Source: a phage
Sequence record: NC_103192.1
Strand: one strand, 5' to 3'
DNA length: 64,000 nt
Shown here: positions 1-64,000 of the stretch, in pieces
How the letters are laid out: every line of letters starts with the position of its first letter
How positions within the stretch are numbered: position 1 is the first letter of the stretch
Position numbers and translations under genes: made by a program
Notes under the pieces: generated by a model
Told to the model about the DNA's origin: nothing
The model's input: only the letters and a program-made list of their open reading frames with translations
Database searches by the model: none

Positions 1-951
1 TATTTAAAAGTTTTGATGGACGAGATTTTTGGTCGTGCAAATCAGTTAAATACCATATCGATGACCACAAATTCCCCTTCGGGATTTAAGGCAACAGGAG
101 CCACAGTTTTCTCCACAGCAAACTTTTTGCTAGTATATGCAAAAGATCGCACCCAGAAACCGCTTAACAAAATCTATATACCTAAAGGGTATGATACAGG
201 ATATAACAAATACCTATTAAACCCGGATGACCATTATAAAAATTGGACGTGGTGCGGTATTGCCGATGCGTTTGCAAAGGCCAATGGCTATAAAGATGCA
301 AAAGAAGCCAAGAAAAAACTGCCTGATACATTCGATGATGAATTAGCACAATTCGCAATTGATAATGCAGAACGTGTATTTCAATCTGTTGCAATTGGCG
401 GTGGTGCTAAAATAAAGAGAAAAGAAACTATCGAGAAGTCAAAGAAAGACAGGGATAAGGTTTATGTACATCCAAATGAAGATGTTGAAGGATTTTATAT
501 CGCAAATGGTAGGCAAATGGTCTTTTACTCCAACAGGCTTTTGGAAATTGACGGTGAGATGCAACCTGCGGAACTAATAACTGATGTTTGGACAGACATT
601 AGTTGGAATGGGATAGCAAATGAAGGTGGCGTTAGTTTCAAAAATGGGAAAAAACCAGAAGCGCTTTTGAAGCGAATTTTCGAAATGTGTACGCGAGAAG
701 GTGATTTGGTATTGGATTCATTCGGTGGTTCGGGAACTACTGCTGCTGTAGCTCACAAGATGAAAAGACGTTGGATCTCAATCGAGCTAGGTGATCATTG
801 TCATACCCATATTATTCCGCGCTTGGAAAAAGTGATCGATGGTGAAGATCAAGGTGGTATTTCTAAGTCTGTAAACTGGCAAGGTGGTGGTGGCTTCCGT
901 TATTACAAACTTGCCCCGACCTTAATTGCGAAAGATAAGTCTGACCAATAA
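1..951 (+). CDS. DNA methyltransferase (N6-adenine/N4-cytosine, beta-class-like), C-terminal part; 5' end probably outside window
   Basis: Reading frame open to window edge; SAM-binding motif I-like DSFGGSGTT near C-terminus; no DPPY-type motif IV inside window, so catalytic N-terminal part presumably upstream. Confidence 0.6.
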   Translation, partial: YLKVLMDEIFGRANQLNTISMTTNSPSGFKATGATVFSTANFLLVYAKDRTQKPLNKIYIPKGYDTGYNKYLLNPDDHYKNWTWCGIADAFAKANGYKDAKEAKKKLPDTFDDELAQFAIDNAERVFQSVAIGGGAKIKRKETIEKSKKDRDKVYVHPNEDVEGFYIANGRQMVFYSNRLLEIDGEMQPAELITDVWTDISWNGIANEGGVSFKNGKKPEALLKRIFEMCTREGDLVLDSFGGSGTTAAVAHKMKRRWISIELGDHCHTHIIPRLEKVIDGEDQGGISKSVNWQGGGGFRYYKLAPTLIAKDKSDQ

Positions 952-964
952 AGAGTACAATCAA

Positions 965-1270
965 ATGATGAAACGTTATAAACCATACACTTTTGAAATC
1001 GATTTCGAACTTGACGATATGTTCACTGTGGAAGCTCAGGCAGTTGTCCAGTTGCCAGACCCAGAGTGCCGTGATTCTGATGTTGACTATTACGGATTTA
1101 GACAAATTACCGATGTGCATGTTTACCACAACGGTGAAGAGGTTGACTTTCACCAACTGCCAAACGATATGCGCCACTCAATTTACAAACGTGCAGCCCG
1201 TGAACTAGAGTCCTATCTGGATGCAGCGACGACAGCAGCTGCATTTGCTGAAGAAGTGGGAGGTTTCTGA
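965..1270 (+). CDS. hypothetical protein
   Basis: ORF in track (926..1270); start moved to first ATG past upstream gene stop. Confidence 0.45.
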   Translation: MMKRYKPYTFEIDFELDDMFTVEAQAVVQLPDPECRDSDVDYYGFRQITDVHVYHNGEEVDFHQLPNDMRHSIYKRAARELESYLDAATTAAAFAEEVGGF

Positions 1271-1668
1271 TGATTACAGGTGTGAAGATTATCCAATACC
1301 ACTTAACCAAATTGGAAGATGCTGAAAAAGAGCTTGCAGAAGTTCTGAATAGTGGATATACTTTACTATCATGCGCCTGCTCAGACACCTACGTTGTGTG
1401 GACACTTATCCGGAAGGAAGAGCCTGCAGGGATCTTGGTGCCAAACCCTAAGATTATTAGTGAGGTGGATGACTATTCCCAGGACGGCCTGCCAGAAGGC
1501 TGGGAAGTATGGGAAGGTGGTGAAAACCCTGCACCAGGTAAGTGGGTAAAATATAAACTACGTAGTGGTGCACAGTACGCTGACTACTCTGATGACCTAG
1601 ACTGGAGTCATTCTTCACCAGGATCGTCTGCAAGTTCATATGATATCGTTGCTTTTCAGGAAGAATAA
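1270..1668 (+). CDS. hypothetical protein
   Basis: 132-aa ORF, ATG overlaps upstream stop (coupled). Confidence 0.5.
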   Translation: MITGVKIIQYHLTKLEDAEKELAEVLNSGYTLLSCACSDTYVVWTLIRKEEPAGILVPNPKIISEVDDYSQDGLPEGWEVWEGGENPAPGKWVKYKLRSGAQYADYSDDLDWSHSSPGSSASSYDIVAFQEE

Positions 1669-1680
1669 GGAGATAGTGTT

Positions 1681-2163
1681 ATGTCAGATTTTATGTGGAA
1701 AGTAGGTTACGCAGCTCCTGAAATGTGTGAGGCTTGCTTTGTGAAAATAGGCCGCGAGGATATCGACAAAGTGATCCTTAAGTTTCGTGATGTGGCTGTG
1801 ATCGGCAACCGAGTGCTTAAGCACTTAAAGAATCTGAAGCTCACCAAAAAGAAGTTCTTCGGACTTTTCGAAGAGAAAGTCGATGCTTGGACCCATTGCA
1901 TTCAGGAAGCTAAATCTCACTACAGTGCTATCGTTACCCCAGAACGGGTAGCCAAGATGGAAGGATTTATCAACAGCACAGAGTTTGAGTGCTTAAAGGC
2001 GGCTCTTGATAGTTATCCAAAGTGCCTCAAACACCTTGACAAGTATGTGGAAAAGGATGGGGAAATGTATCTCACCCTGGACGCATACTATGAGATGCAA
2101 GAAATTTTAAATTTAGATTTGACATTGGTATCCACCGAGTATACAATAGGTATCCGGGTTTAA
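1681..2163 (+). CDS. hypothetical protein
   Basis: 160-aa ORF preceded by AAGGAGA RBS. Confidence 0.6.
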   Translation: MSDFMWKVGYAAPEMCEACFVKIGREDIDKVILKFRDVAVIGNRVLKHLKNLKLTKKKFFGLFEEKVDAWTHCIQEAKSHYSAIVTPERVAKMEGFINSTEFECLKAALDSYPKCLKHLDKYVEKDGEMYLTLDAYYEMQEILNLDLTLVSTEYTIGIRV

Positions 2164-2171
2164 CACTAGGC

Positions 2172-2196
2172 CCTGCCCGAAAGGGTGGGGCTTTTT
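2172..2196 (+). terminator. rho-independent terminator (GNRA-loop hairpin ccctgccc-gaaa-gggtgggg + T-run)
   Basis: 8-bp stem with GAAA tetraloop followed by CTTTTT; identical copy at 14251. Confidence 0.6.
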
Positions 2197-2214
2197 GCAT
2201 TAGGAGACAGCAAA

Positions 2215-2979
2215 TTGAAATTTATCTACAAAGAACACCACCACAAAGGTGTTGTGTGGAGTCTATTTGACGGGTCTGGTGGTGCAGTCATTGACTGGGC
2301 TAAAGCTGGGTATCTGTGCCTGTGCTTTAACGCAGAAGGTGCTGACCATGGTAGTTATGCAGAGGTGATAACCGATCATCCTAACATTCACTACGTTGAT
2401 TATTGGATTGACCCGTGGTTCCCTCAAGAAACTTTTTGCATGTACCCAGCTCCAGACTTTATTCTTGCATTTCCTCCGTGCACGCATTTAGCAGTATCAG
2501 GTGCTGCACATTTTAAGAAAAAGCTGGCTAAGGACCCTCTGATTCAAATTAATGCTGTAAAAGATGCTCGGGTTGCAGAAGAGTTGGGAGAGATTTACGA
2601 TTGCCCGTGGCATGTAGAGAACCCTGTAGGGGTTATGTCCACACTGTGGCGAAAACCTGATTACCGTTTTCATCCTTCTGATTATGGCGGGTATTTACCA
2701 GAAGATGATGTAAACCCGTGGTTTCCTGAATTTATAGCTCCACGTGATGCCTACCCAAAAATAACTTGCGGTTGGATAGGCAATGGATTTATAATCCCAG
2801 CCACAAAACCTGTCCCGCAAATAGTGGATGCGGTTAGTGGTTATTCTATGCAACACGCTAAGCTAGGTGGAAAGAGTGCAAGGACGAAGATGATTCGAAG
2901 CCTTACACCACGTGGCTGGGCAAGAGCTGTATTCTTAGCAAACGAGACTGTAGTAAGGAGCAGAATTAATGGGCAGTAA
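2215..2979 (+). CDS. putative DNA (cytosine-5)-methyltransferase-like protein
   Basis: Motif I-like LFDGSGG, motif IV-like FPPCT (Pro-Cys), motif VI-like HVENP; TTG start 7 nt after TAGGAGA RBS; short for a canonical C5-MTase. Confidence 0.5.
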   Translation: MKFIYKEHHHKGVVWSLFDGSGGAVIDWAKAGYLCLCFNAEGADHGSYAEVITDHPNIHYVDYWIDPWFPQETFCMYPAPDFILAFPPCTHLAVSGAAHFKKKLAKDPLIQINAVKDARVAEELGEIYDCPWHVENPVGVMSTLWRKPDYRFHPSDYGGYLPEDDVNPWFPEFIAPRDAYPKITCGWIGNGFIIPATKPVPQIVDAVSGYSMQHAKLGGKSARTKMIRSLTPRGWARAVFLANETVVRSRINGQ

Positions 2980-5047
2980 ATTCATGGCATCTGCATATAA
3001 CCGCTATGGAGAGCCTAACCCAGTTGCAACAAGATACAAAAGCGGAGGCAGTATGAAACGAGACTATCGTGATGAAAAAGAGGTCGAAACTGTAGAAGCT
3101 GTTTTAGAAAATACTAAAATTGTCCCTGTTCCACAACAAAATATCGGACTGATGGCTGCACAATATTTTGGGGTGCGATCAGCATTGTCTCAAGAAGACG
3201 GGGTAACGGTCACTGCAACATATTTCCCATATTACGACCGCTACGGTAATCTATCCGGTTTCAAAAAGCGCGATTGGTCTAAGCCGAAAGAGCAGAAAGG
3301 GCACTGGTCTGTAGTAGGGATCGTGAAGGCCAGCTCCCAGATGTTCGGTCAAAAGCTGTGTGCATCCTCCAACAACCGTAAACAGATTAACGTTTGCGAG
3401 GGGGAGGGTGATGTTATTGCAGCATGGCAGGCTGCATATCAGATACAAGTAAAAGGGATTCTCACCAATGCTAAAGCCCCAGCGAAGGTGAAGCAGTGGG
3501 CTAAAGAAGTCCAGGATGGGATCGATGCAGTTATCAACGGCGGCGATCTGGCAGGAAAACCCTGCCTGCCTTTTGTTGGAATTAACTGCGGGTGTGCAAA
3601 CGCCGTAGACACTTTTGCGAACAATGAGAAATTTATCCGTAGCTACGGAACAGTGGTCCTTGCAATGGACAACGATGCAGCTAACGAGGTAGAGAAGCAA
3701 AAACACGTTATCAAAGGTGTTGAAGCCACACATAATATCGCAGCATTTTTGATGGCTGATAACGTTTACCACGTGGAATACCCAGGTGAGGTAAACGACC
3801 CTGATGGTGTAAAAGATATCCGTGACATGCTGAAGGCTAAAAAGCTGGAAGATATTGTCAACATGTTCCGTCACCCAGTCAAATATGTGCCTGATGCTGT
3901 ATCTGATTTAGAAGACTTCTCCATTGAATCTCTTCGTAAGAAGACTTCTAATGGCGTAGATATCAGTGCGGAGTTCCCTAAATTGCAGAAGATGCTGAAA
4001 GGACTCCACAAAGGCACCTTGATGATGCTGACAGGACCATCTGGTGGCGGTAAAACAACTGTAGCCAAGAAGCTGGAACACTGTATTGCAAGATACTTGA
4101 TGGATCCAACATGCCCTAAAGCTGATGATTATGAAGAGGATGATCGCCTGTGCCTGATTCACCTTGAAGAGGATCCAGAGGAAGCAATCAACTCTCTATA
4201 TGCTAACCAGTTAGGGTTTGATGTTAAAGAGTTTGTTGAAGACCCCAGTCAGTTCCTGACCGATCAGGAGCATGCTGAGATTCATCAATCTTGGGCCAAG
4301 GCCGGAAAAATCAAAGTGTTCAAACATTTCGGTTCTATCCCTGTAGATGAACTGATTACCAAGCTTAAACAAATGGTATGTCTGTATCATTGCCGTTACA
4401 TTGTGCTGGATCACCTGTCCATGGTGATTTCAGGGCTTAATGTTAAGGATGAGCGCAAAGAACTTGACATGGCTATGACTCAACTAGCCGCGTTCTGTAA
4501 GCAGTTTAATGTGTTTATCCTGGTGATTGCTCACCTGAAGCGCACAGAGATTGTACCTCCGAAGGATAAGGATGGAAATCCGTTACCTTTCTGGTACCCT
4601 GTACGAAAAGAGAACCTTCGCGGTAGTGCCGGATTGGAGCAACTTAGCTGGGTGGTTGTCGGGGTAGAGGCAGAGGAGATGGTGGATCGTTCCCGTGGAC
4701 GTGTCCGACTGGTAGGTCTTAAAAACCGCCCAGCAAAAACCTTAGGTATTGCAGACACTCTAGTTATGGATCCCCACACAGGCAAGTTCCATGATGCCAG
4801 CAACTGGTACTGGGACAAAGAAATGCAGATGTTTACAGACGGGGAAGGTGGGGAGGTTGTTTGGAGACCTCAGGCTATGTTTGAGGATCAGGAGCATGCA
4901 GTTGTAGAAACACCTGTGGGCAAGGTTGTGGCTGATAAGGTTATAACTCCTGCTGTTAACCCTGTTGACACACAGGAAGATCTTCAGTACGATGATCCAT
5001 CCTCTGACCCGGTCCCTGGTTTTGAGGATGATGAAACGCCTTTTTAA
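2969..5047 (+). CDS. DNA primase-helicase (T7 gp4-like: TOPRIM primase + DnaB-family helicase)
   Basis: TOPRIM motifs VCEGEGD and VLAMDNDAANE; Walker A GPSGGGKTT; Walker B-like IVLDHL; 692 aa. Confidence 0.85.
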   Translation: MGSKFMASAYNRYGEPNPVATRYKSGGSMKRDYRDEKEVETVEAVLENTKIVPVPQQNIGLMAAQYFGVRSALSQEDGVTVTATYFPYYDRYGNLSGFKKRDWSKPKEQKGHWSVVGIVKASSQMFGQKLCASSNNRKQINVCEGEGDVIAAWQAAYQIQVKGILTNAKAPAKVKQWAKEVQDGIDAVINGGDLAGKPCLPFVGINCGCANAVDTFANNEKFIRSYGTVVLAMDNDAANEVEKQKHVIKGVEATHNIAAFLMADNVYHVEYPGEVNDPDGVKDIRDMLKAKKLEDIVNMFRHPVKYVPDAVSDLEDFSIESLRKKTSNGVDISAEFPKLQKMLKGLHKGTLMMLTGPSGGGKTTVAKKLEHCIARYLMDPTCPKADDYEEDDRLCLIHLEEDPEEAINSLYANQLGFDVKEFVEDPSQFLTDQEHAEIHQSWAKAGKIKVFKHFGSIPVDELITKLKQMVCLYHCRYIVLDHLSMVISGLNVKDERKELDMAMTQLAAFCKQFNVFILVIAHLKRTEIVPPKDKDGNPLPFWYPVRKENLRGSAGLEQLSWVVVGVEAEEMVDRSRGRVRLVGLKNRPAKTLGIADTLVMDPHTGKFHDASNWYWDKEMQMFTDGEGGEVVWRPQAMFEDQEHAVVETPVGKVVADKVITPAVNPVDTQEDLQYDDPSSDPVPGFEDDETPF

Positions 5048-5061
5048 TGTTTAACAAAGAG

Positions 5062-5090
5062 TGGGAGGGGTAGTACAACCGCCTCCCCTT
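5062..5090 (+). terminator. possible weak terminator/hairpin (gggagg...cctccc)
   Basis: 6-bp GC stem, short T-run; overlaps RBS of polymerase gene. Confidence 0.3.
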
Positions 5091-5105
5091 TAAGGAGAAC
5101 TGTAT

Positions 5106-8100
5106 ATGAGCATGTATAGCTTCGATTTTGAGGCCTCCGGGCTTTTGGAAGATCCAGATCTTTATTATCACTGCGGCCTGTTTAAAGAGCTGAATAAGAA
5201 CCGTTTTATGCTGTTCCTCCCTCTAAATGACCGCACACACTACTCCGAGGAGGATATAGAGAAGGCTAAGAACTTTATTCTGGCAAAGAAAACTCTTTAT
5301 AAAGATTTTGAAGTTCGCATAGCAGATTTTTCAGAGTTGGAAGGTTGGCTTACAGGCAATTCTGACTGGTCACCAACAGCTTTGAACTGCCATAACTGCT
5401 ACAGTTATGACTTTATGCTGATGGAGAGATTATCCGGTATTCATTTTGATATGTTCCGTGATCCTAAATGCATGGGTACTATCAACGATCACCAGGTTAA
5501 CCTGTTTGATACGTTGGCGATGAGCCGAATCTTGTGGCCTGATCGCCCTTTACCAAAAGGTTGCCCGGACGCTGTATTCAACCCGGTTACTAAGAAAATG
5601 CAGCCTGTTGGTCCTCACGGCCTTATGGCATGGGGCTACGCTCTTGGTAACCAGAAAGTTCAAATTGATGACTGGCGCGATCTTCCGCTGTGGAAGTATG
5701 TGGATCGTGTATTTGAGGACGTTATCATCCAGGAGCTGCTCTGGAAAGAGCTAGTAGCGGAATCAAAAGGTGTATTCTACGGCAAATCTGACATGCAGAA
5801 CTTCATGTATGACCCTGCCAAAGAGAAGCCTAAAGGATTCAAGAAGATTACCTGGAAGAATGCATTACGCCGAGGCATGCTGCAGCACTTCCTGATGGAG
5901 CTGCAGGCCCGTCAGGGTGTGTATTTCGACATAGATGGGGCTATTGCTTTACGTGACCGTTGCGATGCGTGGATGAAAGAGATCGCTGATCGTGTTGAAC
6001 CTCAACTCCCTTTAAAAGAGTTGTCAATATCTCAGCGGCCCAAGTTCCCTGAAAAGCCGTTTAACCAAGATGGGACAATCTCCAATAATGGTTGGAAATG
6101 GTTAAAAGATAAGCTTGGCTACCCTGTGGACATGAGCGCTTTAGATTTCAAAGCCCCACCTAAGCGAGCATTTACCTCCACAGGAGATGTCAGTAAGATG
6201 GGGATAAAATGGTGTGAAGAGATGGGCTGCAAAGACCCCGATAAGATGGCTGCTTTCTTGAGAGGCTATATTAAGGGCACTTCCACACCACAACCTTTAC
6301 CTAAAGAGCTGATGGATCAGGCAATAAGTGATCTACAGCAGAAGCGAATGCCTGACTGCAAGATACCTATGAAAATCAGCAATCAGGACGACATTAAGCG
6401 ATACCTGATCAGTGCTGGTTGGCTTCCGACAATGTGGAGAACTAAGGATGTAACTAAAGACAGCAAGAAGAAAGCTCTACCTGATGCAGATGTTGATGCA
6501 CGAGTATATGCATATATGGACGAGCTTTTAGAGTCAGAGTATTGTGACCTAATTATCAACTTCTGGAACAAAACTGATGCTAAGTTTCAGACAACAGTGC
6601 ACAAGTTCCGAAGCTTTCCTAACTCCGAAAGGATTAAAAAGGAAGTATTCGGGAAAATACGCAGAAAAGCTAGGGCACTTATTACTTCCCCGCAACTGAA
6701 AGATACGTTTGGACACCTATGCCCGAATCTTGAAAGATTGAACGGAGAGATGGCTAAAGATATCGTCTTGTGGTTATCATTGCGAAACCGCAGATCGGTA
6801 CTTGATCCAATCAAGGAGGATAAGGTTGATACTGGTCTTCTTAATCACCCACGTTTGAAGATTGACCATAAGCTTCCTGCTAAAAGCTCTGGATTAACAA
6901 ACACTTCCCGACAGAAACACAGTATTTGTGCAAACATGCCTAAACCATCTCCTAAAGTGGTTATGGGTAAAGAGATGCGTAGTCTGTGGGGTGTTCCTCC
7001 AGGATACTTTGAGATCGGTATTGACGGGTCTAACTTGGAGCAGCTTATCGGGGCTTGGGGTGCCTTTGAGTTCGACAACGGCCTGTATTACGATGTTGTA
7101 AGTAACGGCGATGCACACTGTTATTCAGGAGATACACAAATTCTCACGGAGAAAGGGTGGGTGAGGTTTGAAGATCTTGATCCGGGAACACAAGTGTTCC
7201 AGTACGATCACAACACCTCGTCGATGAACCTTGTTACTCCATTAAATTACGTTAAGCGTAGTTATTGTGGGGATATGTATCATTTCCACAACAGCGGTGT
7301 GGATTTTATGGTTACAGATCAACACAGGATGCTGACCGTGGATCACAGAAGCAATAAATTGTTTGAAGATTTGGCAAAAGACCTGAAAGCAGGTAAAGGG
7401 TCTAATTCAGGAAGAAGGTTTATCCATGCGGCAGAGTTTTATGGGAATACAACCTTATCTCCTGCCCAGGTTAATTTGCTTATTGCTATTCACGATGATG
7501 GGCACTTGCATACAAATAAGGACGGCAGCATCGTGTGCAGGATTCAGGTCGGGAAGGGCAGAAAAGTTGCAACGCTTTTAGATACTTTTTCTGCTCTAAG
7601 CCTTAGTTATGTAGAGCAGAGCGGGAAAACCACAAAAGGGGGCTTACTGGCGAGAAGGTTCCAATTCCACGTTCCGTCCTGGGTATTTGAGTTTTTGGAC
7701 AGCAATAAGGATTTCACCTACAACCTGATGGACCTTGATAAAGAATCTAAAAACCTGTTTATAGCTTCTTTATCTAACTGGGACGGGTGGGTATCTTCCG
7801 AAGGTGGAAAAGTTGCCTACTACTCTCAGGCCGAGTGCAGGAAGAAATCTGTAGAGGTTGTGTCTGCGCTGGCTACTCAGTGTGGTTTACGGAATAATAC
7901 GGTAGCGATTCACAAAAAAGGTCGTTCCGTACAGCACAGAATCACGATTGGTAGCAAACAGAGAGCAGGGTTGCTGACACTATCTAAAGAGTCTGTCGAG
8001 GTGAGCGGTTCTTTGGTTTATTGCGTTACCGTCCCTTCTGGAGCAATCATTGTGAGAAGGAATGGTAAAGTGGCAGTGTGCGGTAACTGTAATAACGCCA

Positions 8101-8498
8101 AAGCTTACTCTTCTGTAGCAGGCAAGGAGATTTCCCGTAACGATGGTAAGCCTGTCACGTACGGTGTTATGTACGGGGCACAAAAAGATAAAGTTGCAGA
8201 TATGCTGGACATCTCTCCAGAGTTGGGACAAAGGGTAATCGATGCGCTTTGGGATGCCAACCCCGGTCTTAAGGGGCGTAAAGAGGATCTGGAGAAATTC
8301 TGGGAAGCAACTGGTAAGAAGTTTATCTACTCTTTTGATGGTCATGCCATCTGGACCCGATCTAAACACTCTTTACTTAATGCATACCAACAAAATGGTG
8401 GTGCATCGTTGTGTGACTTAGTTGGGATACTCATGCACCACCAAATGGTGAAGCGTGGGTGGTACGATGAAGGTGTTCGCCGTATTATCTATTACCAT
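5106..8498 (+). CDS. family A DNA polymerase, exon 1 (contains intein 7119..8087)
   Basis: 3'-5' exo motif FDFEASGL; Pol A motif A IGIDGSNLEQ and motif B RNDGKPVTYGVMYGAQ flanking intein; ORF stop 8502..8504 lies in intron. Confidence 0.85.
7119..8087 (+). mobile_element. intein (about 323 aa) with LAGLIDADG-type homing endonuclease-like insert, in DNA polymerase between motifs A and B
   Basis: N-terminal block CYSGDTQILTEKGW, C-terminal ...VYCVTVP...VCGN followed by +1 Cys; internal LLIAIHDDGH and LFIASLSNWDGW dodecapeptide-like motifs; exteins rejoin to ...SNGDAH|CNNAKAY... matching T7-like spacing. Confidence 0.75.
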
Positions 8499-8826
8499 AA
8501 ATAACATTGTGGCTTCGTGCAGTGATGCACGTCGAAAACCTCTTTAATTGACGGGAAGGCTAAGTTGACTTTTACACCTAAACATGGTAAAAGCTCGATA
8601 TGCTAATCCGCAGCGAAGCATCCGAGAGGATGAACGTTCAGAGACTATCGAAAGCATAGCTCCAGCATAGTTTGGTGTGAAGAAGCGAGTAGAGTAGGCC
8701 AGCAAGTGCGGTCGAAATGAGAGGTGCCTTGGTAACAAGGCAGTGAGATAGTCCGATCCATACGGGAAACTGTATGGCTATGCACGTAATGGTGCGGGGT
8801 AGCTTAACGACCTACCTGAACTATTG
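8499..8826 (+). ncRNA. group I self-splicing intron (no ORF) in DNA polymerase motif C
   Basis: Exon ends on U (..YYH, cat) with IGS-like GUGG at intron nt 10-13; core elements P-like ttgacgggaagg, Q-like aatccgcagcg, R gttcagagactatcgaaagc, S gagatagtcc; terminal G at 8826; splicing restores YYHDEYQLQV (Pol A motif C HDE). Confidence 0.75.
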
Positions 8827-9180
8827 GATGAGTACCAACTTCAAGTACCTGACACACCGAAGTATAAGACTGTGTACACCTTCGACACAATCGAAGAACT
8901 GGAAGCATTTAAGGCAGAGCAGGAGGCCAAACTTCATGTGTTCGACGGTCATAAGTACAAAAAGGCACGCAAGGATGAGGACGGAAACGAAGTGGTTGAC
9001 AGAGACGGAAACACGGTGTACGATCCTATCCTGAACGATGACGGAAAGCTTGAACTTATCTGGAGCCCTGTGGGTGAAATGGTGGTGCATTGCTTCTGGC
9101 AAGCTTCTAAAATGATGGGCGTCCCATTCCAGATCACAGGTGAATACTTGTGTGGGGCTAATTGGGGTAGTTGTCACTAA
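8827..9180 (+). CDS. family A DNA polymerase, exon 2 (C-terminal 117 aa)
   Basis: Begins DEYQLQV completing motif C; ends ...GANWGSCH, which I recall as resembling the T7 DNA polymerase C-terminus. Confidence 0.8.
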   Translation, partial: DEYQLQVPDTPKYKTVYTFDTIEELEAFKAEQEAKLHVFDGHKYKKARKDEDGNEVVDRDGNTVYDPILNDDGKLELIWSPVGEMVVHCFWQASKMMGVPFQITGEYLCGANWGSCH

Positions 9181-9229
9181 TGTAAACTATCAACACATGG
9201 AAGTGTTGTTGAGCAAAGAGGAGACTTTT

Positions 9230-9514
9230 ATGGTAGTAGAACCAACAAAAACATTTACATCCATGACTATCCCTGTTATTATGCAGGTGGAGTGTGTTCA
9301 GGTATCTCAAGTGTGGCCTGGCACTAAAATCCCAACAGGGCCTGATTTCTTTCAGGTTGGGAAAGTGTATAATGTCTGGAAGGCACCAGATTGTTACCCT
9401 TTCATTAAAGATGACCGTGGGATGCTGTGGTATCTTGGAAATGATTTGACACTGCACCTTGGGAATGCTATTATTGCAGTATTCAGACTTAACAAGAAGG
9501 AGACCGATCAATGA
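9230..9514 (+). CDS. hypothetical protein (paralog family KDdxGxxWfl)
   Basis: ATG after AAAGAGGAG RBS; shares IKDDRGMLWYLG motif with next two genes. Confidence 0.55.
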   Translation: MVVEPTKTFTSMTIPVIMQVECVQVSQVWPGTKIPTGPDFFQVGKVYNVWKAPDCYPFIKDDRGMLWYLGNDLTLHLGNAIIAVFRLNKKETDQ

Positions 9515-9738
9515 CAACTTTGGTTAAAGCTACTTTTGTAGAAGAAAAGATGACAGACCTGTCCTTCTTTAAAGAAGGAAAGACCTACGAGGTTTATTAC
9601 GATAAAAATCGTGCAAACAAGATGATTAAAGACGAGGAAGGGATTGCCTGGTTTATCTCCCATCTGGCAAACGGTGAGTATCATATCTACGGAACCACCC
9701 TGCTTGCCAAGTTTGTAGCTGTTGAAGAGGATCTATGA
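9511..9738 (+). CDS. hypothetical protein (paralog family KDdxGxxWfl)
   Basis: 75-aa ORF, RBS AAGAAGGAG; IKDEEGIAWFIS motif. Confidence 0.55.
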   Translation: MTTLVKATFVEEKMTDLSFFKEGKTYEVYYDKNRANKMIKDEEGIAWFISHLANGEYHIYGTTLLAKFVAVEEDL

Positions 9739-9929
9739 AAGTAAAGTATCTGGCTGAAGGTATGAGTAGGTATTTTACCCTCGGAGAGGAGTATTGGCCC
9801 TTTACGGAAAATGGAGATGTATACGTGAAGGATGACCAAGGTGTGCCGTGGTTTCTGCACCATAATGGGTTGGGGTATTCCATCTACTGTGGTGCAGTGA
9901 ACAATACAACCCTTGCAGAGTTTGTCTAG
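9735..9929 (+). CDS. hypothetical protein (paralog family KDdxGxxWfl)
   Basis: 64-aa ORF, coupled start; VKDDQGVPWFLH motif. Confidence 0.55.
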   Translation: MKVKYLAEGMSRYFTLGEEYWPFTENGDVYVKDDQGVPWFLHHNGLGYSIYCGAVNNTTLAEFV

Positions 9930-9939
9930 AGGAGGCAGA

Positions 9940-10311
9940 ATGTTAGTAAAAGGTACCCACACAGTCAAGCAACGTATTGAAGTTGAGATCGATGATTGTG
10001 AGCTGAAGCATATTTTGCGGTCATGCTCCAACGTTTTGCTCCTTAGTGTTCTCCAGGAGCGAGCGGAGAACGAGTTCTTAAATGCACTGGCAGGCCGTCC
10101 TGGTGACTTCTGTGTACGTAAACGTGGAAATAACAAACCGTGGCTATGGGAAATCGATGCCAGCTGGGATTACCACAAAAATGAGGGTATAGATGAGCCT
10201 ATTCGCGAACTGACTGAAAACGAAGTTCAGATGTACGAAGATGTTTGCCAGTGGGCAAAAAGTCAACAAACCTACCTTGATCCTTGGTGGATGATTGAAA
10301 ATAGTCGTTGA
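9940..10311 (+). CDS. hypothetical protein
   Basis: ATG after GAGGAGG RBS. Confidence 0.55.
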   Translation: MLVKGTHTVKQRIEVEIDDCELKHILRSCSNVLLLSVLQERAENEFLNALAGRPGDFCVRKRGNNKPWLWEIDASWDYHKNEGIDEPIRELTENEVQMYEDVCQWAKSQQTYLDPWWMIENSR

Positions 10312-10336
10312 CAACAGGTCGGGGTAGATGTAAGAT
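10308..10336 (+). promoter_or_regulatory. sigma70-like promoter (TTGACA-17-TAAGAT)
   Basis: Consensus -35 and 17-bp spacer; 26-bp upstream context nearly identical to promoter at 18908. Confidence 0.5.
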
Positions 10337-10387
10337 ACCCCACACAAACAGAGCGTTGATTTTTAAATAACTAAGGAGACTGCCAAG

Positions 10388-10642
10388 ATGAAAATTACTT
10401 TGAAGCCAGAATGCGTTGCAAATGACCTAGCTTTTAAGGATTGCACAGTCGGTGCAATTTATGAAGCAGAGTTTTGTGAGAACCCTCTGGTAAAAGCCCT
10501 TCTGGAAGAAGGGGCCCCTTTATCACAAGAAGAGATTGATGAGCTGGAAAACTCAGCCCAGTGCCTTACCTTTAAAGATGATGAAGGAGACTCTGTCTGG
10601 TGCACTGTTAATGAAGTAGTTTTTGTAAAACCTGAGCATTAA
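10388..10642 (+). CDS. hypothetical protein (tandem paralog pair, AFxDCT...GDxVxCT)
   Basis: RBS AAGGAGA; paralogous to 10706..10966. Confidence 0.6.
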   Translation: MKITLKPECVANDLAFKDCTVGAIYEAEFCENPLVKALLEEGAPLSQEEIDELENSAQCLTFKDDEGDSVWCTVNEVVFVKPEH

Positions 10643-10645
10643 TAC

Positions 10646-10674
10646 TTGACAACATCGATAGGGCCTAATACAAT
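10646..10674 (+). promoter_or_regulatory. sigma70-like promoter (TTGACA-17-TACAAT)
   Basis: Consensus hexamers, 17-bp spacer. Confidence 0.5.
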
Positions 10675-10705
10675 GGCTCTATCAAAACGGAAGGGGACCA
10701 CAGCA

Positions 10706-10966
10706 ATGACCAAACAATATCAACGAATTAAAGCCAAGGTTAAGCCAGACTACTTGGAGAAGGACTCTGCTTTTCGGGACTGCACCGCAGACAAAGTTTA
10801 CACAGGTGCTGTTCTGTTAAACGATGAATTTGAAGTGGATGTTCTTGGCAAAGAGGCCGTTATCGAAGATGACAACGGGGACTGTGTTTTCTGCACCACC
10901 CGTGAGCTGGAAGTCTTAGAATACTTCGGTGAAATCTTCAACTCATTAGATGACGAGGAAGTGTGA
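10706..10966 (+). CDS. hypothetical protein (tandem paralog pair)
   Basis: Start at internal ATG with GGAAGGGG RBS (track ORF begins 10646 inside promoter). Confidence 0.55.
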   Translation: MTKQYQRIKAKVKPDYLEKDSAFRDCTADKVYTGAVLLNDEFEVDVLGKEAVIEDDNGDCVFCTTRELEVLEYFGEIFNSLDDEEV

Positions 10967-11367
10967 TGAAAAACATTTGGGATATTAGTATCTTTGAAGC
11001 CTCTGAGCTTGACGGTGCCGATGGGGTTATTATAGTTTCTGATGGAAAGGCAACATTGACCTCTGGACTGACCTATGAGGACACTACCTACGCATTGGGC
11101 GATCTTGCCTTGTTGAAATCAACAGGTGACTCTCTGGAAGAACGTCTGCAAGGATTTGCCTTTAAAGAAGGCACAAGCACCACACTGATGTGCACTACAC
11201 GCACTGTTCAGTTGGGCAACGGGGTCTATATGGTCATTGCTGTGTGCCCCAAATTCAGCAACATTAATAAAGATGATGCTGACGCTGTCAACGACGTGGT
11301 TGTCCTCTTCGTTGGTGACGCTATGGCAGATCTGATGAATGCAGGAGAAGCAGCAAATGAAGACTGA
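10963..11367 (+). CDS. hypothetical protein
   Basis: 134-aa ORF, coupled start. Confidence 0.5.
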   Translation: MMKNIWDISIFEASELDGADGVIIVSDGKATLTSGLTYEDTTYALGDLALLKSTGDSLEERLQGFAFKEGTSTTLMCTTRTVQLGNGVYMVIAVCPKFSNINKDDADAVNDVVVLFVGDAMADLMNAGEAANED

Positions 11368-11659
11368 AAACATCAACCCAACAGGATTCTTGAAAGTATA
11401 CCGTGAACTGCTATATACTACAGAGGACAGTGTTCTAGAGTACCCAGAATACCTTTTGCTGTATAAGTATCTACAGGAAGCTGGTGAAAATCTACCAGTT
11501 AGTGCAGAAGGCGGTCCAAACTGGGTCTACAGCGCATGGAGAAAGGTTGACATTCTCCCAGATCCAGGAAAAGATATGGTAGTTTGGCAGCTTATCAACA
11601 ACATCGGGATTCCAATCTTCGACGAAGCTGTTAAAATCTATTTTGAACTTGACGATTAA
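11357..11659 (+). CDS. hypothetical protein
   Basis: ATG after AGGAGA RBS. Confidence 0.5.
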   Translation: MKTENINPTGFLKVYRELLYTTEDSVLEYPEYLLLYKYLQEAGENLPVSAEGGPNWVYSAWRKVDILPDPGKDMVVWQLINNIGIPIFDEAVKIYFELDD

Positions 11660-11676
11660 TATCAGGAGACCTTAAG

Positions 11677-11922
11677 ATGACTGAAGTAGTTGCTCGCGCA
11701 GGACAGAAAGTACGTTGTGTTGAAGTGGGTTTTGGTGGCAAAGGGTGTCAAAACTTGACTCAAGGTAAGGAATACACTGTTGTTTCTGGCGGTGGTGACA
11801 AAAGTATTGTGTTCGATGACCATATTCTGGATGTTGAAAACTTTGAAATAATTGATGATGATGGTGATCCGATCACCTGCCTGCTGGACGGGAATTGGGG
11901 AACTTTTGAAGTGATTGGCTAA
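11677..11922 (+). CDS. hypothetical protein
   Basis: RBS CAGGAGA. Confidence 0.55.
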   Translation: MTEVVARAGQKVRCVEVGFGGKGCQNLTQGKEYTVVSGGGDKSIVFDDHILDVENFEIIDDDGDPITCLLDGNWGTFEVIG

Positions 11923-12005
11923 CAAATACCTATTGTAATTTGCAGAAGGGGATGCTAAAATAGTGTCTCCTTCTATGTTGTTCAAATAAAATCGGAGATT
12001 CCATA

Positions 12006-12371
12006 ATGGAACAAATGAACGATCAAACGTCGGTTGCGATGAACGAGCAAGAACAACCTCAAGAATTTTTCTTAGGGTTAAGTAAAGATCAAGTGTCTCT
12101 TCTGCTAGTGCTTTCTTCTTTCATGGGAAGACTTCAGGAGCTTACACAACAGCCAGAGGCTGAACAATTATTCCAGGCGCTGCGTGAAGAAGAAAAATAT
12201 CGTCGTTTGGACTATGCCTTAGGTTGGGTAGCTCAACAACGAGATATGCTGATGGCCCTCTCTGGGACCACAAGTTTTGCAATGGGCCTGTTGGCTCAAG
12301 TTCAGGACAAATTAATTCAAGCAGGGTTTGCACACACAGCAAACACCAACGAAGAACAAGGAGACAAATAA
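12006..12371 (+). CDS. hypothetical protein
   Basis: RBS GGAGA. Confidence 0.55.
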   Translation: MEQMNDQTSVAMNEQEQPQEFFLGLSKDQVSLLLVLSSFMGRLQELTQQPEAEQLFQALREEEKYRRLDYALGWVAQQRDMLMALSGTTSFAMGLLAQVQDKLIQAGFAHTANTNEEQGDK

Positions 12372-13639
12372 TGAGTGTTATTCAACAATTTGCCAACCCG
12401 ATGAATCCGCGTGAGACTGTTTTACTGGCTCACGGCATGATTAAACGTGTTAGCATCAAGCCTATCAAAGGTGCTGATCCTACAACAGGTATTAAAACCA
12501 CTGTGTGGCAAGGTAAGAAAATTGAATCCAGCCACACCATTTCTTTACTGATTTCTGAACTGGATTCCTCTGATAACCTGCTTCAAGGTGGTGAAGAAGT
12601 CTGGATCAGCATGGGTGATAAGCTGCTTAAGCCTGGTCATCAAGACTCCGTCTCTGTTAAAATTGATGACAAGTGGGAAACAGTAACGCCAGGATGGATC
12701 GTAAATATCCCTTTAAAGGCAAATGAGCATAACGGTAAGACCTACTACAAAGGCTCACTGGCTAAAATGGTTAAGTTGGGGGCAGGAGAGGCTCCAGCAG
12801 CGACTCAGCAGCAAAAACAGCAACAAGGTGCACAATCACAAGGTCAGAAGCAGAAACCTCAGCAGAATGCCAATCAGGACGTTTTACGCATCTATGGCGA
12901 TGTGACTCAGATTGTTGGCAACGTGGTTACTGTTAATGACCACAAGATTGGCGAAGGTGCCATGGTTGTCACTGATGAGCAGCTTAAAGATCTGGTGGTA
13001 GGTGGTCGTGTTGCAGCCATTGTTGACAAAGACACCGGAAACATTATCAGTGGTTTCAAAGCCTATCCACCTAAGGCAGAGAACGGCACTCAAGGCTCTG
13101 GTGGCAAGCGTAAATCCTCTTACGACCCTATTGGTGTAGAGACGGGGCACAGCATTAATGCGTTGCAGATCATCTTGGATCGCGGGTTTAAGGTAGACAA
13201 TCCTTTAGACGTAGCTAAAACACTACACGTGGTCACCATTGAGCTTAAGAAAGAGTACGCTCAAGCCACCAACCGAACCGAAGATGAAGTGGGTGCCAGT
13301 GTCGGTAATGCGGTGTTGAACGCTTGTCGCCGTATTGACAAGAAAACGAAAGTTGATGATTTTGCAGCGGCAATTACTGCAGAAGCAAAAGATGTCTTGA
13401 CTAATCTGGCTGAGCCGTTGTACGATTGGATCAAGAACGGTGCTGGAGCCACTGACCATCAAGAGCCTCAAGCTGCCAAACAGGAAGCCACCCCACAGCA
13501 AAACACTGTAGACGCTCCTCCTGTAGATGATGCGGAAGACGACCCGATGGATCAGAATCCGGCACAGTATGAGTTCGATGACATACCTTTCGCTCCGGTG
13601 GGTTTGCAATATGGCAAAAGTAGAATCCACGCATTGTAA
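12371..13639 (+). CDS. single-stranded DNA-binding protein-like (Gln-rich linker and acidic DDIPF tip)
   Basis: Q-rich low-complexity linker followed by acidic tail ...[22 protein letters not shown] resembling bacterial SSB C-terminus; ORF continues 15 codons past IPF. Confidence 0.6.
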
Positions 13640-14234
13640 GAGGTGCATCAAGTGTGGAGAGGTGAAAAACCTCTCCGAGTTCTACAAACATCCAAAGATG
13701 TCTGACGGTCATCTTAATAAGTGCAAAGAGTGTTGCAAGAAGGCCAGCAGGGAGGCTGACCAATTTTCCCACGACTCTTCAGAAAAAGGTGTGATCCGCG
13801 TGTTGTACAAGACTCAAAAGTGCAACAGTAAGAAGAGAGGTCACCCACCTCCGACTTACACCAAAAAAGAGTTTAAGGAGTGGCTATACCTAAACGGTTA
13901 CAAAGAGTTGTATGACCAATGGGTAGCCAGCGGATACGACAAAAGGAAAAAGCCTTCTTGTGACAGGATAGATGATTTCAAAGGGTACTCTTTTGATAAT
14001 ATCCGTTTAACGACTTGGGGAGAAAATAAAGACAAGCAGACAGAGGATATTCTGTTACATAGAAGCACCAGCGGTAGACGGTGTAAAAATGTAAGGAGGC
14101 TGGACATGAATGGCAACGTTCTTAAAGAATGGGTATCCCACAATTCTTGTAGAAGAGAAACCGGAATATGTGTTGATTACTACATTCATGAAAAAATTCC
14201 AGCCCCAGATGGATACCTCTACGAATACTTTTAG
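13611..14234 (+). CDS. putative HNH homing endonuclease with N-terminal zinc finger
   Basis: [18 protein letters not shown]...CKECCK N-terminal Cys cluster; [25 protein letters not shown] resembles HNH IDRID..GY..N motif. Confidence 0.55.
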
Positions 14235-14250
14235 CACCTAACTAACATAG

Positions 14251-14278
14251 CCCTGCCCGAAAGGGTGGGGCATTTTTG
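14251..14278 (+). terminator. rho-independent terminator (identical hairpin to 2172)
   Basis: ccctgcccgaaagggtgggg + CATTTTTG. Confidence 0.6.
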
Positions 14279-14296
14279 TATAAGGAGATCTGAAAA

Positions 14297-14713
14297 ATGA
14301 CATTAGAAGATATCATTGTTAAACCTGAGAACTATGACCAATACAACCTGTCAACTCAATCTGTAGACCTCGGATGCGCCACAGTCAGTGCATGGCTGGT
14401 TAACGGAAAAGAGCTTGACGAGTGCCTGGAAGCTCACATGTCTATTAACAAGTTTCTGGATGAAAATACTCACTGGCTTGAGGGTGCAGGAGTATATGCT
14501 TCATGGTTGGAAAGTATGGGATTCGACTACCAATCTGAAGAAGGGTGGTGGAGCTATTTAGCTATCTGCCCAGAGACGCTGCAATGCTTCATGAAATATT
14601 CTGAAGATTTGGAGTACCGGGCGGTGGTTGATAGTGCTATTGCCCGTTATAGCCGTAAACCTTTTTCCCACGACATTAAAACTGTGGAAGAATTTGTTGA
14701 AGTTTTCTGTTGA
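14297..14713 (+). CDS. hypothetical protein
   Basis: RBS AAGGAGA. Confidence 0.6.
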   Translation: MTLEDIIVKPENYDQYNLSTQSVDLGCATVSAWLVNGKELDECLEAHMSINKFLDENTHWLEGAGVYASWLESMGFDYQSEEGWWSYLAICPETLQCFMKYSEDLEYRAVVDSAIARYSRKPFSHDIKTVEEFVEVFC

Positions 14714-14809
14714 CACAGGTTGGAAGGTGTGTAATTATAACCTTGTAGAGCTGGAGGACGTGATGAACGAAGAAAACTGGGATGTATAACTAACAGGAGG
14801 CCACTGCCC

Positions 14810-15007
14810 ATGATTTATCGAATCCGTGTAAGAGAAGATGCACCAGGCTGTTACTTTGACTGGCGTGGGTGGTGGTTTCTCCACCCAATGGATGGACTCA
14901 CAGATAGAATGCTAGATGCTGCCCTTTACACAGATACTGACATAGAGTATAATCTTTACTTGAAGGATGGTATCGATAACGGCCTGTTTGAAGCAATTCC
15001 TGCGTAA
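14810..15007 (+). CDS. hypothetical protein
   Basis: RBS CAGGAGG. Confidence 0.5.
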   Translation: MIYRIRVREDAPGCYFDWRGWWFLHPMDGLTDRMLDAALYTDTDIEYNLYLKDGIDNGLFEAIPA

Positions 15008-15075
15008 GAGAATGTGATCGCCATGTTTTATGATCTCCCTGTAGCACCACCACCTGTTGAACCTGGAGAACCAAG

Positions 15076-15501
15076 ATGATTTATGAAATGCCAAAACTGA
15101 TTCGTGACGATGCACGAAACGCCCACACCTTTATTATGGGCAAGCGCATGGATATTATTTGCCACAAAGATTTCTGGGAAGGGAGCTACTTCACAGAATA
15201 TTTTGGAAAAATGGATGATGGCCTACTGATCCAGTTCTACACCGATGCGGAAAACAACATTAATTGGGAGTTCGAGACCGAAGATATCCATAAACTTTTC
15301 ACCTTCCTCAATATTAAGGTTAAGGCCAAGTTTGAAGAGGGTGAGTGCGACGATTGTGGATTTTATGAGGTAACAGATTTCTATCTTCCTAGTGGTAAAA
15401 ACCTTTACTATGAAAGCCACTTCGGTAACTCCAATATGCCACAGTGCTGGACTGAGTTTTTTGAAGTTGTGGAAGAGGAGCTGGAATATCGTGATTATTG
15501 A
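15076..15501 (+). CDS. hypothetical protein
   Basis: 141-aa ORF. Confidence 0.55.
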   Translation: MIYEMPKLIRDDARNAHTFIMGKRMDIICHKDFWEGSYFTEYFGKMDDGLLIQFYTDAENNINWEFETEDIHKLFTFLNIKVKAKFEEGECDDCGFYEVTDFYLPSGKNLYYESHFGNSNMPQCWTEFFEVVEEELEYRDY

Positions 15502-15949
15502 TACTGTAGAGGGAGATTTAATCTCCCTTTTTAAGAGCGGTGCTGGTCACCTGATCCACGGTTGTAACTGCTTCCACACAATGGGTAAGGGGATAGCAAA
15601 ACAGATTGCCCGTGAGTTCCCTCAAGCATTGGCAGCTGACAAAGAGACCAGATATGGTTGCCTAAGTAAACTGGGTGCGTTCTCCCGCTGGGAGCACTTA
15701 TCTCCGAGAGGTATTGTCTACGGAATCAATCTGTATACTCAGTTCTACCCAGGACCTAATGCTGAATATTTCTCAATCCTGAAAGGCTTTGAGCTAGTCA
15801 ATAAGGTATTCAGTGGATCGACTTTACCATTCTACATCCCTAAGATCGGGTGCGGCATAGGCGGTTTGAAGTGGGAGCACGTAGAGGACGTTATTAACCT
15901 TGCCACTTTTGATATAGATATTATCGTGGTGGAGTACAAAGAGTGTTGA
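15491..15949 (+). CDS. macro-domain protein (ADP-ribose binding/processing-like)
   Basis: Pattern IIDTVEGDL...AGHLIHGCNCFHTMGKGIAKQIAREFP resembles the macro-domain N-terminal core (V.GDI...AIVNAAN...GGGV); GTG start overlapping upstream stop after GAGGAG. Confidence 0.6.
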   Translation: MIIDTVEGDLISLFKSGAGHLIHGCNCFHTMGKGIAKQIAREFPQALAADKETRYGCLSKLGAFSRWEHLSPRGIVYGINLYTQFYPGPNAEYFSILKGFELVNKVFSGSTLPFYIPKIGCGIGGLKWEHVEDVINLATFDIDIIVVEYKEC

Positions 15950-15974
15950 CAGATATATTTTAAGGTGGTATAGT
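15946..15974 (+). promoter_or_regulatory. sigma70-like promoter (TTGACA-17-TATAGT)
   Basis: Consensus -35, 17-bp spacer. Confidence 0.5.
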
Positions 15975-16003
15975 CACCACAACGATTAAGACAGAGGAGC
16001 ACT

Positions 16004-16198
16004 ATGGAGACTAAAATCTTAATTCTAGCTGTGATAGATACAACAGAAGGAGCCATGTTTGAATCTGCAGGAGGGTATTTCTACCTGCCCTACGGAAAAA
16101 GAACTTCCGAGCCGAGTAAAGATTCAATCCTCAAAGTGTTCCCGTGTGCTTTCTGGCTGGAGATTCTGGTAGAAGATTGCAGAGGACTAGGGAGATAA
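16004..16198 (+). CDS. hypothetical protein
   Basis: RBS AGAGGAG. Confidence 0.5.
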   Translation: METKILILAVIDTTEGAMFESAGGYFYLPYGKRTSEPSKDSILKVFPCAFWLEILVEDCRGLGR

Positions 16199-16200
16199 TT

Positions 16201-16395
16201 ATGAGAAACAAGAAAGAGCTTTACTCTGGTGAGTGGATAAACGATCAACAGGTAGGAGAGGTAACCTGCTTCCGGTGCTTTACTCGGTACAATCTTAAAA
16301 CTGCACCAAAAAGTGTTCCAAAGACTGATGGTTATTACATAAAAGAACCTCATTGCCCAAAATGTAAATGCCGATTGTACTGGAGCAATCTGTAA
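16201..16395 (+). CDS. hypothetical zinc-ribbon protein
   Basis: CFRC...CPKCKC Cys pairs; RBS GGGAGA. Confidence 0.5.
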   Translation: MRNKKELYSGEWINDQQVGEVTCFRCFTRYNLKTAPKSVPKTDGYYIKEPHCPKCKCRLYWSNL

Positions 16396-16399
16396 GAGG

Positions 16400-16427
16400 T
16401 TGACATCTGAAAACTGTAGTGTATAAT
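16400..16427 (+). promoter_or_regulatory. sigma70-like promoter (TTGACA-16-TATAAT)
   Basis: Perfect hexamers. Confidence 0.55.
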
Positions 16428-16458
16428 ATACGCATAAACTAACAGAGAGTGATGTATT

Positions 16459-16650
16459 ATGGTAATTTTTAACCGAGATGGTATCATAGTTAGACAGCAC
16501 CCGTTCCTTGAATACTATCAAATTGAGCAATGGTGTTATGGTGATTGCAGCCATTCTTATGGGCAAAGTTGGGGATATCGTACAGTTTTTGAATCAACAG
16601 ACATTGATAAGGTAAGACAGAAAGTTTTAGAACTTATTAACAACAAGTGA
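16459..16650 (+). CDS. hypothetical protein
   Basis: 63-aa ORF. Confidence 0.5.
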   Translation: MVIFNRDGIIVRQHPFLEYYQIEQWCYGDCSHSYGQSWGYRTVFESTDIDKVRQKVLELINNK

Positions 16651-16657
16651 GTATGAT

Positions 16658-16990
16658 ATGGTAACATTAGAAAGACGTAAAGCTATCGCCGCCACACTGG
16701 CAGACATCTTTTGGGATTGCAACTTAAAAGATACCCGAAATTGTGGCGCATCTGTAGATGTATTATTCCCACGGCCCACCATTGTTGCAATGGGAAACCT
16801 GTTAAACGTGGTGTACGGAGCATGGGACAAAGAAGGTGGATTCTATATCTGGCAACCTGACTACGGGGCCTGGAAAGAGGTAAGGGGTGCGGATGACTTT
16901 GGGCCTACAGTTGCTAAGATGGATGGCTGGGAAATTTATGTTGGAAATGACATGAAGCTGAAAGGCGAGATTGTTTACTGGCTACCTTAA
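16658..16990 (+). CDS. hypothetical protein
   Basis: 110-aa ORF. Confidence 0.55.
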   Translation: MVTLERRKAIAATLADIFWDCNLKDTRNCGASVDVLFPRPTIVAMGNLLNVVYGAWDKEGGFYIWQPDYGAWKEVRGADDFGPTVAKMDGWEIYVGNDMKLKGEIVYWLP

Positions 16991-16999
16991 GGGTAAAGT

Positions 17000-17245
17000 A
17001 TGAACACAGAGTGGACATTTGTAGACGGCGTTAAAAACATGCCTCTTGGAAAGTATATCGTAGCCATGGCTGATAAGGATGGCAATGTGGATTTCGGAGC
17101 TTGCGAGGTTGTTCTTGCAGGATCTGGTAACTATGTGGACAAAACCGGGATAATTAACGGTCAGTTCTACTTTGATCACAACCCTGTTGTAGCGTATATG
17201 GCTATGCCAGAGTTTAAGTTCCCAAAGGAGGGTGCTGATGTTTAA
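17000..17245 (+). CDS. hypothetical protein
   Basis: 81-aa ORF. Confidence 0.55.
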   Translation: MNTEWTFVDGVKNMPLGKYIVAMADKDGNVDFGACEVVLAGSGNYVDKTGIINGQFYFDHNPVVAYMAMPEFKFPKEGADV

Positions 17246-17435
17246 GCTTAAATCCGCATGGAACATTGCTGTGGGTGATGAGATCCGTATCCCAGGGGGA
17301 AAGACCATTATGAAGATATCTCGTATCGAGTACGAAGGTGATCGTGTATTTCATATCTTTGCAGAAGATGGTCGAGAAATTTATATACAGGCAGGCTCTC
17401 ACATCTATATTCGTAAGAAAGGGGACGACAAATGA
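17238..17435 (+). CDS. hypothetical protein
   Basis: ATG after AAGGAGG RBS. Confidence 0.5.
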   Translation: MFKLKSAWNIAVGDEIRIPGGKTIMKISRIEYEGDRVFHIFAEDGREIYIQAGSHIYIRKKGDDK

Positions 17436-17761
17436 CAGAGATCATCGTTTCAACTGCAGGGTATGTATTCCTGACAATCATTGCACTGACTATTTTGGTG
17501 ACAGTGTATGGGTTTGTTATCCTTCCTATCCTTGAGACATTTAGTTTGTGTCGGTGTTGGAGAAAAGCTTACGGTCCACAACCATGGAAGGACTGGCCCC
17601 ACCTGGTGCGCTTAGCGTTCTCTTATGCTTACGATCACTCCAGCAGTGCATGCATAACCGGATACCACGCCCACAACTGGAGCTGGGAAGGGTTGAGGAA
17701 ATGGAATGTTACAAAGACCATACCTCTGCGCATGTACAAACCTAAAAACAAAGACAGCTGA
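17432..17761 (+). CDS. hypothetical membrane protein
   Basis: Hydrophobic N-terminal segment VFLTIIALTILVTVYGFVILPIL. Confidence 0.55.
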   Translation: MTEIIVSTAGYVFLTIIALTILVTVYGFVILPILETFSLCRCWRKAYGPQPWKDWPHLVRLAFSYAYDHSSSACITGYHAHNWSWEGLRKWNVTKTIPLRMYKPKNKDS

Positions 17762-18061
17762 TACTTGAAAATTCCTGGCATATCAAGTATAAGGGGGATT
17801 TCTAAAATGGATTTCCTCCTTTTGATATTTCACCAGGCTGGATATTTTAAAATCCTTAGAAAATCAGAAAATGGATCGAAAACTAAAATGGATTTTTTCA
17901 AGACAGGCACGATAAGCTGCGCTGCTCATTCTATCATTCGCACCGTACTTCAAATCACAGTTCCAGATTTTCCACACACACTCTCGCCCATCTAACAGGA
18001 CTTTCCCAACTTACCTTCGACCTTTTATGACAATAAGTTAATTATTATCAGTAAGTTTTGA

Positions 18062-18250
18062 TACATCTCTCTCAGTACTCGATCTGTTTTTCATTTCAAA
18101 GATTGGATTTTCTGAAAATTTTTCTCGATAAATTTCTCAGTACTCGATCTGTTTTTCGTTTTCTGAATTGGATTTTCTGGAAATCGTTCCAGCTCTCGAC
18201 CTGAAATTTTTGGGGACGAAATCGATTTTTCGTTTTCAGAAATGGATTTT
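18062..18250. repeat. tandem iteron-like repeats (about 65-bp unit with TTGGATTTTCTG and CTCAGTACTCGATCTGTTTTTC cores)
   Basis: tctcagtactcgatctgtttttc at 18070 and 18137; (a)ttggattttctg(a/g)aaa at 18101 and 18167; further aaatggatt copies at 17806-17890 and 18241. Confidence 0.5.
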
Positions 18251-18363
18251 TAAAATTTCTATATGGGAATATTTTAGTGGATACTATTTTATAGGAAATT
18301 GTTACGGAGGGTAATTAGCATGCTAACTAAATTTATTAAATGCGAAAAGTTCTCATTTAGAAT

Positions 18364-18557
18364 TTTGAATGATAATCATTCTCGTTTGCAGAATAACGGG
18401 CACCCCCGGTGATTGTCTCCCGGCCCCTGTTGCCCCGGCTTGTTATTATAGTATCACACAGGACAAAGAAAGCAAAGACTTTTTGCATAAATTTTTAAAT
18501 GATAATGATAACCGTTCTCATTTTATGCAGCGCCCATCCCCGGTGGTTGTCTCCCCC
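18364..18557. repeat. two direct copies of about 62-bp element ending CCCCGGTG(A/G)TTGTCTCCC
   Basis: 18364..18425 and 18494..18557 align (tt.aatgataat.at...ctc.tt..gcag...cccc.ccggtg.ttgtctccc); inverted third copy at 27746. Confidence 0.5.
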
Positions 18558-18907
18558 GTCACCGGTGCCTGCCGTCCTTTCGATAGGTATATTGTGCCAC
18601 CTGGCGGGGCCGCTGTCAACACTTTTCAAAAAAAAAAAATTCTAACCTGATGCGCTAACCGTTGCAACCTGGCGGGGCCAGCCTGGCAGGTCCGCGCTAT
18701 AAAGTAAGCAGCTACAGAAGAGGTACAAAAATGAAAAGTAATATAATCCCCTGGAAAATGTAGCGATCAATGCCGCTGAAGTTATCGCCCTGGTTGAAAA
18801 GGCTATGGCGGGAGCGTTGGAACATAAAGAAGAGTACGAAAAAATGGTGGTTAACCTGGCGGGGGGCGGCAGGTGGATTCTATCATAAAAATAATTTAAA
18901 ATAGTCG

Positions 18908-18935
18908 TTGACAACAAGGTTAATCATGGTATTAT
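18908..18935 (+). promoter_or_regulatory. sigma70-like promoter (TTGACA-16-TATTAT)
   Basis: atagtcgttgacaaca context identical to 10301..10316. Confidence 0.55.
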
Positions 18936-18986
18936 TACCCTACAAGGTGAACAACACCACACTAATTAACAGAGAGGATAAAAATC

Positions 18987-19184
18987 ATGAACGCCTACGG
19001 AATTAAAGTACGTCGCAACACTCGCCAGGTGGTCACCGATCAAATGGTTTGCCGGGTGGATGTAACCATCAACAACGGGCAAGGCCTTTATAAATTCTGT
19101 CGCGGTCAGAGCTATACCCTGCAACAGCTTAATCGTTGCGCCCTGACAAAAGGTCAGATCAACCACTGGTTTAATAAAAAATAA
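18987..19184 (+). CDS. hypothetical protein
   Basis: RBS AGAGAGGA. Confidence 0.55.
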   Translation: MNAYGIKVRRNTRQVVTDQMVCRVDVTINNGQGLYKFCRGQSYTLQQLNRCALTKGQINHWFNKK

Positions 19185-19187
19185 ATA

Positions 19188-19216
19188 TTGACATGTAGTC
19201 TGAAACAAAACATACT
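19188..19216 (+). promoter_or_regulatory. sigma70-like promoter (TTGACA-17-CATACT)
   Basis: A-rich upstream tract. Confidence 0.5.
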
Positions 19217-19248
19217 GAAAGCACAAAAGGCACTAAGAGGATAAAATC

Positions 19249-19647
19249 ATGAAAACCACAACCTTTAATTTTGACAATGCTGACTTCTCTTTTTCTGATG
19301 TTAAAAGCTGCCGCCGTGATCGCGGATTCTACAAGGCCTATAATCTGGTTGGCCTGGACGATGATAATAATTTGCACGAAGTAGCGGAGATCCGGTACTA
19401 TGCCGCCGCCAGCGGTAACACTCACTACTGCGTTTTTTGGATACACGACAACAAGAACAATAAGTACGGTTATACTGGCGGCAAGGCGAGCGGTCACGGT
19501 TATGATAAAGCTAACGCAGCACTTGAGAGCGCATTAAATGCTATGGGGATCACTGCCGACGGCTGGATCTACGAAGAAGGGTTTTTGTCGGCACTTGCTG
19601 ACCACCTAGGCTATAAAAAGCACATTGTAACATGTGCCCACGAATAA
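19249..19647 (+). CDS. hypothetical protein
   Basis: RBS AAGAGGA. Confidence 0.6.
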   Translation: MKTTTFNFDNADFSFSDVKSCRRDRGFYKAYNLVGLDDDNNLHEVAEIRYYAAASGNTHYCVFWIHDNKNNKYGYTGGKASGHGYDKANAALESALNAMGITADGWIYEEGFLSALADHLGYKKHIVTCAHE

Positions 19648-19659
19648 AAAAAAAAATTA

Positions 19660-19687
19660 TTGACACGCTGCAAAATTCAAGTAAACT
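19660..19687 (+). promoter_or_regulatory. sigma70-like promoter (TTGACA-16-TAAACT)
   Basis: Preceded by A11 tract. Confidence 0.45.
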
Positions 19688-19735
19688 ATGCACAAAAGGC
19701 GGGAATGTTTCCCGCCAACACAAAGGAAAAAGATC

Positions 19736-20131
19736 ATGAATAAGAACGTACGCCGCATCATGAACGAACTGGCAAACGATGAAAAAATTATTGACATGCA
19801 TTTAGTCAACATTTGCCGCCGTTGTGTAACATATAACAACCGCGCCGCAAAAGCGCGTGAGATGAACGCAAAAGGCACCTTAAAGCCCTTTCAGGTGGTT
19901 GTAAAATCTATAACTAATGCAGCAGGCCAGGCGCATGACCACAACAACGAGAGCGCTAATATTGATCCGTCTTACGTAATGAAACGGATCCGGACTTGCA
20001 AGAATAAAGAGCAGGTGTATAACGTCATAGATTGGCTGGACTCCCTGGGCGATGTGGTTTACAATAGGTTTTCTGCAGCTATCGAGATCCAGCTTGACAG
20101 ATTGGACGGGAAAGTACTAAAAACTTATTGA
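19736..20131 (+). CDS. hypothetical protein
   Basis: Internal ATG with AAGGAAAAAGA RBS. Confidence 0.55.
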   Translation: MNKNVRRIMNELANDEKIIDMHLVNICRRCVTYNNRAAKAREMNAKGTLKPFQVVVKSITNAAGQAHDHNNESANIDPSYVMKRIRTCKNKEQVYNVIDWLDSLGDVVYNRFSAAIEIQLDRLDGKVLKTY

Positions 20132-20132
20132 G

Positions 20133-20178
20133 TTTATTTTTAGATGGCCTTGACACCAGGGCCATCAATAAAGTAAAC
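20133..20178. repeat. conserved 45-bp intergenic module, copy 1 (T-tract + palindrome GATGGCC-N10-GGCCATC enclosing TTGACA)
   Basis: tttatttttagatggccttgacaccagggccatcaataaagtaaac; near-identical at 20763 and 24499. Confidence 0.6.
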
Positions 20179-20210
20179 TAATCTCAGTTAGGCTAAAAGG
20201 AGGCTTGAAG

Positions 20211-20330
20211 ATGAGCACTACACGCCAGCACACAAAGGTAACCATCATCGTTTGCATCATTGGTTACATCCTGGCGCAAATGTTGATGGGTAGCGCCAAT
20301 GATTTCGCAAAATTTTTCTTAAACTTCTAA
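20211..20330 (+). CDS. small hydrophobic peptide (39 aa), not in ORF track
   Basis: AAAGGAGG 7 nt upstream of ATG; MSTTRQHTKVTIIVCIIGYILAQMLMGSANDFAKFFLNF. Confidence 0.45.
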   Translation: MSTTRQHTKVTIIVCIIGYILAQMLMGSANDFAKFFLNF

Positions 20331-20358
20331 TTGACAAGCTAACTTAAATCAGTATAAT
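20331..20358 (+). promoter_or_regulatory. sigma70-like promoter (TTGACA-16-TATAAT)
   Basis: Perfect hexamers. Confidence 0.6.
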
Positions 20359-20410
20359 ACTAAGCACATAAACGGGAAAACTTCCCAGAACACCAAAAGG
20401 AGAAAACATT

Positions 20411-20761
20411 ATGAATACTTCCATCACTATGACCGCCGAAGAAAAAGCCCTGCAGATCGCCGCTCTGAAAAAACAGATTGCAGAACTTGAAGACAAGATC
20501 GACAATTTTGAAATCGACGAAGACAAACACGACGATAAATATGATGAATGGTTAGACGAGATCTACGGCGAAATCATGATCGGAAACATTTCTTTTCTTC
20601 CGTCGCGTATCCTCAAGGAGCTAGATCCTATCGCTTACCGCTGCGGATTTAGCGACTACATCGACAGCCTAGATATTGAGGACGATGAAGAATACCAGGA
20701 ATTGCAGACAGAGCTCGAAGAAGTGAAAGAGGAGCTTTCAGAGCTGGAAGAAAACGAGTAA
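20411..20761 (+). CDS. hypothetical acidic coiled-coil protein
   Basis: RBS AAAGGAGA. Confidence 0.6.
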   Translation: MNTSITMTAEEKALQIAALKKQIAELEDKIDNFEIDEDKHDDKYDEWLDEIYGEIMIGNISFLPSRILKELDPIAYRCGFSDYIDSLDIEDDEEYQELQTELEEVKEELSELEENE

Positions 20762-20762
20762 A

Positions 20763-20808
20763 TTTATTTTTAGATGGCCTTGACACCAGGGCCATCAATA
20801 AAGTAAAC
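20763..20808. repeat. conserved 45-bp intergenic module, copy 2
   Basis: Identical core to 20133. Confidence 0.6.
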
Positions 20809-20850
20809 TTTATACTGTTAACACTTAACCAATACAGAGGAGTTAAAACC

Positions 20851-21096
20851 ATGGCCGCACTAATTACCAAATATTATGCCCCTACCAACACCAAAAGCGC
20901 CCGTATCATGGTAAAAGGCTTCGGACGTAAAAAGGTGTACACCTGGGATTATTCCCTAGACATGGAAGACAACTACACCAACGCGATGACAGATTTTATT
21001 AATGAGCTGAACACGCGGATCTTGACAAATTATAAAATTACCGATATTGCCTATGTAGGGGAAGGCGGGATCTGTTTTGTCGGTATCGTCAAATAA
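20851..21096 (+). CDS. hypothetical protein
   Basis: RBS CAGAGGAG. Confidence 0.6.
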   Translation: MAALITKYYAPTNTKSARIMVKGFGRKKVYTWDYSLDMEDNYTNAMTDFINELNTRILTNYKITDIAYVGEGGICFVGIVK

Positions 21097-21099
21097 ACT

Positions 21100-21145
21100 G
21101 TTTTTTCGGTGGTCCTGGTAGCAGGGCCATCTATAAAGATAGTTT
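21100..21145. repeat. degenerate variant of 45-bp module (hairpin retained, no TTGACA)
   Basis: ttttttcggtggtcctggtagcagggccatctataaag. Confidence 0.35.
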
Positions 21146-21172
21146 ATCAACACAATGAAAGGAGAAAGTAAC

Positions 21173-21520
21173 ATGATCAGCGGGGCAAGTTTTATTATTG
21201 GCGCTATTGCTACGGCTTTAATTGTAAACAAGATCCAGGATAAAAAGGAAAGTACCGCCCTTGCAGAATATCCATTTTGGACATTCAACGATAATGAAGA
21301 TTATATTGTAAAGTATAAAAATAAAGAAGGTGACCAAGTAACACCGCGACCGATCCCGGCTTACAAAATGCAGGAAACACTGTACCGCCTGGAAGCGGGG
21401 GGCGCAAAAATTGTAGACTTTTGGGGATACGATCACACAGATCAGGAAGTTATAAAGCGCCGTATCCGGGCTATTCAGGCCAATATCGAAGTTAGTAAGG
21501 GGGGAATATATGAAGATTAA
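21173..21520 (+). CDS. hypothetical protein with N-terminal hydrophobic segment
   Basis: RBS GAAAGGAGA. Confidence 0.55.
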   Translation: MISGASFIIGAIATALIVNKIQDKKESTALAEYPFWTFNDNEDYIVKYKNKEGDQVTPRPIPAYKMQETLYRLEAGGAKIVDFWGYDHTDQEVIKRRIRAIQANIEVSKGGIYED

Positions 21521-21707
21521 TTTTGAAAAGATTGTAAAGCGATCTCATGATTCCGAAGAGCTGCCGGAACGCCGCCAGCGTAACAATAAACTGAATAAGC
21601 CAAAAAGATTTGGGAAGATCTGGCGGAATCATTATGATCGCAAATTACCGGGCCTGCTTTTGGAACGTGAACGACAGGCGGAACGATACCGCCACAAAGG
21701 CAAATAA
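21510..21707 (+). CDS. hypothetical basic protein
   Basis: 65-aa ORF. Confidence 0.45.
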   Translation: MKINFEKIVKRSHDSEELPERRQRNNKLNKPKRFGKIWRNHYDRKLPGLLLERERQAERYRHKGK

Positions 21708-21715
21708 CAACCAAC

Positions 21716-21741
21716 GCCCCGCCATTGTGCGGGGCTTTTTA
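21716..21741 (+). terminator. rho-independent terminator
   Basis: gccccgc-cattgt-gcggggc + TTTTTATTT. Confidence 0.6.
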
Positions 21742-21888
21742 TTTCTATCCTACGAATAGCGCCCCTGGTTGGCCCCACAAACGCCACAAAAGCCCCTACC
21801 TATGCAATCCCCTTTCTTAATCTGAAAACATCACCCAGGGCCGTTTTATGGCGTTAAAAATATTATTGACAGTTATTTTATTTAAAGC

Positions 21889-21917
21889 TTGACACCTTGG
21901 AATAGTCCGGATATACT
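21889..21917 (+). promoter_or_regulatory. sigma70-like promoter (TTGACA-17-TATACT)
   Basis: AT-rich UP-like region with second TTGACA 23 bp upstream. Confidence 0.6.
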
Positions 21918-21952
21918 AGCCACATCAAAGCAAGAAGGAAGGAGTAAACGCC

Positions 21953-22213
21953 ATGCGTAAATTGAAAAATTTTGATAAGGTCGATGCAGTACTAAATAAT
22001 TTTTACTACTGCAATAATAAAGCCGTTTGGTGGCGTGATAGTTCCACCGATAAAGTTAAAGCGCGCTTTCTCCAGGGGCACTGGCAAGGCCGCCCAGTGA
22101 TTAAAATCTTGGGGCAATTGGTAGCGTTTAAAAATTGCCGCCGTGTTGATGACGTTGAAGAGATTTTAAACATTTTGCGCCACAATAATTTAAAAAATAG
22201 TGTTGACAAGTAA
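21953..22213 (+). CDS. hypothetical protein
   Basis: RBS AAGGAAGGAG. Confidence 0.6.
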   Translation: MRKLKNFDKVDAVLNNFYYCNNKAVWWRDSSTDKVKARFLQGHWQGRPVIKILGQLVAFKNCRRVDDVEEILNILRHNNLKNSVDK

Positions 22214-22230
22214 GTATCAATAAGTATACT
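22203..22230 (+). promoter_or_regulatory. sigma70-like promoter (TTGACA-16-TATACT)
   Basis: Overlaps 3' end of upstream gene. Confidence 0.55.
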
Positions 22231-22285
22231 TAAACACAGGCGGGAAAACTTCCCGCCACTAACAAAGAAAATAGGAGAAAATATC

Positions 22286-22909
22286 ATGACCACCGTTAAC
22301 ATTACCACAGGTTACAATTTAGCTTTCGACGTGCTGACCGACGAACAAAAAGAAAAAGCCGTTGAAATGGTCCGAGAAAGAGAAGAACACAGCGGGGATA
22401 ACTTTTTTGCAGAAAGTGTAATTGAAGACTATAAAGAATATGTCTTTCCAGAGTATGGCCTTGAAGATACCAAGGTACATTGGTCCGGCTTTTGGTGTCA
22501 GGGTGACGGCGCGTCAATCAGTGCGGAAAACGTGGATTTAGAAAAATTCTTGCGTAAAGTCAAGTCTCTGACTAAATTTCGCTCAATTCGTCACTTGTTC
22601 GGCACAATGCACGATGGCGAACTATCCGCAAGTGTTGAGCGTGATCCATATAGCCGCTATAGCCACGAAAACACTGTAAACGGGTACATCGATACTACAT
22701 GGCTAGACCTGACCGCCAAACAAGAAGATAAAGTGGAAGATTTGGAAGAACTGATCACCGAGACGGTACGGGAGCTATCCCGCAAGGTTTACGTAGACTT
22801 GGAAGCGGCCTATTTGGAGCAATTCACATCTGAAAACCTGATCAACCTTATTAAGGACAATGATTGGCGGTTTGATGTAGATGAACATGGCGAGATGACT
22901 TTTTCATAA
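22286..22909 (+). CDS. hypothetical acidic protein (207 aa)
   Basis: RBS ATAGGAGA. Confidence 0.65.
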   Translation: MTTVNITTGYNLAFDVLTDEQKEKAVEMVREREEHSGDNFFAESVIEDYKEYVFPEYGLEDTKVHWSGFWCQGDGASISAENVDLEKFLRKVKSLTKFRSIRHLFGTMHDGELSASVERDPYSRYSHENTVNGYIDTTWLDLTAKQEDKVEDLEELITETVRELSRKVYVDLEAAYLEQFTSENLINLIKDNDWRFDVDEHGEMTFS

Positions 22910-22917
22910 ATAAAGTG

Positions 22918-22946
22918 TTGCAATAACCTAAAAACCTGCTATATTA
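22918..22946 (+). promoter_or_regulatory. sigma70-like promoter (TTGCAA-16/17-TATATT)
   Basis: Near-consensus hexamers. Confidence 0.45.
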
Positions 22947-22998
22947 AAACTCAAGGGGGCAAGACGTTTGCCCCACACAAAACAAAGAGGAAAACATT

Positions 22999-23379
22999 AT
23001 GAAAAACACTACTAAAGCTATTGACACCGTTATGTTTAACCTGGTTACCTTTCGCGAGGATATGAAAGATCTTCCACGTGAAACAGTGTGCGATCACATT
23101 GAAAACTATCGCAAACTAATCAAAGAGTTGCCTTTAAAACGTGACCAGTATGCGGCTAACGCTATGCTCAACGCCATGATCAAAAAGATGATTCAGTGTG
23201 ATTTAACCCTGGCCTATGATTATGCAGGTGGTCGTTTTGCAGTATATAATCAGCCCGTGCCTGGTATGGGCACCACCGAAGAATTGCACGCGCTCAATCT
23301 AAAACAAGACGTGTGGGATAGTATGCCTCGCGTGGTGGTGTGGGCAGAAAGCGGAAAGATTTACGGCGATAATTTTTAA
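22999..23379 (+). CDS. hypothetical protein
   Basis: RBS AAAGAGGAA. Confidence 0.6.
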   Translation: MKNTTKAIDTVMFNLVTFREDMKDLPRETVCDHIENYRKLIKELPLKRDQYAANAMLNAMIKKMIQCDLTLAYDYAGGRFAVYNQPVPGMGTTEELHALNLKQDVWDSMPRVVVWAESGKIYGDNF

Positions 23380-23391
23380 TCAAGAACAGAC

Positions 23392-23417
23392 GGCGGCATA
23401 TTTGCCGCCTTATTGTT
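23392..23417 (+). terminator. possible terminator (ggcggc-atattt-gccgcc + T-rich)
   Basis: 6-bp GC stem. Confidence 0.4.
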
Positions 23418-23445
23418 AAACAGAACTGCAAAAGAGGTACATAGA

Positions 23446-23817
23446 ATGGAATTTATTATTTTGGCTGTATTAGTTGCCTTGTTTAACGCCTGGATCGCTG
23501 GCAAGATGGGTAGATCCGCCTTTTTATGGTTTATTATATCTATTTTCCTGGGGGTGGTTGCAACTATTGTATTAGTTATCCTTGCAATTGTTGACAAGGG
23601 CGATAATAGAAAGGGTAAAGTATTTTCAGACCTGTACGACGCTCAAACGTTTGTCAACGCATATTATAGTGATCTTCCAGTCTCCCTACGCTGCAGCCTG
23701 GCACAACAAGTTTTCGATGAGGCTAAAACCAGAGATCAAGCCCATGAGATATGTTTAACTGAGGCGGATCGCCTATTTGAGAGGAATAGAAAATATGTGG
23801 GCCAACCGTTTAAATAA
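23446..23817 (+). CDS. hypothetical membrane protein
   Basis: Two hydrophobic helices; RBS AAAGAGG. Confidence 0.55.
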   Translation: MEFIILAVLVALFNAWIAGKMGRSAFLWFIISIFLGVVATIVLVILAIVDKGDNRKGKVFSDLYDAQTFVNAYYSDLPVSLRCSLAQQVFDEAKTRDQAHEICLTEADRLFERNRKYVGQPFK

Positions 23818-24040
23818 TGCCACGTTAATTAATCCCTTTAGTGAAGATTTGAAGCCAGCCGCCTGGCGTGATGGATTCAATACCGAACGCTTTATTTTCA
23901 GGCCTGATCTTGAGGAATTTTATAACAATGGATCGAACAACGACAGAGATAATTTTTCTTGTGATGTGCGTAGTGATGGTACTCCTGGGGGCCATTGTAA
24001 ACCACGTCACTACTACCAGGAGGAAAGGGGGAGACGATGA
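23795..24040 (+). CDS. hypothetical protein
   Basis: ORF with GAGGAA RBS, overlaps upstream gene. Confidence 0.35.
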   Translation: MWANRLNNATLINPFSEDLKPAAWRDGFNTERFIFRPDLEEFYNNGSNNDRDNFSCDVRSDGTPGGHCKPRHYYQEERGRR

Positions 24041-24161
24041 CACCCAAGGATAAGCCACGCACCGATAAGGCGCGCCGTGTTATGGTGTGGCTGGAGATCA
24101 TCGCCCTTGAAATATTGTTAGGCGTAGGGATGTACTTTATCGCTATAAGTAACTAAGAACG

Positions 24162-24187
24162 GCCCCCGATCATGGGGCTTATCTTTT
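24162..24187 (+). terminator. possible terminator (gcccc-cgatcat-ggggc + TTATCTTTTT)
   Basis: Short GC stem with T-rich tail. Confidence 0.45.
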
Positions 24188-24295
24188 TAAAAAATTTTTC
24201 TTCTAGGGTGTTGCAATCCGGTCCGAGATGTGGATAATGACAATCAACGGGGAGCCAATCCCCACCAACACAAAAAACCAGAAAGGAGAAACAAA

Positions 24296-24496
24296 ATGAG
24301 CAACAATATCCGCGTTATTAACTTCAAAAAAGAAGAAAAAATTGCCGTGCTGATTGACGGTCAAGAAATCTTCAAGGGCGATTATGAAGATCATCAAACG
24401 GCGATTAGTATCACTCGCGTGATCGGTTACCATAATTTCTACCCCCAAGGCGCTGAGGCAGCAGTTAAACGAATCAAAGAGATTGTAGGCCTGTAA
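24296..24496 (+). CDS. hypothetical protein
   Basis: RBS AAAGGAGA. Confidence 0.55.
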   Translation: MSNNIRVINFKKEEKIAVLIDGQEIFKGDYEDHQTAISITRVIGYHNFYPQGAEAAVKRIKEIVGL

Positions 24497-24498
24497 AA

Positions 24499-24544
24499 TT
24501 TATTTTTAGATGGCCTTGACATCAGGGCCATCAATAAAGTAAAT
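24499..24544. repeat. conserved 45-bp intergenic module, copy 3
   Basis: tttatttttagatggccttgacatcagggccatcaataaagtaaat. Confidence 0.6.
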
Positions 24545-24587
24545 TTAAACCCTGTTAAAATAATCAGTGCAAAAAGGAGTAATGATC

Positions 24588-24887
24588 ATGTTTATACCCG
24601 CCAATAATCTTTATTTCTTTGATGGTCAGATCGTAGACGGTGTGGAAGTCGAGATCACTGGATGTCAAGGCGGTCAGGCAATGATCTTTCGCAATAGTGC
24701 CTTTAACGATCAATTCATTACAATGACCATGGAAGTTAAAAAGCTGGACGATAAGAAAACGCTCATTGACTATTCCGTGAAAGATCATCCAGACTACCAC
24801 ATGATCTATGGTGATTTGTGCATTGTTGACCGTGACAAGGTGGGCGGCATTGTGATCGCTATTGTGAACGATGTTTTCTCAAACTAA
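24588..24887 (+). CDS. hypothetical protein
   Basis: RBS AAAAGGAG. Confidence 0.6.
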   Translation: MFIPANNLYFFDGQIVDGVEVEITGCQGGQAMIFRNSAFNDQFITMTMEVKKLDDKKTLIDYSVKDHPDYHMIYGDLCIVDRDKVGGIVIAIVNDVFSN

Positions 24888-24904
24888 TTTCAGCAGGTGA
24901 TTTT

Positions 24905-25255
24905 ATGAAAGTAAAACTATATTACCTTAATGAGCTTAACCCCCTTGCCCAGGTCCGCGCCCTGGCTAATACCTTGATTTGTGAGAAATCTGCATATTGT
25001 GTTGAGCTTAACGCCATGCGTGAACGTCTTAAAGGGGGTTACTTTGACATCCATGCTGCAATCAACGGCCTGAATATGGGATTTATACGCTTACGTAACA
25101 GCCGCCGGAATCTGGCAAGAATGGAACAAGATCCGGCCCACCTTCGTAAGCTGGTTATTGAAAACCATCTGATGTTTAATGCCGAGGGTGATTATTACCA
25201 TTTTCACCGCAAACGCTGGTACCGTGGCGGCAATACAGGCAAGAGTGCAAAATAA
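24905..25255 (+). CDS. hypothetical protein
   Basis: 116-aa ORF. Confidence 0.55.
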   Translation: MKVKLYYLNELNPLAQVRALANTLICEKSAYCVELNAMRERLKGGYFDIHAAINGLNMGFIRLRNSRRNLARMEQDPAHLRKLVIENHLMFNAEGDYYHFHRKRWYRGGNTGKSAK

Positions 25256-25292
25256 GGCCCCAGGCAGGGCCTGCAGCGATATAATCACATAA

Positions 25293-25325
25293 AGGCTATG
25301 CGGTTGCATGGCCTTTATTATTTTA
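25293..25325 (+). terminator. rho-independent terminator
   Basis: 9-bp stem aggctatgc/gcatggcct, loop GGTT, then TTATTATTTT. Confidence 0.55.
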
Positions 25326-25456
25326 GCGTTACAGCGGCCTCCAAGGCGCTTAAAAATTTTTAAAGAAGTACTTGCATCAAGCCCTACAATATGGATAATA
25401 GGACGTGTCAGGGGGGCGGCCCCCAATCATTAACCAGATAGATAGGAGTTAAAACC

Positions 25457-25741
25457 ATGGCTATTGTTACCGCTGGCGATGTAGTAGAAATGGAAGCAAA
25501 ATACTTAAAAGCTGGTATGCATATCATCCGCAATGATCTTGATCTGGTCCTCACTATGGTTGATTATAACCCTGGTCAAGATTATCCAAGCGTTGACTAC
25601 TTTTTCCAGTATGTTGATGAAGAATTAAAAGAGGATGAGGCTTATCGGGGTGAATTTTGTAATTTCTTTTGCCCTGATGAGGTTGTAAAAGTTATTTATC
25701 AACCTGGCGTACCTTTCCCGTTGCACGCTATCAATAAATAA
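25457..25741 (+). CDS. hypothetical protein
   Basis: RBS GATAGGAG. Confidence 0.6.
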   Translation: MAIVTAGDVVEMEAKYLKAGMHIIRNDLDLVLTMVDYNPGQDYPSVDYFFQYVDEELKEDEAYRGEFCNFFCPDEVVKVIYQPGVPFPLHAINK

Positions 25742-25807
25742 ACCTGGAGGGGCCGATAAGGCCCCCACCCAACCTGAGATTATGAAAATAAAGAGAGACA
25801 AATCATC

Positions 25808-26041
25808 ATGATGGAACAAATTAAACGCGCTGAGGCTATTAATGGCAATGTGATCTATTTTGTCAGCAAAAACGAAAAAGGCGTACCATATGCGGCGGTA
25901 ATAGTACAGCCTGACGGCAATTATTGGTTTACTGTATACGGATCTTATTCTTTCGGGCGTCCGGTGCATGATAGAATTTTGAAAGTAGCGAACCCCACCG
26001 GGAAGAATATCACGGCAGAAAAATTTTTTGAAAATAATTGA
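25808..26041 (+). CDS. hypothetical protein
   Basis: 77-aa ORF. Confidence 0.55.
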   Translation: MMEQIKRAEAINGNVIYFVSKNEKGVPYAAVIVQPDGNYWFTVYGSYSFGRPVHDRILKVANPTGKNITAEKFFENN

Positions 26042-26066
26042 CAACGTTTTAAATTAGTTTAAGATG
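26039..26066 (+). promoter_or_regulatory. sigma70-like promoter (TTGACA-16-TAAGAT)
   Basis: Shares taagatgtatcacgtagggc downstream context with promoter at 27394. Confidence 0.5.
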
Positions 26067-26119
26067 TATCACGTAGGGGCAAGCGCCCTATTAAACGCAA
26101 CAAGAAGAGGATAAACACC

Positions 26120-26359
26120 ATGAAAAGCAGTAAAGGTTATAACGGTTGGAAAAACTTTAATCAGTGGAACGTTGTTCTGTGGATCAATAATGACGAAAGT
26201 ATGTACTTTTTCGCCCTGGGCCTGATTAATGAGTGTGGTAATAAAGGTGCGGCGGCTGATTTGATGTGCTACCGTTTGAAACAGGAAGGGATCACCCATA
26301 CCCCTGACGGTGTGCCTTATACTAAAACCAATATCCGCGCCGCTATGGTTGGAATGTGA
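26120..26359 (+). CDS. hypothetical protein
   Basis: RBS AAGAGGA. Confidence 0.6.
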   Translation: MKSSKGYNGWKNFNQWNVVLWINNDESMYFFALGLINECGNKGAAADLMCYRLKQEGITHTPDGVPYTKTNIRAAMVGM

Positions 26360-26368
26360 TAAAATAGC

Positions 26369-26396
26369 TTGACACTGTTTTTTATTCTGGTATAGT
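26369..26396 (+). promoter_or_regulatory. sigma70-like promoter (TTGACA-16-TATAGT)
   Basis: Consensus -35. Confidence 0.55.
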
Positions 26397-26448
26397 TTAT
26401 CACATAGGGCGGCAATAGTGCCGCTCACAACTAAAAAGGGAAATCATC

Positions 26449-26643
26449 ATGGCGCTTAAAAAACTAACAAGCAATACTCGTTGGGATGAAATCGACGGGG
26501 AAGTTTACATTTTTGCCCGTAAACCAGGGGATCAAAAATGGTCAAAGGCTTTTACTTGCCACCCTGCAACAATAGATCTAATAAAAAGTAAAGGTTTACG
26601 TGAAGCAGTAGCGAGAAGTTTACTGATCCCTTATAAAAAATAG
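26449..26643 (+). CDS. hypothetical protein
   Basis: RBS AAAAGGGAAA. Confidence 0.55.
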   Translation: MALKKLTSNTRWDEIDGEVYIFARKPGDQKWSKAFTCHPATIDLIKSKGLREAVARSLLIPYKK

Positions 26644-26644
26644 T

Positions 26645-26672
26645 TTGACAATATCGCACTAACCTTTAAAAT
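26645..26672 (+). promoter_or_regulatory. sigma70-like promoter (TTGACA-16-TAAAAT)
   Basis: Consensus -35. Confidence 0.45.
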
Positions 26673-26703
26673 GTTCTCTGTTACGTATCTTTAAAGGTGT
26701 AAC

Positions 26704-26883
26704 ATGTTCCAATCAATCATTGATGTTCTATCAGTCGCTAACAACGTGATGAACGTCATTACAATGATTAAACTTGTTGCGTGGTTTGTTTCTGGGGATT
26801 ATCGCTATACTAAGTGGCGCAAGCCAACCATAAAAGACGTAGCAAAGATCTTGTTTGAAGCAATGACAGAATATTATCTATAA
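26704..26883 (+). CDS. small hypothetical protein (59 aa), not in ORF track
   Basis: ATG after AAAGGTG; occupies otherwise empty gap between two promoters. Confidence 0.4.
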   Translation: MFQSIIDVLSVANNVMNVITMIKLVAWFVSGDYRYTKWRKPTIKDVAKILFEAMTEYYL

Positions 26884-26896
26884 CGATTATTTTTTG

Positions 26897-26925
26897 TTGA
26901 CATCTTGGGATTGCTCTTTTACTAT
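26897..26925 (+). promoter_or_regulatory. sigma70-like promoter (TTGACA-17-TACTAT)
   Basis: Consensus -35. Confidence 0.5.
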
Positions 26926-26979
26926 TAACGTGACTCGAAGGCCGTAACTGGTACGGCCTGATTCGAAAGGTGAATTAAT

Positions 26980-27180
26980 ATGAAACGTTTTACTTATGGC
27001 GTTGTTGGTGGGTATGTATCTAACCGTTTTTACAATACCGAGCGTGGTGCTAAAAATGCCGCTACCCGTGAACATGGCAATAGTGTGAATTTACAAATTG
27101 GTTATATTAGCAACATTAGTGGTATGTTTATTCCGGTTGCTCAACGCGGCATGTATTGCATAAACTGGATGCCAATGTAA
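26980..27180 (+). CDS. hypothetical protein
   Basis: RBS GAAAGGTG. Confidence 0.55.
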   Translation: MKRFTYGVVGGYVSNRFYNTERGAKNAATREHGNSVNLQIGYISNISGMFIPVAQRGMYCINWMPM

Positions 27181-27195
27181 AAAGGAGTAATAAAA

Positions 27196-27387
27196 ATGAA
27201 TGCCGAACAAGTTAGAAAGGTATTGGCGGTACTGCGTTATCATAATCATAGAAAGGTCATAGACGATCCTGATTATGTTGATTCAAGCCTGGAAGAAGGC
27301 ACATTGCAAGCTATAAGCCATATGCAAGAATTGCTTAAGCGTATGACAGAGAAAAACAGATCTGATTATATAGGTGACGAGATCTAA
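27196..27387 (+). CDS. hypothetical protein
   Basis: RBS AAAAGGAG. Confidence 0.55.
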   Translation: MNAEQVRKVLAVLRYHNHRKVIDDPDYVDSSLEEGTLQAISHMQELLKRMTEKNRSDYIGDEI

Positions 27388-27393
27388 AATAGC

Positions 27394-27421
27394 TTGCACA
27401 ATGTATCTGATAGTGTAAGAT
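27394..27421 (+). promoter_or_regulatory. sigma70-like promoter (TTGCAC-16-TAAGAT)
   Basis: Downstream context gtatcacgtagggcggcaatggtgccgctcacaact repeated at 26396. Confidence 0.45.
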
Positions 27422-27471
27422 GTATCACGTAGGGCGGCAATGGTGCCGCTCACAACTGGAAGGAAAACACC

Positions 27472-27675
27472 ATGACTACAGCTAACCGCCTGATCGCCGT
27501 CCTGAACAAAGCAAAGGCTAACCGCCTGGATGTTCAAATCAAAGATCAAGCAAATGGCGAGATCCTTGCTACGGTGTCCGATGGCGGTTATGTATCGGAA
27601 TCATTTTTATCAGGGAGCTTAGATCATCTTGTTTGGAAATTAGAAATTATCGTGGAGGATATGCAGATCATCTAA
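27472..27675 (+). CDS. hypothetical protein
   Basis: RBS GGAAGGAAA. Confidence 0.55.
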   Translation: MTTANRLIAVLNKAKANRLDVQIKDQANGEILATVSDGGYVSESFLSGSLDHLVWKLEIIVEDMQII

Positions 27676-27682
27676 TCTTTAC

Positions 27683-27713
27683 AAAACAGGGCTTGCAATG
27701 GTCCTGTTTTTTG
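27683..27713 (+). terminator. rho-independent terminator
   Basis: aaaacagg-gcttgcaatggt-cctgtttt + TTTG. Confidence 0.55.
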
Positions 27714-27745
27714 TTATACTTATTCTACGGCAGGCACCTGGCGAC

Positions 27746-27765
27746 GGGGGGAGACAATCACCGGG
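27746..27765. repeat. inverted copy of CCCGGTGATTGTCTCCC element
   Basis: gggggagacaatcaccggg is reverse complement of motif at 18404 and 18538. Confidence 0.4.
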
Positions 27766-27796
27766 CCTGCCTGTCATATAAGAACTATAAAAACCG

Positions 27797-27825
27797 TTGA
27801 CATCTGCCATGGGGTGGGGTAACAT
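27797..27825 (+). promoter_or_regulatory. sigma70-like promoter (TTGACA-17-TAACAT)
   Basis: Consensus -35. Confidence 0.45.
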
Positions 27826-27879
27826 TTATCTTGAAGGGGCAAAAGTGCCCACACAACAACCAGGAGAGAGGAAAACATT

Positions 27880-28152
27880 ATGTCAAGCTGGATTAATCAA
27901 GAAGTCGAATCACGTTTTAACGCTATTTGGGATCTCATCGAAAAAGAAGACGGAACATCAAGCCCCTACCTCAACAATTTGGAATTCCATTTTGTGGAAG
28001 CGATGAACGCAGAACATGATCACGAAGGTGGTGCGGATGAGTTCGCTAAAGGTTATGGCTTCAACAGCGCCAACGAAATGATCGAGGCGGTTGTACTCCA
28101 GGCTGAGGAAGATTATCAATTAAAAACGCTTGAATTTTGCCGCCGTAAGTAA
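27880..28152 (+). CDS. hypothetical protein
   Basis: RBS GGAGAGAGGAAAA. Confidence 0.6.
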   Translation: MSSWINQEVESRFNAIWDLIEKEDGTSSPYLNNLEFHFVEAMNAEHDHEGGADEFAKGYGFNSANEMIEAVVLQAEEDYQLKTLEFCRRK

Positions 28153-28211
28153 TAAGATAATGACACGGGCCAAAAGGCCCACCAAACCAGAACCGCATAG
28201 AGGTAAACATC

Positions 28212-28475
28212 ATGAAACGTCTTGACCAGCTCAAACTAGTTCAATATATGGCTTATCGTGTTCTTGAAGTACAGAAAGGTAGCAAAAAAGAGGTTTGCGA
28301 AAAAGCGTACAAGATCTTTACTCGTAAAAAAGATGATTGGATGTTACGCCAGACCAAAAAAGCCGATATCCTGGGGTACCTGGAAGAAGAGATCCGACTT
28401 GAAGAGCAAGAAGAGATCCGCCGTAGTGAGGCAGATTATCAGGCAGCTTGGGAAAACTGGATGAGCAACAAATAA
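28212..28475 (+). CDS. hypothetical protein
   Basis: RBS AGAGGTAA. Confidence 0.6.
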   Translation: MKRLDQLKLVQYMAYRVLEVQKGSKKEVCEKAYKIFTRKKDDWMLRQTKKADILGYLEEEIRLEEQEEIRRSEADYQAAWENWMSNK

Positions 28476-28540
28476 TACAACAAGTTACGGTCAGGGGGTA
28501 ATAAAGCCCCTTGATCACATAAAAATTATGCTATCCCTGG

Positions 28541-28569
28541 TTGACAGGGATCGGCAGTTTTGCTATATT
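28541..28569 (+). promoter_or_regulatory. sigma70-like promoter (TTGACA-17-TATATT)
   Basis: Consensus hexamers. Confidence 0.55.
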
Positions 28570-28618
28570 CTTTTTTGAAGGGAAGTTGTAAGAAAATTAA
28601 CTAAGAGGTAAAAACACC

Positions 28619-29038
28619 ATGAACATTAAATCTAATAATCCGGCATATAGCTTTGATAACGCTTTTTGTCACGGTCCGGCGGCGAAAGGATTCGAAATCG
28701 ATGGTAAACTAATTATTGTCAATGTTGACGGGGAAGAGGTTGCAGTATATCCGGTGGCAGACGTTAAAAGCCGTTTGCAATGCCGCATGGATGTTACCGC
28801 CTACCAGCTTGATCCGGTCCGCATAGTTGCCCTGGTCCTGGAGGAAGAGATCAAAGCAATGCACCACAGCAACAAGTTTATTGGTGACGCTCAAGATAAT
28901 ATGAAGGTGTGCCGCCATAAAGTTAATGAAGTGCTTAAAGAATATGGCTTTAAAGATCTGATGATCAAACGTGAGGAAAAATTCCGCTACCGTAACGACC
29001 TGGCAAATCGGATTTTTGAAATATACGAATCATTATAA
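28619..29038 (+). CDS. hypothetical protein
   Basis: RBS TAAGAGGTAAAAA. Confidence 0.6.
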   Translation: MNIKSNNPAYSFDNAFCHGPAAKGFEIDGKLIIVNVDGEEVAVYPVADVKSRLQCRMDVTAYQLDPVRIVALVLEEEIKAMHHSNKFIGDAQDNMKVCRHKVNEVLKEYGFKDLMIKREEKFRYRNDLANRIFEIYESL

Positions 29039-29057
29039 TTTCTTAACTGAATTATCA

Positions 29058-29086
29058 AGGGGCTTAAAGGCCCCTTTCTTTTTGTC
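29058..29086 (+). terminator. rho-independent terminator closing plus-strand block
   Basis: aggggc-ttaaag-gcccct + TTCTTTTTG. Confidence 0.65.
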
Positions 29087-29639
29087 TGCTCTTCTCCTAC
29101 CATAAACGGCCCCACCCGGCAAGTGGAATAATTGACTAGCCAGCAATTGCCTGCACTGTACAAACATACAGGTAAAATAGTTATTGCATAACCTTTCATT
29201 GTGTGGTAGCAGTGCCATTTTTACACGTTTTTCCTTCCAAAATTGCACGTAATGCCGCTATTGCATAAATTTTAACCTGATGCATATCTTCAATATCTTG
29301 TCAACAACTAAAAATCTTTATAAGTCATACACTTACACCACCACAAAAGCGTGTTCTACGTGAAAAATCGGGTGTAACTATAGCCGCCAGATCTCAGAAT
29401 TTACGTACGCTCACCAGTCTATAGCCTGCTAAGTATTTATTCCAACCATAGAATAACGGAATAGTCAATACCTGCATAAAATAATTATTCGTGTAAACTG
29501 CATAACATAAATCAGCCAGGGTGTCAACATTTTTCGTAAACATCTCGAAATTATCACGATGAGTTATCATAAACAGAGAAATCTTTAGTCGTCTAATGTT
29601 TACTGTACATTACTATACTGGCTGGAATCATTAGATGAC

Positions 29640-30140
29640 TAAGAGAAAGATAAGAAATAGTTAACAATGTAATTGTTTTACCTGTAACAATAAGGCAACT
29701 ATGCAAACGAATGGCATGGCGCGACGGAGTCGCGACATAATATAAAAGCAGTAACCATCACCCCCGTGATAGTTTGTCTGCAAACTATTAATCAGATCAT
29801 AGTTGCCTTGTAGTTAGTTAATCATGACACAATAAGCAAGGCAACTATAGATCTGCTAATAGTTGCCCTGCTTTTATATTATGTCATAGAAACACCCGAA
29901 GGGGTGACCGAAGGTCACCTGGCCTAGCCAGTGAAAGATTATTAACTTGTTAATTGTTAACTTGCTAATTGTTTTCATGCAAACGAATGTCATGGCTTAT
30001 CATATCTGCGTGAACAGTGAAACATGGAAATGATAAATATGTGAACAGTTATCCATGTAAACTATTAGACATGCAAACAATCAGGTGTGCAAAAGTGACA
30101 TAGTATGTCACCAGTATGTCATAGTATGTCAGACAAGTTT
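29640..30140. repeat. repeat-dense non-coding region (alternating GGCAACTAT/ATAGTTGCC sites, palindromes, short direct repeats)
   Basis: GGCAACTAT at 29695 and 29840, inverted at 29792 and 29862; palindrome GGTGACCgaaGGTCACC about 29905; gcaaacgaatg(g/t)catggc x2; ttaacttg(t/c)taattgtt x2; agtatgtca x3. Confidence 0.5.
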
Positions 30141-31616
30141 TTCTCCTCTTTGTCAAGTGCTGCATGGAAAATTTACAAACTGGTATGGTAGCATTTTTGC
30201 GGCCCTGTTTACATTCAGGAGTGTATGTATAATCCTTGTTGTGTGGGCGTTTAGACGTCTGGACGGTCAGAAGTCCGCAGGTTAATATCTAATCTATTGG
30301 TTGCTAACTATATCCCACACAAATAGTAAGAAATATAATTGTTATATGCGTAAACAGTAACTCATGTTATCAATCCATGTATGGATCGCCAGTGGTGCGC
30401 ATAATGGGTATTATGTTAAATTGCCCGTAATGATAACCATTCCCACAATGATAGGTATTCTCATTCACCCCCACAAGATAGGTTGCAAATGTTGTGCCAC
30501 TGTGTGAACGGCCTCACCTATTAATTTGCCCCACTGCCTCGATATTTGAGAATTGTTATAAGAATGAGAAGTATTCCCATTCCGTCCGCCTGGCAGCACT
30601 CCAGTCGCTAACGCTCTCGGGCTGAGAGCTATGCTCGATGCTACCGGCTCCTGACAGGGAGGCACTCCTGTAGGACAGGTCAAAATCGGGGCATAACTGG
30701 ACCCCCCTTCAGATATTTCTGGCTGACTCTTCAGGTCTGTGTGGGAAAAGCCAACCTCTCCGGCAGAGGGGAGGGGGTCAATTAAAAAATTTACGTGGTG
30801 TATGAAGCGCTCTTCAGGCAAGGTGTGTATTATGGGAGGAATCACTCTTCAGGTGATGATATTTGTGGGTGTGATATTTGCTGGAAAGCCAGATATGACG
30901 GGACTCCCGGCGGGGCAGGGGTAGTACAGACAGGGAAAATGTGGAGAATGTGGTGGGTAAATTGATCAGGCAGGTAGAGTATGAAATATGTTACAGGTAT
31001 GTTAAATATGGAGGGTGAATATCTGTAAGATTTGTGTGTAAAATCAAAGACTTAAGTGGTGTTGTGGTATTTTCTATAAATAATTCAAGTTTAATAGGTA
31101 ATATTTGTCTCTATCCACTTTGTGTGGTAACCAGATTCAGATGAAATTGGTTTACAAGTGTATACATAATATACAAATTAAAGATACAAGAAACCCCCCT
31201 CCCCCTTCGGCTACCATTCACCTTTTCCTCTGACTGGTACTTAAACACTTATTCAGACTCTTCAGGTTATCACCCATATATCATATGGCAGTGACTGGTG
31301 TCCTCCGGCCCCTCTTTCGTCACCCGTCCGCTTCGCCATGCTAATGCCATAGCCAAAGGTTCGGTTGTTCACCCTGTTCACTCAGGTGTATCTCCATACC
31401 CCTTCAAACCGAAGAGAACAGAAAACCCGAATTACTCGGTAAAAGAAAAGAGAAGAACTTAATTTTATCAGGATAGGCAAGAATGTCAAGGCATGACTGC
31501 TCACTAAACAAGCAAACAGTCATGTGTGGGAGGTAAGTGATTGTGGTGGTAGGAAATTTAGTTGAAAGATGTGTTATAGGTGCTTCCAGCACTTTAGCCG
31601 GGCAGCTAATTGTGTG

Positions 31617-31832
31617 TCAGTCCAGCGGTTCATCTACTACTTCACTGAAATCAATGTTCAGAGTCTCTTCCCAACCATCGATCTCAGCACAAGAGTGGAG
31701 TTCTTTAGGGTTTACTCCCAAAGCCTCAGCAACAGAGTCTATATTTAACACCTCTGGCAGGTATGATTCATCGAATTCAAGGTAAATCAGGCCACGAGTG
31801 TTGTCAGCTCCACCAAATATTTCTATCTTCAT
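31617..31832 (-). CDS. hypothetical small acidic protein (EIVEE-tail paralog family)
   Basis: RBS AGGAG; MKIEIFGG start and acidic C-terminus like array members. Confidence 0.55.
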   Translation of the reverse strand: MKIEIFGGADNTRGLIYLEFDESYLPEVLNIDSVAEALGVNPKELHSCAEIDGWEETLNIDFSEVVDEPLD

Positions 31833-31952
31833 AAAATCTCCTCTGGAAATGAGAGTGTGAACAGGGTTATACGTTCCAATGCACTGGAATTTATATACGT
31901 TTGCCTCTTCAGGCCATGCTTTAGCATGATAAACTTGTGTGGGCTCGGTACT

Positions 31953-32366
31953 TCATAGTCTGCCACCTCTGAACTCTTCGTTCTCAGGCATGATAGAGAA
32001 CCAGATGGCTATGATGTCCTCCCACGTCAGGTCATCAGCCTCAGGATCTACCTGGAGCGAAGATGGAGAATCTTCAGAATTGAAGTTTTTCTCTTTCACT
32101 GTCTCAGCCAAGGGACATATAGTCACTCCTTTGGATGCCTCTTCAGATGCATGTGTGTTTATCATGTTCCACCCGTGAGTATTCCGGCAACAACTGCTAT
32201 GGACGTAATGATCATCAGGATCACCACCAAAACCTCTGACAATGTTTTCATTGTGCGCTCCATATTCTCCAAATGATGTGTGGATACTATCACAGGAGCG
32301 GTAATGTGTCAACAGAAACGCCGCGAGGGTTTGGTTAAAATCCGAGCGTATGGTGATTTGGGTCAA
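31953..32366 (-). CDS. hypothetical His/Cys-rich protein (start uncertain)
   Basis: ORF from track; no convincing RBS. Confidence 0.3.
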   Translation of the reverse strand: MTQITIRSDFNQTLAAFLLTHYRSCDSIHTSFGEYGAHNENIVRGFGGDPDDHYVHSSCCRNTHGWNMINTHASEEASKGVTICPLAETVKEKNFNSEDSPSSLQVDPEADDLTWEDIIAIWFSIMPENEEFRGGRL

Positions 32367-32471
32367 AACGGACGTGCGTTCTCGCTACGCTCGAAAGAGA
32401 GATTTGTTCGTAGGAAGCTCTTAAACGCTCTGTAATGAGATTAACTGCCCAAGGTATGCAATCGTGCACCA

Positions 32472-32500
32472 GATAAAGAAAAGGACGCCACAGAGCGTCC
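32472..32500 (-). terminator. rho-independent terminator (minus strand)
   Basis: ggacgc-tctgt-ggcgtcc followed by TTTTCTTTAT on minus strand. Confidence 0.5.
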
Positions 32501-32525
32501 TAGGTGTCTTAAATTTGATATTTTG

Positions 32526-32825
32526 CTATACCCATGAGGGCTTATCAAGGTTGGAGTAGCTGAAAGGTGTCAAAAGGTGACTGTCAAAATCCCTCAAACT
32601 ATCCAAATCTTTTTCCTCGTCCTGACACCATCTGTGCCTACATTTATTGTTGTAGTGCATGGAATGCATAGCGTTCTGCAACTTAACAGGCACAAGTGAT
32701 TCAGGAGTAGATAGTATTGTAGGGTATGCCAGAACCACCTCAAACAGTGGAAATACATCGAAACTAAAGTCTACCTCTGCAGAGGTTGATGGCATATAGG
32801 AGTATTTAGCCGCCTTTGTAGACAT
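32526..32825 (-). CDS. hypothetical protein
   Basis: ATG with AGGTGG 4 nt upstream. Confidence 0.5.
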   Translation of the reverse strand: MSTKAAKYSYMPSTSAEVDFSFDVFPLFEVVLAYPTILSTPESLVPVKLQNAMHSMHYNNKCRHRWCQDEEKDLDSLRDFDSHLLTPFSYSNLDKPSWV

Positions 32826-32833
32826 AATCCACC

Positions 32834-33160
32834 TCACACAGGTTTGATAATACCTTCACCGAATAACTCTTCATATTTAATCTTATCAGGATCCCACTCC
32901 TGGATAATTTCGAAGACAATGTCCAGCCCAGGAATAATCACTTCTCCAGTATCCAGTCTGGCAAGAACAAAACCGGAAGGTTGAATGGTTTCCCAGTTGC
33001 GACGATTAGAATAGAGAACTTCGAAAATATCACCAACCGCAATCTGTTGATCAAGGTGCTCAAGATTCTCTTTCATATAAACGCAGCGTATTTTCCGTGC
33101 AGGCCACAGGCCCCCTGCATCACGTTCATTTAGCTCTTTTACAGTAATCGGCATTAGCAT
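32834..33160 (-). CDS. hypothetical protein
   Basis: ATG after GGAGGAG RBS. Confidence 0.5.
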   Translation of the reverse strand: MLMPITVKELNERDAGGLWPARKIRCVYMKENLEHLDQQIAVGDIFEVLYSNRRNWETIQPSGFVLARLDTGEVIIPGLDIVFEIIQEWDPDKIKYEELFGEGIIKPV

Positions 33161-33182
33161 TTCTGATCTCCTCCATAGATAG

Positions 33183-33209
33183 TAAAAAAGAGGGGCCAAG
33201 ACCCCTCTT
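33183..33209 (-). terminator. rho-independent terminator (minus strand)
   Basis: agagggg-tcttggc-ccctct + TTTTTTAC on minus strand. Confidence 0.55.
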
Positions 33210-33214
33210 CGTTG

Positions 33215-33520
33215 TTATTCTGCAGAGCGTTTGAACAGAATGTCTGCTTCAGACATGTGCTCAACCTCTTCTTCGATTTTAGCTCGACGTTTTTCAGCTT
33301 CGTAGCGGATATCGAATTCAGTAGCCACCAATGACTTGATAAACTTAGGAGAATACAGGTGATCCTGTTTCTCGACAATAATAATATCCTTGATAGCGTC
33401 TTTCAGATCTTTAATCTGAAGCTGAAGTTCCACCAGCTCTTCAATTGTTTTACGGAGGCGATCACGCTCTGCAGTGTCAGAAGGAAGAGAGGTGAACAGT
33501 TCAACTTTAGATTTAGCCAT
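33215..33520 (-). CDS. hypothetical coiled-coil protein
   Basis: RBS AAGGAGA. Confidence 0.6.
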   Translation of the reverse strand: MAKSKVELFTSLPSDTAERDRLRKTIEELVELQLQIKDLKDAIKDIIIVEKQDHLYSPKFIKSLVATEFDIRYEAEKRRAKIEEEVEHMSEADILFKRSAE

Positions 33521-33548
33521 AGTAAGAGTCTCCTTATGTTGTTTTAAA

Positions 33549-33800
33549 TTAACGTTCTACAAAAATACCGTTCAGTTCAATAACCAGGAATTTCTGGTCT
33601 TCACTATCGTCACGTGCCAGCACCTCACAGACGTAACGGTCATCTCCGTCATCATCACAGTCAAATACAAGGCTGAGGACTTTATCATGATAAACCTTCG
33701 CCACCACTGCCTCGTAAGTATTGCCGATTGTGAATCCAAGATAATCCCCGATGCATTTGACAACAACATGGTCGCCAGCATTTAAGTCAATCTTCGTCAT
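33549..33800 (-). CDS. hypothetical protein
   Basis: Internal ATG with AAGGGG RBS. Confidence 0.5.
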   Translation of the reverse strand: MTKIDLNAGDHVVVKCIGDYLGFTIGNTYEAVVAKVYHDKVLSLVFDCDDDGDDRYVCEVLARDDSEDQKFLVIELNGIFVER

Positions 33801-33955
33801 TACTGTGCCCCTTGGGTGAGAATATGGTATGTAAAACTTTAACCAGAGATGTGAATAACGCCCCAAAACACACCGATAGCGCTAAAACGGATAAGGCCAT
33901 CATTAAAGCTTCAGTAAAATCAGTCATTCCTCACCTCTTGTTAGTCACTATACTA

Positions 33956-34219
33956 TCATTTATCCTTGTCGTCAAGAACTTTTTTAAATCTTTCAGGGAT
34001 ATCTCCCGTTCTTAGATAGTTCATGACCTCGCAAGGTTCCCACTTGAATTTCTTACAGAGCAGGGCGGCTGAGATTGTTTCATTGCGAAAAGAAAGGATA
34101 TTAATATCCCACTCTGAGAACCCCAACTTCCGAAGGGTAGCTACAGAAATCCTCACCGCAACCCAGCAGCAAAAACATGCAACAAACGCCACTGCTATAA
34201 CCCACATCAGGATGTTCAT
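33956..34219 (-). CDS. hypothetical membrane protein
   Basis: N-terminal hydrophobic helix; RBS GAGGTG. Confidence 0.55.
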   Translation of the reverse strand: MNILMWVIAVAFVACFCCWVAVRISVATLRKLGFSEWDINILSFRNETISAALLCKKFKWEPCEVMNYLRTGDIPERFKKVLDDKDK

Positions 34220-34308
34220 ACAAGCACCTCACTGAAATACAAGGCATAGTGTCAAGGTTACTGACCAGCAAATAATTAACAGTGCCGTTGCAACCTTGGC
34301 AAGATTTA

Positions 34309-34596
34309 TCATAGTGCCTCTAAGATTTCATATCCTTCGGGTCGGAATACAAGCCACTCTGTGGCTCCGTTTGGTCGATACGCTTTATACAGAACAACCT
34401 GGTCTCGGCACATGCACATGGCTACATAGTTTTCATCCACACCTGCAGCCTGCATTGCATCTTCTTCTCCGGCAACTGCTTTGCTTACAACTTCCTTGGT
34501 AGGCAGGTGTGCGATCAGCTCGTCACCATCATTAATTCCAAAATGGCTGAGTTCGCCGTTGGTATCTTTAATCTTAATCTTAACCAAATCTTTCAT
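34309..34596 (-). CDS. small acidic protein (EIVEE-tail paralog family)
   Basis: C-terminus PEGYEILEAL; coupled to upstream gene (ATGA overlap). Confidence 0.55.
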   Translation of the reverse strand: MKDLVKIKIKDTNGELSHFGINDGDELIAHLPTKEVVSKAVAGEEDAMQAAGVDENYVAMCMCRDQVVLYKAYRPNGATEWLVFRPEGYEILEAL

Positions 34597-34925
34597 TAGT
34601 CTTCCCCCAGGTTCAAAGGTCCTAAGATTTCATATGCCAGATTAGAAGTTACAAGAGGGTCTTCTGCGTCTTTAGTATTATACCACCCGTGAATAACCAG
34701 AGTCCCACTTTGTTTCATGTCCAACTGGAACTCTTCTGCCGTTTCCTCATCCAGCTCCAAGATTTCCATAAGGTATTTGATGTTAGGGAGGTATGCAGCT
34801 GTTACAGTCCCCTCTACCAGACCTTCAGGCCAACCTACATCCGGATGACAAGTAGGAACCAAGTTGGTCAACTTAATGGTGTACGCTTTTTCTGCACGAG
34901 CCTTCAGTAACGGGTCAATCTTCAT
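34596..34925 (-). CDS. small acidic protein (paralog family)
   Basis: 109 aa; coupled starts. Confidence 0.55.
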   Translation of the reverse strand: MKIDPLLKARAEKAYTIKLTNLVPTCHPDVGWPEGLVEGTVTAAYLPNIKYLMEILELDEETAEEFQLDMKQSGTLVIHGWYNTKDAEDPLVTSNLAYEILGPLNLGED

Positions 34926-35275
34926 TATTCGTCCTCCTCTTCGGTGCCTGCTTCCAGTAATAAGTTAAGAATATCTTCTGCACAAGGCTCATAGAACTCT
35001 TGGCCTTCATTATCGATGATTTTGTAGTCATCTCCACGAATAATCAGGGGATCACTCTCAAAATTATCGAGACCTTTAACAACGACAACACGATCGATTG
35101 CCATCATTGTAAGAACTTTATCGACATCTTCCTCTGCTACACCATACTGCAGCAGAATGTCTTTGGTAGGAGGAACAGCATCCACCACAACGCCGTTACC
35201 AAAACCTTCTGGAAGTTTAGCTAAAATATCTTCCGGAACCACATTCACATCAAAACCGGTAATTTCTACTTTCAT
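34925..35275 (-). CDS. small acidic protein (paralog family)
   Basis: MKVEITGF start, acidic C-terminus EEEDE. Confidence 0.55.
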   Translation of the reverse strand: MKVEITGFDVNVVPEDILAKLPEGFGNGVVVDAVPPTKDILLQYGVAEEDVDKVLTMMAIDRVVVVKGLDNFESDPLIIRGDDYKIIDNEGQEFYEPCAEDILNLLLEAGTEEEDE

Positions 35276-35536
35276 TTACAGCACCTCTTCGTCAACTACT
35301 TCATAAAAATGGCCTGGGATTGCAATAGCGTTCTCACCTTCACCTACAAACACAGTTCCGTCAAGAATCAACATCATAAGAATTTCTGTAATATCCTCTT
35401 CCGGAACGTTGCCAAAACCTTTAATCAACTTATAGGTCGGGATATCCGCCTCTAGGATGTCTCCATCTTTAGAACGGAAATCAACACCTTCCTGAATCTC
35501 TGCCGTTTCAAGGTTTTTCAATTTAATCTTCATCAA
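35276..35536 (-). CDS. small acidic protein (paralog family)
   Basis: MKIKLKNL start; C-terminus FYEVVDEEVL; RBS TAGGAGA. Confidence 0.55.
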   Translation of the reverse strand: MMKIKLKNLETAEIQEGVDFRSKDGDILEADIPTYKLIKGFGNVPEEDITEILMMLILDGTVFVGEGENAIAIPGHFYEVVDEEVL

Positions 35537-35563
35537 TCGGTCTCCTATCTTGTTAAGATGAAG

Positions 35564-35592
35564 GTATTATTGCACACAGGGTTGGTGTTGTC
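35564..35592 (-). promoter_or_regulatory. sigma70-like promoter on minus strand (TTGACA-17-AATAAT) within near-palindrome GGTGTTGTCAACACC
   Basis: Read on minus strand: gttgacaacaccaaccctgtgtgcaataat. Confidence 0.5.
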
Positions 35593-35612
35593 AACACCTG
35601 TGTGGCATAAAA

Positions 35613-36008
35613 TTACTGAAACAGTGCAGATAAATTACCTTCTGGTGGAAACTTATCTGCCAAGAACGGAGTCAGAACAGTGGCCTTCTGGAGATCTGGA
35701 GTCCACTCGTTGTTCAGAACATCCCAGTAGTACGCAATGTTACTGTGTGGGTGCCGCATTACGAACTTTTTCCCTTCGTAGTCATCTGAAACCTCTACAG
35801 AAGAAATAACAACAGAATCTTCAAGGGTTTCTTCATAGAAAGATCCGCCTTCAAATTTCCAACGAGATGCAAGAGCCCCTGCCTTGAACGCTGCAGATAA
35901 CGGACTGTCGGCAAGAACATACATTTCTTGCATTCTGTCGCTGCGATCTTTGCTTCTTACGTTGTATACAGTATCTGAGCTATACTCAACACGGTATAGG
36001 CTTACCAT
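35613..36008 (-). CDS. hypothetical protein (paralog of 37815..38213)
   Basis: Shared ...HP.S...YYW......WTP... signature. Confidence 0.55.
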   Translation of the reverse strand: MVSLYRVEYSSDTVYNVRSKDRSDRMQEMYVLADSPLSAAFKAGALASRWKFEGGSFYEETLEDSVVISSVEVSDDYEGKKFVMRHPHSNIAYYWDVLNNEWTPDLQKATVLTPFLADKFPPEGNLSALFQ

Positions 36009-36340
36009 TACCGCACCTCCTCAATAACTTCCACATCTGAACCCACCACAAATGCAAAAGGACAGGTTTCATGAAAGACATCCGGATCTCCACCAAGCTT
36101 GCTAACTATCTCTCCACCACTGATAAACACAAGCTCACCAATATTCATCAGATTGCTAAAATAGTAGCCATAATGATTGAAGAATGCAGCTGGGTCAGGT
36201 AGACTGGTGGCCTCAAGCTCTACATTGCTTGAGATCACTTTCTTATCATACCCTCTCGCCTTTTGAGATGCAAGATCTGCAGAATCCTCAGGCGACCGAA
36301 GATGCACAGGAATTGTTTCACCAATAAAGCGTACTTTCAT
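36008..36340 (-). CDS. small acidic protein (paralog family)
   Basis: Start at MKVRFIGE ATG after GGTGA; C-terminus VGSDVEVIEEVR. Confidence 0.55.
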   Translation of the reverse strand: MKVRFIGETIPVHLRSPEDSADLASQKARGYDKKVISSNVELEATSLPDPAAFFNHYGYYFSNLMNIGELVFISGGEIVSKLGGDPDVFHETCPFAFVVGSDVEVIEEVR

Positions 36341-36344
36341 ATTA

Positions 36345-36608
36345 TCACCCAACAACCATAGCTTCAAAAGGAGTCATAAACGAATAAACAGCATCATCAT
36401 CTGCTTCAGGAAATGCCCCCAAAGCCTTCATGTCTGAGCCTTTAACAAATACAAGGTTTTGATCAAAAGCTTCTTGTGGATCAATCCGGTACATATTTCG
36501 TAGGGTATCACTTACCTCATCATCGAGAGGCGAGTATGCTGTGCACGTTTTTCCAATCAAGCTTTGAGAATCAGGGTATCCACCTGAAGTTTTAAAATAA
36601 ACAATCAT
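36345..36608 (-). CDS. small acidic protein (paralog family)
   Basis: LVFVKGSDMKALGA resembles VVLVKGKDLLAAGA of paralogs; RBS AAAGGTGAG. Confidence 0.55.
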   Translation of the reverse strand: MIVYFKTSGGYPDSQSLIGKTCTAYSPLDDEVSDTLRNMYRIDPQEAFDQNLVFVKGSDMKALGAFPEADDDAVYSFMTPFEAMVVG

Positions 36609-36700
36609 ATAGTCTCACCTTTGGTAAGAGATGGGGATTCCTTTCCCACAAATAATTACAAACCTTTCTTGTAGAGGAAAGTATGCTAACCCAAGCAGGA

Positions 36701-36970
36701 TTACTCTTCTACAATCTCATACACATCCGGAGTTACAATCAACTCTTCCCCGTTACCTGGTGCAACAAACACTACCAAACCTTCAGGTGTGTGCTTTTTA
36801 GCCATCTCGATGACATCTTCTCGCAGAGCTGGCTCCATCAGATCAAAACCTTCACCCAGGGCATCACGAACCACCTTCATGTAGTCAACTGGTTGTGCTT
36901 CAACGATCATGCCTTCAACCAGTCCACAGTTTTTGTCTGCCAGTTCAGTTTGGAATAATTTAATTTTCAT
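36701..36970 (-). CDS. small acidic protein (paralog family)
   Basis: MKIKLFQT start, C-terminus VYEIVEE; RBS GAGGAG. Confidence 0.6.
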   Translation of the reverse strand: MKIKLFQTELADKNCGLVEGMIVEAQPVDYMKVVRDALGEGFDLMEPALREDVIEMAKKHTPEGLVVFVAPGNGEELIVTPDVYEIVEE

Positions 36971-37002
36971 TTAGAGGTCTCCTCAATTATTTGATATTAA
37001 TA

Positions 37003-37104
37003 GCCGTAACCTAACACATTAACTACAACTGCGATTGCAAACATAATTCCAAAGCATGCAATCTCTACATTTGGGATTAATTTCTTAATCGTGCCCATTG
37101 TAGC
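37003..37104 (-). CDS. possible small membrane peptide (33 aa), not in ORF track
   Basis: GAGGTG upstream of ATG; hydrophobic MGTIKKLIPNVEIACFGIMFAIAVVVNVLGYGY. Confidence 0.3.
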
Positions 37105-37113
37105 ACCTCAATC

Positions 37114-37425
37114 TCAAAAGTCAATCTTTACTTTACCTTTTCCCTTACCTTTCTTTCCACCGCATTTAGCCAACTGGCGTGCTGCAACATCCACCATACG
37201 GTCAGTTGCCTCGTAAGCATCACTACCTTTAGCTTTGGCGATAACTTCTTTTCCAGAAGTGTCAAAAATGAAAGCCATAACTTCCTGGTGATCATTTTCA
37301 ACTTTTACACTCACACGTGCATAGTTGGCAGAGGGGTGCAAACGCTCCAGCTTGGACATTTTGTTGGAAATGAAAGACACCATACCTTCAGTGATCTCTA
37401 CGTTGCCAGTGATTTCAATTTGCAT
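37114..37425 (-). CDS. hpf: ribosome hibernation promoting factor / RaiA (YfiA) family homolog
   Basis: MQIEITGNVEIT...KLERLH...V.V..E......A.I...G.EVIAKAKGSDAYEATDRMVDVAARQLAK + Lys/Gly tail: spacing and residues match HPF/RaiA pattern as I recall it. Confidence 0.7.
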   Translation of the reverse strand: MQIEITGNVEITEGMVSFISNKMSKLERLHPSANYARVSVKVENDHQEVMAFIFDTSGKEVIAKAKGSDAYEATDRMVDVAARQLAKCGGKKGKGKGKVKIDF

Positions 37426-37444
37426 AATGTGTTCCTTTTAAAGA

Positions 37445-37462
37445 AGAGGGACCAACCCCTCT
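37445..37462 (-). promoter_or_regulatory. stem-loop in hpf 5' leader (agagggg-ttggt-ccctct), possible attenuator or upstream-gene terminator
   Basis: Lies between predicted promoter -10 (37472) and hpf RBS; only short U-run follows. Confidence 0.4.
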
Positions 37463-37471
37463 TTGAAAACA

Positions 37472-37500
37472 ATGATACTAAATCTGAAGCGTTGTGTCAA
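37472..37500 (-). promoter_or_regulatory. sigma70-like promoter on minus strand (TTGACA-17-TATCAT) upstream of hpf
   Basis: Read on minus strand: ttgacacaacgcttcagatttagtatcat; second TTGACA 23 bp upstream. Confidence 0.45.
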
Positions 37501-37506
37501 CAGTTT

Positions 37507-37797
37507 TTACAGCTTGTTGTCAATAGTATCTAAAATATCTACAGCAAGATCTGCCATTTTTCGAACATACTCTGCAAACTCAACAGGATCCTTGATCAAA
37601 GAATTCACAGGGTCGTACCCTAGAGCGTTCAAAATGGCTGCAGCATCTACAACCTTCTCATCATTTGCGAAGATCTCTCCGTCAAACTTGTAGGTCCATT
37701 TTGAGTCAACCTTAGCAGAGCAGGGTTTGTCCATGCTTGTTACACCATCATCTTTAAACTCTCTTGAGTTATCAGTATCCAAAACTAAATCCATCAT
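37507..37797 (-). CDS. hypothetical protein
   Basis: 96-aa ORF. Confidence 0.5.
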   Translation of the reverse strand: MMDLVLDTDNSREFKDDGVTSMDKPCSAKVDSKWTYKFDGEIFANDEKVVDAAAILNALGYDPVNSLIKDPVEFAEYVRKMADLAVDILDTIDNKL

Positions 37798-37814
37798 GTA
37801 AGTACCCCACTATT

Positions 37815-38213
37815 TCAGCTTATCTTTTCTTCAACAACCCCATAGCTTGGGGCAGAGTCAAGAGCTTTCTGGTTCAAAAGTGGTGTAGCAGAATCTGCAA
37901 ACGGTGTCCAGGTTTTTGTTCTGGCATTCCAGTAATGCTTCACTCTGGAATCAGGATGCACTATAACAAAAACTTTTTCACTTGTCAACACATTAATTTC
38001 TTCCACACCCTTACTGACAATTTCTCCGTCATAGCCCCCAGTCTGGTATCCTTCGTACCAGGTTCTTGCATAGGCATAGCCAGCCTGCCAGCATGCAGCC
38101 TCCTCCGAGGTGGAGACTACGTAGAAGTCTTTCTCAAATTCTGGGATACGCCCTTGCTTTACGCTCCAAGCTCCGCGAATTTTCATTGTAACTTTGAACA
38201 GTTTATTTTTCAC
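37815..38213 (-). CDS. hypothetical protein (paralog of 35613..36008)
   Basis: Shared VHPDSRVKHYWNARTKTWTP signature. Confidence 0.5.
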   Translation of the reverse strand: MKNKLFKVTMKIRGAWSVKQGRIPEFEKDFYVVSTSEEAACWQAGYAYARTWYEGYQTGGYDGEIVSKGVEEINVLTSEKVFVIVHPDSRVKHYWNARTKTWTPFADSATPLLNQKALDSAPSYGVVEEKIS

Positions 38214-38225
38214 AACGGTTACCCA

Positions 38226-38480
38226 TCACAGCTCTACAATATCTGCATCTGACCCTACCCCAAAGGCATAATAGGACTCTTCCCCGAAATAATATTCAGG
38301 TGCACCAGCGGTGATCAGGTCTGATCCTAAAATAAACACCACGTTGTGGCCTACATAACTGTGATGTTGCCGCACAGGATCATCCCACGGCAACCCTTCA
38401 AAGTATACCGCAGGGACGACCTTTCCTTTCAGGAAGGATTGCCCCAAGTAGACGTTAGAATCAAGAATTTTAACCTTCAT
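38226..38480 (-). CDS. small acidic protein (MKVK...DL.AAGA paralog family)
   Basis: MKVKILDSN...DLITAGA...SDADIVEL; RBS GGAGGA. Confidence 0.55.
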   Translation of the reverse strand: MKVKILDSNVYLGQSFLKGKVVPAVYFEGLPWDDPVRQHHSYVGHNVVFILGSDLITAGAPEYYFGEESYYAFGVGSDADIVEL

Positions 38481-38694
38481 GATCGTCCTCCACTATCTCT
38501 ACATCCTCACCTAGGGCAAAGTTGTAGTCCCACTGGCTGTCAAAGCAGTCCTGAGATGCACCAGCGGCAATAAGATCTGCCCCTTTTATTTTTAAAAGGT
38601 CAGGGTAATCTTCGTTAGGGACAGCAGTAAACACTTTTCCTACTAAAGGCTCCTGACCAATATAGAAGCTTGAATCTAAAACTTTAACTTTCAT
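38470..38694 (-). CDS. small acidic protein (MKVK...DL.AAGA paralog family)
   Basis: MKVKVLDSS...DLIAAGA...EDVEIVEDD; RBS GGAGA. Confidence 0.55.
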   Translation of the reverse strand: MKVKVLDSSFYIGQEPLVGKVFTAVPNEDYPDLLKIKGADLIAAGASQDCFDSQWDYNFALGEDVEIVEDDHEG

Positions 38695-38975
38695 CAACGG
38701 TCTCCATCAGGTGGTTGTGGGACGTAAACACTGTTACGAATATCGTCAGCAGTGTAGTAATAAGTGGTTCCAACCCTGTCTCGGGCTGCAATGTACTCTG
38801 CTATACCAATAAGTGCCATTGATTTGGTGGCATATCTTCCCAACTCGTTAGCTCCCCAGTAGAATTTAGACCAATATGGGATAAGTCCAAACAAATATAC
38901 CTTTTGTCTCACTTCCCAATAGGTCTCCTTACTACACACCTTGAACTCCACATCTGTATCGCAAATCTTTTTCAT
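38694..38975 (-). CDS. hypothetical protein
   Basis: Internal ATG after GAAGAGGA. Confidence 0.45.
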   Translation of the reverse strand: MKKICDTDVEFKVCSKETYWEVRQKVYLFGLIPYWSKFYWGANELGRYATKSMALIGIAEYIAARDRVGTTYYYTADDIRNSVYVPQPPDGDR

Positions 38976-38977
38976 TA

Positions 38978-39271
38978 CTAGTCCTCTTCTGTGGTTGGAT
39001 TGGTAGTAAGATATTGTGCATTGGCCGGAGGTACACCAGACATCTTCCACACAATCATACATTTATACCCAGGAATTCTCCTAAAAGATGCTCCTGAGGT
39101 ATCCGTGCAGGAATATTTCCGTTTACCGAACCCGTTCTCAAGCATGATCCAGTATCCCGTGTCTTTATCACCTGGAATTGGTGATCCATCATCGTCCACC
39201 CACTGAATGGACCACGGCACGATGGCTACAGCTTTATATTTAAACTTTTTAAACCACTCAAAAAGTTTCAT
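38978..39271 (-). CDS. hypothetical protein
   Basis: 97-aa ORF. Confidence 0.5.
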   Translation of the reverse strand: MKLFEWFKKFKYKAVAIVPWSIQWVDDDGSPIPGDKDTGYWIMLENGFGKRKYSCTDTSGASFRRIPGYKCMIVWKMSGVPPANAQYLTTNPTTEED

Positions 39272-39456
39272 AATTCAGCCTCGCTTGGCAACTCTTCTAC
39301 CTTAACATGCCGAAAAGTGTTACCGTAATGGTTGATCCATGACATCAGCTCGCTTTCTTGCTCTTCCTCTGGGATGAACTCTCGAATGCTGACAAGTTTT
39401 AAGAAAACCCAATCACAATCTGCACCCATTCTACCAGACAGACAATAGTGCTTCAT
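39268..39456 (-). CDS. hypothetical protein
   Basis: RBS GGGAGGG. Confidence 0.45.
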   Translation of the reverse strand: MKHYCLSGRMGADCDWVFLKLVSIREFIPEEEQESELMSWINHYGNTFRHVKVEELPSEAEL

Positions 39457-39474
39457 AAAACCCTCCCGCCTGGT

Positions 39475-39669
39475 TTAGAATATTGCTTCTTCCATTGCAC
39501 CTGAGAGCAACAAAGAGGTAATCTGGCTAACATTCATCTCAGACTCCACTTCCTCTCCTTTGAAAGGTTCGCGGCAGAATAGGACTGTTTCAGGACTTTT
39601 ACTTCGAACAATATAATACAAATCATTCAATGTGTTGTAGTAATAAGTGTTAAAACGTAAGTTTTTCAT
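39475..39669 (-). CDS. hypothetical protein
   Basis: RBS GAAGAGGA. Confidence 0.5.
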   Translation of the reverse strand: MKNLRFNTYYYNTLNDLYYIVRSKSPETVLFCREPFKGEEVESEMNVSQITSLLLSGAMEEAIF

Positions 39670-39953
39670 TTTCTAGTCCTCTTCTTAGATTTTTGGGGAG
39701 AAACGCTTTCTGCAATACGAGACAGACGTTCTTCTGAAGCCTTACCTACTCCAGGTTTTTTGAGTGGATTATCTTTATGACCACAATCCAACTGGATATT
39801 GGATACCTCTCCAACTTTGTAAGTCAATTCTAGCAAAAGGTTGTCGTCCTTGTCAAATGTTTTTACGATAAATTTTTTATCGTTCTCCTGAACTTCATAT
39901 CTGGTACCTGCAGTATACAGCATGGTGCCATCAGCATAGGATATCCAGATCAT
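39666..39953 (-). CDS. hypothetical protein
   Basis: RBS AAAGGAGG. Confidence 0.55.
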   Translation of the reverse strand: MIWISYADGTMLYTAGTRYEVQENDKKFIVKTFDKDDNLLLELTYKVGEVSNIQLDCGHKDNPLKKPGVGKASEERLSRIAESVSPQKSKKRTRK

Positions 39954-40297
39954 TGAGCCTCCTTTTGCTGCAACAGCATTAACTCTTTGTTAGAGATCTT
40001 TACTGCTGTTTTTATTGTTCCATCTTCACGAAACCACGACCAGAACTCTACAGTGTCACCACTATCAAGTAAAGCATGCCCATGGTAAAAATCTTTGTCC
40101 TTAGACAGTTTCTCATCTATATCTGCATCAACACATTCGTGATCCATAGCATTTTGCCTGAACGCATCGGTTATGCCAATGCACGCCTTGCTCTCAAGAC
40201 TGGTATATCCGATATCTTTTAATTCAGTTTCCCAAGTCCAGTACCCTATAAAAGCTAAAACAGCTACCCACAGTAATAACGTTTTAATCTTTGGCAT
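39950..40297 (-). CDS. hypothetical exported protein (signal-peptide-like N-terminus)
   Basis: MPKIKTLLLWVAVLAFIGYW hydrophobic leader; RBS AAGAGGTA. Confidence 0.55.
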   Translation of the reverse strand: MPKIKTLLLWVAVLAFIGYWTWETELKDIGYTSLESKACIGITDAFRQNAMDHECVDADIDEKLSKDKDFYHGHALLDSGDTVEFWSWFREDGTIKTAVKISNKELMLLQQKEAQ

Positions 40298-40359
40298 TCT
40301 CTCTACCTCTTTCTTAGTTTATTTCACTATGGCACATCCTTTGTGCCATATCTCAACTA

Positions 40360-40830
40360 CTACTTAAATAGTAGTTCAAAATAGTGCAAAATTAACAGAA
40401 GTTGAACTACACCTAGTGCAACGGCGAGTATGTTAATCTTAGAATCGAAAAACTTCTTAACTTTTACTCTAAAAGGTTCCTTAATGTCCTTTACGATCCT
40501 ATCTATAGATGACCTCATATCTCTGATTACCATCCTGAACATTAAAGACGGATGCTCCCCCATCTCTGTAACGGAATCGAAAACATACTCTCTTCGGTCA
40601 TAAGGGCCGCCAGCTCTGCGTATTAACCTCTCCACAGAGACCTCGAACGTCACACCTGTAACGTAATCATCTATAACAAGTCGTGACGGGTCTTTACCTT
40701 TACTATCAAGAGGTATCAAAGTTATCTTTCCAGATTTTGTTAAAATTTCCCCTTTTTCAAGCAAGGTGTACCAATGCTCTCTGCCAAGACTGTTGAGGCA
40801 CGTTTTTACATATTTAACAAACATCGTCAC
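40360..40830 (-). CDS. hypothetical protein with C-terminal hydrophobic segment
   Basis: RBS GAGGGG. Confidence 0.55.
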   Translation of the reverse strand: MTMFVKYVKTCLNSLGREHWYTLLEKGEILTKSGKITLIPLDSKGKDPSRLVIDDYVTGVTFEVSVERLIRRAGGPYDRREYVFDSVTEMGEHPSLMFRMVIRDMRSSIDRIVKDIKEPFRVKVKKFFDSKINILAVALGVVQLLLILHYFELLFK

Positions 40831-41012
40831 CCCTCATCGCACGTCTGATATAACCACTCTATAAAATCTTGATACCATTCGCCCTCTGAGCGCTCCGTAG
40901 GCCAATAATCTTCACCCTCTCGTGCATTAAAATCTGAGTATTCAACTTTCCACTCCTTTACCAGCTCGTGGAGAAGGTTTTCAGCCTGCTCTAAAGATTT
41001 ATTTTTTACCAT
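40827..41012 (-). CDS. hypothetical protein
   Basis: ATG after AAAAAGGAGA. Confidence 0.5.
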   Translation of the reverse strand: MVKNKSLEQAENLLHELVKEWKVEYSDFNAREGEDYWPTERSEGEWYQDFIEWLYQTCDEG

Positions 41013-41095
41013 TGCTGTCTCCTTTTTCAAGATAGTTATACATCAGAACTGCACCACCTAAGATGGCTACCAGTAACAATATCCCAGATAGCATC

Positions 41096-41248
41096 TCAAT
41101 AAACATGGCTTGAAACACTGGAAGGTCTCCCTAAATTAACGCACCATTTTAAATACATGCTCTTTTCCCATAAAGGTGCCTGGCTAAGATCTGCGTAGAA
41201 CGCAATCTCTTTAAGAACAGTATAGATAGTTTTAGGTGCGGTCTCCAT
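41096..41248 (-). CDS. hypothetical small protein
   Basis: Internal ATG after GGAAGGAGAG. Confidence 0.4.
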   Translation of the reverse strand: METAPKTIYTVLKEIAFYADLSQAPLWEKSMYLKWCVNLGRPSSVSSHVY

Positions 41249-41459
41249 CCCTACTCTCCTTCCTGATATTCTTGTAGTAATCAACTAGGCACATTATTAC
41301 GATGAAGATAACAACAGGCCAAAAAGGTGCAGCAGTGATGATGGTGATAAAATCATCAAACTTCACCCTTCGTCTGGACACGATGCATACACCTGTCAAG
41401 AATACCGCTGTTATAACGGACATTACCAGGTAACCTATTAGCACAACATTTATACTCAT
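41232..41459 (-). CDS. hypothetical membrane protein
   Basis: Two hydrophobic segments; RBS AGGGAGGA. Confidence 0.55.
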   Translation of the reverse strand: MSINVVLIGYLVMSVITAVFLTGVCIVSRRRVKFDDFITIITAAPFWPVVIFIVIMCLVDYYKNIRKESRDGDRT

Positions 41460-41489
41460 TGGTCCTCCCTTTGTAGGTTAAATTGTATA

Positions 41490-42023
41490 CTACAAATGGT
41501 CGCTGAGGGTGTCAAGAAAATTATCCCGTTCTTTCTCAGAGTTTTCATGTGTGTAGCTGAAAAACATATCGAGAATAACCTTATTGATATATTCCAGCTC
41601 CTCTGTGTTCAGATGCTTAGCAGGATCTACAATGACATCCCAAATATCATACAGACCACACTCATGATACCCATAACGCCACTCAATTGTCAAGCTGAGC
41701 GGCAAATCTTTACCTTCACAAACAACCTTCCATCTACATATGTTGGTATCTGGTCGTACCTGTGCACGGTACACCTGCACAAAATCCAATTTGAATTTGA
41801 GGTACTCGTCATACAATTTAAGCACAAAGCTCTCGATTTGTGGAGACACTTTTGCAGCAAACTGTGCGTATTTGTACTTGCACTGGATGATCTTTCTGCG
41901 TTTTGCAGTTAAATTTTTTGCCGCCAGTTGTTCTTCAGTGTATCTCCACCTACGATCAACAAACGCAACAGGGTCTTTGTCCCCATAGAGGTCTTCCCAG
42001 TTAATCAGAAGCATACCTGTCAC
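41490..42023 (-). CDS. hypothetical protein
   Basis: RBS GGAGGAG. Confidence 0.6.
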   Translation of the reverse strand: MTGMLLINWEDLYGDKDPVAFVDRRWRYTEEQLAAKNLTAKRRKIIQCKYKYAQFAAKVSPQIESFVLKLYDEYLKFKLDFVQVYRAQVRPDTNICRWKVVCEGKDLPLSLTIEWRYGYHECGLYDIWDVIVDPAKHLNTEELEYINKVILDMFFSYTHENSEKERDNFLDTLSDHL

Positions 42024-42253
42024 TCCTCCACAACTTCAAGGCCTTTACCGCCTCGCTCTGGCAGATTACTTAAAGATAGGTAATACATATAATCAGGAGA
42101 GATCCTGCCAGACTCTGCACCTGCAGCTAGTAAATCCTTCCCTTTAACCAGGACAACATTCTCGTTTGCAGATAGCCGTTTTGCTTCCACAATTTTACCA
42201 ACACAGTCAACCAAGGAAGGGTACCCTAAATCTGTAAGAAATTTAACTTTCAT
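42020..42253 (-). CDS. small acidic protein (MKVK...DL.AAGA paralog family)
   Basis: MKVKFLTDL...DLLAAGA...GLEVVEE; RBS AGGAGG. Confidence 0.55.
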   Translation of the reverse strand: MKVKFLTDLGYPSLVDCVGKIVEAKRLSANENVVLVKGKDLLAAGAESGRISPDYMYYLSLSNLPERGGKGLEVVEE

Positions 42254-42290
42254 GCTACCTCCTACCTACCGTCCCTGGTAAGATAAATTA

Positions 42291-42689
42291 TTACTGAACA
42301 GAGCGCGGTGCTGGGAAGGATAACTCTTCTAAAGAGAAGATTTCATTTCCTACCACCCAAGTTGCTGGGTCATCTGGATCAACAGGTTGGACAATCATTA
42401 CCTCATCCGCCTCGCACACACGTTTCCCACCCATAGTAGCGTCAGCCACTAACATACGCGGCTCTTCAGAAATGCACAGGTAGCCACCTCGGCCCACTGT
42501 TCCTTCCACGGGATCCTGCCCTTTGACCACAATGAATACCTTCTCTCCTGTGGAGATATTACTTTTCACACTAACAGTTTGACCAACTTTAGATGTACCG
42601 ATCTTGGTGGCTTCAAACATTAAATCCCGAATTACTGTTGCATAGTTGCCGGACACTTTCTTACCTTCTTTAGTAATCTCAATCTTCAT
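42291..42689 (-). CDS. hypothetical protein
   Basis: RBS AAGGAG. Confidence 0.6.
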   Translation of the reverse strand: MKIEITKEGKKVSGNYATVIRDLMFEATKIGTSKVGQTVSVKSNISTGEKVFIVVKGQDPVEGTVGRGGYLCISEEPRMLVADATMGGKRVCEADEVMIVQPVDPDDPATWVVGNEIFSLEELSFPAPRSVQ

Positions 42690-42925
42690 AATCTAGGCTC
42701 CTTAAATGAATCTATGTAATCAATTAAATCCCAAGCATCGCGATGGGCTGTCAGAGGGTATACTTCTCCGAGAGGGATCATAGCAATAAGTCTATCAAAA
42801 ACCCAGTCTGGACGCAACATTTTATGGTGATATTCCCACTCACCTTCTACAGATTTTTTCTGAGTGATCAGGATCTCTGTGTAGTGTTTCGCCTGTCTTG
42901 AGTAGATTGAAAATGACTTGTACAT
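42686..42925 (-). CDS. hypothetical protein
   Basis: ATG after AGAGGGGG. Confidence 0.5.
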   Translation of the reverse strand: MYKSFSIYSRQAKHYTEILITQKKSVEGEWEYHHKMLRPDWVFDRLIAMIPLGEVYPLTAHRDAWDLIDYIDSFKEPRL

Positions 42926-42961
42926 AAATGACCCCCTCTTGTTGAAAACAACAATACACAA

Positions 42962-43246
42962 CTACCAGGTTACTGTCAAGTAGGCAACCGTATTATTTTT
43001 CTCTGGGGAGATGCCAACAACATCTACCTGCAGACCTCCTGCCCTTAAATCTCCAACAATGTGCGGGAAGTAATCTGAGAAATGCGAGGGTAGATTTATC
43101 GAAAATCCGCACCCCAGAAAGCCTGCTAACGCTTTATTTTGTATCTCCCCTACAATCGCATCATAAATGGAGTTAAGCTCGTCAGGGAGCGTTACAGGGC
43201 GTTTTAGCGCCAGCTGGTGTAATTTGTCCTTAGCACTCATTTTCAT
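42962..43246 (-). CDS. hypothetical protein
   Basis: Start adjusted to ATG past upstream stop. Confidence 0.5.
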   Translation of the reverse strand: MKMSAKDKLHQLALKRPVTLPDELNSIYDAIVGEIQNKALAGFLGCGFSINLPSHFSDYFPHIVGDLRAGGLQVDVVGISPEKNNTVAYLTVTW

Positions 43247-43776
43247 TTCAGGTCTACCTCTGGGGGTGCCAACCACATAAACGGCGGCAAGTCTAAACGG
43301 TTTTTCTTATCCCACACAAAATATGCATATGCTTGCCCGTCAGTTCTGCCGTTTGATTGAAATGATGGACGCTTAGATATTGTGATCACAGTAGTAGGTG
43401 CATTATCAAGCCACCATTCAAATCTGGCTTTGCTTTCCAGAAAATTAAGACGTAAAAGCATAATAACTACGTCAGCATCTTTCAACGCCTTGTCTACAAA
43501 CTCACGAGCCAGGCTGTATGGTGGGTTGGTGATAATACAGTCAACATGGTTGTATTCTGTATTCAGATAGTCAACACCTTCTTGTATTTCTCCCCATGCA
43601 GATCCTAACGGCATACGGGAGTAGAACACACCTGAGGCACTATTCCTGCAAGGCTCTAAGTAGGTCCAGTCTTCTGGGAACGGAATAAGGTCATACAGCC
43701 CTTCTGCACACCACTCCGGTGTCACATACTCATCGTAGGCGTTACGTTGTTCATCAGGTTTTCTAGCACAAGTCAT
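43243..43776 (-). CDS. small DNA N6-adenine methyltransferase (phage Dam-like)
   Basis: Motif IV IITNPPY; about 177 aa, as in short phage Dam-type MTases. Confidence 0.7.
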   Translation of the reverse strand: MTCARKPDEQRNAYDEYVTPEWCAEGLYDLIPFPEDWTYLEPCRNSASGVFYSRMPLGSAWGEIQEGVDYLNTEYNHVDCIITNPPYSLAREFVDKALKDADVVIMLLRLNFLESKARFEWWLDNAPTTVITISKRPSFQSNGRTDGQAYAYFVWDKKNRLDLPPFMWLAPPEVDLK

Positions 43777-43788
43777 GCAAATCTCCAG

Positions 43789-43816
43789 ATCGTAAAAGCC
43801 CTCCGAAGAGGGCTTT
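43789..43816 (-). terminator. terminator-like hairpin (agccctc-ttcg-gagggct)
   Basis: 7-bp stem, U4 tail on minus strand; downstream of ClpP-like gene. Confidence 0.5.
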
Positions 43817-43827
43817 AGAATTAATGT

Positions 43828-44877
43828 TTAAGCTTCTTCGACAATTCCTGCACCCAGGATTTTTTCATTGAGCTCTTTTGCTGTTTTAATAATATTGTCC
43901 ACCAGACGCTTGCGCGTCTTATCTTTCACCTTAACCTCTTCACCGCCGTTCAGAGTAGTCTTCAATTGAGACAGAATATCCTGAAGTTCAACGACAGAGA
44001 ATCTCTGCAGATCTTCTGAAGTAATCTCACCCAGGGCAATTCTGACGGTCTCGCCACTCTCCATCTGCAGATTCAGGAACACAGTGTGAACATCACCTTT
44101 CGAACCACCCGCTTTTGCAGATTCAACAGCATGAACTAACTCATCTAAAGATGTGCACTGGTGAATCTCCGGAAGACCTGCTTCACCTAACACGCCTTCT
44201 TCATCACCTTTTGCCAGAAGCTTTTTCGGTTTTTGTCCGTTCTGGATGCGTTGTATGTTGCCTTCATCCAGAATAATAGCTCCAGTGCGTGCTGCCAGCT
44301 CTTCTCCGTCCAACCACACTTCGCCACCAGCTGTGATGGATGCGATCTCATCTTCTGTTAGCACCCCACCGTAGTATTTTTCGATCAGGCGTTCAAAACG
44401 TTTTTTCCAGTAGCTGACCTGAGTATTCATGTTCACACCGTTACCATAAGTGCCACCTTGATAGTAGTGGAACATAAACTCTGTGTCCGGAGCCACAGTA
44501 CGTTCTTTACAACCAAGCCATAAGATTGTTCCAGCAGAGCAGCACATCCCTTCAGCATGTGCAACAACGCTTGCCTGAGACTCGCGGAATGCCTGCAGAT
44601 AGGCCATTGCAATGTGCACGCAACCCCCAGGGCTATTGATGATCACCCGAATGCTTTCTTCCGGCTGAGCCATACGGATCGTCTGCAGACGAGACATATG
44701 ATCTTGTAAGTCTTCCAAATCGTCGATATAAAGAACGTGGTCAACAACAGGTGTTGGGTAGCTGTATGTTTCCATAATACCACCCGGCATACCAAACATT
44801 TTATTACTCATAGGTTCGAAACCGTTCTGTTTTTCTTTCATGCCGTGTACCATGGTGCTGCGAGGTGTTAAATTCAT
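43828..44877 (-). CDS. ClpP-like serine protease (peptidase S14 family)
   Basis: INSPGG motif, Ser-containing GMCCSAG, His in FMFHYYQGG; C-terminal extension. Confidence 0.65.
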   Translation of the reverse strand: MNLTPRSTMVHGMKEKQNGFEPMSNKMFGMPGGIMETYSYPTPVVDHVLYIDDLEDLQDHMSRLQTIRMAQPEESIRVIINSPGGCVHIAMAYLQAFRESQASVVAHAEGMCCSAGTILWLGCKERTVAPDTEFMFHYYQGGTYGNGVNMNTQVSYWKKRFERLIEKYYGGVLTEDEIASITAGGEVWLDGEELAARTGAIILDEGNIQRIQNGQKPKKLLAKGDEEGVLGEAGLPEIHQCTSLDELVHAVESAKAGGSKGDVHTVFLNLQMESGETVRIALGEITSEDLQRFSVVELQDILSQLKTTLNGGEEVKVKDKTRKRLVDNIIKTAKELNEKILGAGIVEEA

Positions 44878-44937
44878 GAGAAATCCTTAATATTGGAAGT
44901 TGAAAGCTATTTATTTAAACCTGATTCACATTTACCT

Positions 44938-45249
44938 TTATTTAGCAATCACTAGGGAGTACTTACGATTGTCAGAAGCATCACAGCTCAATGATTGCCA
45001 GTCTACCACATACCAAGTATCATTGTCAACAATTACTTTATCGCCTGTTCTGTAGCAGGTGCTGCTTTCAATAATCCGAGACTCGATAAAGAATCTGTGT
45101 CGGCGCTCACGTAGCAACGCTAAGTTGATTATATTACCACCACTGTCCTTGATCCACACATTCTTGGATCCTTTATTTGCCAAAATTGTCTCGCCGTTAT
45201 AGACAAACAGGCAGTATATTTTATTCAGTCTCTCTTGTATTGTAGCCAT
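44938..45249 (-). CDS. hypothetical protein
   Basis: RBS AGGAGAAGGAG. Confidence 0.55.
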   Translation of the reverse strand: MATIQERLNKIYCLFVYNGETILANKGSKNVWIKDSGGNIINLALLRERRHRFFIESRIIESSTCYRTGDKVIVDNDTWYVVDWQSLSCDASDNRKYSLVIAK

Positions 45250-45279
45250 ACTATCTCCTTCTCCTTGTCTTGTCCGGTA

Positions 45280-45308
45280 ATAATATCTAAATCTTACCTG
45301 TTTGTCAA
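45280..45308 (-). promoter_or_regulatory. sigma70-like promoter on minus strand (TTGACA-17-TATTAT)
   Basis: Read on minus strand: ttgacaaacaggtaagatttagatattat. Confidence 0.5.
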
Positions 45309-45352
45309 CAACTGTTTTAGATATCTAAGGGTGGAATAACCACCCTTCTGTA

Positions 45353-46141
45353 TTACTCGGAAACAGGGGTCCAAATATGATTTGCACGATCCTCAATAAG
45401 ATTGAGTGCAATCTGACGACCCAACCCGGAACGAACAACATCGTCTGGACTATCAAAGCTGATCATTCCAACCTCAGGATCTGGATGACGAGTAAAGAAA
45501 TCCGTCACCCATGCAAGGCCAGATTTACCAGGGATGTCACGTTGGCTATTATCGCCCATAATTACAAGGGTGGCCTGATCAGAGATCCTTGTGATAATTG
45601 ACAACATTTCTTCAGGGTTAGTTTGCTGTGCCTCGTCAATCAGGACAAAGCATCGCTCATCGAAACTACGACCACGAATGCTTTCAACCTCACAAATCTC
45701 GATACGGCTGTTCTGACCGTCTCCCAGCATTGCGGCAAAAGCACCTTTGCCAACACGACGACAAATCGTGTCCATCATGCTTCGAAGATAGGGCCACAGT
45801 TTCTGCATTGCATTTCCAGGTTTAAATCCTGAAGTCTTTCCTGTCTGAACGTAAGGACGTGCAACAATGATCTTATCAATCTCGTTCTTACGCAGAAGAT
45901 CACCTGCATATGCAGATGCCATAAACGTCTTACCGGATCCAAACACACCGTTTACAATAATAATCTTACGTGACCCTAGATAATCAAGATACTTTTGCTG
46001 CTTTTTATTCATTGGTCGGAGAGCTGGAGCGGTGTGCTCTCGTTCGTCAGCAAATTTCTCAGCAGCCTTACGCAGGCGATCAGATTTGCGAGCCTCTCTA
46101 GCTTCATCCCGCATGCGTTTTGTTTCTTTAGCTCGACCCAT
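45353..46141 (-). CDS. phoH: PhoH-like ATPase
   Basis: Walker A GVFGSGKT; IMGDNSQ (PhoH-type ILTGDPTQ-like); LIDEAQ Walker B. Confidence 0.8.
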   Translation of the reverse strand: MGRAKETKRMRDEAREARKSDRLRKAAEKFADEREHTAPALRPMNKKQQKYLDYLGSRKIIIVNGVFGSGKTFMASAYAGDLLRKNEIDKIIVARPYVQTGKTSGFKPGNAMQKLWPYLRSMMDTICRRVGKGAFAAMLGDGQNSRIEICEVESIRGRSFDERCFVLIDEAQQTNPEEMLSIITRISDQATLVIMGDNSQRDIPGKSGLAWVTDFFTRHPDPEVGMISFDSPDDVVRSGLGRQIALNLIEDRANHIWTPVSE

Positions 46142-46179
46142 GTTGGGACTCCTTTCAGATTGAGATGTGCCAAGTACTT

Positions 46180-46530
46180 TTACTGCAACAGTTTTTCAAT
46201 AGCCGCTTCCATGCTGCTTGCAACAGCCTGAACTCGGATATTCATCTCTTCTTGGTGGATCAGCTCCTTAAGCTCTTTAATGGTAAATTCTTTAGAGAAA
46301 CCCTCCACCATAATCTTGTGCAAGGCTTCTTGCGTGTCTACTTGCAAGAACTTTTCCAGTTTGTTGGCAGAGGCTTCTAAATCAGCCCGAATACGAGGGT
46401 CATCTGTGCGATTAAGCATTAGGCGTAAGCCATCAAGATTAGTAGAAATAGCGTCTGCATGTTGAGTAACTAACCGTGGCAAAATGAGATCTACAAACTT
46501 ATTAGCTAAATCGATACGTTCTTGTGTCAC
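46180..46530 (-). CDS. hypothetical protein
   Basis: GTG start overlapping upstream stop, GAGGGGG upstream. Confidence 0.5.
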   Translation of the reverse strand: MTQERIDLANKFVDLILPRLVTQHADAISTNLDGLRLMLNRTDDPRIRADLEASANKLEKFLQVDTQEALHKIMVEGFSKEFTIKELKELIHQEEMNIRVQAVASSMEAAIEKLLQ

Positions 46531-46640
46531 TGTTGCACCCCCTCTTCATCCTCATGATGTTTCTTTTCACGCTTGTGTTTTTTCTTAAGCTCAAGCGCAA
46601 TCTCTTTTTTGTACGCCTTCTTCAAGGCCTTTTTAGCCAT
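46527..46640 (-). CDS. small basic protein (37 aa), not in ORF track
   Basis: AGGAGG 7 nt upstream of ATG; MAKKALKKAYKKEIALELKKKHKREKKHHEDEEGVQQ. Confidence 0.35.
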   Translation of the reverse strand: MAKKALKKAYKKEIALELKKKHKREKKHHEDEEGVQQ

Positions 46641-46669
46641 TTGGCACCTCCTCTGCTTTCATTACGCTA

Positions 46670-46699
46670 ATTATAACCAACTTAACAAGACTTTGTCAA
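46670..46699 (-). promoter_or_regulatory. sigma70-like promoter on minus strand (TTGACA-18-TATAAT)
   Basis: Read on minus strand: ttgacaaagtcttgttaagttggttataat. Confidence 0.45.
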
Positions 46700-46702
46700 C
46701 AA

Positions 46703-47194
46703 TTAGTCAACCTGAACCCAACCGCCTGCTACCTTTTTAAACATTCTTTGGTTATCACTGCCTCGGAATGGTTTCTTGGTTGGTAAATCTTTTACATACT
46801 TTCCATCAATGACGATATCAGCCAGTTTAAGAACATCACTAGAGATATGCTCAAATGTGAACCCAGTATACACAAGAATAGTTTTCTTGTCACCAAACTT
46901 TTCCTTAATTCTCCTCATAAGGTTGATAATATCTGGCTCATTATAAGTAGCCAAAGGCTCTCCACCAAGTAAAGAAATACCGCATACAGATTCATTGTCT
47001 AAATCCAACAAAATTTTCTGCAAATCTTCTTCGGTGAACTCTCTTCCTTTATCTTTTGACCAAAATGCTTGATTAAAGCAACCAGGACAAGCGTGTGGGC
47101 ACCCAGATACCCACAAAGCTGTCCTAATACCTGGCCCCTCGGTGTAAGATATCTCTGTATACCCGACAATATTCATACATACTCCGCATCGCAT
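46703..47194 (-). CDS. nrdG: anaerobic ribonucleotide reductase activating protein (radical SAM)
   Basis: Cys cluster CPHACPGC near N-terminus; 163 aa. Confidence 0.8.
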   Translation of the reverse strand: MRCGVCMNIVGYTEISYTEGPGIRTALWVSGCPHACPGCFNQAFWSKDKGREFTEEDLQKILLDLDNESVCGISLLGGEPLATYNEPDIINLMRRIKEKFGDKKTILVYTGFTFEHISSDVLKLADIVIDGKYVKDLPTKKPFRGSDNQRMFKKVAGGWVQVD

Positions 47195-47289
47195 TTAGGA
47201 CAATGCCAAATAAAATCGTCCAGTGCCTTACACCAACGAAGATTGCAATGACAACCACACTTGCAGATTTTATAGATACCCGATGACAT
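47174..47289 (-). CDS. possible small Cys-rich zinc-ribbon peptide (38 aa), not in ORF track
   Basis: AAGGAGG upstream of ATG; CKCGCHC...HCPKC; overlaps nrdG start. Confidence 0.3.
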
Positions 47290-47341
47290 ACTGCACCTCC
47301 TTAGTTAATAGCATATTTAAAATATGCATATCTTTCTACGA

Positions 47342-48277
47342 TCATTTACCGCAGATCTCTTTATACGCTGCTTCCACTATGCTGAACACCTCAGGCCTGT
47401 AGTAGAAGAATTCGGTGCTACCATTAAATTTTACAGGAAAGTTTATTTTACACTTGTTGAAAATCTCGTGCACAGATTTTTCTACACTTAGCATGTTTTT
47501 AGTCGATCCGCTCCATGTTTTCAATATATGTAAATCATGTAGACCCGCGCCAGATGTATGTGCGCTTTTTAATATCTCATCCTTTCTATTATCAACACGG
47601 ACGCTCACACCTATCTTCATGAGTGTAGGCAATTCTAGATCATCAACCATGATGTAAAGTTTACCACAATCGTGGGATAAAAATCCACTTTTGGTGCATT
47701 TAGGACATCCTCTCCCTCCTAAATGCTTGGTAGGGGATTGACAGAAATCTCCATGGTCTGTGCAAACAATTGTAACCTTGATGTGTGAATTCACATACCT
47801 AACTTTAGAGTAATCATACTTGTTCCCGTGGACAGCCACAGCGTCCTGGATAAACTCTTCAGTGGTCTTTTTCATAGATCCGCCACATCCTGGACAGCCG
47901 TGACCACGCTTAAGGCTACCAGGAGTAGCTGACCATTCGTGGTTGCAAACTTTGCAACGACATAATACTTTATTACACCCTGTAGTGATCTCTTCTAATA
48001 TTTCAATATAAGTATTTTTCTTCCCTATGTCCTCAACCCACTTTTCATGAGGTTTGGTTTTACTTTGTGCTATTTTTAGCTTCCTGCATTCAGGACACCC
48101 GCATTTTTGATTTAGATGTATATCAGGTGTTTGGGCAAAGTGGGTGCCGCAGTGCTTACATATTATCTCCACTTTATCTTTACAGGTTTTATAGTCCACA
48201 AGAGAGTAGTCGTATTTATCACCATGTTTCTCTCTAGCCCTCCCTATAAATTCCTCCGTTGTCAGTCGTCTGGTCAC
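47342..48277 (-). CDS. putative free-standing homing endonuclease (repeated Zn-finger modules + GIY-YIG/T5orf172-like C-terminal domain)
   Basis: Two copies of module TEEFI..A...HG.KYDYS.V.Y...C..HG.F...P..HL.G.GCP.C; located between nrdG and nrdD; GTG start with AAGAGGA RBS. Confidence 0.5.
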   Translation of the reverse strand: MTRRLTTEEFIGRAREKHGDKYDYSLVDYKTCKDKVEIICKHCGTHFAQTPDIHLNQKCGCPECRKLKIAQSKTKPHEKWVEDIGKKNTYIEILEEITTGCNKVLCRCKVCNHEWSATPGSLKRGHGCPGCGGSMKKTTEEFIQDAVAVHGNKYDYSKVRYVNSHIKVTIVCTDHGDFCQSPTKHLGGRGCPKCTKSGFLSHDCGKLYIMVDDLELPTLMKIGVSVRVDNRKDEILKSAHTSGAGLHDLHILKTWSGSTKNMLSVEKSVHEIFNKCKINFPVKFNGSTEFFYYRPEVFSIVEAAYKEICGK

Positions 48278-48344
48278 CGCTAAATCCTCTTGGTTGCTAA
48301 TCTATGTACTAAGTGTGCCACATCCTTGTGGCTTTTGTCAAGTA

Positions 48345-49307
48345 TCAGCAACTACAACTTCCATAGTGCTTCACTCGCTCGATAACTTCCGCTTGCTTAC
48401 CTGTGTTATACGGCCTACTGTTCGGGCTGGAGAGATAGCCAGACACTCTTCGGATCACTGAGATATATTGTTCATCGTGGCATCCGCACGCAGGGCAGCA
48501 GAACCCTTTAGCTGTTGCACTGAACTCACCAGAGAAACCACACTTGAGACATTTATCCACAGGTTGGTTAATACCAAAATACATAATATGTTTATACCCG
48601 AAGTCAACAAGAGCCTCTAAAGCATCTAAGTTGTTTTTCAGATTTGGTGTCTCTATGTACCCAATGTTGCCACCAGAGGAGATCATAGCAAAACCTTCCT
48701 CATACTTCCACTTATCAAAAGGTGAGCTATTGATCCATACTGGCTGGTGGAAACTGTTGGTGAGGTATTCATGCTCGTGCTTCAACACTTCAGGATATTC
48801 ACGATCCAGGCAGGTTGCAGCCTTATAGCATAAACTCTCAGAAGGGGTGCCGTACAAGCTAAATGCTAGTCCACTTTCCTTCTTATATCGCTCACAAGCA
48901 TCCTTCATGTGCTGAAGGATTCCAAGAGCTAAAGCCTTGTCACCCTCTCTGCCCAAAATCTGACAGGTTTCATACACACCAATATACCCAATACTGATGG
49001 AAGCGTACCCGTCATAGAAGAGTTTATCGATACTCTCTTCAGGATCCAGGCGAGCAAGAGCTCCTTCACACCACATGATAGGATTCTGCCCGGCCTTGGT
49101 GCCTTTCAGACGGTTAACCCTTACAAGGTGAGATTCATATGCCAAATCCAGATACTCGTCAAGAACGGCAAAGAAATCAACACCTTCCGTCTTAGCTTTT
49201 GCCGCAATCATTGGTAGGTTAAGGCTAACAACACCCAAGTTGAATCTGCCAAGGTATTTCTCCTCGCCTGTTACAGGGTCGCTATATTTCGATAAGAAAC
49301 TTCTACA
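48345..49307 (-). CDS. nrdD: anaerobic ribonucleoside-triphosphate reductase, exon 3
   Basis: Glycyl-radical motif RRVSGYL and C-terminal Zn ribbon CLKCG...CPACG; junction inferred ...SMG|CRSF..., intron ends on G at 49308. Confidence 0.75.
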   Translation of the reverse strand, partial: CRSFLSKYSDPVTGEEKYLGRFNLGVVSLNLPMIAAKAKTEGVDFFAVLDEYLDLAYESHLVRVNRLKGTKAGQNPIMWCEGALARLDPEESIDKLFYDGYASISIGYIGVYETCQILGREGDKALALGILQHMKDACERYKKESGLAFSLYGTPSESLCYKAATCLDREYPEVLKHEHEYLTNSFHQPVWINSSPFDKWKYEEGFAMISSGGNIGYIETPNLKNNLDALEALVDFGYKHIMYFGINQPVDKCLKCGFSGEFSATAKGFCCPACGCHDEQYISVIRRVSGYLSSPNSRPYNTGKQAEVIERVKHYGSCSC

Positions 49308-50069
49308 CATTATGTTCAAGGTGGTTCGCAAGGCCACCCCCGCACCTTTACGTGCTGCTGCATGTCCCCATGCAGATCAGACTATATCTTCACACTTAGT
49401 GTGTCTACCATTTCGAGTGTCATCAGCTTACACCCTACACCGCTACATTCATCACGGTTAGTCGTTAGGCATTTCGTAACAGAACTCGTAATCATAGTTA
49501 TTAGGTGCACCACGTTTCAGGATAGCAGATATTCTTTTTCTATCTATTCCTAAAACATCAGCACAACATCTCAGACTCTTAAAGTGAATAACCACACCAG
49601 TTAATTTGTGGGTGGCTTTCACCCCGTGACATCTTGTGTAAAAAGCATAACAGTTGTTGTCGTATCCTTCTTGAGTATTGTCTGGGCAAGCTCCCCACTC
49701 AAGGTTGTATACGCTGTTATCTTTCCTGTTGTCACCTTTGTGCTTAACATATGGTAAATTGTCTGGATTTGGTAAAAACGCTTCAGCAACAAGTCTGTGA
49801 ACCCTTAGGCAAACAGTCTTTTTGTTCTTGCGTATCCTGACAAGACGGTAACCTGTGTTTATCTCTTCCCACGAATGAATAATTCTTTCATTTTCGTATC
49901 GGGTGCAATAAACATTGCCCATCTCGTCAATTTCATAACCTTCAAAATCACGAATTTGTTTTCTCATTTCAGGACTCCTCTTAGTCAGGAGTTCTGTTAC
50001 GTTTAGCACGGGATTGTCCGTTCTGGAGTTTCCCCGTTTAGATAGATTTTACATGAGCAGTTATAGTTT
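49308..50069 (-). ncRNA. group I intron 2 of nrdD, with HNH ORF between Q-like and R-like elements
   Basis: Exon 2 ends on U (..atg ggt); P-like aaacggggaaac and Q-like caatcccgtgc in 5' part; R-like aacgactaacc and S gaagatatagtc in 3' part; last nt G. Confidence 0.6.
49458..49967 (-). CDS. intron-encoded HNH homing endonuclease
   Basis: VHRLVAEAFLPNP...VKHKGDNRKDNSVYNLEW HNH motif; ATG after AAGAGGAG. Confidence 0.75.
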   Translation of the reverse strand: MRKQIRDFEGYEIDEMGNVYCTRYENERIIHSWEEINTGYRLVRIRKNKKTVCLRVHRLVAEAFLPNPDNLPYVKHKGDNRKDNSVYNLEWGACPDNTQEGYDNNCYAFYTRCHGVKATHKLTGVVIHFKSLRCCADVLGIDRKRISAILKRGAPNNYDYEFCYEMPND

Positions 50070-50378
50070 ACCCATGCTTGTTACTTTGCCGTCTGTTGAA
50101 CCTGTCACTTTTCTATTTAGCGGTACAGATACGAAGTCGGGATAAATCCGCTCTGCAGAGCATTCCAGAGCCAACCGTTTCAAATCATAGTTAGGATCCC
50201 CAGGATTCATGTTGACACCCTCTTCTAGGAAGAACAGCACTTTAGGGAACACAGGTGTGATACGTTCTTCACCAAGACCCATTTTGTGGACTTTCAAGTA
50301 ATTTTTGGTAATCATTCTACCAAAGACCGAGGTATCCAGTCCTAAACTTAATGTGATGAATGGAGTCTGCTGTCTCCT
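50070..50378 (-). CDS. nrdD: anaerobic ribonucleoside-triphosphate reductase, exon 2 (5' boundary approximate)
   Basis: In-frame region with no start codon; ...SLGLDTSVFGRMITKNYL..GLGEERITPVFP...EEGVNMNPGDPNYDL matches what I recall of NrdD internal conserved region. Confidence 0.55.
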
Positions 50379-51175
50379 CCCTGTGTTTCCACAGGGCCAG
50401 ACTATCTCTTACTCTACTTCAATAAGATAATAACCCTTTATTGTGAGATGCTTACCTTCGGCATTTCCTTCGATAGCCCTATGAACGTTACCTACGTTCA
50501 AATTTAAGGCTTTTGCACAGGCATAGAGTGAAGGATATTCACCAACCAAGGTTTTCCCTTTGTATGCCTGCACTTTCCTATAGCACTTACCTGGACAAAG
50601 TCCTGTTCGGAAAGCATGTCTCTTATTATCTTCCGGCAAAACCCACTCTAGGTTAGACGGATGATCATTCAATGTATTGCCATCTTTATGATTCACTTCC
50701 CAGTTTTCAGGGTCTTCTGGGACATCTGGCAAACAATACAAGGCAACAACCCTTGAGGTTTGGATTCGAATCTTTTTACCTTTGTGGTTGAAAGAGTACA
50801 TATAACGGCGTTTAACATGCTTGTTACCTTTTCCATAACCTCCCCACAATATTGGGTGTAGCATTCCACGTTTTCCGTATACGTTTCCAACCTCATCAAT
50901 CACATAGTTTGACTCTTCACCATTAAGAATGATCTTTTTCATAGAGCCTCTCCATTTCGAAGTTAGTATTTCAACTAACCCCTACACTACTTGGTTCAGA
51001 AATGTTTGTCAAGCATCTCTGCCTTTCGTTAGTCGTTACAACCGTTCCAACTCCTGTAAGAACTAGTCACGGGATTGGCGTAGCTTTCGCCTTAGCGTTC
51101 CCCGTTAGCCGGATTTACCGACCCCTCTTATGAGGTTAGGAGAGTTTTACAACGGCCAGTTTGTTAACCGTTGAC
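50379..51175 (-). ncRNA. group I intron 1 of nrdD (core in 5' 220 nt, HNH ORF in 3' extension); boundaries +/- about 15 nt
   Basis: P-like ggctaacggggaacgc, Q-like caatcccgtgac, R-like gtaacgactaacgaaagg, S-like ggttagttg upstream of ORF; architecture as I recall for T4 nrdD (sunY) intron. Confidence 0.55.
50409..50942 (-). CDS. intron-encoded HNH homing endonuclease
   Basis: VNHKDGNTLNDHPSNLEWV HNH motif; RBS GGAGAGG. Confidence 0.75.
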   Translation of the reverse strand: MKKIILNGEESNYVIDEVGNVYGKRGMLHPILWGGYGKGNKHVKRRYMYSFNHKGKKIRIQTSRVVALYCLPDVPEDPENWEVNHKDGNTLNDHPSNLEWVLPEDNKRHAFRTGLCPGKCYRKVQAYKGKTLVGEYPSLYACAKALNLNVGNVHRAIEGNAEGKHLTIKGYYLIEVE

Positions 51176-52027
51176 AGAAGTTAACGTATTGATTTGATAG
51201 AGCAAAGTCTGCATGCTGTCAAATACGTCTTTATCTGTCATTTGCATTGCAACAGTCTCAGCATCTGGCAACCAATGTTCCTGGCAAAATTTAAGGTTCT
51301 TCTCATAGGTCGCTTCAGCATACTGTGCCAGATAATGATCAATATGACTCATGGTCTGACCGCCATATTGAGCACTAGCTACTGCACTAGAGATTTGGCT
51401 AAGGATTGTTGTTGCAACCCCTATTGACTTCGGCTTACTGACATGGGCGTTACCAATGTTGAATCCGTTTTCCAACATATCTGGATAATTTACCAAACAA
51501 CAGTTTGTTAACGGACTGATCAAATAGTCAAGATCATGCACATGGATGAAGCCTTTGTTGTGCTCTTCGGAGACACGGTCTGGCAGGATCTGTGTTGATG
51601 CAAGGTGTTTGCTAAGGATGCCTGCAAGCAGGTCACGATGAGTATGCACATGATTAGTAGGCTTATTTGCGTTTTCTTTTGTAAATTCATCACAAGTACG
51701 ATCCAAGAAGCCACTAATATCGGCAAGCAGTTTTCCACCTGCCTCTCTGTTATTATCTCTTGTCTGTCTATACTGGATGTATTCTCTGGCTGCACATTTT
51801 AAACCCATATCCATAAGAGCATCTTCAACAAGGATATGGATATTTTTTACAGAGATCGTGCACTGGTCAGTTGGCAGATTGTTGGCAACAACTTCATTAA
51901 CCGCACAGGCAATCCGGTAAGCTTCTTCTTCAGTATGTCCAGACTCAAGTAAGGCGGACTCTGCCGCCTTGATCACCTTAATTCCGTTATAGACCTCTTC
52001 TCTACCGTCCCGTTTTACAACTTTCAC
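51176..52027 (-). CDS. nrdD: anaerobic ribonucleoside-triphosphate reductase, exon 1 (3' boundary approximate)
   Basis: ATP-cone VVKRDGREE and IHVHDLD region; ORF stop at 51164 lies in intron; GTG start after GGAGAG. Confidence 0.75.
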
Positions 52028-52302
52028 TTTTTCTCTCCAAAACCATTCTTAACAAAAGAGATGAAATCATCGGCACCGCCTATATGGGCACTTTCAAGAT
52101 TACTTTCTAAGAAGATCTGCGGCAACGTTCTGGGTACGATTGGACTGCACTTCTCAATAAGCTCTTCTTTTGTGTAACCCTCGCCAAGTGTCTTATATAC
52201 AAAAGGCAGACCTTTACTGACTGCAAATTCTTTTGCTCTTACACAATGTGGGCAGTTATCTTTACCGTAAATAATAAAGAAAAAAGATTTTTCACAACTC
52301 AT
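52024..52302 (-). CDS. glutaredoxin-like protein
   Basis: CPHC active-site motif near N-terminus, 92 aa; adjacent to RNR genes. Confidence 0.7.
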   Translation of the reverse strand: MSCEKSFFFIIYGKDNCPHCVRAKEFAVSKGLPFVYKTLGEGYTKEELIEKCSPIVPRTLPQIFLESNLESAHIGGADDFISFVKNGFGEKK

Positions 52303-52305
52303 GTA

Positions 52306-53394
52306 TTAAAACTCCCAAATTTCTTCTTCAGCGTCGTTAACAGTTGTGTTGACTCGGTAGTCAGTGTTCGACATTTCTTGGTTCGCCGTCTGTTGCAATG
52401 AAGGTTTCATCCACACCTGCATAAACGGTAGCGGGTCCTTTGTTGGCGGCACAAAGTCTTTGTCGATGTTGTAGTAATCATAAATCGGTGAGCAGTTATA
52501 ATCAACCCATTCTTTAAGTAATGGTGAGTTAAGACCTATAATTGCTCTTCCTTCGCTGAAAATATAGTCACTCCAACCGTACTCCTTGGTCCGCACTTCA
52601 TCAAGAATTTCTTTTAACTCACTTTTAATCTCAAGAAAGCTTTGCTCCCATGCAGGATCATCAAGCAGGATATCGATGATAGCAAAATCACCTTTCGAAT
52701 GCAGCATTTCATCAAGCATAATTTTTTGAACAAGTTGTGCCACTTGAACAAAAATACCTTGCTCAGCTACTGCAAACGTACATGCAAAACTTGCAATAAA
52801 CTCAATGCTTTCTAGAGCTAAAAGTGCAAAAAGTGCTCTAAGGATACATTTCCGTACAACATCTTCTTCAACACTGGAAGGATCCAGTCGGTATTTTGCA
52901 CCAATAACCTCAAGCTCTTGCATATATTTGACAATAACTCCAGACCTGCTCAGCACGTTCTGGTTTTCCTGAATCTCTTCTATAATCTCACGAGCATTAG
53001 GAAGGCATTGTCTAACAATCTCTGAGTAAGTTAGTGCATGAAGAACCTCAATCTCAGACTGCTTCATCAACAAGGTGAAAAGCTCACTATTGGTGATAAA
53101 TGGTGAAAACAGACAAATGATAGATCTTGCTGCAACACTGTCTGCCTCCCATTGCCACATCAGTGTCTGCACCATTACATCGTAAGTTGACTTTGAGCAT
53201 GTTACGAAATCCGAAATAGACTGTGACAAATCTACTTCGTCCTCTGCCCAATCTTGTTCTTTTTGTTTTTTGTATAGTTCAAACAGCTGTGGGTACTTTT
53301 TGTTAATAGAGTCGTACATCCCCATCTGCTGTCCTAAAAACAGCGGATAATCACCAGTTTTATGAGCAGTGTTCTCAGTATTAAATACAGCCAT
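52306..53394 (-). CDS. nrdB: ribonucleoside-diphosphate reductase beta subunit (class Ia)
   Basis: 362 aa with di-iron ligand-like E/H spacing (EIEVLHALTYSE, ESIEFIASF); adjacent to nrdA. Confidence 0.85.
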   Translation of the reverse strand: MAVFNTENTAHKTGDYPLFLGQQMGMYDSINKKYPQLFELYKKQKEQDWAEDEVDLSQSISDFVTCSKSTYDVMVQTLMWQWEADSVAARSIICLFSPFITNSELFTLLMKQSEIEVLHALTYSEIVRQCLPNAREIIEEIQENQNVLSRSGVIVKYMQELEVIGAKYRLDPSSVEEDVVRKCILRALFALLALESIEFIASFACTFAVAEQGIFVQVAQLVQKIMLDEMLHSKGDFAIIDILLDDPAWEQSFLEIKSELKEILDEVRTKEYGWSDYIFSEGRAIIGLNSPLLKEWVDYNCSPIYDYYNIDKDFVPPTKDPLPFMQVWMKPSLQQTANQEMSNTDYRVNTTVNDAEEEIWEF

Positions 53395-53402
53395 TATTCT
53401 AC

Positions 53403-53425
53403 CTCTAAAATGGGGCCGAAGCCCC
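53403..53425 (-). terminator. hairpin between nrdA and nrdB (ggggc-ttcg-gcccc + AUUUUA)
   Basis: GC stem with UUCG loop on minus strand; may be partial terminator or processing site. Confidence 0.45.
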
Positions 53426-53433
53426 TTTTTAAA

Positions 53434-55749
53434 TTACAGTGCACAACTTTCGCAATATGGATCTTCAACTGAACTATCTGCAATCAAAGGATAGTTCTTT
53501 CTGGTTTCATCTTCAGCCTGTTTCTTCGCGTGAAGCTCCTCTGTCAAAGAGTCACCAGCACCAACCCGAGAGTTTAAGTAATACCATGTCTTCATCCCGA
53601 ATTTAGTAGCACGGATAAGATACCCAAGCTGCTCCTTCATTGAAATTTTACCATCTTTCAACTTGGTGTAATCAATATATAGGTCAGCACTGATTGCCTG
53701 TCCTGTGAATTTTTGAATCACAGCATACATATCAATCATGTCGTTAGTATCAACGTCCCAAGCCGAGGTATAATACTCTTTCAGTTCATCATATTCAGGA
53801 ACGATAAACAGCACCTGCCCTTGTGGTGACTTTTTAAAGATAATGTGTTCACGGACAGGATAAACCCCGTTAGTGGTGTTTGTTGCCAACGAAGAGCTTT
53901 CATTAGGCATGTATGCTTCAAGAACGCTATTACGTAGTCCACCGTTTTCAATAATTTCTTTACGTAACCCTTCCCAATCCTGCTTAAGAGAAGGATCTTT
54001 CACCACACTATCGACCTCTTTGTTATAAGTGTCGATTGGTAACCAACCATCTGGGTATTTTGTTTTATGCATCCACTCGCAGACACCACGCTCTTTTGCC
54101 AATCGTAAACTTGCCTTATGCAAGCTGTAGCTGTGGAGCTCTGCAAGATCGTGAACAAGCTGTTTACTTTCAGGAGATCCGTAAGCAACCTTGTGGCTGG
54201 CAATAAAATGTGCAACATTGGTAAGGCCAACCCCGATGGATCTGCGTTTTTTAACAGTGCTCTCCATATTTTCATACGGATATGTCATGATTTCCATAAC
54301 ATTGTCAATCATAAGCACAGTGTAGTATGCAACATCCTCATACTCCTCTGGGGTAACCCTTCCCGCTACAAGAGATGACAGGAAGCACAATGCAACTTCG
54401 CCATCATCAACATCGTACTTGAAGATATTACGCATATCTGAATAGCCTTTTGTCGGGAGGGCTATTTCTGCACACAGGTTACTTGAATAGATTACATCTT
54501 TAAAAGGTGTATGTCTATTCATCTCATCTGTCCAGTACACATACAGTCTGCCTACCTCGGTACGCTGCGTGATCAGTTCAACAGCAAGGTCTCTAGCACG
54601 GATCCATGTTTTAGGAATGCTGTCATCTTTAGCGATACGATCAACCTCTGCATCAAACTCCTCCATAGACATGGTGAAGATACCCTCGTGCAGTTGAGGT
54701 GCGTGCTTATAAGAAACAAGCATCCAATCTAAATTCTTAGCCACACGGTTGATAAATGATCTATTAATACCTATAGAGTAGTCCATGGTGTTGATTCTTT
54801 TTGAAGCAACAGTCATAGGGTTTCTCAAACGGATTAGCTCATCAATCTGCGGGTCTAGTGCAAGGAATGATACCGTTGCCGAACCTCCGCGTGATTGTTG
54901 TCTATTCTCCTTAACCCCGGCATCAATGCCTCGATAATATGGAATCTTACCCATGTGTTTAATAGTGTTACCACGAACACCATCGCCTGCAGATCTTGAG
55001 GATAAGTAGTAGCCGATACCTGCCTGGTTAACCGTCATTGTGTACGCAACTTCACGTGCCACACCAATGGATTTTGCTGTATCGTCAGCTTTTATTACAC
55101 AACAAGATGCATACCCTGTCTTACCTGTGCGCAGCCCGTTTAAGTACGGTGTCGGGGCATTGATCTTTAAGTCGGACAGATAAGTGTATAATTTTACAAC
55201 ATCGTTGATACGACGTTCTTTCGGCATATTCTTCATGACAGCCATTGCTATCCCCATAAACATCATCTGGGGAGATTCAAACAAGGTGTCTTTAAGAGTA
55301 TCCTTGATCCCGTATTTGTCGCGAAACTGTTTAAGGACTGCATAGCCATAACCGAGATCTTTACTGTGGTCAATAACAGCGTCTAAAGTGTTTAGCTCGG
55401 TAAAGCTATAACCCATATCCTCCCAATAACCTTTCTCAACCATGTCATTGTAAAATGATGGTAAGGAAGGGATCTTTGTAAACCCTCCAAAAGCCTCTTT
55501 ATAGATCTGACCAATAAGAACACGACCAGCCATACGGGAATGTGCTTCGTCTTTACGGCTAACACAAGAGTCTATAATAGCTTGGTTAACTTCTTTGGTT
55601 GTACATCCATCATACAACCGCTTGTAGGCATCCAGTGCAATATGTGACCAATTGCCGTTACCATCGTCACCGAAAATAGCTGCCTTATTTAAACGTTCTG
55701 GATCGAATGCCACTTCACATCCGTTGCTTTTAATTACCTTGGTGATCAA
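53434..55749 (-). CDS. nrdA: ribonucleoside-diphosphate reductase alpha subunit (class Ia)
   Basis: 771 aa; N-terminal ATP-cone; active-site region NLCAEIALPT. Confidence 0.9.
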   Translation of the reverse strand: MITKVIKSNGCEVAFDPERLNKAAIFGDDGNGNWSHIALDAYKRLYDGCTTKEVNQAIIDSCVSRKDEAHSRMAGRVLIGQIYKEAFGGFTKIPSLPSFYNDMVEKGYWEDMGYSFTELNTLDAVIDHSKDLGYGYAVLKQFRDKYGIKDTLKDTLFESPQMMFMGIAMAVMKNMPKERRINDVVKLYTYLSDLKINAPTPYLNGLRTGKTGYASCCVIKADDTAKSIGVAREVAYTMTVNQAGIGYYLSSRSAGDGVRGNTIKHMGKIPYYRGIDAGVKENRQQSRGGSATVSFLALDPQIDELIRLRNPMTVASKRINTMDYSIGINRSFINRVAKNLDWMLVSYKHAPQLHEGIFTMSMEEFDAEVDRIAKDDSIPKTWIRARDLAVELITQRTEVGRLYVYWTDEMNRHTPFKDVIYSSNLCAEIALPTKGYSDMRNIFKYDVDDGEVALCFLSSLVAGRVTPEEYEDVAYYTVLMIDNVMEIMTYPYENMESTVKKRRSIGVGLTNVAHFIASHKVAYGSPESKQLVHDLAELHSYSLHKASLRLAKERGVCEWMHKTKYPDGWLPIDTYNKEVDSVVKDPSLKQDWEGLRKEIIENGGLRNSVLEAYMPNESSSLATNTTNGVYPVREHIIFKKSPQGQVLFIVPEYDELKEYYTSAWDVDTNDMIDMYAVIQKFTGQAISADLYIDYTKLKDGKISMKEQLGYLIRATKFGMKTWYYLNSRVGAGDSLTEELHAKKQAEDETRKNYPLIADSSVEDPYCESCAL

Positions 55750-55997
55750 TTTGCTTCCTCCACTTCACTAACGTATTTATCAAGGCAGGTATCAGTATCT
55801 TGCTGGATAAAAGTATCCTCTTCTACAGAGATATTTATAATTTTACCTGTATACTCGTCATAATAAACATCATCATACATTTTAATATCGTTTGTCAGGC
55901 CGTTGAACCAAAGCCAACCAACATATTCTGCCCGACTTGCAAAACCAAGATCCTTCCACTTGGAGTTATGGCTCATCTTCACCACCTTAGCTTTCAA
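55746..55997 (-). CDS. hypothetical protein
   Basis: 83-aa ORF coupled to nrdA. Confidence 0.5.
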   Translation of the reverse strand: MKAKVVKMSHNSKWKDLGFASRAEYVGWLWFNGLTNDIKMYDDVYYDEYTGKIINISVEEDTFIQQDTDTCLDKYVSEVEEAN

Positions 55998-56487
55998 TAC
56001 CGAATAATTTTTCTAGGCGATGCAGATCTTCAAAATTGAAAGGTTCATCAACAATATGAATATCTTCAGCCTTTTCAGATTGTTTTGTATACTTTCTTAC
56101 ATTAACACGATCTTCTACTGGGATATCATACGGAAGATCTTGCACAAGCATTGCCTCACCAGGTGCTTTATCTACATCTAAAATATCTACACCGTTATAC
56201 ATTTGTGGGTATCTAAAGTCTGCACGCATGACACCAGCAAATACATCTGCCTTTCGATAATGGGTTGGCTTATTTTTGCATCGAACGTTTTTTCCACGGA
56301 GAACATCAATATTTTTTAAATCAAACCCTACGGCAAAGAGTGCAGCTCGGAGACCGTTTCGTGTGCGAACGTTAAACCCAGGGACGGTAGCTAGGAAATC
56401 TAAAGTAACTGAAATAAATGTCTTTTTAGGAATCATAACATTACTCATATCTGTCTCCATTTCTGGCTCACCAACAAAGTGAGCCAT
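55987..56487 (-). CDS. hypothetical protein
   Basis: 166-aa ORF. Confidence 0.5.
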   Translation of the reverse strand: MAHFVGEPEMETDMSNVMIPKKTFISVTLDFLATVPGFNVRTRNGLRAALFAVGFDLKNIDVLRGKNVRCKNKPTHYRKADVFAGVMRADFRYPQMYNGVDILDVDKAPGEAMLVQDLPYDIPVEDRVNVRKYTKQSEKAEDIHIVDEPFNFEDLHRLEKLFGIES

Positions 56488-56546
56488 TATTATAGATTAT
56501 CTGATACTATTAGTCAACACAAAAGTTACCTATCGCTGTGATAGGA

Positions 56547-57530
56547 TTAACCTTTCACGAAGTGGTTATTAAGCAGTTGTCTGTGCTGAACCCACCCACA
56601 AAAGTTGGCAGACCAGAATTTACCATCACGGTCTTGATGGGTTACACCTTCCTGCCAAACACAGCTGTCTTGTGTGATTTCACATGAAGACAGGTAGTAG
56701 TTTAAACGTTCCATTGCGTTATCGTGATCCATAGGTGTTGCCTGGTGCTCGTAAGGGCTTGCATGGATACGATCCCCACCAATCAATTTTTTAGCCACAC
56801 TGTCTGCCTTTTCAAACGTGCTGTCAATATTTCGATAAGATACTTGTGCACAGCAACTAGCACTGATAGACAGAGCTTCTTTAGTATCGAGAATGCAGAG
56901 CTTTCCTTCTGTGTCACGTACAGCGTAGTTAAACTCTCCGTCCAAATAAACGTGCTCTACATATGGAGTGTGCCATTGCCCTGGTTTAAGGATTTCAGGA
57001 GTGCTATTCACAAGAGCTTCCCACATACAATTAGCCAACATCTGAATCGTAGGATCCGCATCGTGCCAGCAACGGAGATGGAAAAAATTATTCCACTCTG
57101 TGCTTGTTACAACTGTTTTCATGCGCTGAAACGGCTCCACTAAGCGGTTACATACTTGTTTATGGTAACCAGCAAGGGCGAACTTCTCTGCATGCCAAGC
57201 GGCGTTTTTTGCAGCTTCTTTCCAAAACTCTTCAGGGGTTAGCTCCATGTCAGTGTACTCTACACGGATCTTTTGATCGTGTTCTCCACCATCTTCCATA
57301 CCTCGCTTATTTACACCGAAGCGAACTGGCATTGCCGGATTCTCCACAATCTGCTGCAGCATCTTGCCGACAGGAACTGCACGGGAAGACATGGCGTTTC
57401 GGCTGAACACTCGGTGCGTCATAAGCTCTGAGTGAATAATTCGAGGATACTCTAGCTCAAAAGTGGTGATACGCTTACCTTTCTCGGAAATGCTGTCAGC
57501 AATGATCTTTGCAGTGCACAGTTTTAGCAT
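56547..57530 (-). CDS. thyX: flavin-dependent thymidylate synthase (ThyX family)
   Basis: ThyX signature-like THRVFSRNAMSSR (RHR..S....S.R pattern). Confidence 0.7.
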   Translation of the reverse strand: MLKLCTAKIIADSISEKGKRITTFELEYPRIIHSELMTHRVFSRNAMSSRAVPVGKMLQQIVENPAMPVRFGVNKRGMEDGGEHDQKIRVEYTDMELTPEEFWKEAAKNAAWHAEKFALAGYHKQVCNRLVEPFQRMKTVVTSTEWNNFFHLRCWHDADPTIQMLANCMWEALVNSTPEILKPGQWHTPYVEHVYLDGEFNYAVRDTEGKLCILDTKEALSISASCCAQVSYRNIDSTFEKADSVAKKLIGGDRIHASPYEHQATPMDHDNAMERLNYYLSSCEITQDSCVWQEGVTHQDRDGKFWSANFCGWVQHRQLLNNHFVKG

Positions 57531-57730
57531 TATTTAGCTCTCCTTGTTTTAATTTTGGAAATTTCGTCTGGGTTTATGTTGGCCTTAAATGCAAGGTATC
57601 TGTTAAACATATCAGAGCACATGTCTTGGGTGATCCTGGAGGCATACACCAGCTTACCGCCCAGATCATACACCTCTATCCAGTCACCGTATCTGACTAC
57701 AGGATCGCCACCTTTAGAACATCTGCCCAT
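57530..57730 (-). CDS. hypothetical protein
   Basis: 66-aa ORF. Confidence 0.45.
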   Translation of the reverse strand: MGRCSKGGDPVVRYGDWIEVYDLGGKLVYASRITQDMCSDMFNRYLAFKANINPDEISKIKTRRAK

Positions 57731-57731
57731 T

Positions 57732-58325
57732 TCAAATACCTTCTAAAAACTTCCCTATTTTGTACCAGCTGTTAGCGGTATAGTCAACACTAACCTTCAA
57801 CTCCTCGAATTGCTCGTAAGGAGTGTCTTTTAAGATTTTAATAACTTCAGGACGTGAAGCGAATTGATTCAGGTATTCATGCCTGTCGTCAATTATAACA
57901 TCTACAGCCACATTACCTTTGAAATGTGTGGCGTAGAAGCCGTGACCCTGGGTGTGATCGTCCAGATCCATAAAATCGCTGGTCCAACGCTTTAAGAACC
58001 TTGATTTAGATGCAAGGTGACCTTTCTTACATACAGAGATAAATGCAAGCTTGTGACCACGAGCCACCAAATCTTTCATAACCTCAATAGCCCCCTCTTC
58101 AGGCTTAAGAAAGTCGTAGAGGAACGGGTCACTCCAGAAATCAAAAGGCCCTATGATGTTTTCTTTGGGGCGATCAGGCCAATACTTTGACAGATCGTAA
58201 TACATCAGTCCGTTAGAAGGTTTAGCGACTGTCTTGCTGGCTGGACCATACAAACGCTCTAGCCATTCCCACCATGCTGTTCCTGAGTCTACCAGTGTTA
58301 AATCTACATCAATTCCGATCAGCAT
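57732..58325 (-). CDS. HAD-family 5'-deoxyribonucleotidase-like phosphatase
   Basis: DxDxT motif IGIDVDLTLVD; later VIIDDR. Confidence 0.65.
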   Translation of the reverse strand: MLIGIDVDLTLVDSGTAWWEWLERLYGPASKTVAKPSNGLMYYDLSKYWPDRPKENIIGPFDFWSDPFLYDFLKPEEGAIEVMKDLVARGHKLAFISVCKKGHLASKSRFLKRWTSDFMDLDDHTQGHGFYATHFKGNVAVDVIIDDRHEYLNQFASRPEVIKILKDTPYEQFEELKVSVDYTANSWYKIGKFLEGI

Positions 58326-58330
58326 TGTTC

Positions 58331-59890
58331 TCAGCCCTCTTTAGCATCAATATACTTGCACACAATCTCAGATGCGCACTCCCAAGGAGCTCCCTCGGGG
58401 TTAACAACATCAAACTCGATACCTTTTATCCCGTTCTTCTCTAAGCTAAGGTAAGTTCTGGAATCATTTCCCCAATCATATCCTGCACGGTGGATACGGA
58501 ACAGTAGAAGATCGCCACCTGTGCTGTATGCGTACTCGCCAAGGCATGCCAGCTCCTCTTTGAAGCCACCGTCGGAGTAAACAACAACCCCTTTACCTTC
58601 AGGGAAATCTTTCTTCAAGGATGCGACTGCGGCCTTACCGAAAGCATCTTCACCAAAGATAGGTTTAATCAGATTTTCACTACAATGGATCATCCATTCT
58701 CGCGGAGAAACATGCTTGCCGTCTATCATTAAGAACGGGCACGGTTCTTCTTTGTAGCGGCGATCATAAAGTGCATTCCACAACTGTGGTGAAATACCCG
58801 CTGCCTTAATTGCCACACTGAATAGCATTTCCTTTACCTCGCGGTGATGCGAGTTTGGAATGGCTTCCAACAAAAGATCTGCGATATGGTCTTTTCCACT
58901 GTTACCTGTTAAAAACACCATACCGTTTTGTCTTGCCACCCAAAATCCGGTTGTTGTGGTAAAGCAGTAACACTTACCCCCAGGTAACTCCTCTTTGTAA
59001 GGTTGAAAAGCTTTATCTGGATTATCATATCCGCCACTTTTACGCATCGAATAAGAGTCTGACTTTAGAATTTTTACCGCATAGCAAACGCTACGAGTTC
59101 TGCTCTCTTTATCACACTCCCTTTTGTAGTTATCTATTTCAATTTTGGCCTTTCTTCCACATTTTGCTGCTAAAAGCTGAAACAGATCTGCCTCCTCTTT
59201 AGAAGTGGTTGAGAAAGATTTGTATTTCTCGCACCCATCCCATTTCAGCATCTCGTTTAGTAGTTTTTCACTAGCATTAGAAGAGAGATTCCACCAATGG
59301 CTAGGTATACCATCTTTCTTCATGAAAGGGCTGTTGTAAATGAAAAAACGGGTGTAGCCAGGCATACTATCAAACTCTTTTTCGGAAAAGGTTACTCCAG
59401 TTCTTTTAAATAAGTATCGTAGCCTCTCCTTTTTACGGTCCTTTTTAATATTAAACATCAAAACACCCTCCCGATTTTTAACCTCAGAGGAGTCTGCTAA
59501 GATTGCAACTCTAAGCAGGTCAAAATCGTCAACATCCTCTCCAGATTCTTGATGGAAGGTGGCAGGTATATATCCATCGTAGCCAGTTTTGGATTCCAAA
59601 GTTATCTCTGACCACTCTCTAGCAATTCTTGATCCTCTTCTGTTTTCATACAGAACTTTGTGGTTAGGTGTTAAAACCATGGACCATGTGGCAAAAACGC
59701 CCTTTTCAAAAACTGGAGTATTGCCTTCAATAAATTCAGGTATCTCCCAATGCATTGCCCCAAATTTATCGCACACTGCCACGAAATCATTATCAAAATC
59801 TTCTATACTTTTCCACCCAGATTTGGTGAGGAACTCTGTACCACTCGGGACGCAGCACGGTGGAGCGTTAAGAACAATAATATCCATCAA
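58331..59890 (-). CDS. deoxynucleoside monophosphate kinase precursor (contains intein 58901..59854)
   Basis: Exteins MMDIIVLNAPPC + SGKDHIADLL... give P-loop LNAPPCSGKD, resembling T4-type dNMP kinase N-terminus (LSGVKRSGKD). Confidence 0.7.
   Translation of the reverse strand: MMDIIVLNAPPCCVPSGTEFLTKSGWKSIEDFDNDFVAVCDKFGAMHWEIPEFIEGNTPVFEKGVFATWSMVLTPNHKVLYENRRGSRIAREWSEITLESKTGYDGYIPATFHQESGEDVDDFDLLRVAILADSSEVKNREGVLMFNIKKDRKKERLRYLFKRTGVTFSEKEFDSMPGYTRFFIYNSPFMKKDGIPSHWWNLSSNASEKLLNEMLKWDGCEKYKSFSTTSKEEADLFQLLAAKCGRKAKIEIDNYKRECDKESRTRSVCYAVKILKSDSYSMRKSGGYDNPDKAFQPYKEELPGGKCYCFTTTTGFWVARQNGMVFLTGNSGKDHIADLLLEAIPNSHHREVKEMLFSVAIKAAGISPQLWNALYDRRYKEEPCPFLMIDGKHVSPREWMIHCSENLIKPIFGEDAFGKAAVASLKKDFPEGKGVVVYSDGGFKEELACLGEYAYSTGGDLLLFRIHRAGYDWGNDSRTYLSLEKNGIKGIEFDVVNPEGAPWECASEIVCKYIDAKEG
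58901..59854 (-). mobile_element. intein (about 318 aa) inserted in P-loop of dNMP kinase
   Basis: N-block CVPSGTEFLTKSGW (compare polymerase intein CYSGDTQILTEKGW); C-terminus ...GFWVARQNGMVFLTGN followed by +1 Ser; internal LLRVAILADSS LAGLIDADG-like motif. Confidence 0.7.
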
Positions 59891-60090
59891 AAACCTCCGT
59901 GGTATTCTTCAACTGCATCAATAATACTTTTACACTTATCTACCAGCTCGTTAGCCACTACAGCATCGTCTTCCCAAACAGCCTCCTCAATCTGATCAAG
60001 CAGTGATCGCATCTTACCCATCATTTCTGGGATAAAGTCTTCTGAAAAGCTGTCTGGAATTGTTAACTTTAGTGTCATTGTGGCCTCCAA
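59887..60090 (-). CDS. hypothetical acidic protein
   Basis: 67-aa ORF. Confidence 0.45.
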   Translation of the reverse strand: MEATMTLKLTIPDSFSEDFIPEMMGKMRSLLDQIEEAVWEDDAVVANELVDKCKSIIDAVEEYHGGF

Positions 60091-60105
60091 TCATACTATG
60101 CGTTA

Positions 60106-60564
60106 TTAGAAGTTTGTTTTTACACGTCCCTTTTCATCAACCTCGTTGTTAGCTAAAAGCGTTACAAAGTCTGTGAAACGGACATGAAGAACTTTTTTCT
60201 TATCAAGGTATCCTAAAGCCACCCCTGAGAAATTTAGCATCAAAGGGGCTAAAGAAGCTCTGGCACTGAAATGCCGTTGTTCTACCCTTCCAACACCCTT
60301 AGTGTAGGATGGGTTAAGATTGTAAGTTCTGAATCCTAGTTTTGTTGGAGCTTTAGAATTAAAAACAACTTTATAGCGTTTCTTACTCAACTTATGCTCC
60401 AGGATAAGCATTCCCTTATCACCTTTGATAAGTTGAAAATCTGTAAAGTGCTCTTTTAAGACGAAAGGTAGTGCCAGTCCCATCGCCTGTCCTCTTTGTA
60501 CCGCTGTCTCACCAAAAGCTTTTGCATCAGTAAGTTCTTTGGTCAAGTCTATGCTTTTGATCAT
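60106..60564 (-). CDS. hypothetical protein
   Basis: 152-aa ORF immediately downstream of MTase, overlapping its 3' end. Confidence 0.5.
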   Translation of the reverse strand: MIKSIDLTKELTDAKAFGETAVQRGQAMGLALPFVLKEHFTDFQLIKGDKGMLILEHKLSKKRYKVVFNSKAPTKLGFRTYNLNPSYTKGVGRVEQRHFSARASLAPLMLNFSGVALGYLDKKKVLHVRFTDFVTLLANNEVDEKGRVKTNF

Positions 60565-61375
60565 ACCTGGTCTCCAAAATGTATTGTAGTTCTTTCTTAC
60601 CTATACTCTTCATTCCAGCAGTCTTACCTGCTTCTTCTTGAAAAGAAGAATAGCATTCAGCAAACACTCTGTCAACACCGTCAACTAAAGATTTTATGAA
60701 ATATGTTGATTCTTCAGATTTTGGGTCATCATCCCCCAATACTTTTCCAGCATTATACCCAACACGTCTTACACAGAAGTCGTAGTCATCTGGTGTGCTA
60801 AAAGAAAATAACTTATTCTCTCCAATCTCTACAGGATCCCTATTGCACGCCTTTTTCTCCCAAATTTGGAAAACACATGGCACGTCATAAGGTTTACCAT
60901 TAAGTAAAAACGAGTTCTTAGGGCACCTTTCGCTGTAGACAAGGTGCATAGACATGTCCAGTTTGTTTGCAAAAAATATTTTTTCAAATGTCCGTGGCAA
61001 GATGAAGGCTATAGCCCCGCCAAGCTCTAGCAATGATGCACAATGGTTAAAGAATTTGCAAGCTAAAGATGAATTCTTGCCAAATGGTGGGTTACCTATG
61101 AAGACATCTGCCTTGGGATGCACCTCCAAGAAGTTTGCCTGAATGCACTGTGTTGGTCCTTCAAATTCAGGATCTGGTACTAGATCGTACGACAGTATCT
61201 TTGAAAATAGTTTTGAAAAAGAACCCCTTCCAGCAGAAGGCTCAACGTATGCACAATTCCCATACTTGTCTTTTACTTTACCAACAAGATATTCTGCATA
61301 CTCAGGGTTTGTGTAATATTTGTCGTTGGACTCTTTCTTGCTCAAAGTGCCTCCAAAAGGAAAAGGGAGGCGCAA
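60527..61375 (-). CDS. DNA N6-adenine methyltransferase
   Basis: Motif I-like VEPSAGRGSF and motif IV IGNPPF. Confidence 0.7.
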   Translation of the reverse strand: MRLPFPFGGTLSKKESNDKYYTNPEYAEYLVGKVKDKYGNCAYVEPSAGRGSFSKLFSKILSYDLVPDPEFEGPTQCIQANFLEVHPKADVFIGNPPFGKNSSLACKFFNHCASLLELGGAIAFILPRTFEKIFFANKLDMSMHLVYSERCPKNSFLLNGKPYDVPCVFQIWEKKACNRDPVEIGENKLFSFSTPDDYDFCVRRVGYNAGKVLGDDDPKSEESTYFIKSLVDGVDRVFAECYSSFQEEAGKTAGMKSIGKKELQYILETRYDQKHRLDQRTY

Positions 61376-61390
61376 GCCTCCCTATAATTG

Positions 61391-62374
61391 TTAGATTATC
61401 TGAATCAGGGTGTTTTTCATTTCTTCTCTGGTGCGGATGTTGTTACGGTCACGAACAACAGATCCACAACCTTCGCAGCGGTATGTTTTAAATGCACTCA
61501 GTTGAGTATACGCCAAAGCTTCTTCCTCGTGAAGGTGTTCTCCACCACAGCGTGGGCAACGAACTTTTGGCTCCTCGTCTTGATAGTACAATGACATGTT
61601 TGGGTGCTGCTTAGCAAACGGGCGAGCCAGCAAATACAGGCCTTCCAGAGACAAGATATCACCAACATTGTACTCCCGCATCTGTTTAAACGCCTCAAGG
61701 TCACCGTGAACACACTTGATCCACATTTCAAATGTGTGGTCAATCAGTTTCTGTCTGGCAAGTTGGAAGTATTTGCATGCATACTCCAAAGTGTTTGCAT
61801 TCAAACGGAATGCCTTCTTGATCATTTTAAGGGTGTCAACCTCTTTGTAGGGGCTTGTTGGAGGCAACCCGTGAAATGCAAATCGTTGGTTGGCCCACCC
61901 GCAGTCAAAACCTGAATTGTGGGCTACTGCTACATCGCATTTATCCAGATAATACCACAAATCCTGAATCAATTCGAGATCATTGTGAATATCCTCATCC
62001 CACATTTTGTAATCTGGAAGAGCGCAGTCAACCACACTAGGGTTGTCTAACCACTTACCTGCGAAAGTTAGCATATAGGGCATAACTTCAATACCACAGG
62101 TTTGAATGTTGGTCTTATAGTGCCCAAAGAACCAGCCGTTTGTTGGGGATGTCTCTGTATCATACACCCAAACTTTAGCACCTTTGTGCTCTTCAAGGAA
62201 GCGCTCCGTTGCTTCTCCTACAATCTCTGACATATTCTCTTGTGCACGTTTAAGCTGTAGTCGGATCCAGCTCTCGCGTGACTCACGGCCTAAAAATTCA
62301 CGAGCAATTTGTCTATTAGTGTATCCCTGTTGCTTTAGTGTTAAAATTTGCTCAAGAGTTAACTTTGTCATCAT
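61391..62374 (-). CDS. putative DnaQ-like (DEDD) 3'-5' exonuclease with C-terminal zinc ribbon
   Basis: Exo I-like VWVYDTETSP, Exo II-like AHNSGFD; CPRCGG...CEGCG. Confidence 0.55.
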   Translation of the reverse strand: MMTKLTLEQILTLKQQGYTNRQIAREFLGRESRESWIRLQLKRAQENMSEIVGEATERFLEEHKGAKVWVYDTETSPTNGWFFGHYKTNIQTCGIEVMPYMLTFAGKWLDNPSVVDCALPDYKMWDEDIHNDLELIQDLWYYLDKCDVAVAHNSGFDCGWANQRFAFHGLPPTSPYKEVDTLKMIKKAFRLNANTLEYACKYFQLARQKLIDHTFEMWIKCVHGDLEAFKQMREYNVGDILSLEGLYLLARPFAKQHPNMSLYYQDEEPKVRCPRCGGEHLHEEEALAYTQLSAFKTYRCEGCGSVVRDRNNIRTREEMKNTLIQII

Positions 62375-62386
62375 CGTTAAGATTCC

Positions 62387-62608
62387 TTAGTAAAACTGAA
62401 GAATGTCTTTTAAAGCGAAGTCACGATATTCGCCCTTGTCTACATCGAAGGCACGCATCAACCACTGCTCTTCTTTATGATACTCTGTAGAGCCAAACCA
62501 TAAATTAGGCTCAGTAACGCAGCGATCTGCAACAACACCTTTCCAGTTACGGTATTTCATCCTGATCAGGACTGAGTCGCAAGGATTGAATACCTTTTTC
62601 ATCCCCAT
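62387..62608 (-). CDS. hypothetical protein
   Basis: 73-aa ORF. Confidence 0.4.
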   Translation of the reverse strand: MGMKKVFNPCDSVLIRMKYRNWKGVVADRCVTEPNLWFGSTEYHKEEQWLMRAFDVDKGEYRDFALKDILQFY

Positions 62609-63152
62609 AGAAATCTCTCTCCTCAGTTTTCTTTATAAACTCCTGCATGTAGAACTCAATAGCCTCATGCTTGGTGCACTCCGGATTAATGACAAGATTG
62701 AGATCTGATTCTGCTCGTGCAATAATCGTAGCTTTAGAGCATCTCCTCAAGAACTTTGTCATATCATCTCTGTAGTTTTTGTGGAGCGGGAAGTCGCTGT
62801 AGTCTTTCTCCAAATAGTCAGCCATCCGGCGCAACGCCTCTGATAAACTGCAATCTGTATACTCGTTACAGTATTTCATCCAGTATTTAAGCACATACCC
62901 CTCAAAGGTATTAGTGCATTGAGACAAAACACCCCTGCAGCGACCAGTCAGATGATCATGATCTAAACAAGGCTTACGAAGTGGTTCACACAAGATCGGA
63001 TCAAGACCATCCTGCTCTTCTGACAATTCTTTCCGAAAGTTGGCTATGTCCTTAGAATCTTTTAGCCACCCGCTATGAACGGGGGCTTTGACAGCTTTCT
63101 TTCTTATTTTACGCTTTGCGATAATCCCTCCAGATGCGCCCTGCCTATCCAA
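62547..63152 (-). CDS. endonuclease VII-like Holliday junction resolvase
   Basis: CLDHDHLTGRCRGVLSQCTN matches Endo VII LDHDH...G..RG.LC..CN signature. Confidence 0.65.
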   Translation of the reverse strand: MDRQGASGGIIAKRKIRKKAVKAPVHSGWLKDSKDIANFRKELSEEQDGLDPILCEPLRKPCLDHDHLTGRCRGVLSQCTNTFEGYVLKYWMKYCNEYTDCSLSEALRRMADYLEKDYSDFPLHKNYRDDMTKFLRRCSKATIIARAESDLNLVINPECTKHEAIEFYMQEFIKKTEERDFYGDEKGIQSLRLSPDQDEIP

Positions 63153-63733
63153 TAAGCATCTGCAAGATCGGCCTTACCTTGTGCCAAATTGATCCCATCC
63201 AGGAACCCAGGTTCAGATACTTCGCAGGCCTTAACCATCAACTTTTTATCCATTGTAACAGGTTTCTTCACAGTATGCTCTTTACCTGTCTTTTTGTCAA
63301 GCTTTTTCTTCTCCTCAAAAGCAAGTTCTTCAGGAAGATGACTACGAGCAAACTTTTTGGCAGTTGTTGGTGTCACTGTGTGGACCTTAAACAGGCCGTC
63401 ATTTTCACAATCAGCTAAGGCATCCCAAAGCATAATTTCAAGACCGTAAAACAACCCAGCCAGTTCACGTGTGGCATCCCCGCGTGATCCAAAGGAAAGC
63501 CCTTCCATAACCACGGTGTCAACGTGATGCGTGTGGATATAATATCTGACCTGTTTGCAGATCCAGTCAATACGCTCAGCAGCTGTTGCAAAAGAAACCG
63601 TCCCTGGTTTCTTCTCTTTTGCAGATGAGCTTTGAGTTCGTAACACAACCTTATGAACAGGCTTTCCATCGTCCCATACAACGCAGGCTGTGTGGGTAAG
63701 AGACTGATCTATAGACAGCAGTCTTTCTCTCAT
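63104..63733 (-). CDS. RuvC-like resolvase/nuclease
   Basis: N-terminal LSIDQSLTHTACVVWDDG resembles RuvC/YqgF first catalytic Asp region. Confidence 0.55.
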   Translation of the reverse strand: MRERLLSIDQSLTHTACVVWDDGKPVHKVVLRTQSSSAKEKKPGTVSFATAAERIDWICKQVRYYIHTHHVDTVVMEGLSFGSRGDATRELAGLFYGLEIMLWDALADCENDGLFKVHTVTPTTAKKFARSHLPEELAFEEKKKLDKKTGKEHTVKKPVTMDKKLMVKACEVSEPGFLDGINLAQGKADLADAYWIGRAHLEGLSQSVK

Positions 63734-63948
63734 ACTGTTTCCTCTTCATGTGGGGAATAAGCTTTGTCTTTGAACAGCACAAGAGAGCAAAGCTTAACGT
63801 CTGTTTCCACGCTGGTAAACATGCATAGCCGCTCGCCCTCAATCAGCTCACAATCCTCTTTTAAAACAGCAGACCATACACGATCATCTGCGTAATCATC
63901 AGTATACAAGATGTATGCAATAGTGTCATCTTCATACAACCGCCACAT
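63730..63948 (-). CDS. hypothetical protein
   Basis: 72-aa ORF. Confidence 0.4.
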   Translation of the reverse strand: MWRLYEDDTIAYILYTDDYADDRVWSAVLKEDCELIEGERLCMFTSVETDVKLCSLVLFKDKAYSPHEEETV

Positions 63949-64000
63949 ACCTGTGGCAACAATAAATGTATTTTTTGTTTTAATGGTCCCTGTTGTATGA

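Follow-up and report, generated by a model that had tools for sequence, protein, structure and literature searches.

The DNA analyzed here, referred to as the window, is a 64,000-nucleotide stretch of a phage genome. Megablast of positions 17800–19300 returned 121 phage records at 80–95% identity, headed by the Escherichia phages FV3, Gotham, and Mangalyan (genomes of ~136 kb), and on this similarity the window is assigned to Vequintavirus (rV5/FV3-like). The convincing genes around the repeats described below are all on the plus strand; they end at 17761 and restart at 18987, and the 1.2 kb between them (17762–18986) has no credible ORF. This interval contains three AT-rich iterons of 65–74 bp (18065–18250; repeat families D1 and D2; no strand assigned), with counterparts in phages of other genera, CR8 and GEC_vB_MG. 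The 65–74-bp iterons were not detected in a TRF run, because they are too diverged. No tRNA or tmRNA was found. Rfam models applied at their gathering scores gave no match at 18.4 or 27.7 kb; in E-value mode they gave only chance-level snoRNA and sRNA matches, far under their thresholds, and there was no match at related loci. A group I intron lies at 8489–8776, 10 kb from the repeats.

A preliminary description of this DNA had noted two direct copies of a short element, each with an AT-rich and a GC-rich part, and an inverted third copy about 9 kb away. The 18-mer CCCCGGTGRTTGTCTCCC occurs at 18404–18421 and 18538–18555 on the plus strand with no mismatches, and at 27749–27766 on the minus strand with one mismatch. 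Three places in the window compare with 0.05 expected; none of 100 shuffles gave three matches, and a search for CCCCGGTGRTTGTCTCCC elsewhere, in related genomes as well as the window, gave no further site. Both parts of the direct copies were recovered by a repeat finder, with a period of 134–136 bp: the AT-rich parts (18355–18387 and 18491–18523) are 73% identical, and the GC-rich parts (18401–18421 and 18535–18555) are 90% identical. An HMM made from 38 instances found only these three copies, designated c1, c2, and c3, in the 64 kb (nhmmer E-values of 2.4e-10 for c1, 5.5e-7 for c2, and 2.5e-10 for c3); the next match had E > 3. There are three copies per genome, and a genome-wide motif search extended to related complete genomes with a 48-nt query gave two to three places in each. 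The conserved copies, the shuffles, and the HMM therefore confirm the repeat as first observed.

The preliminary description also listed a related motif, ACCTGGCGGGG, at four positions. Three of these are exact and on the plus strand, at 18599–18609, 18667–18677, and 18854–18864, where 0.44 would be expected with up to one mismatch. The first lies within the spacer of the minus-strand c2 promoter, and each of the other two starts a possible hairpin, ACCUG...CAGGU, seen by eye. The fourth, at 27736, is not exact; the motif is interrupted there (cACCTGGCGacGGGG; ACCTGGCGacGGGG) and makes up the 5′ arm of c3.

The repeats are non-coding. Relatives annotate a 93-aa ORF (window 18369–18650) that spans both c1 and c2, and its frame contains two in-frame stop codons in relatives L017 and L154. 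The repeat period of 134–136 bp is not a multiple of 3. On these two grounds a protein-coding repeat was ruled out, which corrects public annotations in which hypothetical ORFs had been called over the element. The small ORFs called at the repeat locus differ from annotator to annotator.

The orientation first given to the elements had to be reversed, because promoters lie upstream of the opposite strand, at 18619–18591 (minus) and 27693–27720 (plus). When the elements are read as GGGAGACAAYCACCGG, that is, on the minus strand at 18.4 kb and the plus strand at 27.7 kb, the core lies 21–35 nt past a −10 box in each copy. This reading also lengthens the similarity: c2 (minus) and c3 (plus) share ACGGCAGGCACC..GG.GACGGGGGAGACAAYCACCGG, and the c2/c3 alignment on the GGGAGACAAYCACCGG strand covers ~45 nt rather than 18. 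The c1 leader element (18391–18440, minus; reading GCCGGGGCAACAGGGGCCGGGAGACAATCACCGGGGGTGCCCGTTATTCTG, with the invariant core at 18404–18421) follows a candidate sigma-70 promoter placed by eye at 18475–18445 on the minus strand, with TTGCTT at 18475–18470, a 19-nt spacer, and TATAAT at 18450–18445. It was missed by the scanner, because the scanner accepts spacers of 16–18 nt only. Promoters of c1 orthologues from other genera have spacers of 16–17 nt (TTGCAA-17-TATATT in CR8 and Mydo, TTGATC-16-TATTAT in GEC, and TTGCTT-16-TATTCT in anhysbys). The c2 leader element (18525–18580, minus; reading ACGGCAGGCACCGGTGACGGGGGAGACAACCACCGGGGATGGGCGCTGC, core 18538–18555, stem CCGGUG/CACCGG) follows a sigma-70 promoter predicted by the scan at 18591–18619 on the minus strand (TTGACA-17-CACAAT, with TG before the −10; 10/12). 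A T12 tract seen by eye at 18628–18639 lies just upstream of this promoter on the minus strand. The inverted third copy has its own promoter as well. The c3 leader element (27729–27775, plus; CGGCAGGCACCTGGCGACGGGGGGAGACAATCACCGGGCCTGCCTG, core 27749–27766, outer stem GGCAGGC/GCCUGCC) lies downstream of a composite terminator and early promoter at 27683–27720 on the plus strand, in which the stem-loop occupies 27683–27710 and the promoter found by the scan, TTGCAA-16-TATACT, occupies 27693–27720. The −35 of this promoter sits in the terminator loop of the preceding gene, an arrangement repeated in relatives; in the scan such a terminator-plus-promoter stem-loop was seen at c3 only and not at c1 or c2.

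In relatives, GGAGACAA-orientation promoters could be recognized clearly by eye at c1 and c3, in Vequintavirinae as well as Stephanstirmvirinae, and likewise at the four copies of the element in an unrelated IMG/VR contig, 3300027123_000194. In L005, another unrelated IMG/VR contig, reading of the upstream flank by eye placed no promoter. From the predicted promoters, c2 and c1, in tandem, would fire leftwards, against the flanking genes and toward the iterons, and c3 would fire rightwards into early genes. In transcript orientation the consensus consists of a −10 box, a gap of ~7 nt, a 5′ arm that is GC-rich but variable, GGGGAGACAAnCACCGG, N3, TGCC(C/T)G(C/T)TATTC(T/A)G, and Fur-like boxes. 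A leader of ~45–55 nt contains the invariant motif GGAGACAAnCACCGG and, after it, (C)TGCC(C/T)G(C/T)TATTC. The motif is thereby defined and can be searched for in other phages.

The preliminary description is borne out in part: the elements are small, non-coding, and functionally constrained, with stop codons in the overlapping ORF and conservation far beyond the genus. Sensitive BLASTN of 18330–18900 gave 202 records, and 25 related loci were fetched for comparison. Beyond Vequintavirus, only window positions 18332–18436, comprising c1 and its Fur box, still align, at 70–90% identity; likewise, 27684–27771 (the c3 region) is the only part aligning in distant genera, at 79–90% identity. Mydovirus, Certrevirus, Seunavirus, Phapecoctavirus, and Justusliebigvirus align at these two stretches only. 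The cassette is thus kept at two syntenic loci in Vequintavirinae and Stephanstirmvirinae where the flanking DNA no longer aligns. A c1-type copy was present in each genome examined and a c3-type copy in most, 7.9–11.6 kb apart and divergent, with these exceptions: c3 was not found in the EC152 stretch, c1 was not found in the KP13-26 stretch, and Mydo has Fur-like boxes at the c3 position with the core absent. The PHROGs of the genes downstream of c3 differ between genera, and so the element is conserved independently of its neighbors. Survival at the nucleotide level across both subfamilies, amid gene replacement, marks a control point.

Exchange between copies was also evident. The c3 of MiataMamis has a c2-type interior, and in ime, c2 and c3 share a G-to-T change; the similarity of the copies is therefore partly concerted evolution and is no evidence for antisense pairing. 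A search by flanking proteins gave only two IMG/VR loci. In the unrelated contig 3300027123_000194 (L010) the core occurs four times, each 21–22 nt after a TATAAT box; three of these stand at the head of mRNA leaders, and the fourth is followed ~90 nt downstream by a terminator (1766–1855). In L005 the core occurs once, with a perfect 9-bp stem around the loop GGAGACAAU (z −4.5). A search of 5,426 E. coli genomes for a host origin of the element gave no match.

The AT-rich segments, which had been described as a leader, lie downstream of the core and resemble operators for Fur, the iron regulator of the host, whose E. coli consensus is GATAATGATAATCATTATC, with TGATAATnATTATCA as the 7-1-7 model. 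Site 1 (18365–18384; TTGAATGATAATCATTCTC) matches the consensus at 15/19 positions (18365–18383), with four mismatches; its 7-1-7 unit, TGATAATCATTCTCG, is at 18370–18384 and starts 21 nt downstream of the c1 CACCGG. Site 2 (18501–18520; GATAATGATAACCGTTCTC) matches at 16/19 (18501–18519), with three mismatches, and is the best in the window; its 7-1-7 unit, at 18506–18520, starts 19 nt downstream of the c2 CACCGG. Neither site is assigned a strand. They are the two top 19-mer matches to the Fur consensus on both strands of the 64 kb, and shuffles gave a mean of 0.2 matches with ≤4 mismatches. Units of the 7-1-7 type (TGAKAATNATTMTCA, ≤2 mismatches) number nine in the window versus 1.5 expected. 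In the cassettes the unit has the form TGA(G/T)AATnATT(C/A)TCA. The boxes have G at a position where the classical consensus has T (TGAGAAT), a variant also present in the aerobactin iucA operator.

The order and spacing of element and boxes are fixed. The first Fur-like box lies exactly 21 nt past CACCGG in every c1, in six genera; in c2 this gap measures 19 nt, and in the c3 of Certrevirus, Seunavirus, and KP13-26 it measures 51 nt. As many as five boxes stand in an array, frequently at a period of 29 nt, and upstream of the element there are none, except for the neighboring copy's own box. No Fur box was found within 260 nt of c3 in the window or in anhysbys and KKP_3264 (both Stephanstirmvirinae), which indicates that the core can work without Fur. 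A tblastn search found no phage-encoded homologue of Fur in these subfamilies, and the boxes would therefore have to bind the host protein. We conclude that the AT-rich segments are probably Fur-box-like operator sequences, to which Fur may bind.

In position they differ from other Fur boxes, which normally cover the −35 and −10 boxes. These sites lie at approximately +50 to +75 of the strong minus-strand promoter, downstream of the leader, and overlap only a weak plus-strand candidate promoter that matches the consensus by eye at 8/12 positions and is missing from the scan output. The sites resemble Fur-repressed promoters in their 15–16/19 matches, in palindromic 7-1-7 units often arranged in arrays, and in the lack of a phage Fur; they differ in that the boxes are downstream (+50 to +75), in a strictly lytic phage, beside non-coding DNA rather than a gene for iron uptake, and with a 29-nt period. 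Fur boxes have been reported on prophage cargo, in the sit operon on lambdoid phages (PMC6969025).

The weak plus-strand candidate bears on the suggestion that the elements might be small RNAs. In this explanation, Fur-repressed plus-strand promoters (TTGAAT-18-CAGAAT) would yield short CCCGGUGAUUGUCUCCC-bearing RNAs able to pair in cis with the c1 and c2 leaders and, over 17–23 nt, with that of c3. The Fur box does overlap the putative −35 to −10 interval, as in classical repression, the complementarity to c3 is perfect over 17–18 nt, and c1 and c3 have the same variable base in GEC_vB_MG and in the window. However, the promoter reaches only 8/12 at c1, is worse at c2, and is absent from the scan report; there is no terminator; neither anhysbys nor IMG/VR 3300010279 shows co-variation of the variable base; and gene conversion, as in the c2-type interior of the MiataMamis c3, explains the shared changes better. 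In addition, "CAGAAT" is conserved in c3 without an adjacent Fur box. On the leader strand this is the ATTCTG that follows the hairpin, and Certrevirus and Seunavirus retain it in c3 even with a Fur box 30 nt more distant, which argues against its being the −10 of a plus-strand promoter. We regard plus-strand small RNAs as very unlikely. A trans antisense pair was rejected, since the strict c1/c2–c3 co-variation was not found and the parallel changes look like gene conversion. More generally, the window copies have the promoters expected of a small-RNA gene, but the scan found no terminator after any of them, on either strand. The proposal of attenuators or terminators also failed: the tails GUUAUUCUG, AUAAAAUG, and UGUCAUAUA have no U-run, and the scan of the window copies found no intrinsic terminator.

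Two other promoter arrangements were tried and set aside. A sigma-54 promoter, TGGCAC-N5-TTGCA, in the 5′ arm has the wrong spacing by eye. A second promoter that would place the Fur box at +1, GAGACA-18-TATTCT, scores only 8/12, is absent from the L007 and L010 copies, and leaves the conserved spacer unexplained, so that its chance of being real is slight.

Whether the motif acts as RNA or as DNA was examined with an alignment of c1 and its orthologues from six genera. The outer helix, P1, is 84.6% paired versus 40–55% when slid, and 84.6% on this strand versus 72.8% on the other, a strand bias that arises because many of the pairs are G.U (13 in the non-Vequintavirus rows). The inner helix, P2 (CCnGGYG/CACCGG), is 85% paired versus 18–47% when slid. 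Pairs changed on both sides numbered one in P1 and zero in P2, and shuffle controls of column composition were not exceeded. Isolated compensatory changes were seen by eye, GCGGG/CCCGC in CR8 versus GCAGG/CCUGC in L096, and CCGG/CCGG versus CCAG/CUGG in L013. For 19 c2/c3 sequences RNAalifold gave essentially no consensus structure (−2.7 kcal/mol, no compensatory pairs). Single-sequence folding gave z-scores from −4.5 to +0.8, near zero for many orthologues; c2 had z −2.4, and c3 folded at −23.8 kcal/mol with z −2.5. In Vequintavirus c1, the −10 box covers part of the 5′ strand of P1, a part that may lie outside the transcript. The GC-rich hairpin potential first noted is thus present to a modest degree, but the z-scores are mixed and the c2/c3 set yields no consensus. 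Overall, RNA structure has modest support: the alignment is compatible with the helices, and covariation is scarce. A G-quadruplex was dismissed as inconsistent from copy to copy.

The conservation is mainly of primary sequence, which fits a protein site on DNA equally well. In that case GGAGACAAnCACCGG, together with the upstream GGCACCTGG of c2 and c3, would be a duplex site, located at +15 to +45 relative to the three promoters and bound by a protein of the phage or of the host, and this protein might cooperate with Fur in switching the promoters off or on. Besides the conservation of sequence and not of pairing, the constant 21-nt spacing to the Fur box in six genera would suit such an operator, as would the two CACC(N)GG units of c2 and c3, which are 22–24 bp (about two helical turns) apart, and the three further occurrences of the related ACCTGGCGGGG motif in 500 bp, one of them within a promoter spacer. 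Yet the site has no dyad symmetry, the G.U-rich pairing favors one strand, and the flanks in L005 and L010 differ but still make a stem around an identical loop; no candidate binding protein was found. We consider a DNA operator unlikely.

The direction of the c2 and c1 promoters raises another explanation, in which 17762–18986 is a replication origin and these promoters send G-rich transcripts through the AT-rich stretch of Fur-like boxes into the iterons, and so would activate or prime replication. The three iterons and their counterparts in CR8 and GEC_vB_MG, the promoters facing them in opposition to all flanking genes, and the G-runs (G5–G11) in the leaders are in keeping with transcription priming. 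The rV5 genome paper, in which the replication origin was not located and a box labeled "non-coding" was drawn (PMC3606486), is also in keeping with it. The locus resembles T4 oriF/oriG, the T7 primary origin (phi1.1A/B), and ColE1 RNA II in having a promoter, at c1/c2, that faces an AT-rich stretch and iterons in a large ORF-free region; it differs in that the c3 and 3300027123_000194 copies have no iterons. Moreover, a gene starts 100 nt after c3, and in 3300027123_000194 the element stands at the start of ordinary mRNA leaders and of a single short RNA that is terminated; why Fur-like palindromes should occur in 29-nt arrays is left unexplained by priming. For these reasons we think it rather improbable that c2 and c1 have origin-priming promoters.

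The closest known systems in organization are the promoter-early stem-loops (PeSLs) of T4-like phages (Arbiol et al. 2010, PMC2839356; Comeau et al. 2014, PMC4122927). In large lytic myoviruses these too are short repeated regulatory cassettes of a sigma-70 promoter and a stem-loop, placed in early regions rich in ORFans; the resemblance extends to c3 behind its terminator/promoter (27683–27720), to the swapping of sequence between copies, and to neighboring genes that vary among relatives. In PeSLs, however, the terminator and promoter are conserved and copies are many, whereas here there is a leader, predicted to be transcribed, with three copies, an invariant 15-nt motif, and an attached Fur box. 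A second comparison is with 5′ stabilizer hairpins in mRNAs of bacteria and phages, such as that of the ompA 5′ UTR, which the elements resemble in having a stem that starts only a few nucleotides from the predicted 5′ end; stabilizers need structure, whereas here the sequence is invariant and the structure weakly conserved. From these likenesses it could be argued that the elements have no dedicated function and are generic stabilizer hairpins or PeSL-like, recombination-prone promoter cassettes homogenized by gene conversion. That GC hairpins follow several other early promoters of the window too (for example at 19660, 22203, 26038, 26369, 26897, and 27797), that c3 stands behind a composite terminator and promoter, and that gene conversion between copies is visible all speak for this argument. 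We give it little credence, since a 15-nt motif near-invariant in two subfamilies, and present in unrelated contigs, is far more than a stabilizer needs, and each genome has just three copies, in syntenic locations.

The elements also resemble lambda nut boxA/boxB and HK022 put in lying just past early promoters, in a few divergent copies, among terminator-separated early genes. They differ in that no boxA/boxB was seen by eye and no two-stem, put-like structure was supported by RNAalifold; a function like that of the nut and put leader RNAs would be speculation by analogy only.

We propose that the three repeats are copies of one early-region cis-regulatory cassette with a fixed order and orientation of parts, namely promoter, leader, and Fur operator. 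The reading we favor, at somewhat less than an even chance, is that the motif acts in the nascent leader and that host Fur gates read-through. A host sigma-70-type promoter would start the transcript, and a GC-rich leader carrying GGAGACAAnCACCGG would begin within a few nucleotides of the predicted start. In the nascent leader the motif would form an imperfect stem-loop, P2 (CCnGGYG with CACCGG), displaying GGGGAGACAA, and this stem-loop might serve as a binding or processing determinant for a putative factor. One to five Fur operator-like sequences follow in c1, c2, and the c3 of most relatives, the window c3 having none. Fur-Fe2+ bound just behind the motif could then gate the travel of RNA polymerase as a roadblock, and read-through would depend on host iron status. 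The constant partnership of leader and Fur array suggests that a lytic phage couples part of its early program to host iron status.

The cassette looks unreported. Neither the PeSLs nor the prophage Fur boxes, as described, include a leader that is transcribed, invariant, and joined to Fur arrays in a lytic phage, and a literature search for Fur boxes, transcriptomes or expression, or origins in these phages gave nothing relevant. Phages of Vequintavirinae (rV5, FV3, PVP-SE1, and phiTE) and Stephanstirmvirinae (phAPEC8 and phi92) have broad host ranges and are much used in biocontrol and therapy. The partnership with Fur arrays leads to a testable hypothesis, that a phage which is strictly lytic senses the iron status of its host or manipulates it; if true, this bears on phage efficacy at iron-limited sites such as the gut, urine, and blood. 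A bolder proposal, which is doubtful in our estimation, is that these phages use host Fur in their own circuitry, either through Fur arrays that stand at a constant distance from the leader and render early or non-coding transcripts, and possibly origin firing, iron-dependent, or as a Fur sponge, with the GGAGACAAnCACCGG leader as a new motif class. In the sponge version the replicated box arrays would derepress host iron uptake to the benefit of the phage; in either version the GGAGACAAnCACCGG leader would be a class of RNA or DNA motif common to unrelated phages.

Finally, several known sites were compared with the elements. By eye there was no convincing match to Chi, a DnaA box, an IHF site, boxA/boxB, or ops. 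The elements had also been suggested as targets for a nuclease; the sites are intergenic, and no HNH or GIY-YIG gene lies next to the copies in the window or, consistently, in relatives, so a nuclease or homing-endonuclease target was dropped. One HNH gene lies ~500 bp from the element, in SSE121 only. A similarity to the pseudo-ToxI of phiTE was rejected, because the only stretch seen by eye to be shared with the ToxI repeat was GGTGATT. DU_PP_I, which is related to phiTE, carries c1 at ~74.4 kb.

In the window, a GC-rich hairpin comes after many strong early promoters, within 5–10 nt of where transcription is predicted to start. Examples of such promoters lie at window positions 19660, 20331, 22203, 26038, 26369, 26897, and 27797, and the hairpins include AGGCGGGAAUGUUUCCCGCC and AUAGGGCGGCAAUAGUGCCGCUCAC. 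This promoter–hairpin order appears to be a general feature of leaders in this phage. At 27683–27720 a terminator and a promoter form a composite, in which the −35 hexamer TTGCAA lies in the terminator loop of the preceding gene and the −10 hexamer is placed after the T-run of that terminator; the same arrangement is found in the PeSL of T4-like phages.

Two of the ACCTGGCGGGG sites, in the stretches 18662–18705 and 18850–18890, open possible hairpins of the form ACCUG...CAGGU, each flanked by a pair of hexamers, TTGCAA or GTTAAC on one side and TATAAA or TATCAT on the other. The separation of the hexamers, 25–30 nt, is too large for a normal promoter. The TATAAA was not conserved among close relatives.

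The invariant core of the leader, GGAGACAAnCACCGG, was also present in apparently unrelated phage contigs from IMG/VR. Copies were located at L007 461–477 and at L010 1781–1797, 2701–2716, and 3332–3347 (contig 3300027123_000194), and at L005 2540–2556. In contig 3300027123_000194 a TATAAT box always preceded the core by 21–22 nt. Three copies in this contig lie within mRNA 5′ leaders; one copy has a terminator approximately 90 nt downstream and looks like a small RNA gene.

Comparison of sequences indicates that gene conversion has occurred between paralogous copies of the promoter-leader cassette, namely in c3 of MiataMamis and in c2 and c3 of ime. The MiataMamis c3 (L154 552–567) carries the c2-type interior CACCGGTGACGGGGGAGACAACCACC, and ime c2 and c3 (L151 1979–1994 and 10496–10511) have the same G-to-T change (GGTGGAGACAA). 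In slur16 c3 the G-run is expanded to G11.

In other genera, cassette copy c1 is adjoined by a strongly conserved block of approximately 100 nt, CTACCGGCGATCCACCTTCC...GTTAGCCCCGCCTTTTCGCCGTGGGGTGGCG, found at L018 1643–1800, L019 1608–1765, L020 1610–1767, and L021 1650–1807, and also in L147, L149, L150, L157, and L158. It contains a covarying hairpin, ACCAGG/CCUGGU, had no match in Rfam, and was absent from the 64-kb window (0 matches at up to 3 mismatches). This block may be an undescribed structured RNA. Within the window, Rfam identified a Group I catalytic intron (RF00028) on the plus strand at 8489–8776 (73.7 bits, E = 8e-17).

Relatives contain arrays of three to five Fur-like palindromes (AAATGAGAATCATTCTCATTT), as in CR8 (L146 1027–1137), anhysbys (L021 1451–1552), and PD06 (L150 12523–12630). 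In CR8, POP18, and anhysbys the arrays have a regular 29-nt period, with boxes 21, 50, 79, and 108 nt away from the element. The arrays of PD06 and KKP_3264 consist of five irregularly spaced boxes (offsets 21, 38, 62, 91, and 114). In the window, a second ORF-poor stretch of approximately 2.7 kb (29250–31950) contains Fur-like 7-1-7 boxes arranged as two pairs (30431/30449 and 30547/30565), together with repeats of its own, such as the gtcatagtatgtca units near 30095–30135. A comparable cluster of boxes lies in the ORF-free gap of CR8 (L146 13448–14024).

Three AT-rich iterons of 65–74 bp (TCTCAGTACTCGATCTGTTTTTCGTTTTCTGAATTGGATTTT...) occupy window positions 18065–18250, with further sites at 17799–17814 and 17880–17895. 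The iterons were not detected by TRF; recognizably similar ones occur in CR8 (L019 ~1190–1370) and GEC_vB_MG (L024 ~940–1150). They may represent an origin or some other array of protein-binding sites.

Some host labels among the database records look doubtful. In these regions, 16–18 records named "Campylobacter phage" (e.g., MG065654) are 84–100% identical to E. coli Vequintavirus, and c1 and c3 of "Pseudomonas phage PsgM04F" are nearly identical to those of the E. coli Stephanstirmvirinae phages phiWec181 and PD06.

Follow-up and report, generated by a model that had tools for sequence, protein, structure and literature searches.

A repeated hairpin module with a putative promoter core between early genes of a Vequintavirus

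Module copies and their gene context

The window analysed here, a 64,000-nucleotide stretch (NC_103192.1), comes from an E. coli phage of the genus Vequintavirus (rV5-like; subfamily Vequintavirinae) and contains, within one 4.4-kb early-gene stretch of small function-unknown genes, four copies of an intergenic module. An initial annotation of this DNA had described three near-identical 45-bp copies at 20133, 20763 and 24499, and these are confirmed: the 45-mer occurs exactly at 20133-20177 and 20763-20807 (0 mismatches) and with 1 mismatch at 24499-24543, always on the + strand, and shuffled controls give an expectation of 0.00 matches. A repeat search returned a single family of four 51-nt copies (identities 94, 100, 71 and 96%), including a fourth, diverged copy at 21095-21145 that is 71% identical. 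The pattern GATGGCC-N10-GGCCATC, with up to 2 mismatches, has 5 matches against 0.12 expected, one of them being the diverged copy (at 21108). A genome-wide motif count, which the annotation had suggested as a check, gives four copies in the window with a chance expectation of about zero, and exactly four in the complete genome of the relative Aya, again in one 4.4-kb early-gene stretch. We refer to the three near-identical copies as copies 1 to 3 and to the diverged one, which lies between copies 2 and 3, as copy 4.

Each copy forms a hairpin that overlaps the stop codon of the gene upstream. The copy 1 hairpin (20131..20179, +; loop ACAC; 83.3 bits on the + strand and 35.4 on the - strand) overlaps the TGA of the gene at 19688-20131, and its promoter-like core, TTGACA-N18-TAAACT at 20150..20179 (+), is the putative driver of a 39-aa ORF (20211-20330). 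The copy 2 hairpin (20758..20813, +; 81.7 bits) overlaps the TAA of the gene at 20411-20761 and carries the same core at 20780..20809 (+), putatively driving an 81-aa gene (20851-21096). It is the TAA of this 81-aa gene that the copy 4 hairpin overlaps (21093..21147, +; 13 bp, a 2x3 loop, 10 bp and the loop GUAG; 77.1 bits), and here TTGACA is lost, the box reading CTGGTA. Finally, the copy 3 hairpin (24496..24546, +; loop ACAU; 83.3 bits) overlaps the TAA of the gene at 24296-24496, and its core, TTGACA-N18-TAAATT at 24516..24545 (+), is the putative driver of the gene at 24588-24887. The modules delimit gene cassettes on the + strand: that between copies 1 and 2 (20180..20762) holds the 39-aa ORF, a sigma-70 promoter at 20331 with a leader hairpin, and a 116-aa gene, and that between copies 2 and 4 (20810..21122) holds the 81-aa gene. 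A further unit (20330..20813, +) comprises the promoter, leader hairpin and 116-aa gene together with module copy 2. The genes flanking the modules are ORFans.

The module is carried by about 120 Vequintavirus records. Sampling of other genera gave no copy in TH18, EmilieFrey, the ukendt locus or a set of 35 distant IMG/VR loci, and there was none among 185,579 bacterial species genomes. Metagenome contigs matching the module were compared for four of seven loci; these proved to be Vequintavirus sequence, and several came from contigs of about 137 kb. The Rfam 15 covariance models gave no match at the modules (E<=1). Between genomes, the module cores differ by 0.03-0.07, as against 0.11-0.22 for the adjacent spacers, and we count this low divergence as a probable sign of selection. 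The module is most likely a regulatory cassette specific to the genus Vequintavirus.

RNA hairpin and promoter-like core

On the + strand the RNA of all four copies folds in the same way: a lower stem of 10-13 bp leads through a 2x3 internal loop to an upper stem of 10 bp, which is closed by a tetraloop. The palindrome GATGGCC-N10-GGCCATC of the initial annotation is present as a dyad, but the stem it belongs to is not 7 bp with a 10-nt loop; it is GAUGGCCUUG/CAGGGCCAUC, 10 bp including one U.G, with a 4-nt loop, and a second, lower stem, formed by pairing of the T-tract and A-tract flanks, had been missed. Likewise, the upstream stop codon does adjoin the module, though in all four copies it forms part of the lower-stem base rather than preceding it. 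That earlier reading overlooked the full size of the hairpin and also the recombination and cassette shuffling at the modules.

Folding energies on the + strand are -25.1 kcal/mol for copy 1 (z -6.9), -22.5 for copy 2 (z -6.7), -23.6 for copy 3 (z -5.8) and -28.2 for copy 4 (z -8.1), about 10 kcal/mol better than the -12.7 to -16.9 of the - strand. Although their GC content is only 31-38%, the module windows rank among the best 0.01-0.4% of all 61-nt windows, and the pairing probability of the upper stem is about 1.0 in a 241-nt context. The claim that a degenerate copy keeps the hairpin without TTGACA was correct, since copy 4, at 71% identity, has a dot-bracket architecture identical to that of the other copies. 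Its three substitutions in the upper stem lie in one arm only and preserve RNA pairing (via G.U, U.G and C-G) while breaking the DNA symmetry, and its lower stem differs by compensatory double substitutions. Among 29 distinct sequences, 92% of cells are paired, compared with 34-56% in slid controls, the upper stem is 99.7% paired, and double changes occur in six pairs, the lower stem showing compensatory double substitutions; these changes represent few independent events, as all the variation lies within a single genus whose sequences are about 90% identical.

Copies 1-3 also match a sigma-70-type promoter, TTGAC(A/T)-N18-TAAA(C/T)T, at 10 of 12 consensus positions (as TTGACA-N18-TAAACT), with a T-rich tract upstream of this core. 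The -10 context, AAGTAAACT, is seen again at 19660, in an early promoter nearby that is the counterpart of rV5 P194. A U.G pair, invariant in copies 1-3, supplies the TTG of the -35; copy 4, which lacks the -35, has a C-G pair instead. The TTGACA box that the annotation saw exists in copies 1-3, but in most related genomes it is TTGACT, TTGACC or TTGATT, the variable bases being those of the tetraloop, and the loop positions completing TTGACA are free to vary (A, U, C or UU). A Shine-Dalgarno sequence follows the 45-mer after 21-30 nt and the start codon after 33-44 nt, so that there is no room for another promoter; the 30-45 nt to the ribosome-binding site given before was too large. The sites orthologous to copies 2 and 3 in phage Gotham bear a PhagePromoter annotation, and the module site is absent from the stringent promoter list of the rV5 authors. 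An 18-bp spacer and a 4-of-6 -10 would make the core a moderate promoter at best. The element does not depend on the promoter, as copy 4 keeps its hairpin while having no credible -35, and since most promoter bases double as stem bases, conservation is not assignable to one function.

Rearrangements and known systems

Natural rearrangements have their junctions in the modules. The copy 1-copy 2 cassette is missing, through a 630-bp deletion, from magaca, ime, phiWec189 and an IMG/VR contig (L041), each with a single chimeric module at the junction, and the copy 2-copy 4 cassette with its 81-aa gene is missing from 241Ecol014PP through a 335-bp deletion that leaves a copy-2/copy-4 chimera. In these five sequences the crossover lies inside the module. 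Moreover, the unit at 20330..20813 has been transferred to another subfamily, being found in Justusliebigvirus KKE7M at 89.7% identity, where it has taken the place of about 450 bp of resident DNA. There the module, with TTGACT-N18-TAAATT, aligns on an ordinary early promoter of EmilieFrey, TTGCAA-N16-TAAACT, with the -10 sequences in register, and the same leader hairpin and Shine-Dalgarno sequence lie downstream of the aligned promoters in both phages. The 3' flank of the KKE7M insert could derive from copy 3 rather than from the resident promoter, since copy 3 also has TAAATT, and if so the in-register fit would be partly coincidental. At its other boundary the insert has an ordinary promoter instead of a module, and the deletions seen in YP-6 and rV5_ev146 have their junctions away from the modules. 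Loop variants are mostly identical among copies 1-3 of one genome, which indicates concerted evolution. In Gotham, copy 1 is destroyed by a 5-nt deletion, and single copies are thus dispensable.

The closest known systems are the promoter-early stem-loop (PeSL) cassettes of T4-type phages (Arbiol et al., 2010, PMC2839356; Comeau et al., 2014, PMC4122927). In common with these, the module combines an AT-rich tract, a sigma-70-like promoter (here of predicted activity) and a stable stem-loop; indel and exchange crossovers between close relatives fall inside the element; and the copies cluster in a hyperplastic, ORFan-rich early region, within 4.4 kb, each beginning on the upstream stop codon and ending 33-44 nt before the next start codon. 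It differs in coming from Vequintavirinae and not T4-like myoviruses, in having only four copies per genome, and in its order, since in PeSL the promoter follows the stem-loop whereas here the two are interleaved, with the -35 in the loop and the -10 in the lower stem. Its hairpin is also a 23-bp two-tier structure without a U-rich 3' tail, which makes PeSL-style termination doubtful. The window holds a second, more PeSL-like class of element, in which a promoter is followed by a leader hairpin.

The RNase III sites of the T7 early region (R0.3, R0.5, R1, R1.1 and R1.3) are likewise multi-copy and mutually similar hairpins placed between genes, with an AU-rich lower stem, an asymmetric internal loop that is longer on its 3' side, a GC-rich upper stem of 9-10 bp with a G.U, and a loop of 4-5 nt. 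Folding them in the same way as the modules gives a lower stem of 9 bp, a 4x5 loop, an upper stem of 9-10 bp and a loop of 4-5 nt. The internal loop is therefore 4x5 as against 2x3 in the module, the module has a full putative promoter written into its hairpin, and there is no sequence similarity, so that the likeness is architectural only. T7 R0.5 and R1 adjoin or overlap the host-RNAP promoters B and C, and folding at the positions attributed to these sites (Dunn and Studier, 1983) confirmed the hairpins. The Keio screen with LL12 yielded LPS genes only and carries no information on RNase III. Bacterial REP/BIME-type elements, which can protect upstream mRNA from 3' exonucleases, resemble the module in being short, imperfect palindromes that recur downstream of stop codons within operons, but the module is phage-borne, has four copies and a promoter-like core, and has no match in bacterial genomes.

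Alternative readings and proposed role

The leading idea of the initial annotation was a promoter whose -35 sits inside a dyad operator. Its promoter half is strengthened by the 10/12 match, the shared -10 context and the register in KKE7M, whereas its repressor operator fares badly. A dimeric phage or host DNA-binding protein acting on GATGGCC...GGCCATC, and so co-regulating three or four downstream genes, would account for the overlap of the dyad with the -35, the near-identity of copies 1-3 and the high conservation of the stems across genomes. Copy 4, however, keeps RNA pairing and not the DNA identity of its half-sites, which speaks against a dyad-symmetric operator; the compensatory double changes of the lower stem would alter both half-sites, folding is strongly strand-asymmetric, and the ORFan surroundings yielded no candidate regulator. 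Arms of 7 bp would also put the half-site centres 17 bp apart, about 1.6 helical turns, which would be awkward for a simple dimer. We consider such an operator very unlikely. A purely RNA-level inter-cistronic hairpin, cut by RNase III or serving as a 3'-exonuclease barrier like T7 R0.3-R1.3, is a more serious possibility, if still a rather doubtful one. The TTGACA and TAAACT matches would then be by-products of the AU-rich lower stem and a chance loop, consistent with the fold of copy 4 without TTGACA, the free variation of the loop bases, the preference for the + strand, the T7-like build and the lack of a terminator between upstream promoters and modules. It would leave unexplained the -10 register in KKE7M, the U.G pair that yields TTG only where a -35 is present, the -10 context identical to that of the promoter at 19660, and a near-identity of copies 1-3 far beyond the need of the fold, as copy 4 tolerates 29% divergence.

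The hairpin might instead be a PeSL-type terminator or attenuator that stops upstream transcription, to be restarted by the embedded promoter. Two module copies are labelled terminators in the annotation of phage Murica, the hairpin is very stable and starts at the stop codon, and PeSL stem-loops terminate transcription in reporter assays (PMC2839356). Yet neither strand has a U-run after the hairpin, with 3' flanks of AAUAAAGUAAA (+) and UAAAAAUAAA (-), and a consensus terminator scan lists the module on neither strand while finding ordinary terminators at 21716, 23392, 24161 and 25289. Bidirectional rho-independent terminators share the GC-rich hairpin, the complementary homopolymer-like flanks and the position right after a stop codon, but they have the A-tract 5' and the T-tract 3', the inverse of the arrangement here. 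The earlier statement that this is not a classical terminator holds, and we think termination or attenuation improbable. As the same scan places no terminator between the upstream promoters and the modules, the gene layout points to probable read-through. It is also conceivable, though decidedly improbable, that the module is primarily a DNA recombination site, its palindrome extruding as a cruciform or single-stranded hairpin for a structure-specific nuclease or recombinase, with ORFan cassettes mobilised, for example, as mini-circles and transcription effects secondary. The junctions of three different natural rearrangements, one to another subfamily, lie in the module, its loop variants evolve in concert, and PeSL mini-circles offer a precedent; against this, ordinary homologous recombination across identical repeats of 50 bp accounts for the junctions, the other KKE7M boundary and the YP-6 and rV5_ev146 junctions lie outside modules, and the stop-codon position and fixed orientation fit expression signals better.

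We favour, with moderate confidence, the view that the module is a compact relative of the T4-type PeSL cassettes, joining a promoter for the next gene, an RNA hairpin ending the previous gene and a recombination point. Judged from sequence, copies 1-3 would act as DNA in the manner of host sigma-70 early promoters for the next small gene, composed of a T-rich tract resembling an UP element, a -35 TTGAC(A/T) with its final three bases in the hairpin loop, an 18-bp spacer and a -10 TAAA(C/T)T. In RNA reading through from an upstream promoter, the same 50-57 nt would fold into the two-tier hairpin starting on the upstream stop codon, and by our inference this hairpin would mark the 3' end of the upstream cistron and insulate it. 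The likeliest route would be RNase III-type cleavage on the 3' side of the internal loop, after which a 10-bp GC hairpin would remain as protection, in the manner of early T7 mRNA; such processing, which the annotation had also considered, is plausible by analogy with the architecture, though not the sequence, of the T7 sites. Less likely, the hairpin would be a mere 3'-exonuclease barrier or attenuator. As nearly identical direct repeats of about 50 bp, the copies serve as crossover points at which self-contained gene cassettes are deleted, kept or transplanted.

A more specific proposal, and one that we put forward only tentatively as a rather unlikely case, is that the 55-nt module is dual-coded, its DNA acting as a sigma-70 promoter and its read-through RNA as an RNase III-type signal. 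If this is true, RNA cut on the 3' side of the internal loop and RNA initiated just downstream would share nearly the same 5' end for the next gene, while the previous gene would acquire a hairpin-protected 3' end. Each ORFan would then be expressed as an insulated and portable unit, able to pass from one phage subfamily to another, as the insert in KKE7M suggests.

Hairpin architecture and genomic setting of the module

The intergenic module of this Vequintavirus (an rV5-like E. coli phage) is a real, conserved and genus-specific composite cassette. Searching for the 45-mer TTTATTTTTAGATGGCCTTGACA(C/T)CAGGGCCATCAATAAAGTAAA gave + strand matches at 20133, 20763 and 24499 (copies 1, 2 and 3) with 0, 0 and 1 mismatches, against 0.00 expected from dinucleotide-preserving shuffles, which upholds the three near-identical 45-bp copies of the initial annotation. 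When at most 2 mismatches were allowed, GATGGCC-N10-GGCCATC matched 5 times against 0.12 expected, including the degenerate copy at 21108, and a repeat search returned one group of four 51-nt copies at 20130, 20760, 21095 and 24496, with identities of 94, 100, 71 and 96%, respectively. The modules lie in the early region, where small + strand genes follow one another, each with a strong SD and many with their own sigma-70-type promoter; this region shares 93-94% identity with many E. coli myophages of the genus Vequintavirus (~137 kb). The genes flanking the modules are all of unknown function except for one encoding a 65-aa T7 gp1.1-like protein (21510-21707; above the curated cut-off of Pfam PF08200, bacteriophage T7 gp1.1), which is the last gene in the operon holding copies 2 and 4.

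As + strand RNA, all four copies fold alike. The lower stem (10-13 bp) joins the T-rich 5' flank to the A-rich 3' flank and is followed by an internal loop of 2 nt (5') and 3 nt (3'); in the 10-bp upper stem GAUGGCCUUG pairs with CAGGGCCAUC, one pair being U.G, and a 4-nt loop closes it. The palindrome noted initially is real, with a stem longer than the 7 bp then given. Every copy has the upstream gene's stop codon within the base of its lower stem. Folding energies are -22.5 to -28.2 kcal/mol on the + strand (z-scores -5.8 to -8.1) and only -12.7 to -16.9 kcal/mol on the - strand, because G.U pairs there turn into A.C mismatches. Among all 61-nt windows on both strands those of the modules rank in the top 0.01-0.4%, with a G+C content of just 31-38%, and in a 241-nt context the pairing probability is ~1.0 for the upper stem and 0.38-0.97 for the lower stem.

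Copy 4 (21093-21147), the 71% copy, has CTGGTA in place of TTGACA and exactly the dot-bracket structure of the others, with the lowest energy of the four, so that the earlier description of a degenerate copy keeping its hairpin without TTGACA was correct. Relative to copies 1-3, five of its lower-stem pairs are altered on both sides and three upper-stem pairs on one side, to or from G.U, leaving 10/10 paired; two haplotypes of this copy differ by a C-G versus U-A exchange. In an alignment of 42 copies, which represent 29 distinct sequences and 12 sources, were fitted to the model and all belong to one genus, 92.4% of cells are paired; sliding the partner by 1-3 columns gives 34-56%. Double changes occur at six pairs, and pairing in the upper stem reaches 99.7%. 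Since the alignment is model-fitted and confined to one genus, these compensatory events include few that are independent, but they agree in indicating that a nucleic-acid hairpin on the transcribed strand is under selection.

Other elements accompany the modules. A second, more widespread cassette family consists of ordinary early promoters (TTGACA-16/17-TATAAT-like) followed, after ~8-15 nt, by a GC-rich leader hairpin such as GGGAAAACTTCCC or GGGCGGCAATAGTGCCGC, and is found at 19660-19720, 20331-20400, 22203-22260, 22918-22975, 24211-24270, 26038-26100, 26369-26430 and 27797-27850. One 35-nt leader repeat (26398, 27423) is shared with the Justusliebigvirus phages EmilieFrey and KKE7M. Upstream of the early genes, non-coding positions 18065-18250 hold three direct repeats of ~47-55 nt, 65-74 bp apart, which are iteron-like and could be an origin or a binding array. 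The non-coding gap at 29780-29900 has three copies of ATAGTTGCC(T/C)TG, two direct and one inverted; the hairpins it forms are very stable on either strand, at -24.6 and -26.4 kcal/mol, and the array could be an operator or an origin.

Promoter, operator and transcript readings

The initial annotation suggested a promoter whose -35 box lies in a dyad operator, and the two halves of that suggestion have fared differently. Copies 1-3 contain TTGACA-N18-TAAACT (TAAATT in copy 3), a 10/12 match to consensus with a T-rich tract 5' to it. The -35 box in most relatives is TTGACT, and in some TTGACC or TTGATT; the variable bases are those of the tetraloop, and so TTGAC is largely conserved and the exact TTGACA is not. 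The -10 box and its context, AAGTAAACT, are common to the module and the neighbouring early promoter at 19660, the counterpart of P194 in rV5. Module and start codon are 33-44 nt apart, which leaves no room for a further promoter, and no - strand promoter was called at the modules. Existing annotations are inconsistent: in phage Gotham, PhagePromoter labelled copies 2 and 3 as promoters, in Murica two copies are labelled terminators, and most genomes carry no label; the stringent promoter list in the promoter/terminator table of the rV5 paper omits the site.

The strongest evidence for the predicted promoter comes from KKE7M (Justusliebigvirus, subfamily Stephanstirmvirinae), in which a 485-bp segment is 89.7% identical to 20330-20813 and comprises exactly the early promoter, leader hairpin, 116-aa gene and module copy 2, in place of ~450 bp of backbone present in its relative EmilieFrey. 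At the right junction KKE7M has the module's TTGACT-N18-TAAATT exactly where EmilieFrey has an ordinary promoter, TTGCAA-N16-TAAACT, and both continue with a common leader (TATTCAT(T/C)AAGGCGGTGGAATAGCCCACCGCC), SD and ATG. The -10 box of the module thus appears interchangeable, in register, with that of the resident early promoter, and from this positional equivalence we infer that the module would act as a promoter. The sole U.G pair of the upper stem, invariant in copies 1-3, supplies the first T of TTGACA, whereas copy 4, which lacks the -35 box, has C-G there; this fits a compromise between promoter and pairing.

The operator half of the suggestion is not supported. Binding by a dimeric protein would call for preserved half-sites, but in copy 4 half-site identity is lost and the one-armed G.U-type changes of the upper stem, together with the compensatory changes of the lower stem, keep RNA pairing instead; the better folding of the + strand disfavours an operator as well. 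A rho-independent terminator is rejected, since on neither strand does a U-run follow the hairpin, and the order of U-tract, hairpin and A-tract is the inverse of that in a bidirectional terminator. A consensus scan found ordinary terminators at 21716, 23392, 24161 and 25289 and none of the modules, in agreement with the initial view that this is not a classical terminator. N4-type hairpin promoters rely on a virion RNA polymerase and a 3-nt loop, and ssDNA promoters on -35 and -10 boxes inside the stem; neither requirement applies to the module, and both readings were set aside.

The modules lie inside operons, as in the series promoter 20331, 116-aa gene (20411-20761), copy 2, 81-aa gene (20851-21096), copy 4, two genes and terminator 21716. 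Since no terminator separates a module from its upstream promoter in this layout, the hairpin would be part of read-through transcripts. The five T7 early RNase III sites, at coordinates attributed to Dunn and Studier (1983), were folded in the same way and have a lower stem of ~9 bp, an asymmetric 4x5 internal loop, an upper stem that is GC-rich, contains G.U pairs and spans 9-10 bp, and a loop of 4-5 nt. Their build is shared with the module hairpin, as a resemblance only. In the T7 record the host-polymerase promoters B and C adjoin or overlap the hairpins at R0.5 and R1. The possible fates of the module RNA would rank as RNase III-type processing with a protective hairpin left at the 3' end, then a simple barrier to 3' exonucleases, then attenuation of transcription from upstream. 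The only host-factor screen of an rV5-like phage, the LL12 Keio screen, identified LPS genes alone and gives no hint on rnc.

Recombination at the modules and their distribution

The modules have served as crossover sites. In 241Ecol014PP the 81-aa gene is missing and a single junction module has the 5' part of copy 2 and the 3' part of copy 4, with the crossover inside the shared CAGGGCCATC.ATAAAG segment. The phages magaca, ime and phiWec189 and one IMG/VR contig lack the 630-bp segment that separates copies 1 and 2 and contains the 39-aa ORF (20211-20330), a promoter and the 116-aa gene, and a copy-1/copy-2 chimera stands at each junction; the unit in KKE7M carries this same 116-aa gene, with promoter and module. 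The loop variant, A or T, is mostly uniform across copies 1-3 within a genome, which suggests gene conversion. A module-to-module deletion was rejected for rV5_ev146, as its two deletions end outside modules, and in YP-6 a 207-aa gene (22197-22908) was lost between two ordinary promoter cassettes, not modules. Copy 1 of Gotham (locus L002, 2024-2079) has naturally lost 5 nt (GGGCC) from the 3' arm of its upper stem, so that the hairpin no longer forms and only 13 bp separate the -35 and -10 boxes. A single module copy is therefore dispensable, and this is a ready-made knock-out allele in a viable phage.

A covariance model trained on the four copies recovers exactly these in the 64-kb window, scoring them at 77-83 bits on the + strand and at 35-41 on the - strand, and in the complete 136-kb genome of the relative Aya it also finds exactly four, all within one 4.4-kb stretch. 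BLAST located the module in 120 phage records, typically with 3 sites per record, copy 4 being too diverged to count. The model gave no credible match in TH18, of another Vequintavirinae genus, at sampled loci of Justusliebigvirus (EmilieFrey) or Phapecoctavirus (ukendt), or in 35 distant IMG/VR loci encoding homologues of the 116-aa gene; the module is thus untraceable beyond the genus and deep covariation is out of reach. It is absent from 185,579 bacterial species genomes (GTDB), and an Rfam scan of 15-32 kb found no family matching the modules. Scans of IMG/VR and JGI metagenomes added Vequintavirus contigs only; four of seven matching metagenome loci were compared with the window and all four are Vequintavirus, several on ~137-kb contigs. 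About 17-22 'Campylobacter phage' records with C. jejuni as host (e.g. MG065672, MG065644) contain the module and are >90% identical to E. coli Vequintaviruses; these are probably contaminating coliphages or mislabelled. Across eight genomes, module cores differ at 0.032-0.069 per site, the spacers directly 3' of them at 0.11-0.22 (0.07 after copy 4) and flanking genes at 0.05-0.12, which indicates that the module is constrained, or homogenised, more than its surroundings.

Relation to promoter-early stem-loop cassettes

The closest described elements are the promoter-early stem-loop (PeSL) cassettes of T4-type phages, repeated units in which a stem-loop, AT-rich tract and sigma-70-like promoter lie between the upstream stop codon and the SD, and which cluster among ORFans and give rise to deletions, exchanges and mini-circles (PMC2839356, PMC4122927). 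Position, components and recombination behaviour are common to both. The module differs in host lineage, in its low copy number, in its long, two-tier hairpin without a U-tail, and in having its parts interleaved, with the -35 box in the loop and the -10 box in the lower stem. By this comparison we regard it as working like a PeSL, and do not place it as a member of the PeSL family. We found no description of the module in the rV5, Certrevirus and O177 genome papers, and among the papers searched there was neither one containing its sequence nor a transcriptome of any Vequintavirinae phage.

Phages of the rV5 type are widely isolated for therapy and biocontrol, and their early transcription is essentially unstudied. 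The likeness suggests that PeSL-style cassettes are not restricted to T4-like phages and can be compacted, such that a predicted promoter and a transcript hairpin use shared bases. The module offers a simple system in which one sequence would meet both promoter and RNA-structure constraints, and is a ready-made candidate for an insulated expression unit. The modules also mark the breakpoints at which small early genes are lost, retained or moved, even across subfamilies, and so predict the sites of natural and engineered deletions in these genomes.

Follow-up and report, generated by a model that had tools for sequence, protein, structure and literature searches.

What occupies the gene-free gap that separates two convergent gene blocks in phage record NC_103192.1? 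The window, a 64,000-nucleotide stretch of this record, matched 121 phage records at 90-95% identity in a GenBank comparison. Every one of these records was a Vequintavirus, and on this comparison the source of the window is identified as a Vequintavirus (rV5-like myovirus, coliphage). The first-pass annotation, made from the letters of the window alone, had reported an ORF-poor region of 2.5 kb and singled out the interval 29090-30300 as a candidate origin or regulatory hub. The ORF-poor region was borne out: no conserved ORF was present across the ~2.5 kb of 29040-31616. The bounds 29090-30300 fell within this larger unit but cut through it arbitrarily. By sequence correspondence, 29040-31616 is the "non-coding" box left unexplained in the 2013 rV5 paper. 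This unit is probably the genome-end/concatemer-junction region of Vequintavirus, with its flanking repeats serving as cis-acting signals for concatemer processing. Aligned to relatives, the flagged interval comprises the DNA that borders the virion end on its left side plus the first 169 bp of the direct terminal repeat (DTR).

The left edge of the gap was a 139-aa gene on the plus strand (28619..29038; phrog_12277, E 6e-96), a homolog of rV5 ORF 164, which closes the rightward block. An intrinsic terminator predicted by a terminator scan (AAGGGGCTTAAAGGCCCCTT then a T-run; 29057..29086, plus strand) ends this block, and the Murica annotation marks it as a terminator. The right edge was a 71-aa gene on the minus strand (31617..31832; phrog_12108), a homolog of rV5 ORF163 and the last gene of the leftward block. 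Comparison with relatives gave this gene a coding-like pattern of substitutions by codon position (34/23/105). Between these edges, none of 19 ORFs (37-126 aa, 29040-31616) was both intact in 16 relatives and third-position-biased. Conserved protein-coding genes at this locus in related phages, which the first-pass annotation had named as grounds for refutation, were thus sought in these 16 relatives and none were found. The 126-aa ORF (30465-30845) had no Pfam match and was broken in all relatives examined, and indels in the gap relative to clade 2 were not multiples of three. Hidden small protein-coding genes were ruled out by the integrity and codon-position tests. Rfam searches (gathering threshold; E up to 10) and ARAGORN returned no credible RNA, tRNA or tmRNA in the gap, with best E-values of 0.9-6, well short of the cut-offs. 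A hammerhead was also considered and rejected: the string CUGAAGA recalls the core CUGANGA, yet no hammerhead model scored and the stem II/GAAA context was missing. The left flank itself (29077..29680) was AT-rich (35.9% GC), lacked a conserved ORF, and was conserved within the genus at 84-98% identity, with a weak 70% match in the clade-2 locus L009.

The DTR (459 bp, GACAAGTTTTT...CCGTCCGCC) was placed at 30132..30590 by homology to annotated and read-based repeats of relatives. The 459-bp repeats annotated at both ends of the Gotham record aligned end to end with 30132-30590, with exact boundaries. The HdK5 record begins at the same base as the DTR start (30132), and six GenBank records from several laboratories start or stop at the two boundary positions. 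Read-based, non-permuted DTRs of 458-459 bp were placed in this gap for LL12, Gotham, and HdK5/EdH4 (PMC6658697, PMC7471380, PMC6563267), the published length differing by 1 nt among reports (458 vs. 459 bp). Fixed read starts on both strands and doubled coverage across the repeat are reported for LL12, Gotham, HdK5/EdH4, and KPP-1, and rV5 itself has been described as circularly permuted. Homology to these read-mapped relatives shows the position and boundaries of the DTR at the level of sequence, and from these relatives we infer the termini of the present phage. The DTR was single copy in the window, contained no ORF, and was 92-97% conserved without gaps.

A terminal-repeat boundary, one of the options offered by the first-pass annotation, proved correct in this respect: the left end of the DTR (30131/30132) lies inside the flagged interval, right after the triple AGTATGTCA repeat. 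Most vequintavirus records in GenBank, that of rV5 among them, are set out like permuted genomes, as is the window, and their true ends lie hidden within the gap. The DTR at 30132-30590 would fix the genome start. Its placement would also explain spurious calls of tiny ORFs and tandem-repeat assemblies such as CM1, the record of which contains the DTR twice, in tandem. The DTR region is likewise the DNA to preserve when these therapeutic phages are engineered or rebooted.

Alignment to the Gotham ends defined a left cut-site motif, TGTCA^GAC (30127..30134, plus strand), and TGTCA^GACAAG was invariant in 17 genomes. Comparison of the junctions revealed its inverted counterpart at the right end, TGCCA^GGC (30588..30595, minus strand), with the variants TGCCT in rV5 and TGCTA in Mangalyan and KPP-1. 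Mydovirus KPP-1 has a 514-bp DTR, classed as T7-type by PhageTerm, and its equivalent of the left cut is TGCTA^AAC. Both KPP-1 junctions were recognisably conserved, while the repeat interior was not. All four cut sites from this genus and KPP-1 fit TGYYW^RRC on opposite strands, a symmetry resting on an 8-nt degenerate motif, four sites, and boundaries reported by others. Three AGTATGTCA repeats (30102..30131, plus strand; starts 30102, 30113, and 30123) were spaced 10-11 bp apart and ended exactly at the left cut. Copy number of AGTATGTCA ranged from two to five in relatives, and clade 2 carried three phased copies of AGGCATACT at the equivalent place, abutting the putative cut. Homology, identical boundaries, the gene-free convergent gap, and the conserved cut sites together identify the locus, by comparison with relatives, as a genome end of the short-DTR (T7-type) kind. 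The genome-end/DTR core was already known; the anatomical details are new but modest.

TGYYW^RRC lies on opposite strands at the two ends, a polarity consistent with staggered nicking and fill-in of the T7 kind. Replicating concatemers would contain one DTR copy (30132-30590) per junction. By analogy with T7, terminase would make two nicks, one in the top strand within TGTCA^GAC (30131/30132), the other in the bottom strand within TGCCA^GGC (30591/30590). The 3'-OH at each nick would then be extended by DNA polymerase through the DTR by strand displacement, and this fill-in would supply a full DTR copy to both daughter ends. Virions would accordingly have the DTR at both ends of their linear DNA, and the flagged interval would be non-coding DNA just inside one end. 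The phased AGTATGTCA copies and the neighbouring hypervariable arrays may form a protein-loading or recognition zone, and the compound palindrome, 250-400 bp inside, may act as a DNA hairpin or cruciform in end processing or replication. In this model, the polarity of the nicks, any binding of proteins, and what the palindrome does are proposals. For the flanking repeats, a packaging or end-processing role appears the most plausible. Nearly all work on how T7-type ends form has been done with T7 and T3; the inverted TGYYW^RRC sites, phased repeats, two-sided arrays, and covarying palindrome offer testable handles on such ends in a large myovirus.

The published Vequintavirus DTRs (LL12, Gotham, HdK5/EdH4) and the rV5 box share with this locus the same position, sequence, and boundaries; the repeat lies between convergent transcripts, in DNA free of genes. 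As far as keyword searching shows, the rV5, LL12, Gotham, and HdK5/EdH4 papers give length and position only, with no description of a cut motif, phased repeats, arrays, palindrome, or ultraconserved transcript. KPP-1, too, has convergent blocks enclosing a stretch poor in genes; its cut sites are homologous, and it has a large palindrome with a perfect 21-bp stem on the same side of the repeat. Its repeat interior and palindrome sequence are unrelated, and its other-side flank is only ~335 bp and lacks a homolog of the conserved transcript.

The T7 junction reportedly comprises a 160-bp terminal repeat, the SRL/SRR short-repeat arrays, and the phiOL/phiOR promoters/origins, and duplication of the T7 repeat is said to proceed via a hairpin intermediate. 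The present locus resembles T7 in having a short, exact terminal repeat with arrays of short imperfect repeats to its left and right, an inverted repeat on one side, and a promoter reading towards the junction. It differs in several ways. There is no sequence similarity, and the phage, a myovirus, has a genome of 137 kb. Its junction is placed between convergent blocks, that of T7 in a co-linear map. Its promoter is of the host sigma-70 type, not the phage-polymerase type, and ~1 kb of non-coding DNA lies on each side. The injection-stop signal of T5 lies inside a gene-bearing terminal repeat of ~10 kb. The locus recalls that boundary in being non-coding DNA close to a genome end and dense in repeats and palindromes, and in the DnaA boxes of one relative. 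The first-pass annotation had allowed an injection stop; one of the T5 type is ill-fitting for a gene-free repeat of only 459 bp, and we know of no two-step injection in vequintaviruses. The three perfect DnaA boxes in the putative repeat of clade 2 are a counterpoint to a view of end processing only, pointing to a replication role in at least some relatives.

Inside the left end, repeat search and folding revealed a compound palindrome (29734..29885). It consists of a perfect 18-bp outer stem (29734-51/29868-85), a hairpin to the side whose loop is CCCC (29757-29771), and ~35 bp of inner stem formed from GGCAACTAT/ATAGTTGCC arms (29783-29810/29837-29864). Folding of 29680-29925 gave z-scores of -7.5 to -9.4 against shuffled sequences (either strand, RNA or DNA), with none of 200 shuffles as good. 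The palindrome was ~97% conserved within the genus. Homologous same-side palindromes with perfect outer stems of 15-21 bp and unrelated sequences were found in L009, L010, and KPP-1. Its stems covary in these three other lineages, which as a sequence pattern amounts to structural conservation; alignments across genera likewise show conservation of the cut sites. Phage FV3 lacks 29721-29996, a deletion lying exactly between two copies of a 20-nt direct repeat, ATGCAAACGAATGnCATGGC, at 29701 and 29977. The first copy, R1 (ATGCAAACGAATGGCATGGC; 29701..29720, plus strand), was 95% identical to its partner R2 (29977-29996), and a similar duplicated repeat flanks the palindrome of L009. At least this one propagated isolate can thus do without the palindrome and some of the arrays, unless the loss arose in cloning or assembly.

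Between the palindrome and the left cut lay a pair of overlapping GC hairpins that cannot form together, CACCC-GAAG-GGGTG and GGTGACC-GAA-GGTCACC (29893..29919), found by terminator scan and alignment. Only about half of the relatives had this pair, and the first hairpin was terminator-like on the minus strand. These were followed by hypervariable arrays of short direct repeats (29921..30101), composed of TTAACTTGyTAATTG units and of GTGAACAG/ATGyAAAC units of ~15-31 nt. Column identity in the arrays was 43-57% with 23-39% gaps, against >90% identity on either side, and copy number and sequence varied from isolate to isolate. Sequence-specific recognition within the arrays is doubtful given this variability. 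The right junction (30591..30700) began with 20 conserved nt (TGGCAGCACTCCAGTCGCTA) and continued in the alignment as hypervariable GC-rich hairpin modules (24-65% identity, gaps up to 68%, 59% GC), including a 34-nt insertion private to the window at ~30611-30645. Hypervariable arrays were thus found directly outside both cuts.

The repeats listed by the first-pass annotation were all found, none more than a few bases from where it had put them, the exact extent of one palindrome excepted. The GGTGACC palindrome was perfect (29903-19), the direct repeats were found as TTAACTTGyTAATTGT twice at 29943-29973 and as the 20-nt pair at 29701/29977, and the triple AGTATGTCA was recovered at all three starts. 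The palindrome given as GCGCGAC/GTCGCGAC exists and is perfect over 6 bp only (CGCGAC-GGA-GTCGCG, 29720-34). The inverted pair with an 8-nt spacer, GGCAACTATAG-N8-ATAGTTGCC, is likewise real; it occupies 29840-29867, not 29838..29872.

On the other side of the DTR, the conservation profile and motif search defined a conserved right flank (30701..31194, minus strand) with CTGAAGAG motifs at 30727, 30810, and 30845, often after CCCACACA, and a partial 74% match in L009. Beyond it, and outside the flagged interval, a strong sigma-70-type promoter is predicted on the minus strand (31462..31489; TTGACA, 16-nt spacer, TAAAAT, TG extension). It points towards the DTR, matches 11 of 12 consensus positions, and retains both hexamers in clade 2. 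Conservation marked the adjacent 31195..31455 (minus strand) as a candidate novel structured ncRNA of ~261 nt, with a pyrimidine tract at its 5' end and a G-run at its 3' end. This was the most conserved stretch of the locus, with 97.5-100% identity in 16 relatives and 98-100% in 118 GenBank records; across 12 kb compared with the most diverged vequintavirus, no stretch reached a higher identity. Relative to clade 2, indels break every reading frame. In a comparison of only two lineages, the predicted 5' hairpin was fully compensated and 12 of 72 pairs changed on both sides; folding z-scores were modest (-1.7 to -2.3). In L035, similarity to the window stops right after the G-run. These sequence comparisons show no more than a separate unit that is non-coding, led by a promoter, and unusually strongly constrained.

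The block matched no Rfam family and no tRNA. Pattern scans of IMG/VR, metagenomes, and GTDB genomes, followed by nhmmer, found no homologs beyond Vequintavirus and one uncultured sister clade, the sole homolog; the remaining pattern-scan hits were seed-only chance matches. Nothing relevant was found in the literature on vequintavirus transcriptomes or ncRNAs. Host mimicry by the ultraconserved block was rejected, with no matches in 5,426 E. coli genomes.

The strongest competitor to a concatemer junction is a phage replication origin, formed by the AT-rich flanks, the short-repeat arrays acting as iterons, and the palindrome. We regard it as possible although unlikely. In one variant, replication would be primed via an R-loop by the promoter-driven G-rich transcript (31195-31455), with AT-rich DNA after it, much as at the origins of T7 or T4 or with ColE1 RNA II. 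An origin could coexist with a terminus function. The lowest GC content in the window is found in the gap (35-36% across 29077-29680 and 29921-30131, vs. 42.8% overall), a feature not specific to origins, and the gap contains both repeat arrays and a palindrome. A family-A polymerase gene is present in the window and a gp4-like primase-helicase has been reported, i.e., T7-like replication proteins. The order of strong conserved promoter, G-run, and AT-rich DNA is kept in both clades, and the homologous gap of clade 2 (L009) contains its three DnaA boxes. The secondary origins of T7, phiOL and phiOR, also flank its terminal repeat. However, the gap in this window has no DnaA-box cluster, only one box with one mismatch, and the arrays vary too much in number and sequence to provide regularly spaced conserved iterons. 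Moreover, FV3 has lost the palindrome and arrays, and KPP-1 entirely lacks the conserved transcript. GC skew was set aside as an origin marker: its switch coincides with the change of transcription direction and is uninformative.

Under a related and speculative proposal, which is improbable as it stands, the gap would encode a previously undescribed RNA of ~261 nt acting at genome ends. This RNA might be an R-loop/primer RNA for a transcription-dependent origin beside the DTR, or an end-processing/packaging cofactor, and the same machinery might have the covarying palindrome as its partner on the DNA side. The pRNA of phi29 is a discrete structured RNA encoded beside a genome end and transcribed towards that end, and ColE1 RNA II is a promoter-driven G-rich RNA upstream of AT-rich DNA. 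The likeness of the candidate to either is one of resemblance only, with no sequence or Rfam similarity, and the terminase here is conventional. If expressed, the promoter-led conserved transcript would be a new phage ncRNA.

The hairpins could instead be bidirectional terminators or roadblocks in a transcription buffer zone, guarding against collision or read-through into the DTR. The gap does sit between convergent blocks, and terminator-like hairpins were found at 29057 (plus strand) and at 29906, 29774, 30769, and 31439 (minus strand), six being found vs. 2.9 expected. The rV5 authors had expected bidirectional terminators at this place and found none. Three observations make this explanation quite improbable: the large palindrome is not followed by a T-run in either direction, 2.5 kb at 90-100% conservation far exceeds the needs of termination, and neither the cut-adjacent phased repeats nor the cross-genus stem covariation is accounted for.

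A cluster of operators, in which GGCAACTAT inverted repeats bind a dimeric phage regulator controlling nearby promoters, is very doubtful. The first-pass annotation had described operator-like sites, and its four GGCAACTAT copies in alternating orientation are indeed present over 29694-29867, at 29694(+), 29799(-), 29840(+), and 29859(-): four exact 9-mers in 174 bp. The 64-kb window contained six copies vs. 0.55 expected, and none of 100 shuffles reached six. A small transcription-regulator-like gene (phrog_639) lies 3.5 kb away. Three of the four copies, though, fall inside the compound palindrome, and the fourth (29694) lies just outside, where it can pair with its complementary arm at 29799. 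All of them serve as arms in the stems of a single hairpin-forming element and are hence non-independent sites. No promoter was predicted adjoining them; the flagged interval gave no convincing sigma-70 promoter, with 13 hits vs. 10.8 expected region-wide. The motif was not kept in diverged relatives, as CAACTAT was not enriched in L009, L010, or L029, which retain the palindrome with other sequences, and the sites are deleted in FV3. Operator function is unsupported by this pattern.

Decayed coding DNA or an assembly artefact, suggested by the 13-15 tiny ORFs that some depositors annotated here (Mangalyan, MiataMamis), has next to no probability given the same gap in 121 independent genomes, no conserved ORF with a coding-like substitution pattern, and parts of the gap that are more conserved than the flanking genes.

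A 2.7-kb query around the flagged region matched 121 phage records at 90-95% identity, all of them from Vequintavirus (rV5-like myoviruses of ~137 kb), and at least 80% of the query was covered by 97 of these records. The gap, a gene-free stretch at 29040-31616, separates two transcription units that converge on it and is bordered by their final genes: a homolog of rV5 ORF164 on the plus strand (28619-29038) at the left border and a homolog of rV5 ORF163 on the minus strand (31617-31832) at the right border. Both genes encode small proteins without known function. The 2013 rV5 paper draws the gap as a grey box "labeled non-coding", without ORFs, and calls the rV5 genome circularly permuted.

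Several GenBank records have a terminus within the gap, and these termini fall at only two positions, which correspond to 30132 and 30590 of the window. The Gotham record has an annotated 459-bp repeat at either end, both copies of which aligned exactly to 30132-30590, and the first base of the HdK5 record is the same base as window 30132. Gotham has 459-bp terminal repeats with an identical start sequence in all virions (PMC7471380), and HdK5 and EdH4 have 458-bp redundancies (PMC6563267). The literature on relatives confirms that 30132 and 30590 are physical genome ends. KPP-1, a Klebsiella phage of Mydovirus, a different genus in this subfamily, has a 514-bp T7-type repeat (PMC9862379), which as in the window occupies a gap that is poor in genes and flanked by convergent blocks. 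Given the record ends, the repeat alignments and the published physical ends in relatives, the gap is the concatemer-junction or genome-end region of the phage, with the repeat placed by homology to read-mapped relatives. A gene-free gap with a Vequintavirus terminal repeat is already published. The first-pass annotation had listed a terminal-repeat boundary among the possible functions of 29090-30300, and this was borne out: the interval covers DNA that adjoins one virion end on its inner side, along with the initial 169 bp of the repeat. The terminal-repeat segment was single copy in the window and occurred twice, in tandem, in the record of Shigella phage CM1, probably because the assembly ran through joined ends. 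In CM1 the duplicated non-coding DNA (3100-4100) is overlaid with two CDS annotated as 'hypothetical protein'.

The terminal repeat was gap-free and 92-97% identical in the 17-genome comparison. A conservation profile of the window aligned to 16 relatives, which also served for an ORF test, revealed hypervariable, indel-rich stretches directly outside both cuts: 29900-30100 on the left (43-57% identity) and 30600-30700 on the right (24-65% identity). The left stretch was comprised of short-repeat arrays that varied in unit number between isolates and finished in two to five phased AGTATGTCA copies at 10-11 bp spacing, the last of which makes up the TGTCA^GACAAG junction, which is invariant. 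Past the right junction, CCGTCCGCC^TGGCAGC, conservation extends for 20 bases before variable GC-rich hairpin modules begin. A 34-nt insertion just outside the right cut (30611-30645), with its own hairpin (GCTCTC-GGGCT-GAGAGC), was present in this phage alone of the 17 genomes in the comparison.

On the bottom strand the right junction reads TGCCA^GGC and resembles the left TGTCA^GAC. The KPP-1 repeat interior was unrelated to that of the window, yet both KPP-1 junctions were recognisably homologous (TGCTA^GAC on one strand, TGCTA^AAC on the opposite one), and the within-genus variants TGCCT and TGCTA conformed to the same pattern. Common to the four sites of the two phages was TGYYW^RRC, in inverted orientation. 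The classical model for T7-type ends is a staggered nick followed by fill-in. Nicks at TGYYW^RRC would each leave a 3'-OH extendable through the repeat, so the polarity fits this model; from an 8-nt degenerate motif and boundaries reported by others, it appears to be the polarity that the model needs. The uncultured sister clade (locus L009) had the same layout, with a putative terminal repeat of ~667 bp, an end reading TTGACAAAAAGAG...TTTGTT (versus CTTGACAAAGAGGAG...CTTGTC in the window) and, after this end, the triple repeat AGGCATACT. An HNH_3 homing-endonuclease ORF (L009 8716-9486, plus strand; Pfam E 1.6e-18) interrupted the terminus gap of this clade, which has no other genes, indicating that the gap tolerates mobile insertions.

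All of the repeats listed in the first-pass annotation for 29090-30300 were present in the sequence. Both of its perfect palindromes were found as well, but one of them, CGCGAC-GGA-GTCGCG, was perfect over 6 bp only. The segment 29680-29925 had a folding z of -7.5 to -9.4 on either strand, which no shuffle equalled. A compound palindrome at 29734-29885 was built from an outer stem that is perfect over 18 bp, a CCCC-loop hairpin to the side and a ~35-bp inner stem. There were six copies of GGCAACTAT in the 64-kb window (0.55 expected), four of them packed into 174 bp: three inside the compound palindrome and the fourth just outside. Within the genus the palindrome was ~97% conserved, with few disruptions. 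Comparable elements occurred in L009 (17-bp stem without mismatches, GACATAATAACGCTGAG, plus a CCCC hairpin with compensatory changes), in the diverged relative L010 (perfect 15-bp stem, AACTAT...ATAGTT core) and in KPP-1 (perfect 21-bp stem). In L009 and L010 the distance between the element and the conserved flanking gene matched that in the window, and the KPP-1 element was ~300 bp from the repeat, on the side where the window has its palindrome. Because stem sequences diverge between relatives while complementarity stays perfect, the palindrome is selected as a structure and not as a sequence motif. For this reason, and because CAACTAT was not enriched in the relatives keeping the palindrome and no promoter was predicted adjoining the GGCAACTAT sites, the earlier description of these copies as operator-like was rejected. 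One finding points in the opposite direction: in phage FV3 a clean deletion (FV3 1250-1270; window 29721-29996), spanning precisely the interval between a pair of 20-nt direct repeats (29701 and 29977), takes out the compound palindrome, the GC hairpins and some of the arrays. Unless this is a cloning or assembly loss, a propagated isolate can do without the palindrome and that portion of the arrays.

The proposed mechanism builds on what comparison has established: where the repeat lies and how far it reaches (by homology), both junctions conserved across genera, a conserved palindrome structure and no genes. At each of the two cut sites (TGYYW^RRC) terminase would nick a different strand, after which a polymerase would duplicate the repeat. 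The phased repeats at the cut, together with the arrays, would be a loading or recognition zone, and the palindrome would form a DNA hairpin or cruciform while the ends are processed or the DNA is replicated. Most similar is the T7 concatemer junction, which reportedly has a short repeat between short-repeat arrays, a one-sided inverted repeat and a promoter reading into the junction. Unlike T7, to which it has no sequence similarity, the window is from a 137-kb myovirus and has convergent gene blocks and a host-type promoter.

The gap could also hold a replication origin, which is compatible with a terminus function. Its flanks are the most AT-rich DNA of the window, and L009 has three perfect DnaA boxes (TTATCCACA) in 40 bp (7845-7884, minus strand) inside its putative repeat, whereas the window gap has a single DnaA box with one mismatch and no perfect boxes. 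The hypervariability of the arrays also speaks against an origin, and skew is uninformative: the origin analysis in the 2013 rV5 paper gives only switches coinciding with changes in transcription direction. A purely transcription-buffer role leaves the conservation and the cut-site features unaccounted for. Decayed genes or an artefact were excluded by the relatives' records, the ORF test and conservation. No ORF in 29040-31616 was both intact across the 16 relatives and third-position-biased in its changes, while the real gene at 31617-31832 had 34/23/105 substitutions by codon position. The absence of genes thus holds, the 13-15 tiny ORFs annotated in the gap by some depositors are not credible, and conserved coding genes, which would have spoken against the earlier reading, were found at the locus in none of the 16 relatives.

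The most conserved part of the gap was 31195-31489 on the minus strand, which exceeded any adjacent gene. Identity was 97.5-100% in 16 relatives (31200-31499) and 98-100% in 118 records (31180-31520); against the most diverged vequintavirus it was the top-scoring stretch across 12 kb, with flanking genes 80-95% identical. It starts with a strong sigma-70 promoter match, the region's best (TTGACA-16-TAAAAT with TG, minus strand), pointing to the repeat, followed by ~261 nt ending at a G-run, directly after which the similarity of locus L035 to the window breaks off. Homologs outside Vequintavirus were found only in the sister clade, where the stretch was also nearly invariant. Between the two clades both promoter hexamers were kept, and the indels, of 5, 2 and 1 nt, are incompatible with coding. 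Compensation was complete in the 5' hairpin (CCGA/UCGG versus CCAGAA/UUCUGG), and both versions folded independently with a closing stem from 5' pyrimidine tract to 3' G-run. With two lineages only and z of -1.7 to -2.3, an ncRNA structure is suggestive, not proven. The stretch 31195-31455, which had no Rfam, tRNA or E. coli matches, is a candidate novel ncRNA. KPP-1 has no homolog, so the stretch is not generally required for making such ends. The searchable text of the papers yielded no description of the inverted cut-site motif, phased repeats, hypervariable arrays, covarying palindrome or ultraconserved putative transcript.

Elsewhere in the window, a group I intron (RF00028, 73.7 bits; 8489-8776, plus strand) interrupted the family-A DNA polymerase gene, whose ORF (5106-8504) resumes near 8774. 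At this locus FV3, Phage 203 and others have an HNH homing endonuclease that the window apparently lacks. Additionally, two motifs were overrepresented. CTGAAGAG had 12 copies (2.4 expected), all on the minus strand: six within 30.7-32.2 kb (30727-32146) and the others at 42462, 47855, 49035, 57228, 58095 and 13775. It often lay a few to 25 nt past C(C)CACACA, and some copies were in 5' UTRs directly ahead of the ribosome-binding site; the KPP-1 flank had a similar CACACA...CTGAAG module. CCCACACA had 14 copies (2.2 expected), mostly in the orientation of transcription, including 10339, 22972 and 27848 on the plus strand and 30240, 30738, 31523 and 31936 on the minus strand. It usually precedes a start codon by 20-35 nt, in some cases makes up the 3' half of a GC hairpin, and may mark where transcripts start or are processed.
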